From the NCBI GenBank assembly GCA_001179505.1, contig CDMY01000436.1, positions 186,001-250,000 of the forward strand: a stretch of DNA of 64,000 bases, in the 5' to 3' direction. Numbering within the stretch: position 1 is the stretch's first letter; the number at the start of each line of letters is the position of its first letter. Origin of the DNA: Vitrella brassicaformis CCMP3155 (Eukaryota > Protista > Chromerida). This document shows positions 1 to 64,000 of this stretch, one piece after another. The notes below the pieces were generated by a model. That model ran no database searches and was not told the DNA's origin. It saw only the letters and a program-made list of their open reading frames with translations. The position numbers and the translations under genes were made by a program.

Positions 1-81
1 CGTCAATCACAGGCTGTGCGGAAGGCATACACACACACACACGCAGAGGTCCAGAGGCATGTCAGCAGCTCGGTTCGTCCT

Positions 82-2772
82 TCATCCCACCGGTTCGTAT
101 TCTTCTCTGAGGTCAGGCGGCGGCTGCTCTATGGATGATCGTCTCTCCTCTTCGCCGCCGGAGAAGATACCACTCTGCACCTGCACAAACAAGATGGAAG
201 ACATTCATCGTCTTGTGTCAGTCAGAAGGCCTTCATGATCCATCCTTCCTTCCACCATCCCCCCATCCATGCATGCGTCGTCTCACCTTTTGTGAAACCC
301 AGTCCCGTACTCTGCGCCACAGGCCCCTGGGTGAATAGTCCCGCTCCTCCGGCCGTTGTTGTTGCAGGCGCTGCAGACGGAGGGCGGAACGAGCCGCCAT
401 CTCCCTTTCCCGCTGGTGCTCCAGAATCTCATGGGGTGTCTTACGAGACACACACACAAGCACAGGAGGGATGAGACACAGTGTATTGTCCTCTGTATCT
501 CTGTGTGTACCATGGACTGAGGCCGGAATCGGTATCTCTCACGGCGATTCTCGGAACCTCTGTATGGCTGGTAGCCCTCCTCCACCGAATACTGAGAATG
601 CTGCGGGCCCACAAGGCACACAGAAGGACCAACCATGCCCAGAGACGATGGCAAAGATGAGGCACTACAGTGAATACCGGATGAACGTTTCTGTCCCTGA
701 GAGGGCGGAATCCACTCAGACGCTCTCTGCCCGTCCAGCCAGGAGGCGGATACCCAACCTGACCCTCAGCAAACTCGCGCGATCCAGTGTCCTGCACAGA
801 TCACACAAGTGAGCATGTCCATGGCTGTTGGTGAGTCTCATGCTTGCTTCCTCCCTCTCTCCTTCGCTCACCTGTCGTGACGGCGGCCCCCCAAGCAGAG
901 GGTAGCCGTACATGGGACGTCCCCCAAAGGGGCTTCTGTACCACACGGGCGGCGGCACGCTTCGCGGCCTGGCCCGGCCCCACATGTCGGTCATGGACAG
1001 CGGCCCCTCCGCGACGCGCTCCATTCCCAGCCGACGGGCCAGCATCCGGTCATACTCCTTCCAGGACTCCATCGCCACACGTCGACCCGACATCTCGGGC
1101 TCTATCAGACGGGGGAACTGACCTGAGTAGTCCTTGGGCCCGATCACGCCCGGCGCGTTCTGGAAGATGCCGCGAAGACCGACGGCACGGGCGATCTCCA
1201 GCGCCTGCGGGTGGGCTGCGAGGCGAGGAGGCAGGGGTGGCAGACGGCCGGCCCTCTCTCGCGACGGGAAGGGGTACCGAAACGGCGGTCTGGTGTAGGC
1301 GTGCTTGACCTCCTCGTCTTCGGGAATGCATGGGAGGCCGCGGTAGGGCTGGCCAGGTCTGAAGGGGCGATTGGGCGTCCGGTTGGCCCCTGGCACCGCC
1401 ACGGGGCGGGTGCGATAGTCATACTCCATCAGTTCCTGACACATGGGCACACACAGAGAGAGCGAGTGGCAAGGACTGCTGGCCATTTCTCCTTGGAGCT
1501 GACTGTGTTGAAGTCGTGGACACGGGAAACGATGTCATCGAAGAGTTGCTGAGGGAAGGAGGGGAGGGAGACATGAAGGAGGGAGGCAGTGGATTGAGCA
1601 AGTGCCTTTGTGGTGCTCACTTGGATGCGAATGTAGTGCCCCGGCAGCCATTTCTCCCCGGTGAACTTGGCGGGGATCTCCACCGCTGAATCTCGGTCGA
1701 GAGACATCAATACCTCCATCTTCACACACAGCAAACAGCCGCAGGGCAGAGACATGACGTGAGTCAGTTCCCCGCGCTCATCTCAGTCAGGTCAGCTGCC
1801 TACGCTGTCAAATCCAGCCCGAGTGAATCTTGAAGCCACTTCCAGCGGCAGCCCGTATCGCAGGAAGAAGGCAGCGACGCGCTGGCGCTCCCTCTCCAGT
1901 TGTTTGTCTGCACGAAGGCAAGATTGTGCACGTGGGGTCCCCCCCGTCTGTCTGCGCGCCGCGGCGTACCAGCGTTGAACAGGTGGGCGAATCCCCCCAG
2001 GTGGGTTTCGTACTTCTCCGACATGAAGTGAAGCAGGAAATGGGGGACGTTCTGAGGCTTCACGTGCTTGATTTCCTGTGCCCCACACCCAGCATCACCA
2101 CCCCCAACACAAGCAGCACCATGGCAAGCACCACTCATGGACCCCCCCCCCCCCCCNNNNNNNNNNNNNNNNNNNNNNNNNNNNNNNNNNNNNNNNNNNN
2201 NNNNNNNNNNNNNNNNNNNNNNNNNNNNNNNNNNNNNNNNNNNNNNNNNNNNNNNNNNNNNNNNNNNNNNNNNNNNNNNNNNNNNNNNNNNNNNNNNNNN
2301 NNNNNNNNNNNNNNNNNNNNNNNNNNNNNNNNNNNNNNNNNNNNNNNNNNNNNNNNNNNNNNNNNNNNNNNNNNNNNNNNNNNNNNNNNNNNNNNNNNNN
2401 NNNNNNNNNNNNNNNNNNNNNNNNNNNNNNNNNNNNNNNNNNNNNNNNNNNNNNNNCCCCCCCTTCACCCCCTCTCCGCCTCTCCTCATCAGCCTGGAGC
2501 ATGCCCCACAGACCCCACGGCCTTACCTGGTTCAGGCGTGTGCTGAGTTGCTGCATACGCTGTCGAGCCGGTTGCGGGGGGGGTCCATGGTGTGCGGGGG
2601 GGCCCTCGCGCTTGAGTTGGACGTGCTCTCCCCATCCGGGGCGGCCTAGCTTCTTCCTCTTCTCTATCAACTCCTCCTTCTCCGCTTGTGTCCGCGGCCC
2701 GAAGGGCCACGGAGGGACGAACTCCTCCCCCCCCTCGGAAGGCTCAGCTGAACTTTTTGCTGCTGAAGACAT
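82..2772 (-). CDS. Multi-exon hypothetical protein: N-terminal RIIa/Dpy-30-like docking helix pair, SAM-like domain, long Pro/Arg-rich tail
   Basis: Manual splicing via GT-AG introns gives MSSAAKSS...RMQQLSTRLNQ|EIKHVKPQNVPHFLLHFMSEKY...|DKQLERERQRVAAFFLRYGLPLEVASRFTRAGFDS|MEVLMSLDRDSAVEIPAKFTGEKWLPGHYIRIQ|QLFDDIV...|ELMEYDYR... The last exon ends ...DLREEYEPVG* (TGA 84-82). The 3' exon chain (82-800) is less certain. Confidence 0.7.
2157..2456. other. 300-N scaffold gap inside a poly-C run (intron 1 of the minus-strand gene)
   Basis: The N run is flanked on both sides by C homopolymer. Confidence 0.95.
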
Positions 2773-3021
2773 GAGTCACTGCTCAAGTAGGAACACTTTC
2801 TCGAAGGAAACAACGACGAAACTGAGGGGAAGAAAAAAGTCGAGACTGAGGCACCCAAACCCTGTAGGTTTCCAAACCCTTCCCCTTTTTATCCCTTTCT
2901 ACAAGGTGCAGCCACACTCTCGTGTGCAGCCACGTACACGCCTTCCGCAATGTTTGGATCTATCTCTGTTCCTCGTCTGCTTGTGTTGTTCTTGTGTGCA
3001 GATCTGCACAGCCAAGTATTG

Positions 3022-4058
3022 ATGAGGCGCCTTGGTGGTGCTCTTCGGCCGCTGCCTCTCAGCCCTTCATCTCCTTCATCGCCACCAGTGTGCCCTCCTC
3101 CGCTTTTGGTGAGGCAATGGGCTCCATCTCCGTTTCCGCCACCTGGAGCCGCATCGATATCGAGATGGCCACAGACACAGCAGATGGCCTCTTGCCGCTC
3201 CCCCGCCACCACCCTCATTCCTCCGTCGCCCTCTGACAGCCCCATCAGCAGTGATCCATCCAACTGGCAGCGCAGTCTCGGCGGCATCCGTCGCTTCAGC
3301 ACGCGCAATTTGCACGGGCGGCTGTTTTACAAGCGGCGTCCGAAGATGGTGCCCAAGTTCCTGCCGCGCAACTGGCGTGTCAAGTGGCTGGAGGGCGCGC
3401 CCAATAAGAAAGGCGTGTGCGTCAAGGTGTACGTGACGACGCCCAAGAAGCCCAACAGTGGCCTTCGTAAGGTGGCGCGGGTCAAGCTGTCGACTGGCAA
3501 GACGGTGACGGTGCACATCCCGGGCATCGGGCACAACCTCAACGTGCACTCGGTGGTGCTGGTGAGGGGCGGGCGGCTGCAGGACGTCCCGGGCGTCAAC
3601 TACAAGGTCGTCAGGGGCAAGTATGACTGCCTGCCCGTCAAGAACCGAAAATCAAAACGATCCAAGTAAGGCAGACACAGAGGCAGACGCACGGAAAGGC
3701 CCCCGAACACACACCCGCCGGCTGCTCTCCGTGCCGCTGTGTGCTCTCAGGTACGGTGTGAAGTTGCCAGCTGATAGGAAGCAGTGGCGCATCGACCGCC
3801 TCAACAAGAAGTGGCTGACGACGGCCAAGGACCGGGAGCGCTTCAATCAGTTCAAGTGGTTCAACTACCGCCATCCCGACGGCACACGGATGCTGGAGCC
3901 GCTCAAGGAGGGCGAGGAGGTGCCGCCCGTGCCGTGGTTTAATTTCAAATACCGGTGTGTGATGATGCAAAATGCTGGCACCCGGGACGGTGCGTGATTC
4001 TTTGTTTGTTGTGTGCAGGGAATACTTGAGGAAGAAGGAGGCCGGCGCCAAGACATGA
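3022..4058 (+). CDS. rps12: Nuclear-encoded mitochondrial ribosomal protein uS12m (S12), 3 exons
   Basis: Contains [37 protein letters not shown]...[33 protein letters not shown]. Splicing 3665/3751 restores the conserved RSK-YGVK. Exons 3022-3665, 3751-3954, 4019-4058. A long Ser/Pro/Arg presequence ends at RRF-ST. An alternative start at 2950 is possible. Confidence 0.93.
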
Positions 4059-4194
4059 ATGACAAGGGTGGGCTGGCTATGGCTGGCTGCTGCCTGTCGA
4101 CATGCATGCGTGGAAGTGTGTGCATTGATTGAGTGAGTGCTTCTGACTGATGCCTCACTTCACTTGGGTGTGTGATTGTGACAAGATTCTTCAC

Positions 4195-5576
4195 ACATCA
4201 ATTGGTGGCTTCGATACGTGTGTACAGACGATCGCCAGTGAGTGAACGTTACTCAATCGTGCATCTGTACACAGCTGTACACGTTAGCACAGTGATCGAT
4301 CGATCTGCTCACAGAAGAAAAAAGCAAAGCAAAGCAACACGTCTCTCTCTCTGTCGAATCGCTCTCATTTGCCGTGTGTTCGGCGCTGATTGATTGATCC
4401 ATCGGCACGACTCACTCATCCATCGAGTGAGTGACTCATCGCCCACCCCACTGCCTGTGTCTCTGTGCGCCGGCTCACTCTCTGCCTCCGAGTGACTGTC
4501 ACCCACCCATCCGTCGGCCATCCATCCGTCGACGACGGCCAGCAAGTCGACGGCCAGCACCAAGAAAGCGGGACCCAAGCGACCTCGAACTGCCTGTATG
4601 TCACACTCACACACACCCATGACACAGACAGACAGACAGAGACAGAGAGAGACAGACAGGCAGCTGATGGAGAGAGGTCTGCCTCATGTGTGGTGTGTCT
4701 CGTGTGTGTGTGTGTGTGTGTGTCATTGCAGACTTGTACTTCTCGATGGAGCGCAGGCCAGAGGTCAAGGAGGAGAACCCGACCATGGCATTTGGAGAGA
4801 TTGCGAAGCTGTTGGGTGTGCAACAAATACCACATGCAACAAACACCAAAAACACCACACCCACGCCCCGTATGCGCCATGCATATGTGTGTGTATGTGC
4901 AGGTGCTGAGTGGAAGGAGATGTCGGACGAGGACAAGCAGCCGTACAAGGATCAGGTCACACACTCACACAGAGACGACATGACATCCATCCATCCATCC
5001 TCACTCTCCTCTGTCTCTCTGTCTCTCTGTCTGTCTGTGTGTGTCAGGCTGCTGAGGACAAGGAGCGCTACGAGCAGGAGAAGGCCGAGTGGGAGGAGCA
5101 GGAGGAGGAGCAAGACGACAACCAAGACGACAAGGCATGAGCCAAGGGCATGCACCACACACATGACCATCAACACGAGACGACAAGAGAGACACACCAA
5201 TGAACTGACCATCGCACAAACAGACAGACAGAGAAGGACAATCCATGCATGCCTCATATGCATCGCTCTGCCCGTCTGAGTGATCGAGTGGCTGCGTGTG
5301 AGTGACCCGAGTGCGGGCAAACGACTGCATGTGTGTGTCGGTGTGACGCGTGTGCGCATGAATCCATCCATGGTTGTGACCTGGCTTGCATTTCGTCCAA
5401 TGACATGGCCGTCAATTGACATCCACGCACCTGTCCGCACGCACTCAAGTTAAGGCCGACCACCGAACTCGAGATCTTAAAACAGCCGCACAGATGGACG
5501 GCTCATGCATGCAGTGCTATGCATGTGTGTCCGGGTGTGTGTGTCAGACACAGTGAGCATTGATATTGACATCCAT
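4195..5576 (+). repeat. Left arm of a long-range inverted duplication (HMGB locus with promoter, introns and 3' flank)
   Basis: Matches the reverse complement of ~60019-61480, from the catcaattgg...ggtggcttcgatacgtgtgtacagacgatcgccagt block to the ...attgacatccat block. Confidence 0.92.
4496..5140 (+). pseudogene. NHP6/HMGB-like single HMG-box copy lacking its start codon (probable pseudogene or N-truncated paralogue)
   Basis: Spliced frame ...STKKAGPKRPRTA|YLYFSMERRPEVKEENPTMAFGEIAKLLG|AEWKEMSDEDKQPYKDQ|AAEDKERYEQEKAEWEEQEEEQDDNQDDKA*. There is an in-frame TGA at 4493-4495 and no ATG before the box. The segment carrying the paralogue's ATG (MAKASSK...) is missing. Confidence 0.7.
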
Positions 5577-5709
5577 GGTGACGGTGTGAGAGGCCTTTCT
5601 GCGGCATGGAGAGCGAGAAATGGGACAGAGACACGACCTATCCAGCATGTGCCTCGACATACGAATGTCGAGGCTGCTGACTCTTGGTGAGCACATTGCA
5701 ATCAACGGG

Positions 5710-8144
5710 TCAAACAGCCTTCAACATTTTCGTATATATTTCCTGAGCCTGTCTGTCCTTCATCGCTTGATACGCCCATATTCCACCACTGAACCGTCAC
5801 TCACCCAGAGCACATTCAAGCGAGGAAACGATCAGATCAAACTCACATGCACGACGTGTCTCTCAAACAGCGAGTAAACAAACTACCTCCTCTCCGGCAA
5901 TCACTCACTCACAGGATGGCTGTCATGAAGTAGCCGATAAAGATGCAGGCAATGTAGATCTGCAGCAGACCGTACGCCAGCTCAAACCCGATCAAAAACC
6001 TTCAAGACACACAGGCCAGGCACACACAGAGACCAATGGATGCGTTGCATGAGAGATACAGCACAGCACACCATCTACAGTATCTATCTCTCTGTGTGGT
6101 CACTCCACTCACCCGAGCAGCGTGAGGTACATGGGCGCCAGAGTGGTGGCGAGGAGGACCTTGAGGATCTGGCTGAAGATGAACATCGACAGCGCCACAC
6201 GGGACGACTGGAAGGTGAAGCGGAAGAAGTAGATGAAGATCCACCGGTACGCCAGCGCCCAGTTGATGATGAACGAGGCGAACTTCTGGATGTCGTGGTT
6301 GGGGATCAGCGGGATGCCCCCGCCGCCCCCGCCACCTGCCATGGGGGAGATGGCGGGGAAGCGGCTGCCCTGGTGCTGCAGTGTCGTCAGCAGCTGCTCG
6401 GTGCGGGCCGCCGCACGCTCGATCAGGTCGCCCTGGTGGCCGTTGTCGCCGCTGCCGGAGCCGAACAAGACCTGCATCAACACAAGGGGACATGTGCACC
6501 CCACCCCGGAGGGTTGCTGTGCTGTGCGTGGTGTGTGTGATGTAATTCATTACACACTTGTGCGGCTGAGAGGGCCTGCACGGGATACTCCACGCCATCG
6601 ATGGAAACCGTCAGAGGGATGCTGCAAGGCAAGCACAACACGGCGATGGATGAGTACTTGCTGTACTGTATGCAGCTTAGCTTTTGAAGGAGTGCGGTGC
6701 AGTCCAATTGCTATCGTCTTACTTTCCGTTGAGGTAGTGTGCGTATCTCTTGGACAGGTTTCTGAGGGCGTCGGGGGCTGCCAGGGCCTCGCACGCAGCC
6801 GTCTGCTTCAGGTGGCACGTCAACTGCATGCCCTCACCGCCACCCTCAACATGGGGCCTGATCAGCAACAGATCAGCAGCCATGTCTTCGCTCTCTGTCT
6901 GTCTGTGTGTCAGTCATGCGATGCTCACTCGACTGTGTATTGTCCTGATTTGTCTGCAGTGAGCTTCCAGCCATGTGGGAAGTCAGGGTCAGTGCAGCCA
7001 GCTGGGCGACTGACGATCTGCAGACAGACAGGCACAGCGCACAGCCATGGATGAGCTCTTGCCTATGCCGTGACACGTTCCTGCCAGGCTCGCCTGTCTG
7101 ACTGACCTCGATCTTATCGGCAATGGCGAAAGCCGAGTGGAGACCCAAGGTCAGCTGAACACAACACGAGCATCAAACAAGCCATCACCCAGACATGAGA
7201 GATTGAAGAAGCGCGTTGGTCCATCCATCCGTGTGTGTTATGTCACCTGTTCTGTAAGTGCCGTGGCGTTGACGCATTTGGTGGTCAGGTTGGTGAGGCG
7301 GTCCTTCATCGATGACCACGGCAGGCCCGCACCACGCACCTTGTGGACCGACCAGCCACACACCACCACACCACACCCGATGCAATCAATCAATGGTACT
7401 GCTGGGTCGGATCCTGTGTGTGTGCGACTGAGTCGGTGACGTGACGTGACGCACCTCCAGGTTGAGTGTCTGCGGCTGCTGTGTGGCGGCCGTGTTGGTC
7501 GCGCTCACGCTGACCTTCAAACCGCCGCGGGTGTACAGACCAAATGTGTCACCGGTCACTGCACAACACAGACAGACCCATCCACTTCCAGTTCAGGGGA
7601 GCCGAGCCAGTCGTGCGCGACGCGATGGATGTACCTTCCATGCCTCCATCGTCGTTACCTTTGTTTCGCGTGGCTTCGACAATCCAGCCATTCGCCTCCC
7701 GAAACAGCTCACGAAAGACATTCTGACACAACACACACACACACATCCATCCATCCATCGTCCCGACATCTCTCTCATCCCCCGCCCACCTGTCGCTGAG
7801 GGTTGCGGCCACTTGCCACAATGCCGATCAGCTTCCTCGTCTCATGAGGCACAGACATACCACTGCCAACGCTAGAGCTGCTGCTGCTGATAGAAGGAGG
7901 AGGCGATGGGCTGCCGCCGCTCGAAGGCGAGTGCAGCAGCCGCGCCCCCCAGGAGCAGCCCACCGCCCTTGCAGCGTTCAGCGCATCCTGCGCGGGCAGC
8001 CGCCTCACCAGCACTGCCGACGGGTGCGACGATGCCGTGACACCGATCTGCCTGCACCAAGCAAACGAACACAAGAGCGTCAGATCTCGGTGTTTTGCAG
8101 ACTTGCACACTCAAGGTGTACCTCGCCAGCTGTCGTGGCAGCAT
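5710..8144 (-). CDS. Mitochondrion-targeted membrane protein with a degenerate HSP90/TRAP1-type N-terminal (GHKL) domain and C-terminal hydrophobic helices
   Basis: About 11 GT-AG exons splice in frame: MLPRQLAR|QIGVTASSHPSAVLVRRL...|NVFRELFREANGW...|...GGLKVSVSATN...QTLNLE|VRGAGLPWSSMKDRLTNLTTK...|LTLGLHSAFAIADKIE|IVSRPAG...GWKLTADKSGQYTVE|PHVEGGGEGMQLTCHLKQ...LRNLSKRYAHYLNG|...|hydrophobic exons...|GGIWAYQAMKDRQAQEIYTKMLKAV*. An alternative stop lies at 5909-5911 if the last intron is not used. Confidence 0.72.
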
Positions 8145-8291
8145 CTCTCCCTTCCTCCCTTTCGCTGATTAGCTCGCAGATCTGCGCAGCTGAGCTCGCA
8201 AGGGCCTCTCCGACAAGGCGCAGAAGAAGCGTTGAAGGGTGGGCTGAGCAGCACTGGCTCACGCCGCCGTGCAAATCGCAGCTGTTCCAGT

Positions 8292-11200
8292 ATGCTTATG
8301 GGCCCTGTGTCCGATGTGGCGGATGAAGTGAACTCGCACGGGCGGCGCGACGATTCCTTCTTCACCTGTTGTGACATTGTCAGCATGAGCAAGAGCATCA
8401 GCGGCGGCGCGGACCGCTACATGCCGATTTCCTCTAACATAGCCGAGGGAGAAAGCTTCACCGCCGCAGACGAGTGGCAGCATCCACGGACAGGTGAGCC
8501 AGGGAGCAAGGAAACCAAATGTTGACCTTGCGCATGAGAGGCATTGCTGGCTCTCGTGCGCATTGCAGGTGCGTCGGCTCATCGGCCCTCCCCTCACGGG
8601 GACGCGCTGCTCCCGATGAGCGGGACCATCGACGCTGAAGGCATCCACCTCACCCGCTCGGCGCACCAGTCGCCCTCCAACCGGCTCAACTTCATCTCCA
8701 TGCCCGTGCCCAACACGGCCCCGCCGTCCGCCCCATCGTCGATGAGGTGTCTGCCTTCCATCCGCAAGTGTCTGCCATCGGTGAGGAGACGACACCGCAA
8801 CCGCGAGCGGCTCTTCCAAAGGCAGCTCACCGACGGAGATGACGGCTTTCTCGGCGTGGAGGATGACAACGACGAGTACTGCATCAGCGAGGGAGGCGGC
8901 AGTGGCAGCCCCTATGCGCTGATGGATGCCGATGCGGATACGTCGCTGCCCGTGGGATTTCCGCCGAAGTCGCTGAGTGACAGCCCTTCCGGCGCCGAAG
9001 AGCACACGCCCACCGCACGCACCGCGGTGAAAAGGGCAGGCTGGTCGCGCGCGTGGAAGGACCGTCTGACCCTCTCGCGCAAGGCCAAAGGCACCGCCTC
9101 GACCACGGACCGGTCGCCGAAGCGCCACCCCCGCCACCTGCACCCTCCCCCATCGCCCCCAGCCGTCCCCTTCCCGCCCCCATCATCCACACACGAACAC
9201 GTCAACCAAGCTGCAGCAGCAGCAGCAAGCGGCATCTGCAACCACGCGGCTGACGACCAGGACGCCGCCAAGGGGGGCGGGAGTGGGGGCGCGAGCCCCA
9301 GCGACAAGAGGGCCGAGAACGACGATGCTGCCAAGAGGGGAGGGGGAGGGGGAGGCAAGAAAGACAGTGACCCCAACAACAATAGAGACAACGACCTCCC
9401 AGGTGGCGGCGGCGGTGGGCCGGAGGAGGGCGGCGAGGGTGGGGGAGGGGGAGGGGGTGACGACAACAACGGTGAGGAGGAGTCGTCCGCTTCGGAGGAT
9501 GACGAGTTTGTGGACTGTGAGGAGGAGGAGGATGAGAACGAGGAGGAGGATGACGACCCCGACCCCGACGTGCAGCAGGCCGCCTTCGGGGCCGCTCTGA
9601 ATGGCAAGGGCGCCGTGGATGGCGCCACGGGGGAGGATTGGCACGGCTACCTGCCGGCGCATCTGCGGGAGAGGGATCGCATCCCGAGGAGAAGGGCGCT
9701 GGCGGCACAGAAGGGCGAGTTCAAGCTGTCCCTTTGGAGCCTGCTCAAGGTAGGAAGCAGTGGGTCGTTGCAAGCTCACATACAGATGTACAGGCGATTG
9801 TTTGGTGTGTGGTGTGGTGTGTGCATCAGGACACTGTTGGCAAGGATTTGTCTCGCATTAGTATGCCCGTGACGCTCAACGAGCCGCTCAGCTTCCTGCA
9901 GGCACGCACCGCACAGAACATAACACAAATATATAAACGAAAACCACATACATCACAACAACACATCTGTCTGTCTCTGTCTGTCTGTCTCTGTCGTTGC
10001 CGTCAGCGTTTGGCCGAGGACGTGCAGTACCATTCCCTGCTGACGGCTGCGGCCAAGCAGACGTGCCCGCTGAAGCGGCTCGCACACGTGGCGGTGTTCG
10101 CATGCACCCCGTATGCCACGTCAGTCAAGCGTCTGCAGAAACCTTTCAACCCCATTCTAGGTCAATCAGTCACCCCCACCCCGCCAGCACACACACGGGC
10201 AAGGCAGGGAGTCTCCTATGTTATGTGTGTGGTGGTGTGTGTGGTGTGGTGTGGTGTGGTGTGCAGGTGAGACGTACGAGGTGAGCCATCTGGGGTACCG
10301 CATGATCGCAGAGCAGGTGTCGCACCACCCGCCCGTATCGGCCTACCACGTCATCGACGACAACCACAACTTCACTCTTTGGGGGTCATGCCACGGCAAA
10401 ATCAAATTCACCGGCACGACCGTCGAAGTCAAAGTCGCCGGTAAGCTTAGCTAGTGGGCAAGGGATGGATTCGACGAACGAACGAATGGATGGATGGATG
10501 GATGAGGACGTGTTTGTGTGTGTTTGTGTGTGTGTGTGTGTCAGGTTGGGTGCGTCTGCGGCTGCGGACGTGTGACGGTTGGGAGGAGTACGTCTGGGGG
10601 CGGCCCATCACTGTCGTGCACAACATCATCTTCGGTCGGTCGGCTGCTCTCCTCAAGAGAGGAATGCTCTCACTGCAGCACACATCATATCTATCTTATC
10701 TAGGCGTGTACCTACCGTGCGTGTGTCTGTCTTGTGTGTTGTGTTGTGTTGTGGTGCGTTGTGTTCGTTGTTTTGTCGCACTTAACTGCAGGTGGGCTGT
10801 GGATGGAGTGGGTTGGCATGGTGTCGGTGCGTAACTGCACGCGAAGACAGACCGCCATGCTCGAGTTCATGCGACGCACAGGCGGCATGTTCACCAAAGC
10901 ATCACCCCTACACCAACTGAGGTAACTAACGGTAGTTGACACCTACCTACTCACACACACCAATCACCCAACACACACTCTCTCTCTCGTGTGTCACGTC
11001 ACCCACCATCACAGAGGCGAGGTCCGCGACGAGACGGGCACCCCCCACTACGTGGTGGGCGGCTGCTGGAGCCAGCACATCTGGGTGCAGACCGTCAACG
11101 CGCGACAGCCGTCCTCGCCAGACAGCGGCGGGTCCAACCGCCCCTATGACGTCTCGTACGACCCCCCGACCACCGGCCTGCAGCGGCTGGACGGCGTCCA

Positions 11201-12171
11201 CCACCACCACGACCACGAGGCGCATGCGGGGCCCAGCACGGCGCTGCTGCACTGTGGCAAGAGCGACGACTCCTTCGCCAATCTCGACGACTCACCGCCC
11301 GTGTCGCCATCAGGCCTCCGCTCCAAACACAAACTCACCGGTCGGTGAGGGGAGGGAGGGGAGAGGGGAGAGCACGCAACGGGCACTCACTGACCCTCTC
11401 TCCCTCTGTCCCTCTGTGTGTACGTCCGTGTGTGGATCAGTGTGTCTGGAGCAGAACTCCCCCTCCCCCGACCCCCGTGACACATTGGTGGAGTGGCGTC
11501 CAGCGGCGGACCCCCCCAACTCGTGTGCGTACTTCAACTTCACGTCTGTGGCGATGGAGCTCAACGAGGTGAGCCCCGACTACGACCCCAAAGAGGGCGT
11601 CCCCGTGCCCATCACCGACTCACGATTCAGAACCGACCAGGTGAGTCGGTGTGGGGTGCAGAGATGGACAGTAAAACCGCCTGTGCGTGGCTGGCTCGCT
11701 TAGTGATTGATCTCTCCTCCTTACTCTTTTGTGTGTGCTGGCTGGCTGGCTGTTTGTGTGTGTCAGCGGTTGTATGAGGAGGGTCGTGTAAATGAGGCCC
11801 AGGCGGAGAAGAGGCGGTTGGAGGAAAAGCAGCGGGCGGCCAGGAAGGCACGCATCGATGAGTGGCAGCCAAGGTCAGGGAGGGAGGGAGGAAGCAAGCA
11901 CCCCACTATCCCAAAACCACCCAATCGACGGATGCATGTGCCGTCCGTGTGTCTGTCACGGTGTCCGTGTAGGTGGTTCGAGCGTCGTTTGGACCCGATA
12001 GTGAGCAAGAAGGAGCCCACCTGGCAGCTGCGGCAGACTCCCTCCTACTGGGACAAGAAGAGGGACTACGCCGACCTGCTCATGCGCAGCCAGGCCCCCA
12101 ACACCAACAGACACGCCACGATGGGGCACGGCCAGGGCGGTGTTTTTCCCGAAGCCCCCGACCTTTTCTAG
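8292..12171 (+). CDS. Oxysterol-binding protein-related protein (OSBP/ORP lipid-transfer domain) with long acidic/disordered N-terminus
   Basis: Signature EQVSHHPP (~10311-10334), plus SLWSLLK|DTVGKDLSRISMPVTLNEPLSFLQ|RLAED, KPFNPILG|ETYE, DSRFRTDQ|RLYEEG...AEKRRLEEKQR. Ends ...PEAPDLF* (TAG). About 11 exons. Confidence 0.93.
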
Positions 12172-12594
12172 ATGGATGGGGGGAGGGGAGAGTAGCTAGG
12201 GTAGCTAGCTAGCAGCAGGCACGGTCGTGGGGCACATTACATTGTCATGTGTTCGTGTGTTGTGTGGGGGGTGGGAAGTGGGTATTGGTTGCCCTGGGCG
12301 GGGTGAATACGATTGGTGGGGGCATTTTTGATATGAGAGTTGCTTGGTTCTTCAATCAATTGAGTGCTCTGAAAGCGGGGGCGGCTTTGAAGCCCGCCCG
12401 AATAGGGAGAGATGGCGGCCAGGGCAGGAGGGGAGCGGAGGGAGGGATGGTCATCATCGAGATGATGACTGTCGCTTGCTGACCGTCTGACCGACCGACC
12501 GACCGACTGACGGTCTCGGTTGGTTGGTTGGTTGGTTTGTTTGTTTGTTGCTCGCTCGTGTCGTGTGCTGTTTGCTAGTATTCTTGCTGTGGGG

Positions 12595-12634
<40 letters not shown>

Positions 12635-14614
12635 TCTTGGTGTGCCTGCATCTGGCTGTATGTCTGTGGAGGAAAGAGCCTACTAAGTATGGACGGCTTG
12701 TCCAGACCGGCTGGGTGGCTGGATGGTTGATGAAGTGATGAAATAACTGATGGATTGACCGAATTGGCCAACAGCGAGCGGACGGCATTCCAACCGGTGT
12801 GGTGTCACGTGACCGCTTAGCTTACCTGCCTGTCAGGCAGGCTTGGTCTCTCTGTATTGCAGCTATGTCGGAATGCCACGGCCTGCCTGTGTGCCTGCCT
12901 GTGTGGGTGCAGTGCTGCCCTCAGTGTGTTGAGCAGCCCGGTGTGTGAGGCTGGCGTGTCTGCAGAGTGGTGCGATCGCATCGCGTGCAGGCCCAGCCCA
13001 CCTCACATGAGAGCTGGACACACACAGGGGTATGCGTATGTAGCACACACCGAGAGATGTTGGTTGGGGAAATGAGAGAACTTTGTGAGAAGTGACTGAC
13101 CCAGATCAGACAGACACCGACCGGATCAGAGAGAGAGACAGAGACAGAGACGAGACTCACCAGCGACCGAGCCGATGGAAATCCGCGTGTGTGTGTACAG
13201 TATTTGTGCGAACGCTTCACATGTGTTTGTCTGTCCGTGTCCGTGTCCCTGTCTGTGTCTGCCTGGGTGCTGGCTACACGTGTCGATGGATGGATGGATC
13301 GTGCAATGGATGGCTTGAATGAACTCAATGAATGCTCGCTCGCTTGACTGACCAATCGATCGCGTTGCGTCTGTCTACACGGACCCACACACAGCAAGCG
13401 CAAAATCCATGGACAAGCCATCACGCCCTCGACGGTCTCACGTAACCTGGTATGAGAGCCTGCACGACATGCGCCGGGCGGGCCAGAGAGAGTGGCCTTG
13501 GAGCCACACAGCCAGTGATAGATGCGCACATGGCCTCTGCAAGACGGGACACGCAACGTGCTTGTGGATTTGGTGACGTGAGCGACTGTGCGACTGCTGG
13601 GTGCGCTCGAGACGTATATATGGGACTTCTTTCCTCCATGGACTGATCAGATTCTCACAACAAAGGTGCCAACCAACACGGTGGGTGTTGTTGGAAAGCT
13701 GTGCGATTGATGGCGTAGGTAGGTATGTCTTGACACACAAACACATACGCGGTCGGTCACTCATCTGTACACACAGCCACACACACACACACCGCACACT
13801 CACAGACGAGACACGAACATTGGTGCGCTCTGCTGCTGCTGCTGCTGCCCGTGGTGAGAAAGCTCGGACACACGATGCGTCAGAGCCCCCAAAGAGGCGC
13901 GCAGGCAGCACACCCATGAACACCCCACACGCTTACTGCCTGCCCTGTCCTGCCTGCCTCCCGCGTCTCCCTGTGTGTCTCTCTCTGTCTGTGTCTCGGT
14001 GTGTCTTGTGTGTGAGAGGTGCCTGGAAAAGGCCATACATATGTGGCGTGTGGGCATGGTCCCTTTGGCCTCTACGTGGATGCAGGCAGGCAGAGAAAAC
14101 ACGCATTCGCACAGCACACGTCTGAGAGTGAGTAGGGCCTACCTATACAGAGCCCCCCCCCTCCCGCCCCCTCCCGCCCCCTCCCGCCCTCCCCCCTCAC
14201 CCACCACACCACACAGAGAGAGAGGTCCCTAACAAGCAAGGCAGGGCTCATATCGTAGTGGATGTATCGCCCGACTGCGTAAGGCCCATGGAATGGTATG
14301 GTATGGTATGGTATGTTGTGTTGTGGGTGGTGGGTGTGATGTGTGTCGGACGGATAACTGTGGGTGTGATGCCTTCGAGTCGAATTCTTATCCAGCATTC
14401 CATTCCTAATGAGCTAGAAAATGGGCCAAATGGGCAGTAGGCAGAAGAGCACCACCCGCCCGTCCGTCAGAAGAACCAAGAACCAACCAGCGCTGGATCG
14501 AGCCGGCGCCCCTCCCTCCCTCCATCATATGTGTGTATGTGTATCCGCCTGCCTCTCCAATATCTTCTTGCTACATCTCTATCCCTCGCCAAATCCATCC
14601 ATCCACCCACCACA

Positions 14615-16590
14615 TCAGCCGGCCCTGGCCCTCTCGCCGTCAGAGACACACTCCTCCAGAGGCACCCAGTCCACTTGCGGGTCGGAGTGGTCCACACGCC
14701 TCACATCCCACCGACCGGCCCCGCTGCTGCCGCGGCCCCTCTTGCTGGTGGTCTTGGTCTTGGTCTTGCCCCCCTTGCCCTTGCGTTTGTTGATCTTCTT
14801 GGGTGGGATGACGCCCCCCGCCAGCACGCACAGCATCTTCTGCACGGGTGTCCTTGGCTCGTGCATGTGGGGGGTGTCCTCGAGAAGCAACTTGGCGAAC
14901 CCCACGGCCGGCCTGACCACGGGAGTGTAGTTGTCCAGCGTGTAGGACGTCATGATCACGGCAGCGTCCTCACCATCACCATCCCCACCACCGACAGTCG
15001 TCACCACCGTCGCACCAAGCGCATTGAGAGCCGAGAATGGCGCCAGCATGTGGTCGCTTGACCCACCGCCAGACATCAGTGGCCATGACGACGGCGACGC
15101 GCCCTCGTCATTGTCATTGGCAGCTGATGAGTCGATGGGCGATGTGGAGGTAGTGGTCTTGTGTTTGGGGGGTGTGAGGGGGGCGTGGCGGGGCGGGGGG
15201 GTGCATGGGGGAGAGGCAGAGGGAGAGGGAGGTGCCGGGGGAGGGATCGGTGAGGGTGGCGGGTGTTGGTAGGGGGCGGGGACCATTTTGTTGGCGGAGG
15301 GAGACGACCGCCACCACACCTGCTCGTGAGACTGACAGGAAGACAGACACAGAAGGAGAAATGCAGACGGACAGACGGATGGATGGATGGATGGTGAGGG
15401 AAATCATCTATTTATACGCACCCCTTGGCAGCATGTCTGTCCGTCCACACTGACGAGTCCATCCCGGACCAGGCCGTGGAACAGAGCCAGCGCCGGACTC
15501 TCGCCACGATCCGCACTCTCAAAACCTACACAGACAGACGCATGCATGCATGCGACAAAGACACACACATGCATGGCATGACCGGATGTCAGTCATCCGT
15601 GTCTCTGTGTGCATGCATTACTCTACTTAGTGCTCACCTGGCGGAGGGAAGACCACCCCAGTGCCCTTAGTGCTGCCGCTGCTGCCGCCGTTGGCCCCAC
15701 TGACACTGACGAGTGCGGGCGGGTACATCTGGCCGGCAGAGGCACGTGTGTCGTCACCCTTGCCCTTGCCCTTCTTATTGTTGTCCTTCAGTGCCGCTGT
15801 GTCGGTGCGGTCGGCTGGCGGCACTTTGCTGCCCTTGTTGCCGCTCGTCTGTGGAGGCGACTTGTCGGGCGTGTCGTCGAGGAGGGCGCCGGGGATGCAC
15901 TGACGCGCGCTGCCGCTGCTAGAGCGACCATCCCTGCAAACATGGATGGATGCAGGCAAACAGCCAGGAGGCAGTAGGTGTGGTCTCACTTGGTAGGTGA
16001 GTCGTTAGTGTCGTCGTGCTGCTCCTTATGCTCGTGGCTATCGCCGGCCGTGACCCCGAGACCCACACCCACACCCCCACTCACGTTCGCAACTACCTCG
16101 CCCCCCGCGCCCTCCTCCATGACCACGTCCAGGCCGCACACGCCGCCACCCGCAGGTACGCTACGCTCGCCGTCAACAGACCCACTGCACGCAGCAGGAG
16201 AGAATGGGAAGGAGAGGCCACATTTGTGTGTGGGGTGTACCTGGTAGAGGTGGTGGGGTGTAGGTGATTGTCTTGGTTGGTGTGTGTGGGTCGCTGCTTG
16301 GTGGTGCTCGTGGTGGCAACGGCGGCCTGGCGGCGCATCTTCTTGCGCCGCTCCTTCTCCTCCTTAGTGATGACGGTCTTGTCACGCAGCTCATCCTCAC
16401 CATGGGCGAAGGCACACTGTGTGTGAACACACACAGAGGCATCCACCAATCCAATCCAAGCGTGTGGCGTTTGTAGTGCGCACCCACCTCCCACCCCCAC
16501 CTGGTCTCCGTGTGCACATGTGCCGTCCTTCCAGTTGCGGCACAGCTCCGTCTTGAACTTGGCCAACATGTCCCACCGCCTGAATCCACA

Positions 16591-16622
<32 letters not shown>

Positions 16623-17157
16623 AGATACCACACATTGTGAGCAGGGGTGAAAATGTGTGTGGGGTCTTCTTGTTTGTTCCCTGCTCACACAGATTTTCCT
16701 CCCCTTCCCCTCCGTCGAGTCGCTGTCCTCACGCGAAGACCTGGCGCGAGGAGCCAGCGCCCTTTCACCCACCCAAAGCACAGCACACAGCAAACGACGC
16801 GTGTGGCTAAGTCCACCACGACCCATCCCCCCTCACTCACCCCATCCCTCACCTGTTAGCGGCCGCATCTCCTTCCGACCTGTTGGTGGCACTGGCCGAC
16901 GAGGCGACGCTCACGCTCACATACTCCTTAGGCAGATACTTGACCGTCCTCGTGCTGCTGCTGGCACTGGCACGGCCGTCAGCGGCACTGGTGCTGCTGC
17001 GGATCTCTGTGGATGTGTGTGTGGGGTGGGGAGCGGGAGGGGGGGAGGGGGAGGGGTTGCCGGCAGCGACAGAGCTGAAGGGCTCTCCTCTGGCCGGGTC
17101 ACACGAACTGGGAGGAGGGAAGGAAAAACGGCGCGAGAGATGGCTTCTCCGAGACAT
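14615..17157 (-). CDS. CCCH (TIS11-like) zinc-finger protein, single finger within low-complexity sequence
   Basis: KFKTELCRNWKDGTCAHGDQ|CAFAHGEDELR (C-x8-C-x5-C-x3-H). Exons splice in frame from MSRRSHLSRR (ATG 17157) to ...SDGERARAG*. Confidence 0.8.
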
Positions 17158-17676
17158 GTTCACCCTTGTTCTCCTTGTTGCGTCTTTGCTGGCTGACCGT
17201 TGGTTAGATGCAGTGGAGGGGTTGCTGCTGCTGGCACGAGTGGTGGCTCCACTGGCAGATGAAAACAGGCTCGGAAACGCCTTGGCGTCGTTCAGACGCA
17301 TCCACACGCTGCATGAGAACCACCCACAGCCAGAAAACAGCAAAGAAGACCTCAGATCTGGCATTGCATCACTGCAGCAGTGATGCCATGTATGTCATCG
17401 TTCCCACCTGTCCTTATGTGTCTTGCTGCGCCGGTGGTGTGCCGCCTTGGCGCTGGTGCGACGGCCGGATGGACCACTCATGGGGTGCACGGCCGCACAG
17501 AGAGGTGAGGTAGAACAGAAGGGGCTTCCTGACAGGCCCACGCTTATGGATTAGACTCCCCTCCTGCAATGCCTCAGGACTGCCCCGGGGGAGCGGAAAG
17601 AGGGATGCCGAAAGCGCGGGGAATTATGTAAATTCCATCTCCTCTTGCGAGCTTGATCCCGTCTTTTCTTTTCGTA

Positions 17677-20001
17677 ATGCAGCGAGATCTTCAGATCTGG
17701 CCACCGTCCCGCTGGTGGTTGCTCCTCCTGCTGTCGGCGCGTGCCGTGATTATCGCCCTCGTCGCCGGTCAGGCGACCCTGCCGCCAATCGAGGACAACG
17801 AAAGCGACAGCGACAGCGACGTGCTTGTCATTGATGACAGTGAGAATGGCGTCACATCGCCAGCAGCAGCAGCAGCTGTGGCGGAGGTGGAGGTGCAGAG
17901 GCGACGGGCGCCGACGGATCTGCACGGTGACGGCAGTCACAATGCAACGAAGAAGGAGGTCCCGTGGACCTCCCTCAGCGAGGCGGACCTCAACACAATC
18001 ATGCTTGTCGACAAGGGCAACGTGCAGGTGAGAGAAATACACACCCACATACCTACACACACACATCCGCAGTGCTCATCTGCAGTCAGTGCGTCCATCT
18101 CTCTCTCTCTCTGCGTGTGTGTGCGTTGGCCACATCACAAACATCCGTCAGTATTACGGCACCGTACAGATCGGCACGCCCGCACAGTCCATGACCGTCA
18201 TCTTTGACACCGGATCCAGTGACCTCTGGGTGGCCTCGCCCGAGTGCGTGCCCACACCTTGCGAGATGGTCAAGCAGTTTGACCCCACCGCCTCCTCGAC
18301 CTTTGAGGACTTCAGTGAGGGCACGATTGTTGTGCAGTATGGCAAAGGCACCATTGTGGGCATCAAGGCCATCGACCGAGTGCGGCTGGGCACGTACGCC
18401 GCGCCGCAGGAGTTCATTCTGGCTTCCAAGGTCAACGGGCTACAAGGTGAGTGACTGAAGTGGTGTGATGGCAATGAAGCCAGGCTGGCCTTGGCATTCG
18501 TTGGCTGACTGATGCACACTCAGGCGCCCAGTTTGATGGCATATTGGGGTTGGCATTCCCCTCCCTGGCAGAGAGCGGGGCGATGCCTCTCGTCTTCTCC
18601 CTTGACGGGCAAGGCCTGCTCAACGAACCACTCATCGGCGGTGCATCACACACGTCGTTCCATTCCCTACATCATCTCTCTGTGTCTGTCGGCGTGTCCC
18701 GTCCGTTCATTCAGTCGACCTGAGTGCCGAGGAGACGCCCAGCAAGATCAGCATCGGCGGCACGGCAACGGGCGTGTACAATGCCTCCACAGTGTCGTTT
18801 GCCCCGGTGGTGGTGACGGACGAGGCACCGACGTACTGGCAGGTCAATGGGGCTGTCGCCTTCGGTGAGGATGTGTTTGCCGAGGGTCTTGTGATGGTTG
18901 TGGACACGGGGACGTCTTTCATCACCATGCCCAAGAAGCAGCTCATGGTATGTATGGTGAGGGAGGGAAGGAAGGGGAATTGCATTGGGCACATGACATG
19001 ACATGAATGTGATGGGATCGGATCTATGTGTGCTGGTCGGTTTGGTGGTCAGGATTTCCTGTCTGCGTGGGTGCCTGACGACCTGGGCGGCGACTGTGGA
19101 GTCAGCAGCGGGGGCGCCATCACGTGCAGATGCTCGGTTGTGGGCCAGCTGTCACCCGTGTCAATCATCATCGGTACGCAGGGGGGGGGGGGGNNNNNNN
19201 NNNNNNNNNNNNNNNNNNNNNNNNNNNNNNNNNNNNNNNNNNNNNNNNNNNNNNNNNNNNNNNNNNNNNNNNNNNNNNNNNNNNNNNNNNNNNNNNNNNN
19301 NNNNNNNNNNNNNNNNNNNNNNNNNNNNNNNNNNNNNNNNNNNNNNNNNNNNNNNNNNNNNNNNNNNNNNNNNNNNNNNNNNNNNNNNNNNNNNNNNNNN
19401 NNNNNNNNNNNNNNNNNNNNNNNNNNNNNNNNNNNNNNNNNNNNNNNNNNNNNNNNNNNNNNNNNNNNNNNNNNNNNNNNNNNNNNNNNNNNNGGGGGGG
19501 GGGGGGAGGGGGCAGCATCACTCTCATCCACCCCATCGTCTTATTTGTTTCGTCTCTCTATGTAGGTGGCCGTGTGTACGTCTTGTACCCGGAGAACCTT
19601 TTCCTCGAGCTGGGAGGGGGCCACTCGTTCGCCGGCATCGAGATCGGCGACAGCATGTGTCAGCTGGAAATGTCCTCCAGCGATCAAGCAAGCGCGCCGT
19701 GGATACTTGGAGACGTGAGCGACCAACAACTAAACTGCATCGCATCCGGCTGCTGTCTTGGAAGTCGCCATCTATGTGGGTGTGGTCCATCTATCAGGTG
19801 TTTTTGCGTCGATATTATACAATCTTTCGTCTGTCGGACGAGCCGGCTGTCGGATTTGCGGAGAAGCTGAGTCTCAGCTACGACGACAGCCCGCCGATGC
19901 CGGTGCTGTCCAAGGCGTCGCCGCCATCCCGGTGGCGTGAGTCGGTGCTGGTCTCCTCTGTGTGCGTGGCTGCGGCTTTGCTGGCTGTGGCGATGAGATG
20001 A
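17677..20001 (+). CDS. Pepsin-like (A1) aspartic protease with signal peptide, acidic pro-region and C-terminal hydrophobic tail
   Basis: Two catalytic motifs VIFDTGSSDLWV and VVDTGTSFITMP, flap QYGKG, FDGILGLAF and WILGD|VFLRRYYTIF. Hydrophobic N-terminus WWLLLLLSARAVIIALVAG. C-terminus ...VLVSSVCVAAALLAVAMR*. Confidence 0.93.
19194..19493. other. 300-N scaffold gap inside a poly-G run in an aspartic-protease intron
   Basis: 13 G on each side of the N run. The intron donor is 7 nt upstream of the G run. Confidence 0.95.
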
Positions 20002-20647
20002 CCAGTATAGTATGGTCGACCGTGTGGACGTCAAGTGGGTGGGTGTTGATAGATAGGTAGGGAGTGCGAAGGAATGGGGCGACTGCTGGCTGTCGATATT
20101 TTGACGCGACTCGGTCGTGTGGTCATGTGTTTCGGATCTAACTAGTTAGTTAGTTTGGGGTGTTAGTGTTGGTGACATGCAATTCATTCGTAAGTAAGAC
20201 GGCTCGAACTTGTGCCATATATTCCGCAAGGCAGGCTTTTTCAGTAGAAGAGAACCGCAGCAAGGTTGATGGGACACACTGTTAGCTATATTGGATGGAT
20301 GTATCGGTCTCCACTTTCGGGTGGCTTCTGGACCGTCTGATCCGTGTGCGTTCCTCTGCACACAGACGGGACCTTCCAGGAGCCACGCGCAAACAGTGGA
20401 GACCAATGCATCACACGCAGAGCAAACGAAAACTATAACCACCGTGTGTCGCGTCCCCCACCTCAACTAACTGTACAGGCATCACATCACATGCACACCC
20501 ACACGCACATGCGTATCTATACAGCCCCCGCCCCTATGATGAGGGGGGGATCTCCTCTCAGCACTCGCGAGAGACACCACACCACACCACAGATACACAC
20601 ACCAGCCCTTGCCCCCCTCACTCCCCTCCCCTCCAAGCTTGATCAAA

Positions 20648-23600
20648 TCAAACCACCACCACTTTGATGATCTCCTTGGCAATCGCCAACGCCACGACCA
20701 TCACCAGCAACACGGTGCCCTGACACATGTATGGGAACATGACATGACACACGATGCAATGCACTCATTCCGTTGTCCGAATTATTGACATCTGCGCTCC
20801 CTCCACTCACCAGCCATTGCAGCACTCTGAACAACCGCCTGTCGATCCGTCCGCCCCTCCCAGCACTGGCACGGCCTGCAACACGGCCACCCGCACCCAC
20901 ACCCACATCCACACCAACATCTACCCTCACAGCCACCGCTCCCCCATCGCCAGCCGGCGGCACCGCACTGCGATGCCGATGATACCCACCGTTCTCAAGG
21001 CTGTCATACGCCAGCGACGGCGCCTCACCCAGTTGGATGCCCGTGTCTGCTTCAGTGTCGCTGTCGTTGTCAGCTGTCGGCGCGTGAAGGGGCACGGGTG
21101 TGTAGTGGAGGGGGCCGATGAGCAGGAGGTGCCAGAACTTGTGGCCGTCCAGGGGCAGCGTAGAGGGGAGGGCGTTGATCACCGCCAGGAACAGAGAGAT
21201 GGATATCAGCAGCCTACAGTGTAGGCCATCCCATGCACACGAGACATGAGAGTAATGAGATGTGGACGGACGGACGGTTTCGTGGTGCTGTTGTGTTACC
21301 CACCATGAGAACCCCAGCAGTATGCGCGAGATCCACCAGAAGAAGGGCGACCTCGCGAGTGCCGCAATGTGGGGCGCTGAGTAGGACAGCGGGCCTACTG
21401 CGTGTAGGAAGTCCTCAAAGGAGCCTGACAAGACCAGACCAACCCAACAACACCACACCACACCCAATGCATTGCAGCCATGACCCCTCCCCCCCTCCCC
21501 CACCGCTCATGTCATGGTCATGCACCTCCCTCACCTACCTGTATAGACGAAGGTCATCCTGTCTGTCTGCACAGCGATGAGCTGGCTGTAATCGGCCCCG
21601 TCCAGACGGCAAGCCACACGCCCCTCCCTCCCCTCACATGGCGACCACGGCCATTCCTCGCCGACATTTGGCGCCGCTGCTGGTGCTGCTGGGTAGACCT
21701 GCCAGTCTTTCAGCAGCTGGGCCGCATCGGTTGGTGCCAGGCACAACACATCACCATCACCGGCCACCGTCGCGTTGGCCTCTGCTGCAGCACTGGTGGC
21801 ATTTCCGTCGACGACGCGGCGGAAGCACACACTTGACCCATCCTCGCCCTCTCCCTGCTGGTGGCCATCGACAGGCTTCTTCCCGGGAGCCCTTAGATGA
21901 GCGTGGCCGCCCTCGTCGCTTGCTGGCACATCCGGGGAAAGAGCGGCATCGTCACTGCTGCCGCCGCTGTGCTGCGATGTGTTCACTGCTGCTGCTGGTG
22001 GTGTGTGTGTGAACATGTGGACTGGAAGGCAGTAGGTGTTAGTCTGGGATGCGGCTGGGGGCATGTGTGTGGAGAGGGCGTCGAGAAGGAAGGCGTTGGT
22101 GCTGATGAAGGGGTCCCACCCGTGAGAGGCCACCAGCTGCTCACGCTCCAGGGACACACCGCCGATGGCTCGGATCTGGTCGCCCGCCGACACAGTGCCC
22201 CGCACCGGCGATTGCTGCACGACTCACGAGGGCGCACACACATTCACACATGATGAAGGAACAGGCTTGACTGACTCACCGGATGGACATATGTCACAAT
22301 GGGTAAGGCTGCTGGCCGGAAGAAGAGTCCCCAGCCGTGTGCCGGCACGGGCTGGCAACTCGCTGGCGCCGCAGGCAAGAATCCCTGACAGACAAATATA
22401 CATACGCGACAGACAACGTTAGTAATGTTTGGAGCGCCCCGCCCGCCCAATGTGGGGAAGGGCATGGTATGCTGACCACGGCTGCGATGAGGAGGACACA
22501 GGTGAGAAGACACAGAACAACATTGTGGAAGACACCACCCGCAGTCACACGCAACTGGACGGACGAACCACAGACAGACAGACAGACAGACGATGCGAGG
22601 GGGGCGGTGCTGTGCTGTGCTGTGCTGTTTGTGTACGGCTTTCTTTCTCCATGTCATCCGATGGGTGTGTTGTGTTGTGTGTTTACCTGTGCGGGCTGCG
22701 ACATCATACTTAGACGCTCCTTACAAGACAAGACGCACAGAGAGGGACAACCAACACAACACAGCATCCCATCCATCCCACCCCACCACGCATGCCTCTT
22801 TCACATCTGTGGCCGTCCGTCACCTCACCTGTTCGAGCTGCACAAACGCCAAGGGAATACCACGCTCAACACCAGCACCTGCACAACGCACACCCACACG
22901 TAATCAATCGGTGCCTTCCATCAAGCTTTCTCTCCCATCTGTCTGTCTGTCCCTGTCTGTTCGCCATATGTACCGAATTTCGACGCACTGTAAGGGTCCT
23001 CGGCCAACGCAGCCGCCGCATGACCTGACGTGACGTGATGGCCATTGATGACATGCAATCCAATCACCTCGTGAGATGAGATGTTTGCTGTGGCTTGGCT
23101 TGGGTTGTCTGTCTGCTTGCACTCTCACTCACTCACAGGCATACCCTCCCTACCCAGCTCATGCACGGCCAGCGCCAGAAGAGCAGCCACAAGTAACGGG
23201 ATGGTCCACCCAACAGGCAGCGTCCAGCCGGGCACCTAAACGCACACAACACAACACAGCACAGCACAGCACAGAACCATGATCGATCACGAGTGACTCA
23301 CGGTGACACGAGATACGTAAACACACCAACCGCCAGATCAGATCAGATCAGATCTCACCAGTGGCGTGAGTTCGATGGACGGTGTGGCAGCCGTGATGCT
23401 GACTGTCGGCATGGAGGTGGCCGTCGAGGAGAGGGCCCGTGTGGTCGTCAGCAGATGGCCGTAGATGAACGACATCTGTCCAACGCTGAAGAAGGTCAGC
23501 AGGCCCATCCCGCCTATGGTGCACACAAAGAATACCACAGTGCCTGAGCAGAGCAAACCACACAAGCACACAGACAGATAGGAAGAGTGAAGATGCAAGC

Positions 23601-23767
23601 AATGGTGTGGTGTGGTGTGGTGTGTTGATGGTGCGTGCGTCCGTACCGAGAGTGAACCAGGCCCTCCATGCCTTCCTGCCGACTCGAGTGCATCGCCGCA
23701 CTGTGATGAGCAGTCCCGTGGACACAAAGAGGAATGTCCACTGTTTCAGCTTGATGTGCCAGGCCAT
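20648..23767 (-). CDS. Site-2 protease (M50A, MBTPS2-like intramembrane zinc metalloprotease)
   Basis: AVHELG|HAAAALAED (HExxH split by an intron at ~23155/23024), GIPLAFVQL, LRVTAGGVFHNVVLCLL, PDZ-like SPVRGTVSAGDQIRAIGG and VINALPSTLPLDG (third Zn ligand). Ends ...IIKVVVV*. The start codon is uncertain (23767 or slightly upstream). Confidence 0.85.
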
Positions 23768-23962
23768 TCGCAGAGCATTATGAGCACAGATCAGGCCACC
23801 TCTTTCTCACTCGTGTCCAGTAAGCTCGCAGGCGCCAACTGAGTGCGCAGATCTGTTCGAAGCGCATTCACCAACACACGACAAGCAGGCATCTCCAAGC
23901 GACGGTTGCTGCATCATCCCTTTCTCATCTGAGATCTTCCTTTATCGCCTCTCGTCAACACA

Positions 23963-24731
23963 ATGGCATCATCAACGTCAGTGATCTGCGGCACGGCTGC
24001 CCTCCTCCTGCTTCTGTCTGCCTGCCTGTGCGAGGCCTTCACCCTGCCATCCCGCGGCAGCCCTCTCCGCGGCGCCCCAGGCAGGCCAGCCCTGACGAGG
24101 AGGGAGGTGGTGTACCAGTACGACATGGCCTACCTCGCCACTGTGGCGCAGCGGCAGCCCGTGACGGGCTTCTACTACTTCCCCGAGTGCAAGTTCTGCC
24201 AGAAGGTCTTCGACTGGGCCAAGGAGAAGGGCGTGGACCTCGAGGCCAAGGGCGTCCAGCTCAAAAACATCAAGGACGCTTCGGGCGACCCCACTGAGTT
24301 CAGCCTCGAGCTGCTCGCAAAGGCAGTCGGCAACAAACAGGTATGTGCGGTGCATGCGATGCGATGCGATGCGTCCGTGGGAGGGTAGATGGCTGATCGA
24401 TGGTATTGCCTGCCGGTTTGTCTGTGTGCGTGGCGTGGCGTGGCGTGGCAGGTTCCTGCCCTGGAAATAGGCGGCCAGCACATAATGAAGGAGTCGGGGG
24501 ACATTATCGCTCTCCTCTCAAAGCTCTGGTTCGACGAAGAGGTGAGCCGAGCCCGCGACCAAAAGCGAGTGCAGTGCATCACACATGTCACACGCGCCAA
24601 CTATCGTCAATCGTCTGTTCTTCGTTTGCTCGATCTCTCCTCCTTGTGCCCGCCAGGTGCAACGGCAGCTCAACAGCGGTCCAGGCATCAAGGTCGAGTC
24701 CTACATGGAGATCGCTGACCTTCTCGACTGA
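23963..24731 (+). CDS. Glutaredoxin/GST-N-like thioredoxin-fold protein with bipartite (signal + transit) plastid-targeting presequence
   Basis: MASSTSVICGTAALLLLLSACLCEA-FTLPSR (Phe after the predicted cleavage), active site YFPECKFCQKV, cis-Pro KQ|VPAL and MKESGDII. 3 exons, ending ...EIADLLD*. Confidence 0.82.
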
Positions 24732-25632
24732 TCCAACCGCCGCCGACCCACACCACACCCAGCTGTTCTCATGCTTTTCTCGACTGCGTGGTCTGATCTG
24801 CCAATCCAATGAATGCCAGTTGTTGATTTTTCTGCCGACGATAGAGAGGGGGGCGTGTTGATCTGCCGGCGACAGAGAGGGGCGAATTGCATCTTCGGAT
24901 GGGTGTGTGTGTGCGGGACTGCTTTGTAGAGTACCTACCTTACTTTGGGGAGAGCGATCGCGTTCGTGTGTGTGTGTGTGTGTCCCGTTTTGCAATGGAT
25001 TCAGCGCGGATCGAGCGGATCGGGCCGGGCAGGGTGGCTTGTAAGGTTTTTCGGTGTGTGGTGGGTACATGCCGTGGGGTGCACTTCTTGTTCATCATTG
25101 AGAAGAAACGGTCGAGTCCTGTAATGCGCTTTTCGTCGCGTTGATAACTTGAGCAACTGGAACGCTTTCCCTCTCCCTGTCGGCACAGCGAGGGGCGGAG
25201 CGTTGCAGTCGCGAGGACCAATCAGCGGGCGAGGAAAAGGGCACGGTGCAGGCACTAAGAGATCACTGACTGCATGGCTGCGATGAGGGTGAGAGCGGCG
25301 GGTTGGCTGACTGTCTGTCTCTCCAAATGGAGATGACTACATAGCTTGGATGATGGATGGACCCTGCGGCATGTGTGTGCATTCGTGCTGATACATACCG
25401 TCTCGTGAGCGAGTTTTTCACTCAAATATCATTCCTTCCTCCGAAAACGTGCAGCTCACTGGGAACCTGGCCCACACCTGTGCCCGGATCCCCTGGCCGG
25501 AAAAATAGTGCGATCGGTGTTGGAGGCAGGGAGAAGGCCAAGGCGCAGCTACTGCGCCGCTGCTGCATCCCTGTGCGCGTGTTCTATCGTTTGGCGGCCG
25601 GCAGCATCGATTCAGCCTTCCTTCCCGCAGCC

Positions 25633-26650
25633 ATGAGGTACGCACCGCATCCGTGTTAACATGCTTTCTCTTTTGATGGGGTGCATCTGACCGTCGTTGT
25701 CTGCGTATACGGGTCTGTCTGCAGTGAGCCGCGGGACATGTATGACCTTCAGGGGAACAAACTGCTAGCCAACTATGGGCCGCGGATGCCCGACCCCTCC
25801 GGCGAGTGGCGTATCGTAGAGTGAGTGAGAACCCCATATATACCACATCACATCACAGGACACGTACCATTCCATCCATCCATCCATCCCACGCTCTCGC
25901 TCTCTCCTTTCTTCCTTCTCTGCACTGTGTTCTGCCCTGTGTTGTGTGTGTTGTGGTGTGTGCAGGTTGTCGAAGGACGCGTTCAAGGCGTACAAGCAGA
26001 TCAAGCGCGGCCTGCTGGCCACCATGGGCGGCCGGCAGGCTCAGGGCCGCACCTTCACCATATCGGAGCACGTACGTTAGTCAACCACACGCATAGCATA
26101 CATACCCACACAGAGAGAGTGAGAGGCATTCCATCCACTCAGACGGTCTGTGTGCATTGCAAATGGTGGGTATATTGTGATCTTTGTTTGCATCATGCAG
26201 TACTGGCGGGACCAGTTGGGATTGCACATGTCGTCTGGCTGGATCCACATGGGCAATGCCCAGTAAGAAGGAAGGAAGGAAGCCACACACCCATCCCCAC
26301 CCCAGATCCCATCCCCTTTTGCCTCATTTCATTTCCCTCTCTCGCCTTGTGCTGTGGTGTGGTGTGTTGTGTTGCGTATGATTCTATCTATCATCAGGAA
26401 GGAGCCCCAGATGATGCTGTTCCACCTGCCCAAGGCCGTGACTCAGGCGCAGGCGCAGGCCAAGGCGGCCGCCGCCAAGCCCGCGGTGCCTGTGGTAGCG
26501 CCTGCTCCCGGGCAGGGGGCCAACAACAACCAGAACAACCTCCAGAACCAGAAGCAGAACCAGAGCAACAGCAAGAACAACGCCAACGTGAAGCGCCCCC
26601 CCGAACCCGGTGGCGGTGCCGGCGGCAACAAGCGCCCCCGCAAGGGCTAG
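25633..26650 (+). CDS. Divergent CKS1/Suc1 (cyclin-dependent kinase regulatory subunit) with N/Q-rich C-terminal tail
   Basis: Spliced MS|EPRDMYDLQGNKLLANYGPRMPDPSGEWRIVE|LSKDAFKAYKQI...FTISEH|YWRDQLGLHMSSGWIHMGNAQ|KEPQMMLFHLP. This aligns by eye with CKS YSxKY..EYRHVxL...LMSExEWRxLGVQQSxGWVHY..HxPEPHILLFRRP. Ends GGNKRPRKG*. Confidence 0.72.
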
Positions 26651-27778
26651 CTAGACACACACATACACACCACATCACATCACACCATACACGTACAGAT
26701 GCACACACACATACGACAAACCGAAAGACAGACAGACAGATGGATAACCTAAGACCGGGGCACACGCATGACCGATGTAGCTAGTGGCCGGCCGGCGTGT
26801 GTGGGGGGTGGGGTGCCTGCCTGATCCGATCCGGCTGGTACGTTTGTTTGTGGTCCAATTCATTCCAATGTGTGCGTGGATGCGTGGGCTGATGGATGGA
26901 TGCTCCTGGCTGGCGCGGGAAATGAGGGAACAGACAGACAGAGGTCTCTCCTTCTAGAGAGAGACTGTTGGCTCGTTAGTTGGCTGATGTTGGATGGAAG
27001 GGACAGAGAGGGAGAGGGAGAGGGAGAGGGGAAGGGGAAGGGGAGAGAGCCTCTGCTCTGTAGGCAGAGAGGCAGGTATGTAACCACAACATGACACAGA
27101 CACGGACCGACAGCTACACACACACACACACACACATCCACACATCCACACAGCACACTAGCTCACCCTTGTTGGCGAATTCGATGGTCCACACCACACA
27201 CCTACCTCTACCTCTGAGGCTCCATGGCTGGATGGCTGGATGGATGGATGTTTTCCTTGGCATGGCATGGCATGGACGGCTGCTGGTCTATGGTCGCGTG
27301 CTGGTGTTGCGTAAGTCACTGGATGCGGGTGTTGGTGGCGTGGTGCGTGACGTGCAATATAGTAATGGGACTGGATGGATGGATGGCCGCCTGTGTGTGT
27401 GTGTGCATACCTACACGTATGGCCTGGCTGACGGACACGCGCATACGGTACACCGCTCGAAGCTTATCGTGACAGCTGCCACACCACATGTGTCTGTCTG
27501 TCTGTCTGTCCAAAGCAACAACACAACAACCCCTGACCAACCCGCCAAATGATGAAAGACCACCTTCATTCCCCTCCCACACACACGCACACGCACACAC
27601 CTACACCTACACCTACACCTGCGCTCACACTCACACACCGATGTCTCTGTCTGTCTTATCAATCAATCAATTCGATAGACCGCTTACAGCCCTCGCACTC
27701 ATACCCTCGCACTCACTCATGCAAATCAACACAGGCACGTCGCTCCATACGTCCCTCCGCAGTCCACTCACTCATCAA

Positions 27779-30206
27779 TCAGTCAACTGTCTCTCTCCAC
27801 CTGTCCGCATCCCTCTGCAGAAATGGCTCAGTCATCTCCTCAATCACCCTTTGGAAGTGCTCGTACTTGGCTGTCATCACGGCCTCCGCCTCTGTCGGCG
27901 ACCACTTCAGGTCGTTGAACGCCCCTCTGCCGTCCCATTTGACCTGCGCAGATGTCTCGAGCTTTGTCACCTCTATGTTGCTGTCGTCGCTGCAATCGGT
28001 GCCATCACGGAGGCCGGCCATCTTGTTGCTGGTGCCCACCTGCTGCTGCTGCTGTGGAATGGCGCGGACAATGCCGCCTGATAGACAGGCACACAGAGGG
28101 TAGATGTGTGGTTACAGGCGAGGGCTCCATGCGTGTGCCTATACCAAGGCAGCCTGTGATCAACTCGGCGTCATCGCCGATCTGCGTGGCGGCGTAAAGT
28201 GAGTTAAACTGGATGCCGCACCCCGTCCTGATGGATGCGATGCCAAAGGATGCATCGACGGAGCAGGCCAGGCAGGCATTCTCTGTGTCTGTCATCTGCT
28301 GGCTTACGTACGTGATGTGGAAGGCCTCCTCCCCCGACGTCGCGTTGATGGCGTCAAAGGTCCAGCAGCCACGAAAGGGACCTGCACACACCACACCACA
28401 CGGGCGGACCACATGCCATCACACTGATTGACGAATGAACAAGACAGCTGCCATCCCGTCATGGCTCACGTGCTGGTTTGCCGTCCTCGTCTCTCCGCGA
28501 CACACCATACAGAAGCCCTGCACCACACCACACCGCACAGCACAGTAAGCCTCACACACAAGCAGTACGTGCCTCTGCTCTGTGTGTGTGTGTACCTGTC
28601 TTCCGCGACAACGTGGGAATGCCGTTGGCGAAGAAGAGGTCGGGTCTGCTCCATGGCGACGTGAGCTGGAGCGTCCCGTTGTTGTCCAGCTGGAGCGTCA
28701 TCTTCTGGATGCCCAAGGGACTATCGCCAAGCAGCACGACGAACAGGGACCGCATTTGTTGGATCAGGATGAACTGACAAGCAGGGGATGAGGGTATAGA
28801 AAGGTGGACGGGCTGTTTGGCGTGTGGTGTGCTGCTTACGGGTGGCAGCTGGATGCCGACCCGCTGGATGAGTGTCTCGATCTGGGTGAAGAAATCATCC
28901 GACGCGTGCGCCACATCCTGCGCCACGCTGGTCAGGGCGTTGTTGACCACATATAAGTCCGAGCCGCTCACCAGCACCGACTGATGCAGAAACACACAAC
29001 ACAACACAACACAACAGCACATCCGATCTTCACCCACCCTTCTCCCACCCACTCACTCACACCCACCTGATCGCTGAAGACGTCCTTGATGTCCTCTTGC
29101 CCAAAGTCTACCACTCGCGACGCTGCCACCTGTCCAATCTCAGCGTCCACCACTACCACTTTCTGCGGCGCATCGCCGTCAGATATCACCACATACCGCC
29201 GGCCGTCATGCATCATCAGCGACGGCGTCGAGCCTGACCCAGTGCGACTCAGGCGGCCAGGGACGGGCGTGTCGAGGACGTCATAGGGCGACGCCCAGAC
29301 GACCTCAAAGCTGCCCTGAGACGCTACAGTTGCGTTGCTGGATGGGGGGTGGAATAGCACCTTGTAGAGCTGGGCGTTGGTCACCAGATAGACATTGTTC
29401 TCTTCATCGAGTGCCACAGAGTTGGACACTTCCTCCTCCCCCCCTCCCAGCAGCAGAGGCACGGCGGTCTCGACGAAATCTGCCGACCCATCCGGGCCCT
29501 TCACGAGCTGCACGGCGCCAACCCGCCCCCTGGTGGTAAAGAATATCGCGTGGGCAGCCTCCAGCCCCTGTTCTTCCGGCGGGAACGACATGGTCATGGC
29601 GATAAAGCTCTCGCCTTCCAGCAGCCCCTCGGAGCCGGTGGTCATGTTGGTAATCTCAAAGTGGGCGAGGATCTTGATGGGCGAGCGGGGATCTGACGGG
29701 TCTTCGGAGTTAAGTGCGAGCAGGCGAACACCATTGGGGTCGAAGAAGGCCCCGTCGGCGGCGACGAAGCCGTAGATGCCGTGATAGACGTCCTCATTGG
29801 CGGCCTCGAGTGGCTTGACATAGCAGGCCAGCACCTCGAGATCCGTCGCGTTGCGGCCGATCTTGCAGATGTCGGTGAAGGTGGACGTCCACATGTAAGA
29901 AGACGACCCACCGCCCTCTCCGTCTCCCTCACCACCCATCGGGCCGGCGTAGTGCAGGCTGAGCGGGTCCAGGAGATTCAAGTCAAAGAGGACGTTCTTG
30001 GCGATGTTTTCTGCTGAAGTTGGCGCCATGCTGTCCGTCGATTGCGCTGAGTAGGGGCCGCCGAGAGCCATTGGCCATGAGGACCGTGCCAGTGCTGGGT
30101 TGCGGACGGCTGCAGCAGGAGCAGAATCGGCTGGGTGAGTGGAGACAAAGAACAGCAGGAGCAGCAGCAGGGCTCTGAGCACAGCGGGGGGAGGAGCCGA
30201 GGACAT
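27779..30206 (-). CDS. Secreted beta-propeller-like protein resembling an uncharacterised bacterial family
   Basis: Signal peptide MSSAPPPAVLRALLLLLLFFVSTHPADS, then a ~1.1 kb first exon. Motifs VSNSVALDEENNVYLVT, VVWASPY, GRLSRTGSGSTPSLM, VVISDG, SDQ|SVLV..YVVNN, ANGIPTLS, WTFDAINATSG and FNSLYAATQIG. Confidence 0.75.
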
Positions 30207-30324
30207 CGCCAGAACTTCGCGTTTGGACAATCACACCCTGACGTTGCACGGTCGACAGAAATAGCAGTTCGTAGAGTCCATAATTCCGAAATAATATCGC
30301 TACAACAGCCACTCCGTCTTTTCG

Positions 30325-31698
30325 ATGCGCGATCCCTCTCTCGACTACGACGGCTACGGCTGCCGCACTGCCCATACCTCCGCCCATCCCTCGTCGATAT
30401 CGCTCCCGCTGCCCTTCCAGGCAGACCAGCCTCACTCGCAGCAGGCCCTGCTATCCCTGTCGCTCGTCCGCAACTGCCCATCCGACTCCCTCTCGCCTCT
30501 CACACACTCCACGCTGTCGTCGCAGAGGGATGATGACGACGGGCCCGGAGCAAGGATGACGGAGGAGGCGCGGCAGAGGCAGAAAGACGTGCTGCGGCAG
30601 CTGTTCAGGAAGACAAAGGTGAGAGGGGGGAGGGAGGGAGGGAGGGAGGGAGGGTAAAGGGGGGCTCTGTCTCGTTTTGATGTGCCAGTGGTGGTCTCAC
30701 AATTATCCGTTACAAAAAGGTTGACGTGTGTGTGTGTGTGCGTGTGTGTGTAGATGTGTCCGTGGCTGCACACGGGCAAGTGCACGCGTCAGGACCGGTG
30801 CAACTTCGCCCACACGCTGGACGAGCTCCGCCCGCGGCCTTCAAACACTGACGTGAGCGATCTCACCTCACCTCTCCTCACCTCACCACGGCATTAATTG
30901 TCGACTGCTGCACGTCACTGTTTGACTTAAGTACTTGATCGCTGTCTATACCGTCGTGTGTTGTGTGCCTTTCTTTGTGTGTTTGGTGAGCAGGATTTCG
31001 GGTTTGACCCTCGTTACTGGAAGAAGCCCAAGAAGAAGAAGGACAAAGTGCGACCTCACTACCTCATCACTGGTATCAATCACATCACACGCGAAGACAC
31101 AGACCCACAGAGAACGTTCCCTGTATCTCATCTATCTATCTTTGCGTGTTCCATGTGCCGTATGTGTGTATCAGGGTCGAGTCACGGTCACTCCCTGTGT
31201 GGACCCTCCCCGTCTCTGTGCGTCTCCCTCGACCACCCCCCGCCCTACGACTCCATCGGCTTCCCCACCACACTCACCCACCCTGACGCCAACCCCTCCT
31301 ACGACAACGTCCCACCCCACATCCCTCCAATAACCTACACCTCCCCCCCCTACAGCACCCACTCCCCCACACCCACCATGCACCCCACAGACAACGCAGC
31401 CGCCCACCACAACCCCCACACGGCGACAACGGACAGGGCGGCCATCATCCCCTCCGTCGACCCACACCCACACACGCACCCACTGCCCCTGCTGCAGATG
31501 GCCACATGGCCATGGAGCAGCCCCCTTAGCGAGCAGCCCCCGATGAGCCCGACGGACCTGCAGACGCCCACTTTGCCGCCCAGCTATGGGGTGGTGGACG
31601 AGGCGCATGAGCAGGAGCACAATGACCGTGAGGAGCCTGAGGAGCACGTGGGGGAGCTGCAGCGGCTCATCAAGAACTGGGGCTGCATAGTGGGCTGA
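30325..31698 (+). CDS. CCCH zinc-finger protein with Pro/Thr/His-rich C-terminus
   Basis: QLFRKTK|MCPWLHTGKCTRQDRCNFAHTLDELRPRP. 4 exons, ending ...KNWGCIVG*. The start is 30325 or the in-frame ATG at 30556. Confidence 0.8.
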
Positions 31699-32129
31699 CG
31701 GACGGACGGACGGAGGGAGGGAAGGACGGGCAACGGCCCCGTCTGTCTGTCTGTCTGCCTGTCTGTCTGCGAGTGTTGCTTTTTCTTTCTTCATACTTCC
31801 TCCCTCCCTCCCTCTGTTTTGTTCCTTCTTTTCATATGCTGGTGGGTAGCTGGCTGGCTGCATCTCGTCAGTCACATTCCTCCATCCATCCATCCATCCA
31901 TCCTTTCTTCTCCCAAGCTGCCTGCCACTGACTGCATCGCACCACCCTTGCGTACCCTACCGTACCCACTCGCTGCCACGCACAGCAATGCATAGCATAG
32001 CATAGCATAGCATACACTCACTCAGTCACGCACTGACAAATTCCGCCCATCTGTCCACCCCACCCGACCCGTCTGCTGTGCGCCCCCGCGCCCTTTCTGT
32101 CTGTCTGTCTGTCTGTCTGTGTAGGCAGG

Positions 32130-32164
32130 TAGCGTAGCGTAGCGTAGCCTAGCCTAGCCTAGCC
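32130..32164 (+). repeat. Compound pentanucleotide microsatellite (GTAGC)n-(CTAGC)n
   Basis: gtagcgtagcgtagcgtagcctagcctagcctagcc. Confidence 0.85.
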
Positions 32165-34609
32165 TGCGTCCGTCTGGGTAAACGGATAGATAGATAGATC
32201 CTGTGTGTATGGCCAAGTGTTTAGTGTATTTGTGCGGATCCATAACATACATACACTCACCCAGTCAGTCAGCCACCCACCGACCCACCGACCGACCTAC
32301 ACAATCGAAGTCCTAATTGGGTCTTCCCTTGCTCCTTTCTCTCTTCCTCTCTGTCTCTTCTTCCATCTAGATGAGATACGTGACAGCCAGGGGGCGGGCG
32401 GGTCGTTGAGCGGCAGACAGAGGCACAGAGGAGAGAGCGGCCGGAGGGAGACAGAGAGACTGAGAGATGGATGGGTGTGAGAGAGGCATGCACTGCGTGA
32501 AACGGCTGTGTGTGGGGGATGTCCTCGCGTCAATGGGTGTGTGTGTGTGTATGTGGGTGTGGGTGTGGGTGTGCTTGTTGTTGTTGTTGTGTGATGTATC
32601 TATCCCTCCTCGTGTGTGATGTCATGCGCCTGCTGTGGCGTGTACGTGTGTGCTAAAGACGGTAAGAGATGTACTGAGTGAGTGAGTGAGCGCAGGGGTT
32701 GTCATTTGCCTGCGTGCCGATCTTCTTACGCGCGCACACACACACACACACACACACGAGCTCAATGGCTCTCATGCTCTTTCCCATGGATGGATCGATG
32801 TCGCCATGTTAGCTATCATGATGGATGCCTATCGATTTTTCCTTTGCCGCGCTTGCCCGATGTCTATCATATCGCATCGTCTTGTCTGTCTCTCTGCAGA
32901 TGTATGTCTGTCTGTCTGTCTCGTGTTTTGTTTGTCCATCCTAGTGTGGCCGCATCATTGGTTGGTTGGTCTCTCTCTCTCTCTCTCTGTCTGATTTTGT
33001 GTGAGTGCGCTAGTTCGTTCCCCTGTTGGTCCGTCATGCCTGTCTGTCATTGGTCGGCTGTGCGTGGCTCTTGGATGGATGGATGGATGAATGGATGGAC
33101 GCCTTGTGGGTAGGTGTGTTGGGTATTGGCTTGTGGAGGGAGAGTGGCGTCACATCCAGACAGTCAGACTGAGAATGACGCTCACCAAGGCCAATGCATG
33201 CCCCCTCTTGGTCGTCAGTCATATCATGAAAATAACACAGCTGCTTTTCCTACCGTCACGTCACCTAGTTCCTGGTCCGTGGATGCGTGTGTGCAGGTGT
33301 GTGTGTGTGCGTGTGTGTGTGTGCGTGTGTGTGTGTGTACCTTACACATGCAGGCGTACGCACATACCTACTTGCCCATGCATACCAGGCAGGCAGGCAC
33401 TCAAACAGGCAGCCAGGCACCAAGCTTTTGTCCGCTCGTCGTCTGTACGCTTCTCACGCTATCTTCGTTCGTCTGCCCGTTTGGCGGTGCACTCATTGGT
33501 GTCTGTGTGTCTGTGTGGGGGGATGTTGTCCATGTCTACGTGTGTGTGCCCTTCGTTGTGTGCTGTGTCATGTGTACAGACAGGTACATATGTGTGTGTG
33601 TGTGTGTGAGATATAGATGACGATTGCTTGCCTGTGTCCGTTCCGTAGCGTATCTGCCTGTGTGCTACACACGTGTATGCGTGCCACGTTGGGGCGCTAG
33701 GTCGTTGGTTGCTGCTCCACAATCGCATCCACTTCGTGCTGAGCGGGTTAAGCGTACACCTACACACCTGCACACAATGGAATACATGCTTCCTTCGGCG
33801 GAAAAGCGTTGATGTGTGTTGAGACACGACAGGCAGGCAGGCAGGCGGCGAGACACACACGCCGCCCGGCTGGTATGTAGGTCTTTTTCGCACTGACGAC
33901 CGCACTACCACAATGATGGACATGATGCTGCAAGGCCTAGGGTGCTTGCTGCCTGTGCTGGTGTTTGTATCACTATATCTACGCTAGCTACCCTACGCTA
34001 CGCTTCGCTCCGTAAGTACGTAAGTAACGCTGCTGCTGGTGAAGGCGGCTTTTTTCCACTACAGTATGCAGCCAACTAAGGCAGCATGTCGATCGTTTTG
34101 GCTTTTGTGTCCTGCTGGCTGGCTGGCTGGCTGCCGGGTTGCCTTGCCGGGCTGACTGCATTCCATGAGGCGAGGCGCAGGAAGGTACATACATACATAC
34201 GTACGTACGTACATCCATGGACAGATAGAGGATCGGTGTACGGTACGAGTACCTGTGGGTGTGGTGTTTCATCGATCGGCCGGTGGATGGATGGATGGAT
34301 GGCCTTTTCCGCTTGTCTACAGGTGCGTTTGTATCGCTCTCCATCTGCACGTGCGTGTGCCATCCACACGTACAGCGCCATGCCACTCATTCCATCGATC
34401 GGCTTCTGCGTACATACGCATATATGCATACGTACACACATACGTACATATTCTTCTTACGTACTTTCATAGACGTGGTCGTTTAAGTCAGGTCGGGTTG
34501 CTTGCTTGCTGAGACTCGGTCAGCTGTGGCGGGGCGGGGCGGGGCGGGGGGATGGGTCCATTGGTCACTCATCCAGTCATTGGTGCTTTGGTGCTGCTGC
34601 GATGCTGCA

Positions 34610-34712
34610 TACATACATACACACATACACACATACACACATACACACATACACACATACACACATACACACATACACACATACACACATACATACATAC
34701 GTACACACATAC
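34610..34712 (+). repeat. 8-bp-period tandem repeat (ACACATAC)n with ACAT flanks
   Basis: About 9 consecutive acacatac units are visible. Confidence 0.9.
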
Positions 34713-37700
34713 ATGCATAGCTGCTTTCATATGATGCCTCGATCGATGCCTTTGACGCTTGCGTACTTACCTTTGTGTAATTCGTTCGCACACTCATTCG
34801 TTCATAGGGCCGAGGGACACACTGGGGGCGGAGGGGAGGCTCAGCTGGTCTTTATGAAGCGTGTGTCTGCGCGTGTGTATGTGTGTATGTGTGTATGTGT
34901 GTATGTCGTATTGCGTATTTGTTTTCTAAGGCACTTTTTCTAAGGAAAGGAATGTCTGTGTGCATCTATTTGTGCTGCGGTTGGCGGGCGGCGGGCAAAC
35001 GGCTGGCTGGCTATATATGCGAGTGCGACTGAGGGAGGGGAGGCACGATGGGTGGATGTGTGTGTGGATGCATGTGTGTTGTGTGTATGTGGCACCGTGC
35101 GTAGCGTACGCCCAGCTCGTCTCATCATTGATTGCACTGCATAGAGAGAGCGAAAGGTACGCAAAGCTGATACGCATGTATGTGTGCCTGTGCCTGCGCC
35201 TATGGGTGGCATTTGCGGTTGTTAAGTTTTCACTCACTTTTTGCACGGTTCGCTTCATGATGCGTTACATACATGTCTCTGCAGTGCACACACACACGGA
35301 TACAGACACAAACAATATATTATTACACACATGCATGGCTGGCACCGGGCAGCCTCTTTGCTGGCTGCTGCCGGAAAACGATAGCAAACGGGCTGGAGAG
35401 GGCGGGAGAGGGAGGAACAATTCGTTGTCTTTAGCACTGACTATATTGAGACGGACTGTTTTATCGGCTGCCACAGCTGGTTGGTTGCTTGGTTGGGAGG
35501 CTAGACGGCTGGCTGGCTGGCCGTCCACTCTCGCATCAGTCGGATTTTTGACATGTTTGTTTGTGTGCAGTGAGTGCATTTGTGTGCCGTGTGTTGGTTG
35601 GCGGTTGGGGTGTGGGTGTGTTGGTCGGCCGTTGACAGCTGGCTGGTTTTTGGATTTGCACTGCTGATCGATCGATGGCTAGATGGATGATTGGTCTGTC
35701 TAATGCATGTGTGTGTGTGTGTGTGTGTACAGAGGGGCCAGGGTGTGAGAGTGACTGCGTATGCGGCGACACGTTCATGCACGCCACTCTGTGAGACGAC
35801 GAGACGAGCAAGTAACCAACCCCATTTGATCAATCCAATGTCGCGTGCGTCATACATGTAAGGTGCGATTGATCCGCTGACACTCATTGAAAGCAGCGAG
35901 CGATTGTCCTCCCCCTGTCGGTCAGTGAATCCTCGAACGAATGGCACACACCCGAGCGCGTCACGTGTTTGGCCCCCACATAGCATGCATGCCCCACATA
36001 TAGCTAGCGTACAACGAACAAACACGCTGCCTGCATGCCATGGATGCGCGGAGATACATCTGCATGGCATGGGGGCAGCCGAATGAATGAATGATGAATT
36101 ACTCACACAGTGCGATCGATCGCAGGCACCACTCAGTCAGTCAGCCAGTCACCGGACAGACGGACAGACAGACAGACCATACACAACAGACCATACGCCG
36201 AAACAGCACCACGGAAAAAACGGGAGGGGGTCGTTAGTTCGTTCGGTTGTCGCTATGAGAGCTTCCCTCCCTCCCTCCCTTAATGCGTCGATCGACCTGA
36301 CTGAGCGCACCAAAAGCCTTAAAAACACTGCTCCTTCGCTCGTTCGCTCGCTCGTCCGCATCTCTTTCTTCTTCAGTCGCTTGCGATCATTACTCGAACA
36401 GACCCAAATATGTATCTTTCTTCCATTCCATTCCATTCCATTCCATTCGTCTCATTGGTCCATTCTCCCGTCCGCCGCTCTCATTCCTTCCCGCTTGACT
36501 CGCTGTGTCCATTCATCCCTCCCTCCCTTGCACCCTGCCTGCCCTATCAGAGTGTAAGAGAGGAAGCATTGCGTCCGCAATGAATTACGGAGTGGAACTA
36601 ACTGTAAGTAAGGACATGCAGACACGCAGCCCACCCAGTTCCCTCTAAGTAGATAGAAGTAGATAGAACGTGCAGCATGGAATGGATGGACGGTCGGTTG
36701 GTTCGTTCGTTCGTTGCGTCAGACCGACAGTGTTGGTTCATTCGTTTGATGCGTTGCATGCCATCTCATGGAACGACTTACACACATGCATGCATGCAGG
36801 TGGGGTCCCCTGAAAAACTCCGCGTGCGAATGGCTGGCTGGCTGGTTGGCCAGGCAGCACAGCCACGCAGGCACGGAGGAGGGCTCACCCACGCGGCTCA
36901 AATCGACCGATCATGGACTGGATGATGCAGACACGCACACGCACAGTACACGCACCCGACAGACAGACAGACAGACAGATAGACGGACAGCAGATAGAGT
37001 GTGTGGCACCAAACCGACATACCAACCAAACAGCTTCCGCCCACTAGCACGAATGAAGGCCCCACCAATCACATCCCATCCCACCCCACACCCCGCACCG
37101 CGACAAGCGAGTTCCATCGACAAACGTCCTCCCCCTCCCCGCCCTGCCCTGCCCCGCCGGTCGGCGCTTCCCCACAACACACACATGCACACCACACGAC
37201 CACAGACCACACCACACAAACACGCACACACGGATGGACACGCACACACGTCGCGCGCGCAAGAGAGAGAGCGCGCGACAGAGGTGTGGACTGAGGAAGG
37301 CCGCTACGAGTCAATTCGGACACGGAGAGCACGAGTGAGTGCACACCACACATGGCATGGGTCCCGTCCCAGAGAGCGGGTGGCGTATCGCATCTATATA
37401 CCCGCCCGCTTCCCCCGTCCGCTTGCCCGTGTACGTAGAGGTCGACAGATAAAGATGTATACGCACCTGTGGTCCATGCAATGCAATCAATGTGTGTAGA
37501 AGCCGGCCGCCCAGCCGTGCTGCTTGTTGCACACACGCCTGTGGCAGCCAGCCAGCCAGCCAGTCAGGCAGGCAGGCAGGCAGGCAGGCAGACACGAAGG
37601 TAGTGGGTGAAGCGACGGGAGAGGCATTCAGTCATGTGAGGCCCTGGCGCACAGTTCCATCGGAATGGCGCAGGAAGTAGTGTTGGCACGCCTCTCCAAT

Positions 37701-40700
37701 CCTCTCCCCTCCTCATCATGTAGACAGACAGTTAGTTAGTCACTTACATATAAGACGTTAGATAGACAGACGCGACGCATGGATAGCAACCAACACATGA
37801 GACGGCTGTGCTGAACAGATAGATGAGATGATGAATGGGTGCATGTTGATCGATCTCTCCATCTCTCTCTCTCTCCGTTACCTCCCACAGCCAGGCAGAC
37901 CACATAAATAAGCTCATGACGCGCCCGTCCGTCCGTCCACCCACTGCATGCCTTCACACAGCCACCCACACACACACACACACACGTACTCGTACGCCAC
38001 ACACAAGGAAGCCAGAGCCCATATAGACAGTCAGGCAGACACACACAGAGAGAGAGACGGATGGACAGCAGTGGATAAAAGAACCATCACATCTCTCCTC
38101 CCTCCCTCCCCTCCTCTCCTCTCCTCTCGACCAAACAGATAAAGAAGTATAGGTGTGTGTGTAGATATGGGTGTTAGTTATAGACAGGGAGGCGGGGCGA
38201 GAGGGGCGGGCGGTGAACTGACTGACCCGAGAGGCTTGAAACAAACACACACACACAGTCAGTCAGTCAGTCAGTGATCTGAGTGAAAGGTGGGATCGGT
38301 CCCACACACTACAAATAGATAGCTACATACATAACATAGGACAAAGAGGGTGTGGACACAACGCACGCGACACAGCCATCCTCCATGCAGACGCAAAGCA
38401 CCCAGATCATTCAAACAGGGAGGGACCTACGTACGGAGACCTTGGGAAAAAGGGGCCCTTGTGTCGCGTTCGTCTGCCTGCCTGTGGTGCCGTCACGCCT
38501 CGTCCCGCGACCGCATCCCTTGGAAGGAGGACTCCACAGCCAGACAAGACCGTGGAGGCTTCAAAGAAGTGCGACCACGGACGAGGCGTAGCCGACCCAG
38601 CGGCAAGCAAAGGGCAAAGCAGCATCAGGTAGGTGTGTATGTGTGTACGCAGGGAGGGAGGGAGGCAGGCCGGCCGGAAGGCGGAATGAATCGATGCATG
38701 GCTGTTCTGTCTGTCTGTCCATCCGTCGTCGACACAGGGGATGAACATGGCCGGAGATCAGACAGACAGGGAGAGGAAGAGAAAGGGTGGGTGAGATGAG
38801 AGAAGAGGAGACAGAGATAGAGAGGGTGCAAAATGTCACGATCCTATGCTGTCAAACGATCGACCAACACACGTGCGTGCGTGTGTGTGTGTGTGTGTCT
38901 GCCTGTCGTCGAATACTCGACCGACGTGTGTGTGGCGTGGGCGTGTTGTGCTGTGTGATGGGAAGGTGCTAGCTGTGTCATGGTTGCCTTGCCTGACGAG
39001 TGAGTACACGGATGGGATGAAAAATCAGGGCACGGTACGTACGAACCACACAGACCAGACAGACAGACAGACATACAGACGACGCATTCAGTCAGTTATA
39101 TAGCCTAGCCCATCCCATGCCCCCCGACAGACAGCCAGCCACAGCCACAGCCACCCACACAAGCATCAGAATAGCCAACCGGCGCCACATCGCCCTCCTC
39201 TCACCTCCCCTCCCATCCGCCCGTGCGTCCGTCTGGTGAGCCAGCCAATGGAACACTCACTCACTCAAGCCAACTCATCCATCTATCCTTCCATCCATCC
39301 ATCTACCTTTCATCATCCCTGGCATGGCATGGTGTGGGGGGTGCGGTGCGTGGCCGGCTGGCTCACCTGCGTCGAAAACGTGAGGAGCTTGCTTGAATGA
39401 GGGATAAGGGATGAGGGAAGGCAAGGCAAGGAAGCTAGCTCCCGCACGCGCGCACCGATCAAAAAGAAGGATGAGGGACACAGAGAGAGAGGAGGGAGGG
39501 CAGCCAGCCAGCCGTTCAAAGTGAGCGTAGGTTAGATAGGGTGAGTGAGTGACTTAGACAGTGATTGAGCACCATTCCGCGTGTTGTGCTTAATTAAACC
39601 ACACGCACCAAGGAACACACCAAGTCCTGCCAGGCCATCAATCAACCATGGAGCTGTCAATCTATCCATCCATCGATCCATTCATCCATCCATGCATTCA
39701 TCCATCAGCCAAGCCAAGCCATGTGTGCACATGGGCGAGCCAGTCGAGTCGGTCGAGCTGTCCCAGGGGATAAATATAGGCAGACAGACAGACGGTACCA
39801 TCACCAGTACCATCACCGACCGAAGGCGTTGAAAAAACCGCTGCCTCGTCTGTCTCTTGTCTCTGTCTCTCTGTCTCTCTCTCTGCGAGTGTGCGTCTGT
39901 GTGTGAGGCATCCAGAAACACCATACGAGGAGGGAAGAAGAAACTCTGCAAGAGCAGCCTGCCTGGCCGGCACTCGTGCACGAGAAAAAGCGGCAAGGCA
40001 GCAGCGAAGAAGCGATAGTGGAGAGAATAGTGTGTAAAAGAGAGTGAGTGTGTCGTGTGTGCGCGATAATGAGCCGATGGTATCCACAGTGCGGTGTGTG
40101 AGGTGAGCGATGGGTGCACATCCAATCCAGCCGCAGCAGCATCACATGCACCCCACGCCACGCAAGACAAGGCAAGACACCGGTGCCCCCCCACCCCATG
40201 TCCCCCCACCCCATCCCATCCCGCCAATGACGATAAAAGTAGGTGGGAGGCTCAGCACACCACACCACACCACACACCGACAAACCAACCAACAAACGAA
40301 ATAGCAAACAGCCCCAACGGTCGATCCAACGACAACCATCCATCCATCCCTCCATTTCAGGCAGCAGCCAGCCAGTGACAGACCCGAAAGGAACACACGT
40401 GATAACGAACGTGACGGTGAGGGTGCGATAGATGCGCTGCGGGTGGGCAAGAGAAAACCACCTAACCTACATATACAGAATGGTATGTGATGAGCGTGTG
40501 CATTCGGGCGTCCGTCCATCCATCCATCCATCGATCCGTCAACCTCTCCGTCGGTGAGCAGCAAAACAACCGCGTGACGTGACGTGACGATACACACGTA
40601 GGTACGTGCATATGTGATATTTATTTACAGAATAATATAGCGGGAAAGGCAACGGGTCAGTCAGTCAGTCACGGCACGCGAGAGGGAGGGAACCTTAGGT

Positions 40701-41296
40701 CCGCCTGCCTGCCTGCCTCTGCGTATGAGGGCGTAGAGATGAGAAATAAGAGAGACGAGACAACGAGACGACATGAGACGAGAAAAAGGAAAGAAAAAGG
40801 GAGAGAATTGTGTATACACACGCAACGCAACGCAACGCAACGTGACAGCCAGTGAGCGCTAGTAGTGTGTTCTTTCTGCTCTGCTCCAGAGTGTGTGTAT
40901 GTTTGTCATGTTCACCAAAAGAAACAGATGACAGACAATACAGCGACCCACAAAAAAAAGCCGTAGACAGACAGGTGTCAACAAGTTCTTGATGAGAACG
41001 TTTTCGGTCGTGACACTACAACATCAGGTGCGAAAACACGTTCAACGAGCCCCCATCCCCCCCGGACTCTCACACCACACCACAGCACACCAAGGCACAT
41101 GACAGCAGCCTCTTCCCTCCCTCGTGTGCGCCATCCCTCCCATCCCCCACCCATTCAGCGAGCTAACAATCTACCAGGCAGGCAGTCAGGCACTAGTTGA
41201 TCAAAGTGCCTGCCCTCAAGCACACGGCCACCCAGCCATGCCATCCAGGAATCAATCACACCAGCACTCAATGCCTCCATCGATCAGACCTCACCC

Positions 41297-44362
<3,066 letters not shown>

Positions 44363-44985
44363 CTACTGTCGGTCGGTCGCTCGGTCGGTCAGCGGTCAGC
44401 AGGCGGGGCGGGTGTGGGTGGGAAAGGTGTGGTTGGCGAGCACAGCGCAGCGCAGCGGGGAGGTCCGAGGGCGAGAGAGCGAGATGGGGTGGACAGAGCA
44501 GAGCAGGTCAGTCGCGGCAAGCCGGTCAGTCAGTCACCAAAAATGAGAGAGAGACACACGGGAGGGAGGGAGCCGCCTCGCCTCGCCTCAGCGCCAAGCC
44601 GGCAAGTCGACAAACCGCCACAGCACCAGCGTCTTAAGAGCCACGCGCGCTGTCACCGGGTGGACGACTGAGAGTGGGAAGGACTGACAGGCCGTTGTCG
44701 TCGCACCAGAGATCCCGGTCGGTGGCTGCTACACGTGGCGGGTCATCTCGTCTTGGGCGTGTCGGCGAGTGAGAGATTGGGAACCCGACAGCCGGAAACC
44801 TCACGGCGCGAGAAAACCTTAGGGCGGCGTTAGAGGCCGAAATAACGCGAAACAAATGTGAAGCTCGCATCTCCCCGTCGTCCACAGCAAAAGGACTCCC
44901 ACAGATCCCTGGAGAACCAACGACCGCCACAGCTGCAGAGGATCGGTCGGAACAGAGGCTTAAGAAGGCCTCCGGCAAGCCAAGA

Positions 44986-47402
44986 ATGAGGCCTCCGGCG
45001 TATGACGATGAAACCCACAAGGGCAGCGTGCTTCAGAAGACAGCGGACTTCCCGCTGCAAGGGGTGGGTCGTGTCGCATTCTGGTGAGAAGGGAAGTGGG
45101 AATGAGGTATCAATTATGATATCAGTGGATGGACGGACTCGGGGCGTTTGTTGCTTGTTTCAAAGCTTGTCCTGGGACTTTGGCGGCTCGGCGGTTGATG
45201 CAGACGTGCAGGCCCTGGCCGTCGATAACAGGGGAAGGATCACAGGTGCGCACACAGCTGACGTGACACCATGCGATGGACTGATGGCATTGATTGAACG
45301 GTTCTGTCTGTCTGTCCGTCTGTCTGTGTGGCGCCATGCCATCCGTGCATCACAGATGCGTGTTACTACAACAAGTAAGTACGCTGGCTGCCTGAGATGG
45401 ATGGATGTGACTCTGTCTGTCTGTCTGTCTGTCTGACACAGCTTGAAGGCGCTCGGCAAGGCGCTCACGCACAGCGGCGATTCGCTCGACGGCAAGGAGG
45501 AAGGCGTTGACGAGAAGGTAGTGTTACCGTTTCACGTCGACGTGTGAAAAAATGCTGCGCGTTGCGTTGAGGTTAGTTGCTGTCGTCCTGCTTGTTGTTG
45601 ATTGTGCAGGTGGCGGTGAATGTGTCTCGTTTGGGTCAGGAGATCGAGCTGATCATCATCCTCGTGTGCTGCTACAGCGGCGGAAGCCTTGGCAACCTCG
45701 TCGAGGGCATCTTGCGTGTCGCGGACGATGAGTCCAAATGCACCCTTGCACAGGTGTGTCTGGCTGGCTGTGGGTGTTTTGGCGCGTGTGGATGCCTGCC
45801 TCTTTGTCCATGTCATGTGGTTGCAGTTTGTGCTTCGCGAGAAGGGCCAGGCGACGGCCAACATTCTGTGTGCCATGTTCCGCCACGGCGGCTCCTGGAG
45901 CGTCCGCACCATCGACCATGTGAGCATTCGCGAAGGAAGGAAGCACATGCGCAAGAGCATGCCGCTTGGCTGTTGTGTCTGTCGGGTGGGTGTCCTTGTG
46001 ATAAATATCAATCATCACATCAATCAGGCGCTTGCTGACGGGCAGAGGCATTTTATGGACTGCCTGGAGTCCATCCAGACCCACATACGGTCCTTCATCC
46101 CGTCCGCACCGACCAGGCAGAAGCTGGCCTTCAGCATGAGGAAAGGTGAGGTGCGGCCGTGTGTGTGGGGTGGTGGTGGTGGTGGTGCTCATTCGGTCTG
46201 TCGTTCGTTCAGGTGGCATTTTCGACTTCGGCTCTCAGCAAGACCTCATCGTGTGTGGCCTGGGATGGTGCGCATCGCAAAACAAGACAGACAGCCGACT
46301 GATATGATCGATCACATACACCCTACCCTACACCCCATGCGTACCTACGTGCATTCGCTCACCCATGCGCTGCGCTTGCTGGTGCGGTGCAGGGACGTGT
46401 CAATGGGCCAGGTCGACCTTGATGCATCATGCTGCCTGCTCGACCAAAACAACAACTTCGTCGAAGCGGTCTTCTTTGGGTCAGTCAAGAGCACCGACAC
46501 ACACAAACACACACACACACACACACAGAAGGCGCGGGAGAATTCTTGGTGTTGGCCCTCTTGTTCTTTGTGTGTGTGCAGGAACCTGAAGAGTAAGGAG
46601 CATGGCGTGCAGCACAGCGGTGACAACTTAACGGGAGAGGGGGAGGGCGACGACGAGCAGGTCACCGTCCACCTATCGCAGATCGGAGAGAGGGTAATAA
46701 GCAAGCTAAGCGAGAGAAGAAGGCCGGGTGGGATCGATGGACGGATGGATAACCGGTGTGTGTTGTCCTTCCTGCTCGCTGTCTTCCTTCCTTCCTTCCT
46801 TCGTGTCTGTCTCACTCCCACCTCCCTCACGTCTACTACTCAGATCAAGTGCCTGTACTTCTGCATCCACATCTACACACCCAACAAGACCTTCATGGTA
46901 GGTAGGTACCACAGGGGGCCCACACACACACCACTCACCAGTGTGTATCACCATCCTCCCCCACACCCACACACCATCCCTGTGTGTGTTTCCCTCCCCC
47001 CTTCCCGCCCCACCCACCCACCCACCCACAGCAAGTGGCCAACCCCTACTGTCGCGTGTGTGACGGGTCGACTGGCGAGGAGTGGTGTCGCTACCAACTC
47101 AGGGAGGCCGGGCCGTCCAGTGGGCTCATCATCGCCAGGCTGCAGAGGGACCCATCAGGCCGCTGGGGATTCGGTGCTCTCGGGGTGCCTTCGAACGGTA
47201 TGGGATGAGACAATGGTGCGTGAGAGGACGCATCGGTGCGTTCGTGTGTGTGGTTTGGTCCACAGGTCGGTTGTACAAGGACTCGGTGCCCGACATGCAG
47301 CGGCTGAATAGCGTGGCGACCAACACGCTCCTGGAGCACCAGCAAAGCATGGTCAGCCAGCAGCCCGACCACTCTCTCCCCATCCCTTCCTGAATGTGTG
47401 TT

Positions 47403-47449
<47 letters not shown>

Positions 47450-47587
47450 AATCAGCTGGGTGTCCCTCCCCCGCAGGTGATAGCAGTGACGACCACGACC
47501 GGACCGGCCGCCGCACCGGCCCCCTACCCCGTGCAGACGCCCGCACCCCCACCACCCAAACAGAACAAATGCTGCACCATACTGTGA
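44986..47587 (+). CDS. Tandem TerD/TerZ-domain protein ending in a CaaX box (CCTIL)
   Basis: Domain 1: RVAFC|LSWDFGGSAVDADVQAL...ALTHSGDSLDGKEEGVDEK. Domain 2: CGLGW|DVSMGQVDLDASCCLL...VFFG|NLKSKEHGVQHSGDNLTGEGEGDDEQVTV...RWGFGALG. C-terminus KQNKCCTIL*. About 13 exons. Confidence 0.9.
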
Positions 47588-48119
47588 TTGATTGAGGTGT
47601 GGGCGGGCTTAGCTATATTAGTGACAGCGGTTTGGTATCTATTCTATCGCACACACAACACTAGCGATGGATGGATGGATGGACAATCCACATGTAACTA
47701 CTGCAGACTCACGTGGGTGAGTGAATGTATAGAAAGGGCACGTACGGCTGACTGTTGTTTGTAAAGGGAGGGAGGGAGGGACGGATGGATGGACGGGCGG
47801 TGGGTGCGGTGTGGTGCCGTGTGTGTGGTGTCTGTCTGTATAAAATGAGAGCGGAGCGGCATATATCTGCACTGTTAATGCATGTGTTTGTGTGACTTTC
47901 CCACGCGAGTTGACTTTGCACGGATGGATCTACAAGTAGCTTTGCTCACTGACGCGGCAGGGGAGAACACCCACCCCTCACACTGACAACTCCCAGGCCA
48001 GGATCGCCCAAAAATCCGGGCCGCCATTATTATACCGGTTCTCGCGACGTCGGTCCCTGATTGTTTTGGCTGGTGATGTTTCATAGCTTAGCCTAGATCT
48101 CTTGCCCTCCCAGGCAGCC

Positions 48120-53735
<5,616 letters not shown>

Positions 53736-54732
53736 ATAGAACAGGTGTGGCTGTCTGTCTGTCGACGGGGGGCGGTTTGAGTGGGGCAGTAGAGGGAGGC
53801 GAGGTGGGTACCCAGGGTGGGTGGAGTGGAGCGGAGCGGGGTAGGCTAATTTGTGTCCGTCCATGTTAATGTGGACGTGACAGACACAGATGTTTGGACA
53901 TACAATGGCTCCATGACGTGTGCGTCAAATCCATTCATTGCGGCATGGCATGCATCCGAACGAACGAACGAACAGCCCAACAAGCAGAGAGACAGAGACC
54001 TCCTTGCTGTTGCCCATCATTCTTCGGAATCCTTGCGCTGATATGTGGACGAGACGAGACACAGCCGAGCGAATACATAAAAAATGTATGTAGCAGCCAG
54101 CGATCGACTGATTGATTCATCGCCACATCACCCACGGCCATGAATGGAGATGCATTGCACGACGCATCGGCTCATGTGGGGCGAGTCGGCTCACAGCGAC
54201 TATGTGGCTCTGCCGCCGAGGCTTTCCTGAGAGCCGCAGGCAGGTGCACATGCTGTCGCTGCAGCCATGCCCGGCTAATAATGAAGTCGTGTGAGACACG
54301 ATAGGTATAGATAGCACTTAGAGAGACAGCCACAGGCCACACGGGTCTGTCTGCATCTGGCTTAACGCCACAAGAAGCTCACGCACTTGATGTACCACTT
54401 AGCACACCCTTCCCACAGATATGCACACGCACACAGATCATCTCATGATGCACACAGCACAGACACCCAAAGTCGCATCGCTGTCCATCCGTCCATCCGT
54501 CCATCCATCCATCCATCCATCCATCCGTCGACACGCAAAGCTAGCCAAGAATGAATGAATGAATGCAGCCAAAATCTTCGCTCCTCAGAAGTGCACATAG
54601 ACAGACAGACAGACAGGTACTCGATTGACAGAACAATGCCTCTCTGGTCCCGTGTTCCATCTCCTCCCTGTCTCTGGCGACAGGCCTCCTCACTGGTCGG
54701 CGCGCATCACACCTGCTCATCATCCGTCATAA

Positions 54733-55940
54733 TCATGATCTGGCTCTGGGCAATGTCCTGACGTCGACGCGCATGGATGCCCGCCACTCGTCTAGTGGCG
54801 GCACGGTGACTTTGGACGAGGCGGCGGCGTTCTCGACACACAGAAAGTCGTCAAACCCCATGCTCTCGTCGCCGTACGGCGACCACAAGACGACATCCTC
54901 AAAGCCCGTGGGACTCTTGACGCTCAGCATCCTGCACACACACACACACACACACGTGCGTTACGCATCTTTTCTCTCATTCCTCGATTGGCGTGCAGCG
55001 CGTGCTGTGCGATGTGTGTGTGTGTGTACCTTACCTGTTGTATCCGGTGTCCTTGATGACCACCTCGCCGGGCAGGTTGCAGTACATCTTGTCGGTGGGC
55101 TCGGTGATCCGCAGCACGTACTCGTCCTCCGTCCCCTCCACATGGGGACTCTGCTGACGGTCGATCACACGCGCCCCCTTGAACGCACCCACCACCTCCA
55201 CATTCGCCAGCGAAGACACGTTCCAGTACGAGTGAAGCGCAGCAGTGAACTCCATGTGGGCCGTGTGGTCGAGGTTCCTCACACGCAGGTCGGTCGACAG
55301 AGCCACGTCACGCAGCGTGACAGTGTACTCGAGAGAGAACGACTTGTCCCAGATCTTGCGGGTCTCGTCGTTGTCTGTCAGCTCCAGCGTCACGTACGCA
55401 TTGCGAGTGAACTCGTCAGACAGCTCCTTGATGCGCCACTCCATGTTGCGTGCAAAGCCGTGCTGCGGCAGCTCGCCGGGGCCGAACTGGGGAAAGCAAT
55501 GAGGAATGCCACCTGCACAGAAACAAACAGGTGAGCACAGCACACCAGCATCTCGCCCCCCGCTTCTCTGGTGATGGATGGCCGTGGTCACCTGAGATGG
55601 CCTTTGAGCCATCCATCTTTGCATCCTTCCTGACGGCGATAACCTCCTCGCCATCAAACGTCCTGAAGCTCGTCAGCGTCGCACCAAATGGGTAGACGGT
55701 TGCCTCAGAGCCACTGGGATGCTTCAGCAGTACCCTTTTGAGAGCCTGGTCATCAAGCACTTCCACCGATGAGAGCGCGGCTTTCGGCACCCATCTCCTG
55801 CGGCCGCCGACGTAGTCGCTGCCCTTCTTGCCGAATGGGCCACGGAGAAACGAAGGGATCTGGAAGCCGACGCATGAATGAAAGGCTGATGCGATGAGCT
55901 GCATGGCCAGCAGCAAGATGAGTGGCGTGCCGCGCGTCAT
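54733..55940 (-). CDS. Aldose 1-epimerase family / glucose-6-phosphate 1-epimerase, plastid-targeted
   Basis: MTRGTPLILLLAMQLIASA-FHSC bipartite presequence. Motifs GATLTSF, KAIS|GGIPHCFPQFG, LPQHGFARN, FTAALHSYW, DVVLWSP and FLCVE. 3 exons. Confidence 0.9.
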
Positions 55941-56109
55941 GATGGTCTTCAGATCTTCAACTGTCCCAGCGCATGGACACCAACGGACAATCTTCGCGAC
56001 AATCTTACCATTCTTCATAAGCTCGCAAATGTTCGAGCTCGCACTCTTCCCCCCAAAAGCGACAGGTGTCTCGTCAAACCCATGACCGACCGACCGAAAA
56101 AGCTGCATC

Positions 56110-56917
56110 ATGTCTGAGGAGTCGTCATCACTCGATCAACAAAGCGGCGGGAAGCCGAATCGTGAAGCCCAGCACAACTCATCTGCAGCAGCAGAGAGCA
56201 GCAGTCCGAAGAGGGCGGATGCGGTCAGGGGAGGGGCCAAGGGAGGGCTACCAAACGGTGAATCTGACCAGCACGCCCCTCACACCGACAGCAGGTGGGC
56301 AAACACCACAGAGATCATCCTGAGGGGCATTCATAATTGGTCGCTGTGTTGAGTGCCTTCAGTGATAATGGCGTCCCTCCCCACGGCGGCCGCAAGCGCA
56401 CACATGCCGAAGCCGTCCAGTCAGAGGCCAGCAAGCCCACAGACGGCACGTCAGACCACCCTCCCCCGACCCTCCCCCCGGAGGCCGCACAGCCATCAGA
56501 CTCATCCGCCGCTGACGCGCGCGACGGTCCGGTCGGCCTGAAGCGAGAGCAGTCAGCGGCAGATGCAGCCAGGAGCGCGTTTGCCGGCTTGAAGAAGCCT
56601 GCCGAGGAGGCGGGCAAGAGGAAGCGCCCGAGAAAGGACACGCCACCGCCACCGAAATTCGTTGAGGTGTTGAAGTCTGCGGGCATCTCGCTGCCCAGCA
56701 TCGAGGTCAGCAGCAGCGAGGGAGGAAAGAACAGTCAGCATGGGGGCGCTGCTCATGCCTGTGTGCTGTGTGTGTGACACTGCAGGAAGGCGGCGAGAAT
56801 GAGGACGAGCAAGAGGGAGATGAGGAGGGCACCTCACAGCAACAAGGTCAACAAGATGCCGGAGAGGGGCGTGATGTCAGGGCGGAGGGTGCGGCTGCAA
56901 AGGCCCAGGAGGGATGA
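56110..56917 (+). CDS. Hypothetical intrinsically disordered protein with basic NLS-like patch
   Basis: Three exons (56110-56294, 56363-56706, 56786-56917) splice in frame by GT-AG. Contains GKRKRPRK and an acidic EDEQEGDEE tract. No recognisable domain. Confidence 0.55.
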
Positions 56918-57636
56918 CGGCCGTGTGACGTGCGTGGGTCATTGTGGGGTGGGTGCTGTCTGCCTGAACTTGCCTGATTTTTGCTACCTGCCTGCGCCAA
57001 TGGACAGAGTGAGCCTTTTGCATGGTTGCATGAGCAGGAAGAGTGCATCAATGGCTGACTTTTTCGTCTCGAACCTCTGCTGCAATGGCCGATGTGCATC
57101 TCAAAAGAGTGAGCGGCATGCCGGGTTCGAGACCTTAGATGTCGATGGTTCTCTGGTAGGCACATGAACTAAGAATCAGTCCGTATCAAGATGCATGCAC
57201 AATCAGCCTTGGGAAGTTTGAACGTCTTCAAGTGAGACTGGGGGCCGTCTGGGGCATGGGAGAGCGATTGCTCTTTCCCCTCTGTCGGTGAGATGGAGGC
57301 CAAGGGCAGTGCCGCGAGGCGTTCGGCTGCTGCACAAGGCATTGAGCAGCTCGTCCGGGACCTACAAGCACAGGCATGGCACACACAAGGCACAGCGACA
57401 GGCAGCAGGATCTGGCACATTCAGTTTGTTTATGACGCCTTTCTTCGCTGCTGCAGATCTCAACGAGGCAGCAGACGGGCCCTCGACAGCTCGTAGAACA
57501 GGTACCCAGAGCAGCACTGACACCTGAGTGGCCTTCACCTGCCATTCCCCTGTAGACCTCATAGCCATCGTCGCTTGTGCTTCACGATGAGCTCTCTGCG
57601 GCCCTGACGGCAGCCAGGGGCCGCCTGGTGGGGGCC

Positions 57637-59932
57637 ATGGACATCATGCGCACATCGCAACAGAGAGTAAGAGGCACACCAAATAGATGCTGACACACAG
57701 ACGGCACCTCGTTCTATCTGGTCAAGAGAGGCAACAAGCCAGCCATCCGTCAACCACCGGTAGGCCACACTCACACCAGCAGACGAGCGCTCTGCCTGGA
57801 TCGATCCACTGCTGCCGGTGTGTGTGTGTGTGTGTGTGTGTCAGCCTGAGCATCTCATGGCAGCCGAGGAGCTTCGCCACATCTTCAGCTATTCGCCGCC
57901 CTGGGAGCTCGGTCAGCAGCGCCTCAGCAAAGACATCATGGCCCACTCGCCGGCCCACTACACCCACCTCAGCATCAACTGGGACGACCAGGCCACGCGG
58001 TCACTGTGGGAGAAGATGCCGGATAGTGCGGCTCGCCAGTGGGGCGAGAGGGCAGTGAACCTCAAGGAACTCCTGGTGCGCTTCCCGCGTGGCTTCTCCC
58101 GCTGGCGTCGGACGACTTGGAGATAGCTGGTGGAAGGGCACTCACACGGCCGTGCGGCACTCGCGAAGAAGGAGCGGCAGCAGGCAAGAGCGACCACAGC
58201 GGTGAAGGAGGGCGACGCGGGGAGTGAAGGTCACGTCGACCACGGCACCCTGCAGTCCCTCACATTCGAGGAGACTTAGAAGGCAACGACGGAAGAACTC
58301 CGTCAACTCTTTGCCAGCCATTCGGTTCCAGCCTCCGCTCTCTCCCCTTCCCCCATCGTCCTCCCTGCCATCACGGAGGTCACAGGCCTCGACTGTGACC
58401 TGGCGCAACACATCTCTGATCGCGGTTGGATCATGCAGTCGCTGCAGCGGTTGCAGTTCAAGGAGTTCGTTCGCCCGGACGCGACCGCCCCCTTGTCATT
58501 CCTCAAGACAGCCGCCTCTCTGAAGGAGCTGGCTTTGCGTGCAGGCCCCCGTGAGGTCGCCGGGGCGCTGTCGGGCGTGCCACGGCCATGTGATGGCCAG
58601 AGAGGGCGCTTGGCACAGCTACGGTCGGTTGGCACACTCGTGCTGAGAGGAGACGACGCAGCACATATCAATCGACTGGCTGTATGCAGAGAACCGCATG
58701 GAGGCTTAGTGTTTGTCGATTGGTTGGTCCTTTCGTCTCTCAGGACATATTGGTTGCTCACGGCTGTAAGTCACTCTCGGTGATCAACGCCCACCTCCAA
58801 GGCCACACGGTCCTCTCGTCGCGCCTGTTCCCCCAACTCTCGGCCCTTGAGCGACTCCGCCGATCAGCTGGCAGCACAGCCAACATTCCCATCAACATTG
58901 CGGACGGTGGATCCGGCCTTCACCTCCAGCTTCCGCTCGCCCTGCCTTTTTTCCCCTCCCCATTCCTCACTGAAACCGTCAAGAATTTCGCCAGTAGGGC
59001 CGCGAGCGTCCAATGGGACATCGACGCAGCCCAGCTGCCCGCTCTCGACACGCCCACCGAGGACGAGAAGGCCCTTGTCAGCAGCCTCACATTCAGCAGG
59101 GCGCACGCCGTGTCAGTGCGGTGTACAGCGCTCCCTCCCAACACGCCCAGCCCCGACCCCGCCCTCCTCCGCCATCTGTCGCCTGATTCCTGCCCCCTCG
59201 CCCGTCAGCTGAGTGTTTTCGGCGGCAAGGGGTGTGTGGCTGCGGTCCACTTGGCCAAGGCAATGCCGCAGATGGACATTTTGTGCGTGGAGGGAGTGTC
59301 GACGCCTGCTGAAGAGGAGATGCTGAGGGGGCTGCTAAAAGCGACGGGCACCGAGAGGAGTTTGTCGCGAGTGGAGGTGGGTATGGTTGGGCTGGGAGAC
59401 GGCGGCCTGCAGTGGGGCGAGGAGAGGGAGAGGGACCTGCTGCCGAAGATCAGTCAGCTGGATGTGCGCGTTTTTGGTAAGGGAAACAGCTTCAGTACTG
59501 CGGGATAGACAGACCACGATATGAAGCAGCTGTATCCAGCGTGCTGGTTGTGTCGGGACTTACTTTTGCGCAGTGCCGAATGCTGCTGCCGTGGATCTCC
59601 CTGGCACAATCGTCAGGAGTGTCGAGTCGCTGATCAAGCTGCAGGGCCTCAGATGTGTCACTTGGACACTGCGGGACGTCCCCAGTGCGCTAACGGACGG
59701 CTTATGCGCAGCGTTGCTGCAGGAGGTCGCCAGCCGATTGGCTGGCGGCGGCCTGTTGGGTGGTTTCCACATCGACGCTGTGGCGGGACATGGCCTAGTG
59801 ACAGTGACGGCCGAGAAAACAGGTGGGCGATCTGTGGGCGCTGCAGGGGTCACTGGATGGATGTGCTTCCCGTCCCTTTTAATGATTGCGTGCGGCCGGG
59901 TGCTTTATACAGTGCTGAGACAGACATTTTGA
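57637..59932 (+). pseudogene. Disrupted member of a Vitrella-type expanded F-box-like family
   Basis: MDIMRTSQQR|PEHLMAAEELRHIFSYSPPWELGQQRLSK...FWEKMP-like segment (LWEKMPDSAARQWGERAVNL). The frame is interrupted by TAG at 58124-58126, 58277-58279 and 59506-59508, with frame changes near 59500-59570. The intron 58683-58743 is in phase. The family call is from recollection of such proteins. Confidence 0.7.
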
Positions 59933-60018
59933 AGGACCCCTCTAGCTATATATTTTGAGTTCCGTCTTCGGTCTCTCAATTGACTGAAGTCGGTGAAAGG
60001 CGTTCGTGTGAAAGGTGT

Positions 60019-61480
60019 ATGGATGTCAATACTAAGGCACACATCCGGACACACATGCATAGGACTGCATGCATGAGCCGTCCATCTATGCGGGTATTTT
60101 AGTATTTCGAGTTCGGTGGTCGGCCTTAACTTGCGTGCGTGCGGACAGGTGCGTGGATGTCAATTGACGGCCATGTCATTGGATGACATGCAAGCCAGGT
60201 CACAGTCATGGATTCATGCGCACACGCGTCACACCGACACACACATGCAGTCGTTTGCCCGCACTCGGGTCACTCACACGCAGCCACTCACTGAGACGGG
60301 CAGACACTCACTCCTTCTCTGGCTGTCTGTTTGTGCGATGGTCAGTTCGTTGGTGTGTCTCTCTTGTCGTCTCGTGTTGATGGTGGTGTGTGTGGCTCAT
60401 GCCCTTGGCTCATGCCTTGTCGTCTTGGTTGTCGTCTTGCTCCTCCCACTCGGCCTTCTCCTGCTCGTAGCGCTCCTTGTCCTCAGCAGCCTGACACACA
60501 CAGACAGACACACAGACAGACAGAGGGGAGCGAGGACGGATGGATATCATGTCGTCTCAGTAGTGTGTGTGTGACCTGATCCTTGTACGGCTGCTTGTCG
60601 ATGTCCGACATCTCCTTCCACTCAGCACCTGCACACAATGCATATGCATGGCGCATACGTGCGGGGCGTGGGTGTGGTGTTTTTGATGTTTGTTGCATGT
60701 CTGTTTGTTGCACACCCAACAACTTCGCAATCTCGCCAAATGCCATTGTCGGGTTCTTCTCCTTGACCTCTGGCCTGCGCTCCATCGAGAAGTACAAGTC
60801 TGCAATGACACACACAGGAGACGCACCACACATGAGACAGACCTCTCTCCATCAGCTGCCTGTCTGTCTCTCTCTGTCCGTCTGTCTGTCTGTCTGTATC
60901 ATGCATGTGGGTGTGTGTGGGTGTGCATACAGGCAGTTCGAGGTCGCTTGGGTCCCGCTTTCTTGGTGCTGTCCTTCTTGCCCTTCTTCTCGCCCTTGCC
61001 CATCGACTTGCTGGAGGTTGTGCTCTTGGATGACGCCTTCGCCATGGCTCGCTCACTCACACTCGATGGATCGATGGGTGGGTCGATGGCCGACGGATGG
61101 ATGGGTGGGTGACAGTCACTCGGAGGCAGAGAGCGAGCCGGCGCACAGAGACACAGGCAGTGGGGTGGGCGACGAGTCACTCACTCGATGGATCAGTGAG
61201 TCGTGCCGATGGATCAGTCAATCAACAGTCAGTCAGTCAATCAATCAGCGCCAAATGAGAGCGATTCGACAGAGAGAGAGACGCGTTGCTTTGCTTCGCT
61301 TCTGAATGACCAGATTGATCGATCACTGCGTAAATGTGTACATCTGTATAGCTAGATGCACGATTGAGTACCGTTCACTCACTGGCGATCGTCTGTACAC
61401 ACGTATCGAAGCCACCATGTGTACGCCGTTCATTGGTCTGTACAGAAGCGTTGAATATCGAAGTCGCCAATTGATGTCAC
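60019..61480 (-). repeat. Right arm of the long-range inverted duplication (HMGB locus)
   Basis: Its reverse complement matches 4195-5576, including introns and both flanks. Confidence 0.92.
60410..61045 (-). CDS. NHP6/HMGB-like single HMG-box chromatin protein (intact copy), 4 exons
   Basis: MAKASSKSTTSSKSMGKGEKKGKKDSTKKAGPKRPRTA|YLYFSMERRPEVKEKNPTMAFGEIAKLLG|AEWKEMSDIDKQPYKDQ|AAEDKERYEQEKAEWEEQDDNQDDKA*. Confidence 0.93.
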
Positions 61481-62244
61481 GGACTGCATGAACAATCCAC
61501 TTCATCTCCGGAGCCGGCACACCAAGCACTTAGTGGATGAGTAAATCACTAGACGGTGAAATTAAGTGGGACAGAGATGCTCCAGGTGTCAGCAGTGTAT
61601 CATTCAGCGTGCGAATGCATGTACATGTCTTGGTGGCTTGGTGAGCACACCACTAACCACTAGCCGCAGAGCATTCTCCACCCCGCACCACGCACCAGAG
61701 CAAAGTCCCATCAAAAACACCTAAACGGTAAGTCGCGTGTGTACACGCACGCACACACGCATACCACACGAATGGAATGCAACACGCATTACAGATGGGC
61801 TCGGCTCACTCGAGCGGACTCGCCCTGGATGGATGGACACGAACACACGCAATGTACCGCCTCTTCCCCTTTCCTCTCTCTCTCTCTCTCTCTTTCTGCC
61901 TCTTAATACAAAGAGCCACTCTGTACACACGACGATTGCACGAATCGACGGAAGGCCGCCTTCCATCCGCCTTGCATTCAAAACATTCAAAACTACAGGC
62001 ATACACCAACCACACAGACACCAACACATACATACATCCATACATACATACATACATGCGCCTCATTCCCCGCTCCTTCCGTGCTGTGCAGGCTCTGCAC
62101 AAGTGCACGAAAGGCACACACATGCATCCATCCATCCATGAATGCACGAAAACATTACACTACGCATCCATGCTTAGCCATACATACACACACAAGCAGC
62201 ATCTCATCTTGCCCTCGCCCGACTCGCTTCCTGCTCGTCGGCCT

Positions 62245-63565
62245 TCACAAACTGTATCGCCTTGCGCATCCATCGCCCCTTTGTGCGTCTTGGAGCATCT
62301 GCTCACGCTGCAGCCGAAACACCTCTGACAGGGGCGCCATGGAGCCATCCTTCTCGCACCGCCGCACACTCTGGGAGGCGTGGATCGCCTCGGCAGTCGA
62401 CTGCTGCGCCTTGATGTCGCTGCGCAACATGTAGTTCGCCTGACACAATACATACATACACCACACAGTGTGCCATGCCATGCGTGTGTATATCCGTCCA
62501 TGCGCCTCTCTCTTGCATTGACTGAGTGACTGACTGACCCAAATGATGCAGCTGGCACCCATGTCGAAGAGCCGGGTGATGTCCGTGCTCTCGTTCTCGG
62601 CGTACGTGGTGGGAATGAGCACAATCGGCACGGGCTCGCGCCTCCCGCCCTCGCCCTCCTTGACCCACTCCTCCAGAAACGCCTCAACCTCATCAGATGT
62701 CCGCTCAGTCGAATGGATGATCAGCGCATCAGCACCGGCGTCACGATACGCCCGCGCACGCCGAATGCACTCCGGCAGGCCCCAGCCGGCAGGCAGCGCA
62801 TCAGTCCTGGCCACGATCTGGAAGTGGTTGCCGGGGTCGTCTTGCTGGAGGCTCTCGCGACACTCCTGCAGCATGTCGCAGAACTCGGCTGCGTCAGCCA
62901 GGGCCTCCCTGTCCCCGTCAGCAGGCTTGATGAGGGCATTCCTTTTCGGGAAGGTTCGGTCCTCAAGGCACACACTGACAACAGATGGATTGATGGTATG
63001 GGTGGGTGGACACAGCAGCAGCCGGTGTGTTGTGCGTCGTGAGTGCTGCGTTAGCCCTGACCAACCCACCCTGCGATGCGCCGCTGATTGAGCCTGCGGA
63101 CGAACTGGCTGGCAATTTTAGAGTGGCCATGGCCTGAGTCGCCTGTTCGTTCACCGAAAGAGGAAGGAGGAAAGATAAGAGTGTCCTGTCCTATCCTGTG
63201 CGATGCGATGCCTGGCCGCTGACTGACCGTCCACGAGGACAGGGATTCGGACGGAGTCGGCGACGCGCCCCATCATGTCGGCCACCTCAGTCCAGGACAA
63301 CTCATTCGCATCACGCACACCCATCAAGGTGGACAGACCCAAAGATGAACCCCAAACACCCTGTTGTGTTGCACCATCACCCACACAGACACAGACACAA
63401 ACGTCAAACACAAACACAGCAACTAACGCGAGGCTGCTTTCTGGATTCATTGGCACGTACCTGGAAGCCCTTCTCTTCAGCGATTCGAGCCCACATAGGG
63501 ATGGGCGCGTCAATCAGGAAGCCTCGACGCCTCAGCAAGTCCCTCAGCAGCGTCCCCTTGTGCAT
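62245..63565 (-). CDS. pepM: Phosphoenolpyruvate phosphomutase (PEP mutase, C-P bond formation), 5 exons
   Basis: MHKGTLLRDLLRRRGFLIDAPIPMWARIAEEKGFQ|GVWGSSLGLSTLMGVRDANELSWTEV...PVLVDG|DSGHG...RRLNQRRIAG|VCLEDRTFPKRNAL...QIVARTDAL.AGWGL.E.IRRARAYRDAGADALIIHS...PIVLIPTTY...IIW|ANYMLRS...EVFRLQ. Carries the PepM-diagnostic EDxxFPKxN loop and GVRDxNExSW. Confidence 0.88.
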
Positions 63566-64000
63566 CTCTCCGGGTACACATTCATGCAAACCGCTCACAC
63601 ATACAAGATCTGTACAGGATCTATCAAGACAAGACCTATACACTCCTTCCCCCGCTCTCTTCCCTCCTCTCCTCCTCTTCTAAGCTCGCAAAGTGGATCG
63701 CCCACTTCCACGCTCCCCAAGAGATGACTCCTTGACGACCTGGCGACGATACTGTACAACTGTAAGACGTTGAAATGAGAACACAAACATGCGACTGTTC
63801 TGTTCTGAGTGAGGTCTTGTCCTTTGTCATGTCATGGCAGGTTTGTGTTCATCATCTCGGCGCCCTCCACTCCTTCCTTTGCCTCGTCTTGTCTGTCCCA
63901 AAAGGGAAACAAGCCGGCCATGAGTCAAGCACCGGTAGGCCGCACTCACATTCCGGCACGTGAAGGTCCTGCCTGGATCCATCTACTGCCGTTGTGTGTG

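What the first reader, a model, noticed from the sequence alone, without database searches (positions are those of the whole stretch)
5710..8144. Putative HSP90-derived pseudo-ATPase anchored in the mitochondrial membrane
The spliced protein keeps the ordered landmarks of the HSP90/TRAP1 N-domain: VFRELFREA (vs IFLRELISNA), LKVSVS (vs LKIxI), TLNLEVRGAGLP (vs TLTIxDTGIGMT), QLTLGLHSAFAIADKIEIVSR (vs QFGVGFYSAFxVADKVxVxS), GWKLTADKSGQYTV (vs WES.xGGSFTV), GEGMQLTCHLK (vs GTKxILHLK) and LRNLSKRYAHYL (vs IKExVKKHSQFI). The Mg-binding Asn, the adenine-binding Asp of DxGxG and the G2-box glycines are substituted, so it should not bind or hydrolyse ATP. In place of the HSP90 middle and C domains it has three or four hydrophobic helices, and it starts with an Arg-rich, acid-free presequence. 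I know of no described protein with this architecture. It may be a repurposed chaperone fold acting as a scaffold or assembly factor in the divergent myzozoan mitochondrion.
Basis: partly seen in the sequence, partly recalled or inferred. Interest (0 to 1): 0.82.

Follow-up and report, generated by a model that had tools for sequence, protein, structure and literature searches.

The report
TRAP1-derived leader on ATP synthase subunit a
This gene encodes the proton-channel subunit (subunit a) of the alga's mitochondrial ATP synthase, and its long front part is a decayed partial copy of the mitochondrial HSP90 gene TRAP1, a visible trace of how this hard-to-move mitochondrial gene came to be nuclear.

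Summary
A spliced minus-strand gene encodes a protein whose N-half is a degenerate HSP90-type N-domain and whose C-end is hydrophobic. Spliced contigs from two studies carry ten GT-AG introns on one transcript.

The hydrophobic end (aa 356-442) matches subunit a of the solved Toxoplasma ATP synthase (6tmg_k: E 6.6e-10; 1e-17 with a family profile). The essential Arg (R385) and the channel Glu (E420) are invariant in four relatives. So this is the nuclear-encoded 'minimal' Fo subunit a described for myzozoans in 2021, not a new scaffold.

The N-half comes specifically from TRAP1:
- Best PDB hits are TRAP1 (E 5e-9), and TRAP1 is also the top fold match.
- All six introns in the 5' part of Vitrella's own TRAP1 gene recur here in the same order and phase, including the one splitting an Arg codon after a 7-8-codon first exon.
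- The ATP-binding motifs are destroyed, and the domain evolves far faster than H5-H6 (29% vs 74% identity).

It is most likely a long import leader captured from TRAP1. I found no paper describing that origin.

The parts
5685..8152 (-). Transcript as far as the spliced contigs reach (5'UTR at least to 8152, 3' end about 5685-5702)
   Evidence: X1 record 1 and X8 record 18
8122..8144 (-). Exon 1: start codon plus 7 codons. It ends AG|gtac in phase 2 and corresponds to exon 1 of TRAP1.
7790..8051 (-). Exon 2: Arg-rich presequence, Ser-rich strap and first helix of the TRAP1-like domain (E-T-R-K-L-I-G-I-V-A)
7659..7722 (-). Exon 3: 'RELFREA' helix. Catalytic Glu is kept (E100). The Mg-binding Asn is replaced by Glu104 (7698-7696).
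   Evidence: (record coordinates)
7455..7558 (-). Exon 4: first beta strands, ending T-L-N-L-E before the phase-0 intron shared with TRAP1
7247..7339 (-). Exon 5: degenerate DxGxG box (V-R-G-A-G; Asp replaced by Val152 at 7339-7337) and shortened ATP lid
7107..7154 (-). Exon 6: degenerate G2 box and the best-conserved HSP90 helix (H-S-A-F-A-I-A-D-K-I-E)
   Evidence: z 7.7 against TRAP1 exon 5
6929..7017 (-). Exon 7: beta strands, ending in the phase-2 intron shared with TRAP1
6723..6857 (-). Exon 8: 'CHLK' strand and last helix of the TRAP1-like domain, ending in the phase-2 intron shared with TRAP1
   Evidence: z 6.3 against TRAP1 exon 6
6558..6621 (-). Exon 9: end of the N-domain (I-P-L-T...). 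Homology to TRAP1 is no longer demonstrable here.
6113..6471 (-). Exon 10: low-confidence linker (aa 295-355), short helix, and helix H5 of subunit a with the essential Arg385 (6201-6199)
5909..5999 (-). Exon 11: helix H6 of subunit a with Glu420 (5983-5981), and stop codon TGA at 5911-5909
5685..5908 (-). 3'UTR.

Best explanation
The gene encodes the precursor of the mitochondrial ATP synthase Fo subunit a of Vitrella brassicaformis, in the 'minimal' myzozoan form that keeps only the c-ring-facing helices H5 and H6 (aa about 356-443).

As in the Toxoplasma enzyme, Arg385 on H5 would face the c-ring glutamate, and Glu420 on H6 would line the lumenal proton half-channel.

The roughly 290 residues in front are a partial DNA-level duplicate of the 5' half of the mitochondrial HSP90 gene TRAP1. 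This copy includes its first exon, presequence, N-terminal strap and N-domain, introns included. The H5-H6 remnant of the transferred mitochondrial atp6 gene was joined to it.

The copied domain can no longer bind ATP. It is drifting fast.

It most likely serves as a long N-terminal import leader. It would supply the matrix-targeting signal and a soluble, low-hydrophobicity passenger for the two very hydrophobic helices. It would probably be cut off before H5 once the protein is inserted.

Shown: the transcript, both homologies, the shared introns, the lost motifs and the rate difference. Inferred: targeting, cleavage and the carrier role.
For: Transcript:
- One spliced transcript, seen in contigs from two studies.
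- The product is identical to database protein P0001 from V. brassicaformis.

Subunit a identity:
- 6tmg_k 'subunit a' matches at E 6.6e-10 over aa 356-442, 2e-17 and 1e-17 with family profiles.
- R385 and E420 align with Toxoplasma R166 and E201 and are invariant in four relatives. Their roles are described in PMC7785744.
- The only canonical ATP-synt_A in the assembly lies in a plastid-type rps2-atpI-atpH-atpA cluster. No other mitochondrial candidate exists there.
- The locus is single-copy.

TRAP1 origin:
- PDB hits rank TRAP1 at 5e-9, then Grp94, HtpG and HSP90.
- A second species (L024, 342-aa ORF) hits subunit a, and otherwise only TRAP1 chains.
- Foldseek's top hit is the human TRAP1 N-domain, both with HtpG rows in the alignment (E 2.6e-13, TM 0.67 on target) and without them (E 4.2e-10).
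- All six introns of the first 286 codons of Vitrella's TRAP1 gene (contig C450) have counterparts here. They occur in the same order with phases 2,0,1,0,2,2. Four are at the same aligned residue and two are offset by 4 and 2 codons.
- Two of them (i2, i4) are absent from the other three HSP90 paralogues.

Leader reading:
- N-domain identity is 29% against 74% for H5-H6 (Vitrella vs P0002), and 28% against 64% in the Chromera pair.
- The Chromera N-part is no longer recognisable as HSP90.
- In Toxoplasma the N-part is unmodelled and predicted to be a cleaved targeting sequence.
Against: - No protein-level data exist for Vitrella. The mature N-terminus and the fate of the TRAP1-like domain are unknown.
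- The domain has been kept at about 200 residues, with its secondary-structure order intact, in at least two lineages. That argues for some constraint beyond a simple signal peptide.
- Both structure models are of low to moderate confidence (mean pLDDT 52.8 and 44.2), so an intact Bergerat fold is not shown.
- The runs holding the spliced contigs are only guessed to be RNA.
- The TRAP1 exon borders were inferred from homology and GT-AG, not from reads.
- Pfam finds neither ATP-synt_A nor HATPase_c in the protein.
Confidence: 0.75

Rival explanations
1. Same protein, but the TRAP1-derived domain is not removed. It stays attached to H5-H6 in the mature enzyme as a lineage-specific extra-membrane domain of the enlarged chromerid ATP synthase, with a structural role and no ATPase activity.
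For: - The domain keeps HSP90-core hydrophobic motifs and its secondary-structure order.
- It is retained in at least two lineages.
- Myzozoan ATP synthases are known to have recruited many compact accessory folds (PMC7785744).
Against: - It evolves 2-3 times faster than H5-H6 and is unrecognisable in Chromera velia.
- The Toxoplasma chain is only 224 aa. Its N-part is not seen in the map and is predicted to be cleaved.
- The linker at aa 295-355 is predicted disordered.
Confidence: 0.2
2. One reading: a membrane-anchored pseudo-chaperone that acts on its own as a scaffold or assembly factor and is not an ATP synthase subunit.
For: - The HSP90-type N-domain is real and catalytically dead.
- Pfam gives no family.
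Against: - The membrane part is specifically homologous to a structurally assigned subunit a, with the functional Arg and Glu invariant.
- The genome holds no other mitochondrial subunit a candidate.
Confidence: 0.03
3. Artefact: two neighbouring genes (a TRAP1 pseudogene fragment and a short subunit a gene) wrongly merged by assembly or annotation.
For: Exon 9 to exon 10 is the seam between the two homologies, and the linker has low complexity (a Gly run).
Against: - Single contigs from two independent studies span all exons in one open frame.
- The same two-part architecture occurs in intron-free transcript contigs of another species (L024) and in P0002 and Chromera.
Confidence: 0.02

Closest known systems
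Toxoplasma gondii ATP synthase subunit a (PDB 6TMG/6TMK chain k; Muhleip et al. 2021, PMC7785744)
   Same: - Nuclear-encoded.
- Only H5-H6 of the canonical six helices are kept.
- The essential Arg and the channel Glu are at aligned positions.
- A long non-hydrophobic N-terminal extension precedes H5.
   Different: - The Vitrella extension is about 355 aa against about 136 aa.
- The Vitrella extension is still recognisable as a TRAP1 N-domain with presequence. No such origin is described for the Toxoplasma protein, and its N-part did not align with the family's N-domain here.
TRAP1 / HSP75, the mitochondrial HSP90 (e.g. PDB 5F3K, 4IPE; Vitrella gene on contig C450)
   Same: - Presequence-type N-terminus, N-terminal strap motif (E-T-x-K-L-x-x-I-V) and N-domain helix/strand order.
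- Six shared intron positions and phases with the Vitrella TRAP1 gene.
   Different: - No middle or C-terminal domain.
- The Mg-binding Asn, the adenine-binding Asp, the lid segment and G2-box glycines are lost.
- It is fused to subunit a helices, so it is not a chaperone.
Nuclear atp6 of chlorophycean algae (Chlamydomonas, Polytomella), and presequences borrowed by transferred mitochondrial genes in plants
   Same: These points are from my own knowledge of the literature, not tested here:
- A transferred, very hydrophobic mitochondrial gene gains reduced hydrophobicity and an unusually long N-terminal leader.
- Plant rps10 and rps14 are textbook cases of leaders taken from resident mitochondrial protein genes.
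   Different: Here a whole folded domain of about 200 aa, with its introns, was captured, and four of the six helices were discarded.
ATPTG1-cytochrome c1 fusion gene of Toxoplasma and Plasmodium (PMC7785744; PMC13623125)
   Same: A myzozoan ATP synthase subunit is encoded on one gene with another mitochondrial protein and presumably separated by cleavage.
   Different: In that case both halves are functional proteins. Here the TRAP1 half is a catalytically dead, decaying copy.

Membership tests
ATP synthase Fo subunit a (ATP6), minimal myzozoan type | Significant sequence similarity to a subunit a assigned in a solved ATP synthase structure | tested here: met
   6tmg_k matches at E 6.6e-10, 2e-17 and 1e-17.
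ATP synthase Fo subunit a (ATP6), minimal myzozoan type | Essential arginine on H5 facing the c-ring | tested here: met
   R385 aligns with T. gondii R166 and is invariant in four relatives.
ATP synthase Fo subunit a (ATP6), minimal myzozoan type | Conserved glutamate on H6 lining the lumenal half-channel | tested here: met
   E420 aligns with T. gondii E201 and is invariant.
ATP synthase Fo subunit a (ATP6), minimal myzozoan type | Two long helices forming the H5-H6 hairpin at the C-terminus, with no H1-H4 | tested here: met
   The model has helices at 370-402 and 407-442 at pLDDT 55-72. There is no hydrophobic segment before aa 386.
ATP synthase Fo subunit a (ATP6), minimal myzozoan type | Physical presence in the mitochondrial F1Fo complex next to the c-ring | not testable with these tools
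   This needs a complexome profile or cryo-EM of Vitrella mitochondria.
Canonical ATP-synt_A (Pfam PF00119, six-helix fold) | Match to the Pfam model, with H1-H4 present | tested here: not met
   No Pfam hit, even at E up to 10. The only PF00119 match in the genome is the plastid-type atpI.
HSP90 family / TRAP1 (GHKL ATPase chaperone) | N-domain homologous in sequence to HSP90 N-domains | tested here: met
   TRAP1 at E 4.9e-9, Grp94 at 8e-6, HtpG at 2e-3. Shared introns with Vitrella TRAP1.
HSP90 family / TRAP1 (GHKL ATPase chaperone) | Bergerat ATP-binding fold | tested here: inconclusive
   All top Foldseek hits are HSP90-family N-domains. However, the models have mean pLDDT 52.8 and 44.2, and Foldseek also scores sequence.
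HSP90 family / TRAP1 (GHKL ATPase chaperone) | Nucleotide-binding motifs: Mg-binding Asn, Asp of DxGxG, ATP lid, G2-box glycines | tested here: not met
   Asn is replaced by Glu104 and Asp by Val152. The lid is 12 columns shorter. The G2 box has Glu and Thr in place of two Gly.
HSP90 family / TRAP1 (GHKL ATPase chaperone) | Middle domain with catalytic Arg, and C-terminal dimerisation domain (PF00183) | tested here: not met
   No PF00183 hit in P0001. Sequence after aa 294 is a linker plus subunit a. The genome's PF00183 matches lie at four other loci.

The most novel reading that the evidence does not exclude
The TRAP1-derived domain is not just a fossil but a working part. One option is an intramolecular, ATP-independent carrier or holdase that keeps H5-H6 import-competent and hands them to the inner-membrane insertion machinery. 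The other is a retained matrix-side domain of the chromerid ATP synthase. In either case the capture of a chaperone domain would be what allowed atp6 to leave the mitochondrial genome in the myzozoan ancestor, and the apicomplexan 'targeting sequence' would be its shrunken remnant.
Probability: 0.25. Interest if true: 0.75.

Novelty: new variant of a known kind. Interest (0 to 1): 0.6.

Why it matters
atp6 is one of the mitochondrial genes that almost never moves to the nucleus, because its product is so hydrophobic. Myzozoans (apicomplexans, chromerids and relatives) are a rare exception, and so far the route has been described only as 'truncation plus reduced hydrophobicity'.

This locus preserves the route itself. 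The two indispensable helices sit behind the promoter-proximal exons, presequence and soluble N-domain of a duplicated TRAP1 gene, with the TRAP1 introns still in place.

This has three consequences:
- It gives a datable, testable mechanism for the transfer.
- It suggests that the long 'targeting sequence' of the Toxoplasma and Plasmodium subunit a may be a worn-down TRAP1 copy.
- It offers a natural design (a soluble carrier domain plus only H5-H6) relevant to attempts at nuclear (allotopic) expression of ATP6.

It also assigns a function to a database protein that its sources (NCBI, UniRef) list as unnamed or uncharacterised.

Tried and rejected
- Exon-by-exon Pfam, PDB search of exon 8 alone and the protein atlas with exon 10 gave nothing. 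The exons are too short.
The full protein became available by reference only when the representative search with exon 10 returned P0001, which is identical to the model.
- Pfam on the full proteins P0001-P0003 gave no family.
- Word-index searches found only P0002 and two bacterial HtpG, and with P0003's C-terminal part the Chromera orthologue P0006. No apicomplexan, perkinsid or dinoflagellate sequences could be retrieved by reference. Whether their N-extensions also derive from TRAP1 could therefore not be tested.
- The Chromera-clade N-parts, profiled against HtpG, gave only a 16-column match at the homologous helix (probability 2.8%). Chromera against Vitrella N-domains by BLASTP was not significant.
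- Exon 9 against TRAP1 exon 7 was not significant. Exons 3 and 5 against TRAP1 were individually not significant.
- The own-genome search found no paralogue of this gene.
- Six literature searches, together with reading four of the papers, found no paper linking the subunit a N-extension to HSP90 or TRAP1. The library does not cover all journals.
- Complex prediction was not used. No binding claim rests on it.
Full report
**Gene model and expression**

On the minus strand between 8144 and 5909 I found eleven exons with GT-AG borders and consistent phases.

Laying public contigs on window:5300-8400 showed two spliced records, X1 record 1 (1546 nt) and X8 record 18 (1497 nt), from different studies. 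They carry all ten introns:
- Nine appear as explicit joints with CT..AC ends on the plus strand.
- The 7722/7790 joint is implied by the record coordinates.

A DNA run (X3) covers the locus unspliced. The HSP90-like exons and the hydrophobic exons are therefore on one transcript.

Both spliced records are continuous from 5997 down to about 5700. The short donor of exon 3 (7659) is used, not the in-phase alternative 24 nt downstream.

The run type is only guessed to be RNA. However, the genome holds a single copy of the locus, so the intron-less form is best read as mRNA.

**How the full protein was handled**

Exon-level Pfam, PDB and atlas searches were blank.

A search of the 1.84-billion-protein representative library with exon 10 returned three proteins. 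The best, P0001, has 443 aa and is residue-for-residue the model ending at 5909. Its sources call it an unnamed or uncharacterised protein of Vitrella brassicaformis CCMP3155. The assembly size of 72.7 Mb in 1064 contigs fits that organism from my own knowledge. All later work used P0001 by reference.

**What the protein is**

phmmer of P0001 against all PDB chains gave two separate, non-overlapping homologies.

The first covers aa 356-442, which match chain k ('subunit a') of the Toxoplasma gondii ATP synthase structures 6TMG/6TMJ/6TMK/6TML at E 6.6e-10. This rises to 2e-17 and 1e-17 with three- and four-sequence family profiles.

Muhleip et al. 2021 (PMC7785744) report the following for that chain:
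- It is a nuclear-encoded, minimal subunit a that retains only the horizontal helices H5 and H6.
- Arg166 pairs with the c-ring glutamate.
- Glu201 lies on the lumenal proton path.

In the alignment these residues are R385 and E420 of P0001. Both are invariant in Vitrella, P0002, the L024 protein and Chromera velia P0006. The structure model puts two long helices at 370-402 and 407-442.

The only canonical ATP-synt_A match in the whole assembly lies in an intron-free, 43-46% GC cluster of rps2, atpI, atpH, a TPR gene and atpA. That is plastid DNA. This gene is therefore the only candidate for the mitochondrial subunit a in the assembly.

**The N-half is TRAP1-derived**

The second homology covers aa 57-271, which match the human TRAP1 N-domain at E 4.9e-9 and zebrafish TRAP1 at 2e-8. 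Grp94 follows at 8e-6, HtpG at 2e-3 and cytosolic HSP90 at 0.01-0.15.

Only the TRAP1 alignment extends into the N-terminal strap, with the TRAP1-type motif E-T-x-K-L-x-x-I-V-A.

An independent relative points the same way. The 342-aa ORF of metatranscriptome-like contig L024 has an annotated start at an internal Met. It hits subunit a at 8.8e-11, and its only other PDB hits at E up to 10 are sixteen TRAP1 chains.

Foldseek gives the human TRAP1 N-domain as top hit in two settings:
- With an AlphaFold model whose alignment contained two HtpG N-domains: E 2.6e-13, TM 0.67 on the target.
- With a model built from family members only: E 4.2e-10.

Both models are of low to moderate confidence, so I treat the fold as supported, not proven.

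**Intron test**

Vitrella has four HSP90 loci. The one on contig C450 (L022) is the TRAP1 orthologue. Its exon 5 hits TRAP1 chains best, at 3e-21, and it carries the TRAP1 strap motif.

Reading its exons from the sequence gives introns after nt 20, 300, 376, 456, 731 and 860 of the CDS, with phases 2,0,1,0,2,2. The gene studied here has introns after nt 23, 285, 349, 453, 683 and 818 with the same phases, plus two extra ones.

| Intron | Position in both genes | Match |
|---|---|---|
| 1 | Splits an Arg codon as AG\|G after a 6-7-codon first exon; nearly the same donor (gtacgcc vs gtacacc) | same site |
| 2 | Three residues before the R-E-L motif | same site |
| 3 | In a variable loop | offset by 4 codons |
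| 4 | Between ...T-I-E\|D-S-G-V-G-M (TRAP1) and ...N-L-E\|V-R-G-A-G-L (this gene) | same site |
| 7 | Splits the codon after G-S-F-N-I / G-Q-Y-T-V | same site |
| 8 | Splits the codon directly before (F/I)-P-L, with a 2-codon indel upstream | effectively same site |

The other three HSP90 paralogues are uninterrupted across the positions of introns 2 and 4.

Exon-wise local alignments to TRAP1 are colinear. Several are individually significant against shuffles:
- exon 6: z 7.7
- exon 8: z 6.3
- exon 4: z 4.1

The N-half is therefore a DNA-level partial duplicate of TRAP1 that includes its first exon and presequence. Homology is no longer demonstrable in exon 9. Exon 10 begins the linker and subunit a.

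**State of the copied domain**

Alignments with TRAP1 and HtpG show the following:
- The catalytic Glu is kept (E100).
- The Mg-binding Asn is Glu104.
- The adenine-binding Asp is Val152.
- The lid is 12 columns shorter.
- Two G2-box glycines are Glu and Thr.
- There is no middle domain to supply the catalytic Arg.

ATP binding and hydrolysis are therefore very unlikely.

The domain also evolves much faster than the channel helices. Identity is 29% against 74% between Vitrella and P0002, and 28% against 64% between the L024 protein and Chromera.

Its recognisability fades along a series:
- Vitrella hits TRAP1 directly.
- The L024 protein hits TRAP1 weakly and the Vitrella domain at E 3e-5.
- Chromera velia is recognisable only through L024.
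- The 224-aa Toxoplasma chain aligns only from residue 89 onwards.

**Most likely mechanism**

The protein is the subunit a precursor.

Shown: transcript, subunit a homology with functional residues, TRAP1 origin with shared introns, dead ATP site, fast drift.

Inferred:
- The TRAP1 presequence (5 basic and 1 acidic residue in the first 40) targets the precursor to the matrix.
- The soluble TRAP1-like domain and linker act as a long leader that lowers overall hydrophobicity.
- The leader is removed before H5.

The third point follows what Muhleip et al. propose for Toxoplasma, where the N-part is unmodelled and has a predicted cleavage site. The same lineage also encodes ATPTG1 on one gene with cytochrome c1. 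That is a precedent for ATP synthase subunits riding on other mitochondrial proteins.

The main rival is that the domain stays on the mature subunit as an accessory domain. I give that about 0.2.

**Novelty**

The minimal nuclear subunit a of myzozoans is known. Vitrella and Chromera homologues were used in Fig. 4a of PMC7785744, although no accession could be found in the held text.

That paper does not contain the word HSP90. No paper found in six library searches connects the N-extension with HSP90 or TRAP1 (papers read). The scan's own notes hold nothing on it.

The gene is thus a known kind. The new part is the TRAP1 origin of its leader, documented by shared introns. I rate it a new variant of a known kind and of solid interest to people working on mitochondrial gene transfer and apicomplexan bioenergetics.

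Noticed in passing
L022 (G000:C450:5000-14000), minus strand 6689-5129: Vitrella's own TRAP1 gene. Its first seven exons were read from the sequence. The genome has four HSP90-family loci in all (C270, C185, C396, C450).
   Followed up: partly
L023 (G000:C467:11000-20999): Intron-free, 43-46% GC cluster of rps2, atpI, atpH, a TPR protein and atpA. This is plastid-type DNA sitting in a 71-kb contig of the assembly.
   Followed up: partly
L024:67-1092:+: The database protein P0003 (277 aa) starts at an internal Met. The contig's open frame begins 65 codons upstream, with an Arg-rich presequence and the TRAP1-type strap motif. Twelve JGI contigs carry it; the four read are 1.3-1.7 kb and intron-free. 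The source organism is unknown, and Chromera is the closest relative (58% in the C-terminal part).
   Followed up: partly
window 7634-7658: A second GT donor 24 nt downstream of the exon 3 donor, in the same phase, would add 8 residues. It is not used in the two spliced contigs.
   Followed up: yes
window 5365-5375, 7205-7235, 7735-7765; L022 about 5500-5515: Short CCATCCATCC / GGATGGATGG and (GT)n runs recur in non-coding stretches of this locus (introns and downstream flank) and in an intron of TRAP1. Read laying skipped 7721-7764 as a repeat.
   Followed up: no
window 4686-5140 (+): Exon fragments of an HMG-box protein lie downstream of the gene on the other strand (PF00505, E 1.5e-4, below Pfam's cut-off for a 55-aa piece).
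   Followed up: partly
window 8544-9869 (+): A 442-codon open frame runs head-to-head with the gene. It is rich in Gly, Asp and Glu runs and has no Pfam family. It was not examined further.
   Followed up: partly

What the first reader, a model, noticed from the sequence alone, without database searches (positions are those of the whole stretch)
62245..63565. PEP phosphomutase: phosphonate (C-P bond) biosynthesis in a photosynthetic alveolate
PepM is the committed entry enzyme of nearly all phosphonate pathways (2-aminoethylphosphonate lipids and glycans, phosphonate antibiotics). The spliced protein keeps the residues known from Mytilus/Tetrahymena PEP mutase: W and S of the WGS motif, the RD Asp, DxD, the ED Glu, the FPKxN loop Lys/Asn, the VAR Arg and the IHS His. 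These distinguish it from isocitrate/methylisocitrate lyases. Deviations (WGSSLG for WGSGLS, KRNA for KTNS, DAPIPMW for EAHNGLS) could mean altered activity, for example towards phosphonopyruvate hydrolase. The gene has four spliceosomal introns, so it is not bacterial contamination. It implies phosphonolipid or phosphonoglycan production by a marine alga related to apicomplexans, relevant to the marine reduced-P cycle.
Basis: partly seen in the sequence, partly recalled or inferred. Interest (0 to 1): 0.75.

Follow-up and report, generated by a model that had tools for sequence, protein, structure and literature searches.

The report
Divergent PEP mutase gene in Vitrella
The alga Vitrella brassicaformis transcribes and correctly splices a nuclear gene for a PEP-mutase-type enzyme, the kind that makes carbon-phosphorus bonds, but this copy lacks several residues that every other such enzyme keeps, so whether the alga makes phosphonates is still unproven.

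Summary
A five-exon, minus-strand gene (CDS 63565..62245, 313 codons) has four GT..AG introns. Spliced contigs from three public runs remove exactly those introns. The DNA is Vitrella brassicaformis CCMP3155, and the product is already deposited (CEM12677.1), with UniRef naming it "Phosphoenolpyruvate phosphomutase". The deposited protein starts 23 residues too late.

It belongs to the PEP mutase (PepM) clade:
- TIGR02320 scores 238 bits against 142 for phosphonopyruvate hydrolase.
- The best solved relative and best fold match is mussel PepM.
- It sits inside core PepM in the tree (100/99 support).
- The Mg-binding and phosphoryl-binding residues D58, D85, D87, E114, K120, N122, R159 and H190 are all kept.

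It is also an outlier:
- It scores below the equivalog cut-off (319.55).
- It fails the EDKX5NS motif used in the literature to call PepM; it reads EDRTFPKRNA.
- It alone has Ala for Ser123 (122/122 Ser in relatives) and Pro for His26.
- It has a 3-residue insertion in the gating loop and a very long branch.

It keeps 56 of 67 near-invariant positions, so it is under selection and not decaying. Its nearest relatives are bacterial PepMs sitting next to phosphonopyruvate decarboxylase genes. No downstream pathway gene lies within the window or about 9.5 kb beyond its end, and the rest of the genome could not be searched. This is an ordinary kind of gene with an atypical active site. Phosphonate production is plausible but unshown.

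The parts
63566..63670 (-). 5' leader, at least 105 nt, with three out-of-frame upstream ATGs (63602, 63585, 63581)
   Evidence: Spliced contig X7 reaches 63670. ATG scan.
63461..63565 (-). Exon 1 (35 codons, Met at 63565). It encodes the N-terminus and barrel strand beta-1. The deposited protein starts at the second Met (63496).
   Evidence: Aligns to PepM profile positions 3-38 at 8.7 bits. P0001 begins MWARI.
63491..63511 (-). Codons for DAPIPMW, which replace the EAH(N/S/D)GLS segment of PepMs (His 121/121, Ser 120/121 in relatives)
   Evidence: Column counts.
63361..63460 (-). Intron 1, 100 nt, GT..AG
63228..63360 (-). Exon 2: the WGSS segment that aligns with PepM Ser46-Gly47-Leu48 (W44, S46 and L48 kept) and the RD Asp58
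   Evidence: TIGR02320 39 bits. PepM profile positions 39-82, 51 bits.
63143..63227 (-). Intron 2, 85 nt, GT..AG
63070..63142 (-). Exon 3: DGDSGHG (Asp85, Asp87), followed by the deviant HSKIASQ in place of NFNN(V/A)RR
62975..63069 (-). Intron 3, 95 nt, GT..AG. I first misread it as non-canonical; the RNA joint settles it.
   Evidence: Joint 62974/63070 in X1, X7 and X8..
62539..62974 (-). Exon 4: Glu114, the gating loop, Arg159 and His190
   Evidence: TIGR02320 110.9 bits against TIGR02321 74.2. Mytilus PepM 95 bits.
62935..62964 (-). Codons for EDRTFPKRNA, the variant of the PepM signature EDKX5NS (Lys116 to Arg, Ser123 to Ala)
   Evidence: Ser is 122/122 in relatives, and no relative has Arg at Lys116. 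Motif definition in PMC6697681 and PMC8942020.
62917..62925 (-). Three-residue insertion (P-A-D columns) in the mobile gating loop, absent from 99-100% of 134 relatives
62440..62538 (-). Intron 4, 99 nt, GT..AG. It has no in-frame stop, which is why ORF listing shows one 274-aa ORF.
62245..62439 (-). Exon 5 with stop codon: the WAN-x-x-R strand and the C-terminal EVFRLQ helix
   Evidence: PepM profile positions 235-286, 40 bits.
61438..62244 (-). 3' UTR of about 800 nt, rich in short tandem repeats
   Evidence: Contigs X7 and X8 run unbroken from 62438 down to 61438 and 61427. Repeats.

Best explanation
This is an expressed, intron-bearing nuclear gene of Vitrella brassicaformis. It encodes a cytosolic protein of 313 residues with no N-terminal extension. 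[quoted passage not shown]

Most likely it still binds Mg2+ and an oxo-acid through Asp58, Asp85, Asp87 and Glu114. Most likely it still holds the migrating phosphoryl group with Arg159, His190, Asn122 and Lys120 under a closing loop, interconverting PEP and phosphonopyruvate. This would be the entry step to 2-aminoethylphosphonate-type compounds.

Shown: gene structure, splicing, family and clade membership, retained and lost residues, and fold. Inferred: catalytic activity, and any phosphonate output, which also needs a phosphonopyruvate-consuming partner enzyme that I could not look for.
For: Gene and context:
- Exact removal of four GT..AG introns in spliced contigs of three runs.
- Eukaryotic neighbours: HAP2-GCS1, HMG-box, MCM6, VTT.

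Family:
- TIGR02320 is the best family at 238.4 bits, against PPH 142.5, PrpB 86.9 and CPEP mutase 52.7. The PepM/PPH ratio is the same as in bona fide PepMs.
- The best solved relative is Mytilus PepM at 222 bits, against PPH at 138.
- AlphaFold model: pLDDT 91.6. Best fold matches: PepM 1pym and 5unc at TM 0.85, PPH at 0.79.

Tree and residues:
- The maximum-likelihood tree with a site-heterogeneous model places it inside core PepM (100/99). Its sisters (99/93) are two bacterial PepMs encoded immediately upstream of a TPP-type phosphonopyruvate decarboxylase.
- Those sisters share 6 of its 11 departures from near-invariant columns, so those departures coexist with a Ppd-linked PepM.
- All Mg-binding and phosphoryl-binding residues named for the Mytilus enzyme in the review PMC7916636 are kept except Ser123, whose role that review calls hypothetical.
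- It keeps 56 of 67 near-invariant columns although it is only 44-51% identical overall, which indicates purifying selection.
Against: - It scores 238 bits, below the 319.55 equivalog cut-off. The deposited protein lacks 23 N-terminal residues, but exon 1 adds only about 9 bits.
- It fails the EDKX5NS filter that the field uses to call Ppm.
- Ser123 to Ala is unique: Ser in 122/122 relatives, and NS is kept even in the most divergent PepM-like sequences.
- His26 (121/121), Ser30, Asn94, Arg97 and Arg98 are also replaced.
- There is a 3-residue insertion in the loop that shields the reaction from water.
- The terminal branch is 0.91-1.05 substitutions per site against a median of 0.11-0.28.
- No close orthologue turned up in a 5.8-billion-protein word search; the best hit is 48% identical.
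- No Ppd or AEP transaminase lies in the 64-kb window or about 9.5 kb beyond its end.
- No paper links chromerids with phosphonates.
Confidence: 0.55

Rival explanations
1. It is a PepM-derived enzyme with a changed reaction. The remodelled gating loop (Ser123 to Ala plus 3 residues) and beta-1 end (His26 to Pro) could let water in or alter substrate choice. The protein might then hydrolyse phosphonopyruvate (PPH-like, for phosphonate scavenging) or act on another oxo-acid instead of forming C-P bonds.
For: - Unique replacements at positions invariant in 122 PepMs, and an insertion in the loop to which the PepM/PPH difference is attributed.
- Fails the EDKX5NS motif and the equivalog cut-off.
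- Long branch combined with retained selection, the pattern expected after a change of function.
Against: - Asn122, which most authors take to separate PepM from PPH (Thr in PPH), is kept.
- The PPH model scores far lower, and in the same proportion as for ordinary PepMs.
- The lyase Cys-Gly-His motif is absent.
- There is no positive evidence for any other substrate.
Confidence: 0.3
2. It is an expressed but catalytically dead or decaying relic of a PepM gene. Vitrella makes no phosphonates.
For: - Loss of several family-invariant residues.
- No close orthologue found in any other organism.
- Three upstream ATGs in the leader.
- No pathway partner seen nearby.
Against: - Intact 313-codon frame across five exons with precise splicing.
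- 84% of near-invariant columns are kept on a branch of about 1 substitution per site, far more than neutral drift would leave.
- All metal-binding and phosphoryl-binding residues are intact.
- Confident barrel model.
Confidence: 0.12
3. It is bacterial contamination of the assembly.
For: The nearest tree neighbours are bacterial.
Against: - Four spliceosomal introns are removed in RNA-derived contigs.
- It sits on a 380-kb contig between HAP2-GCS1, HMG-box and MCM6 genes.
Confidence: 0.01

Closest known systems
Mytilus edulis PEP mutase (PDB 1pym, 1m1b, 1s2t-w)
   Same: - Best sequence match among solved structures (222 bits) and best fold match (TM 0.85, rmsd 1.9 A, 42% identity).
- Same residues at W44, S46, L48, D58, D85, D87, E114, D115, K120, N122, R159 and H190.
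- Same C-terminal EVFRLQ helix.
   Different: - Gly47 to Ser, Lys116 to Arg, Ser123 to Ala, Glu161 to Asp.
- NFNNARR is replaced by HSKIASQ, and EAHNGLS by DAPIPMW.
- Three extra residues in gating loop 121-134.
- Further insertions of 4, 8, 3 and 2 residues.
Bacterial PepM-Ppd-SnoaL operons from metagenomes (P0027, P0029; loci L003-L005)
   Same: - Sister group in the tree (99/93).
- Shared rare states: Ser at 47, Asp at 161, loss of Phe93, the ALIIHS and ARTD strands.
   Different: - Only 36-39% identical.
- Bacterial, without introns, and directly followed by Ppd.
- They keep EDK..NS and the AH(D) of beta-1, and have no loop insertion.
- They lack the EVFRLQ C-terminus that Vitrella keeps.
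Variovorax phosphonopyruvate hydrolase (PDB 2dua, 2hjp; TIGR02321)
   Same: Same fold and the same metal-binding and Arg/His residues; 138 bits, TM 0.79.
   Different: PPH has Thr where PepM and Vitrella have Asn122. The Vitrella protein scores 96 bits lower on the PPH model than on the PepM model.
Tetrahymena PEP mutase and the ciliate AEP pathway (from established knowledge, not tested here)
   Same: An alveolate with PepM. Phosphonolipids are classic there, and a published survey found Ppm in 12% of protist genomes (PMC8942020).
   Different: No Tetrahymena sequence was available for comparison. Vitrella does not group with the one EukProt sequence in the set (P0181).

Membership tests
PEP mutase (PepM/Ppm, EC 5.4.2.9; TIGR02320) | TIGR02320 is the best-scoring family, ahead of TIGR02321 and the lyases | tested here: met
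   238.4 against 142.5 (PPH), 86.9 (PrpB) and 52.7 (CPEP mutase) on P0001. Exon by exon: 39, 110.9 and 20.1 against 24.9, 74.2 and no hit.
PEP mutase (PepM/Ppm, EC 5.4.2.9; TIGR02320) | Score at or above the curated equivalog cut-off (319.55 bits) | tested here: not met
238.4 bits for the deposited 290-residue protein. The missing exon-1 part adds only about 9 bits on a PepM profile.
PEP mutase (PepM/Ppm, EC 5.4.2.9; TIGR02320) | Ppm-specific motif EDKX5NS (PMC6697681, PMC8942020) | tested here: not met
   The sequence reads EDRTFPKRNA. Lys is Lys or Gln in 122/122 relatives and Ser is Ser in 122/122.
PEP mutase (PepM/Ppm, EC 5.4.2.9; TIGR02320) | Mg2+ site: Asp58, Asp85, Asp87, Glu114 | tested here: met
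   All four align identically to the Mytilus enzyme. Roles per PMC7916636.
PEP mutase (PepM/Ppm, EC 5.4.2.9; TIGR02320) | Phosphoryl-holding residues Arg159, His190, Asn122 and loop Lys120 | tested here: met
   All are kept. The neighbouring Ser123 is Ala.
PEP mutase (PepM/Ppm, EC 5.4.2.9; TIGR02320) | Phylogenetic position inside the PepM clade | tested here: met
   Core PepM clade 100/99. PepM-like group 100/100 against a methylisocitrate-lyase-like outgroup, with the LG+C20 model. No PPH sequence was available to include.
PEP mutase (PepM/Ppm, EC 5.4.2.9; TIGR02320) | Barrel fold with swapped C-terminal helix, closest to solved PepMs | tested here: met
   pLDDT 91.6. 1pym TM 0.85, ahead of PPH at 0.79 and the lyases at about 0.77. 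Only a monomer was modelled, so swapping itself was not tested.
PEP mutase (PepM/Ppm, EC 5.4.2.9; TIGR02320) | Coupling to a phosphonopyruvate-consuming enzyme (Ppd or equivalent) in the same genome | not testable with these tools
   None in the window or about 9.5 kb beyond its end. The Ppd word search was swamped by bacteria. The only other trace is an unchecked scan note, s1-235873.
PEP mutase (PepM/Ppm, EC 5.4.2.9; TIGR02320) | PEP/phosphonopyruvate mutase activity | not testable with these tools
   Needs an enzyme assay.
Phosphonopyruvate hydrolase (TIGR02321) | Thr in place of PepM Asn122, and a score above 374.4 bits | tested here: not met
   Asn is kept. Score 142.5 bits.
Isocitrate / methylisocitrate lyase type members | K-x-C-G-H catalytic loop | tested here: not met
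   The loop reads KRNAL. The outgroup sequences read K(R/K)CGH.

The most novel reading that the evidence does not exclude
The chromerid gene could be a formerly bacterial, Ppd-linked PepM that has been rebuilt around its gating loop and beta-1 end. On this reading it is a new PepM-derived activity, for example a phosphonopyruvate-cleaving or otherwise altered enzyme. Alternatively it is a PepM that works without the 'invariant' Ser123 and His26, which would show that the EDKX5NS filter used in environmental surveys misses real eukaryotic C-P bond formers.
Probability: 0.25. Interest if true: 0.55.

Novelty: new member of a known kind. Interest (0 to 1): 0.33.

Why it matters
[quoted passage not shown] Motif-based surveys (EDKX5NS) would then be undercounting such producers. 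If it has changed function, it is a natural experiment on which 'invariant' PepM residues are really needed. As it stands, it is a database-annotated homologue of a well-known enzyme in a group (alveolates) where phosphonate synthesis is classic. The interest is therefore moderate to low until activity or a pathway partner is shown.

Tried and rejected
- **Non-canonical intron 3.** I first read intron 3 as non-canonical. RNA joints and a recount show an ordinary GT..AG intron.
- **Search for a Vitrella Ppd.** I queried the word search with a bacterial Ppd taken from a PepM operon (L002).
- **tblastn on local DNA.** Three bacterial Ppd sequences and one AEP transaminase were run against the window and the 21-kb locus L001. 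Only chance hits appeared.
- **The scan's own notes.** The only trace is an unchecked title about a 'foreign Ppd gene in a 16S-23S spacer' on another piece of this genome. A look-up by sequence was blank, which means nothing.
- **Cluster names for the top hits.** None carried names apart from the Vitrella entry itself.
- **Scan of bacterial and archaeal species genomes** for the P0027/P0029 subclade. Nothing closer than 43% identity was found.
- **Primary structural papers** on Mytilus PepM and PPH are not held. Residue roles rest on the review PMC7916636.
- **The large HMMER library search** was not used. The family is not in doubt, and a close orthologue would have been caught by the word search.
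- **Bacterial contamination and a dead pseudogene** were both considered and rejected. The grounds are introns plus eukaryotic neighbours for the first, and an intact frame plus strong retention of conserved sites for the second.

Full report
**What is there**

On the minus strand, the interval 63565..62245 holds a five-exon coding sequence of 942 nt (313 codons plus stop). The exons are 63565-63461, 63360-63228, 63142-63070, 62974-62539 and 62439-62245. They are separated by GT..AG introns of 100, 85, 95 and 99 nt. I first misread intron 3 as non-canonical; a recount and the RNA data show it is ordinary.

Laying the contigs of four public runs on 61000-64000 gave one long spliced contig in each of three runs, from three studies:
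- X1, 1701 nt
- X7, 1854 nt
- X8, 1776 nt

Each contig skips exactly these four intervals and matches the exons without a single difference. The contigs also define:
- a 3' UTR of about 800 nt, reaching down to about 61438;
- a leader of at least 105 nt, which carries three out-of-frame upstream ATGs.

The gene is therefore transcribed and correctly spliced. The run types are not on record, but a precisely intron-less contig is in itself the mark of cDNA.

**Whose DNA, and is it already known**

The word search returned a 290-residue protein of Vitrella brassicaformis CCMP3155 that is identical over the exons. Its identifiers are CEM12677.1, UniRef100_A0A0G4FHA6 (named 'Phosphoenolpyruvate phosphomutase') and EukProt EP00390_P012077. 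It lies on the 380-kb contig CDMY01000436.1 of GCA_001179505.1.

Vitrella is an alveolate of the Colpodellida. The genes within 10 kb on either side are plainly eukaryotic: a VTT-domain protein, HMG-box proteins, HAP2-GCS1, an aldose epimerase and MCM6. Contamination is excluded.

The deposited model starts at the second Met (63496). The 23 residues upstream of it align to the PepM N-terminus, with exon 1 covering profile positions 3-38.

No paper in the library links Vitrella or Chromera with phosphonates. The chromerid genome paper does not mention them.

**Family**

Results on the separate exons:
- The exons tile a profile built from 122 PepM homologues without gap or overlap.
- On NCBIfam, exons 2, 4 and 5 score 39, 110.9 and 20.1 bits on TIGR02320.
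- The same exons score 24.9, 74.2 and nothing on the phosphonopyruvate hydrolase model TIGR02321.

Results on the deposited protein (P0001):
- It scores 238.4 bits on TIGR02320, 142.5 on TIGR02321, 86.9 on PrpB and 52.7 on CPEP mutase.
- The PPH/PepM score ratio is 0.60, the same as for three other PepM hits from the search, one of which (P0004) sits in a pepM-Ppd-AEPT cluster (0.59-0.67). The protein is uniformly divergent and has not shifted towards PPH.
- Among solved structures the order is Mytilus PepM (222 bits), Streptomyces PepM (158), PPH (138) and then the lyases.
- An AlphaFold model (pLDDT 91.6, pTM 0.88) matches PepM structures best (TM 0.85). PPH follows at 0.79 and the lyases at about 0.77.

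**Residues**

Against the Mytilus enzyme, all of the following are kept:
- W44, S46, L48
- D58, D85, D87
- E114, D115
- K120, N122
- R159, H190

According to the review PMC7916636, Asp85 binds the metal directly. Asp58, Asp87 and Glu114 hold its water ligands. Arg159 and His190 hold the phosphoryl group, 'hypothetically' together with Asn122 and Ser123. Most authors attribute the PepM/PPH difference to Asn122 being Thr in PPH, within the mobile loop 121-134. Vitrella keeps Asn122, and the lyase loop K-x-C-G-H is absent.

**But it is an outlier**

[quoted passage not shown] Vitrella reads EDRTFPKRNA.
- The score is below the equivalog cut-off of 319.55 bits.
- There is a three-residue insertion in the gating loop, absent from 99-100% of relatives, plus four other insertions.
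- The terminal branch is 0.9-1.05 substitutions per site, against a median of 0.11-0.28.
- The closest protein among 5.8 billion is only 48% identical.

Column counts in 122 PepM homologues:

| Mytilus position | State in relatives | Vitrella |
|---|---|---|
| Lys116 | Lys 110, Gln 12 | Arg |
| Ser123 | Ser 122/122 | Ala |
| His26 | His 121/121 | Pro |
| Ser30 | Ser 120/121 | Trp |
| Asn94 | Asn 121/122 | Lys |
| Arg97 | Arg 118/122 | Ser |
| Arg98 | Arg 118/122 | Gln |
| Glu161 | Glu 122/122 | Asp |

The N-S pair is kept even in the most divergent PepM-like sequences of the set.

**What tempers this**

A maximum-likelihood tree with a site-heterogeneous model gives these supports:
- The protein lies inside the core PepM clade (100/99).
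- The whole PepM-like group is separated from the lyase-like outgroup (100/100).
- Vitrella is joined, at 99/93, to two metagenomic bacterial PepMs, P0027 and P0029.

Each of these two is encoded immediately upstream of a TPP-enzyme gene of the phosphonopyruvate decarboxylase type, followed by a SnoaL-like gene.

These Ppd-linked enzymes depart from 19-22 of 67 near-invariant columns, against 11 for Vitrella. They share six of Vitrella's eleven departures, including Gly47Ser and Glu161Asp. Those changes are therefore compatible with a PepM working next to Ppd.

What remains unique to Vitrella is Ser123Ala, the beta-1 segment (His26Pro, Ser30Trp), Asn94Lys, Arg97Ser and the loop insertion.

Vitrella keeps 56 of 67 near-invariant columns (84%) while being only 44-51% identical overall on a branch of about one change per site. 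That is the signature of continued purifying selection, not decay. The sister relation to bacteria hints at an old transfer. Both partners are long branches, so I do not press that point.

**Pathway context**

PEP mutase's equilibrium lies towards PEP. By established knowledge, phosphonate output therefore needs a consuming enzyme such as Ppd.
This is unsurprising for a eukaryote.
- I could not search the rest of the Vitrella genome. My one attempt through the protein word search was swamped by bacterial Ppd.
- The scan's notes hold one unchecked title about a Ppd-like gene in a 16S-23S spacer elsewhere in this assembly. It may be organellar or contaminant, and I give it no weight.

**Verdict**

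This is a real, expressed PepM-clade gene in a photosynthetic alveolate. It is not a hydrolase or lyase by any test available.

It fails two standard membership criteria and has a uniquely altered gating loop and beta-1 end. Nothing yet shows that Vitrella makes phosphonates.

My estimates:

| Reading | Probability |
|---|---|
| Still a PEP mutase | about 0.55 |
| Changed activity | about 0.30 |
| Inactive relic | about 0.12 |

PepM in protists is known (12% of protist genomes in PMC8942020; Tetrahymena classically), and the gene is already named in UniRef. It is therefore a new, atypical member of a known kind, of modest interest.

**Left out**

The large HMMER library search was not justified.

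Noticed in passing
window 63496-63565 (-): The deposited protein CEM12677.1 / A0A0G4FHA6 starts at the second Met. It therefore lacks 23 residues that align with the PepM N-terminus and first barrel strand. The leader upstream of 63565 holds three out-of-frame ATGs (63602, 63585, 63581) that open short upstream reading frames.
   Followed up: partly
window 63761-63841 (+), and L001 9202-9577: A GT..AG joint on the plus strand in run X8 belongs to a divergently transcribed neighbour, with a called product of 98 residues and no Pfam hit. The two genes appear to share a short intergenic region of about 100-250 nt.
   Followed up: no
L001 3562-7353 (about 2.1-5.9 kb beyond the window's end): A HAP2-GCS1 gamete-fusion gene (821 residues) lies close upstream, flanked by HMG-box genes on both sides of the PepM gene.
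   Followed up: no
L003 1203-3784, L004 1615-4196, L005 1229-3750: Bacterial metagenome operons of the form pepM - Ppd - SnoaL_2. They encode a very divergent PepM subclade (GKCDRNE, WISS) that lacks the C-terminal EVFRLQ helix. No relative closer than 43% identity was found among 185,579 species genomes.
   Followed up: partly
window 62121-62144 and 61226-61247: Short CATC and TCAG-type tandem repeats in the 3' UTR and beyond attract pieces of unrelated, much deeper contigs in all four runs. These show up as spurious 'joints' with 30 foreign letters. The 3' UTR is full of 2-12 nt microsatellites.
   Followed up: partly
window 62440-62538 (-): Intron 4 is 99 nt long and has no in-frame stop. 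A mechanical ORF list therefore shows exons 4 and 5 as one 274-residue ORF, and an unspliced transcript would encode a 33-residue in-frame insertion.
   Followed up: no
PepM alignment (P-ids): The Lys of the published EDKX5NS filter is Gln in 12 of 122 otherwise typical PepM homologues and Gly in one divergent one. The filter's Lys is thus less universal than its Asn-Ser.
   Followed up: partly
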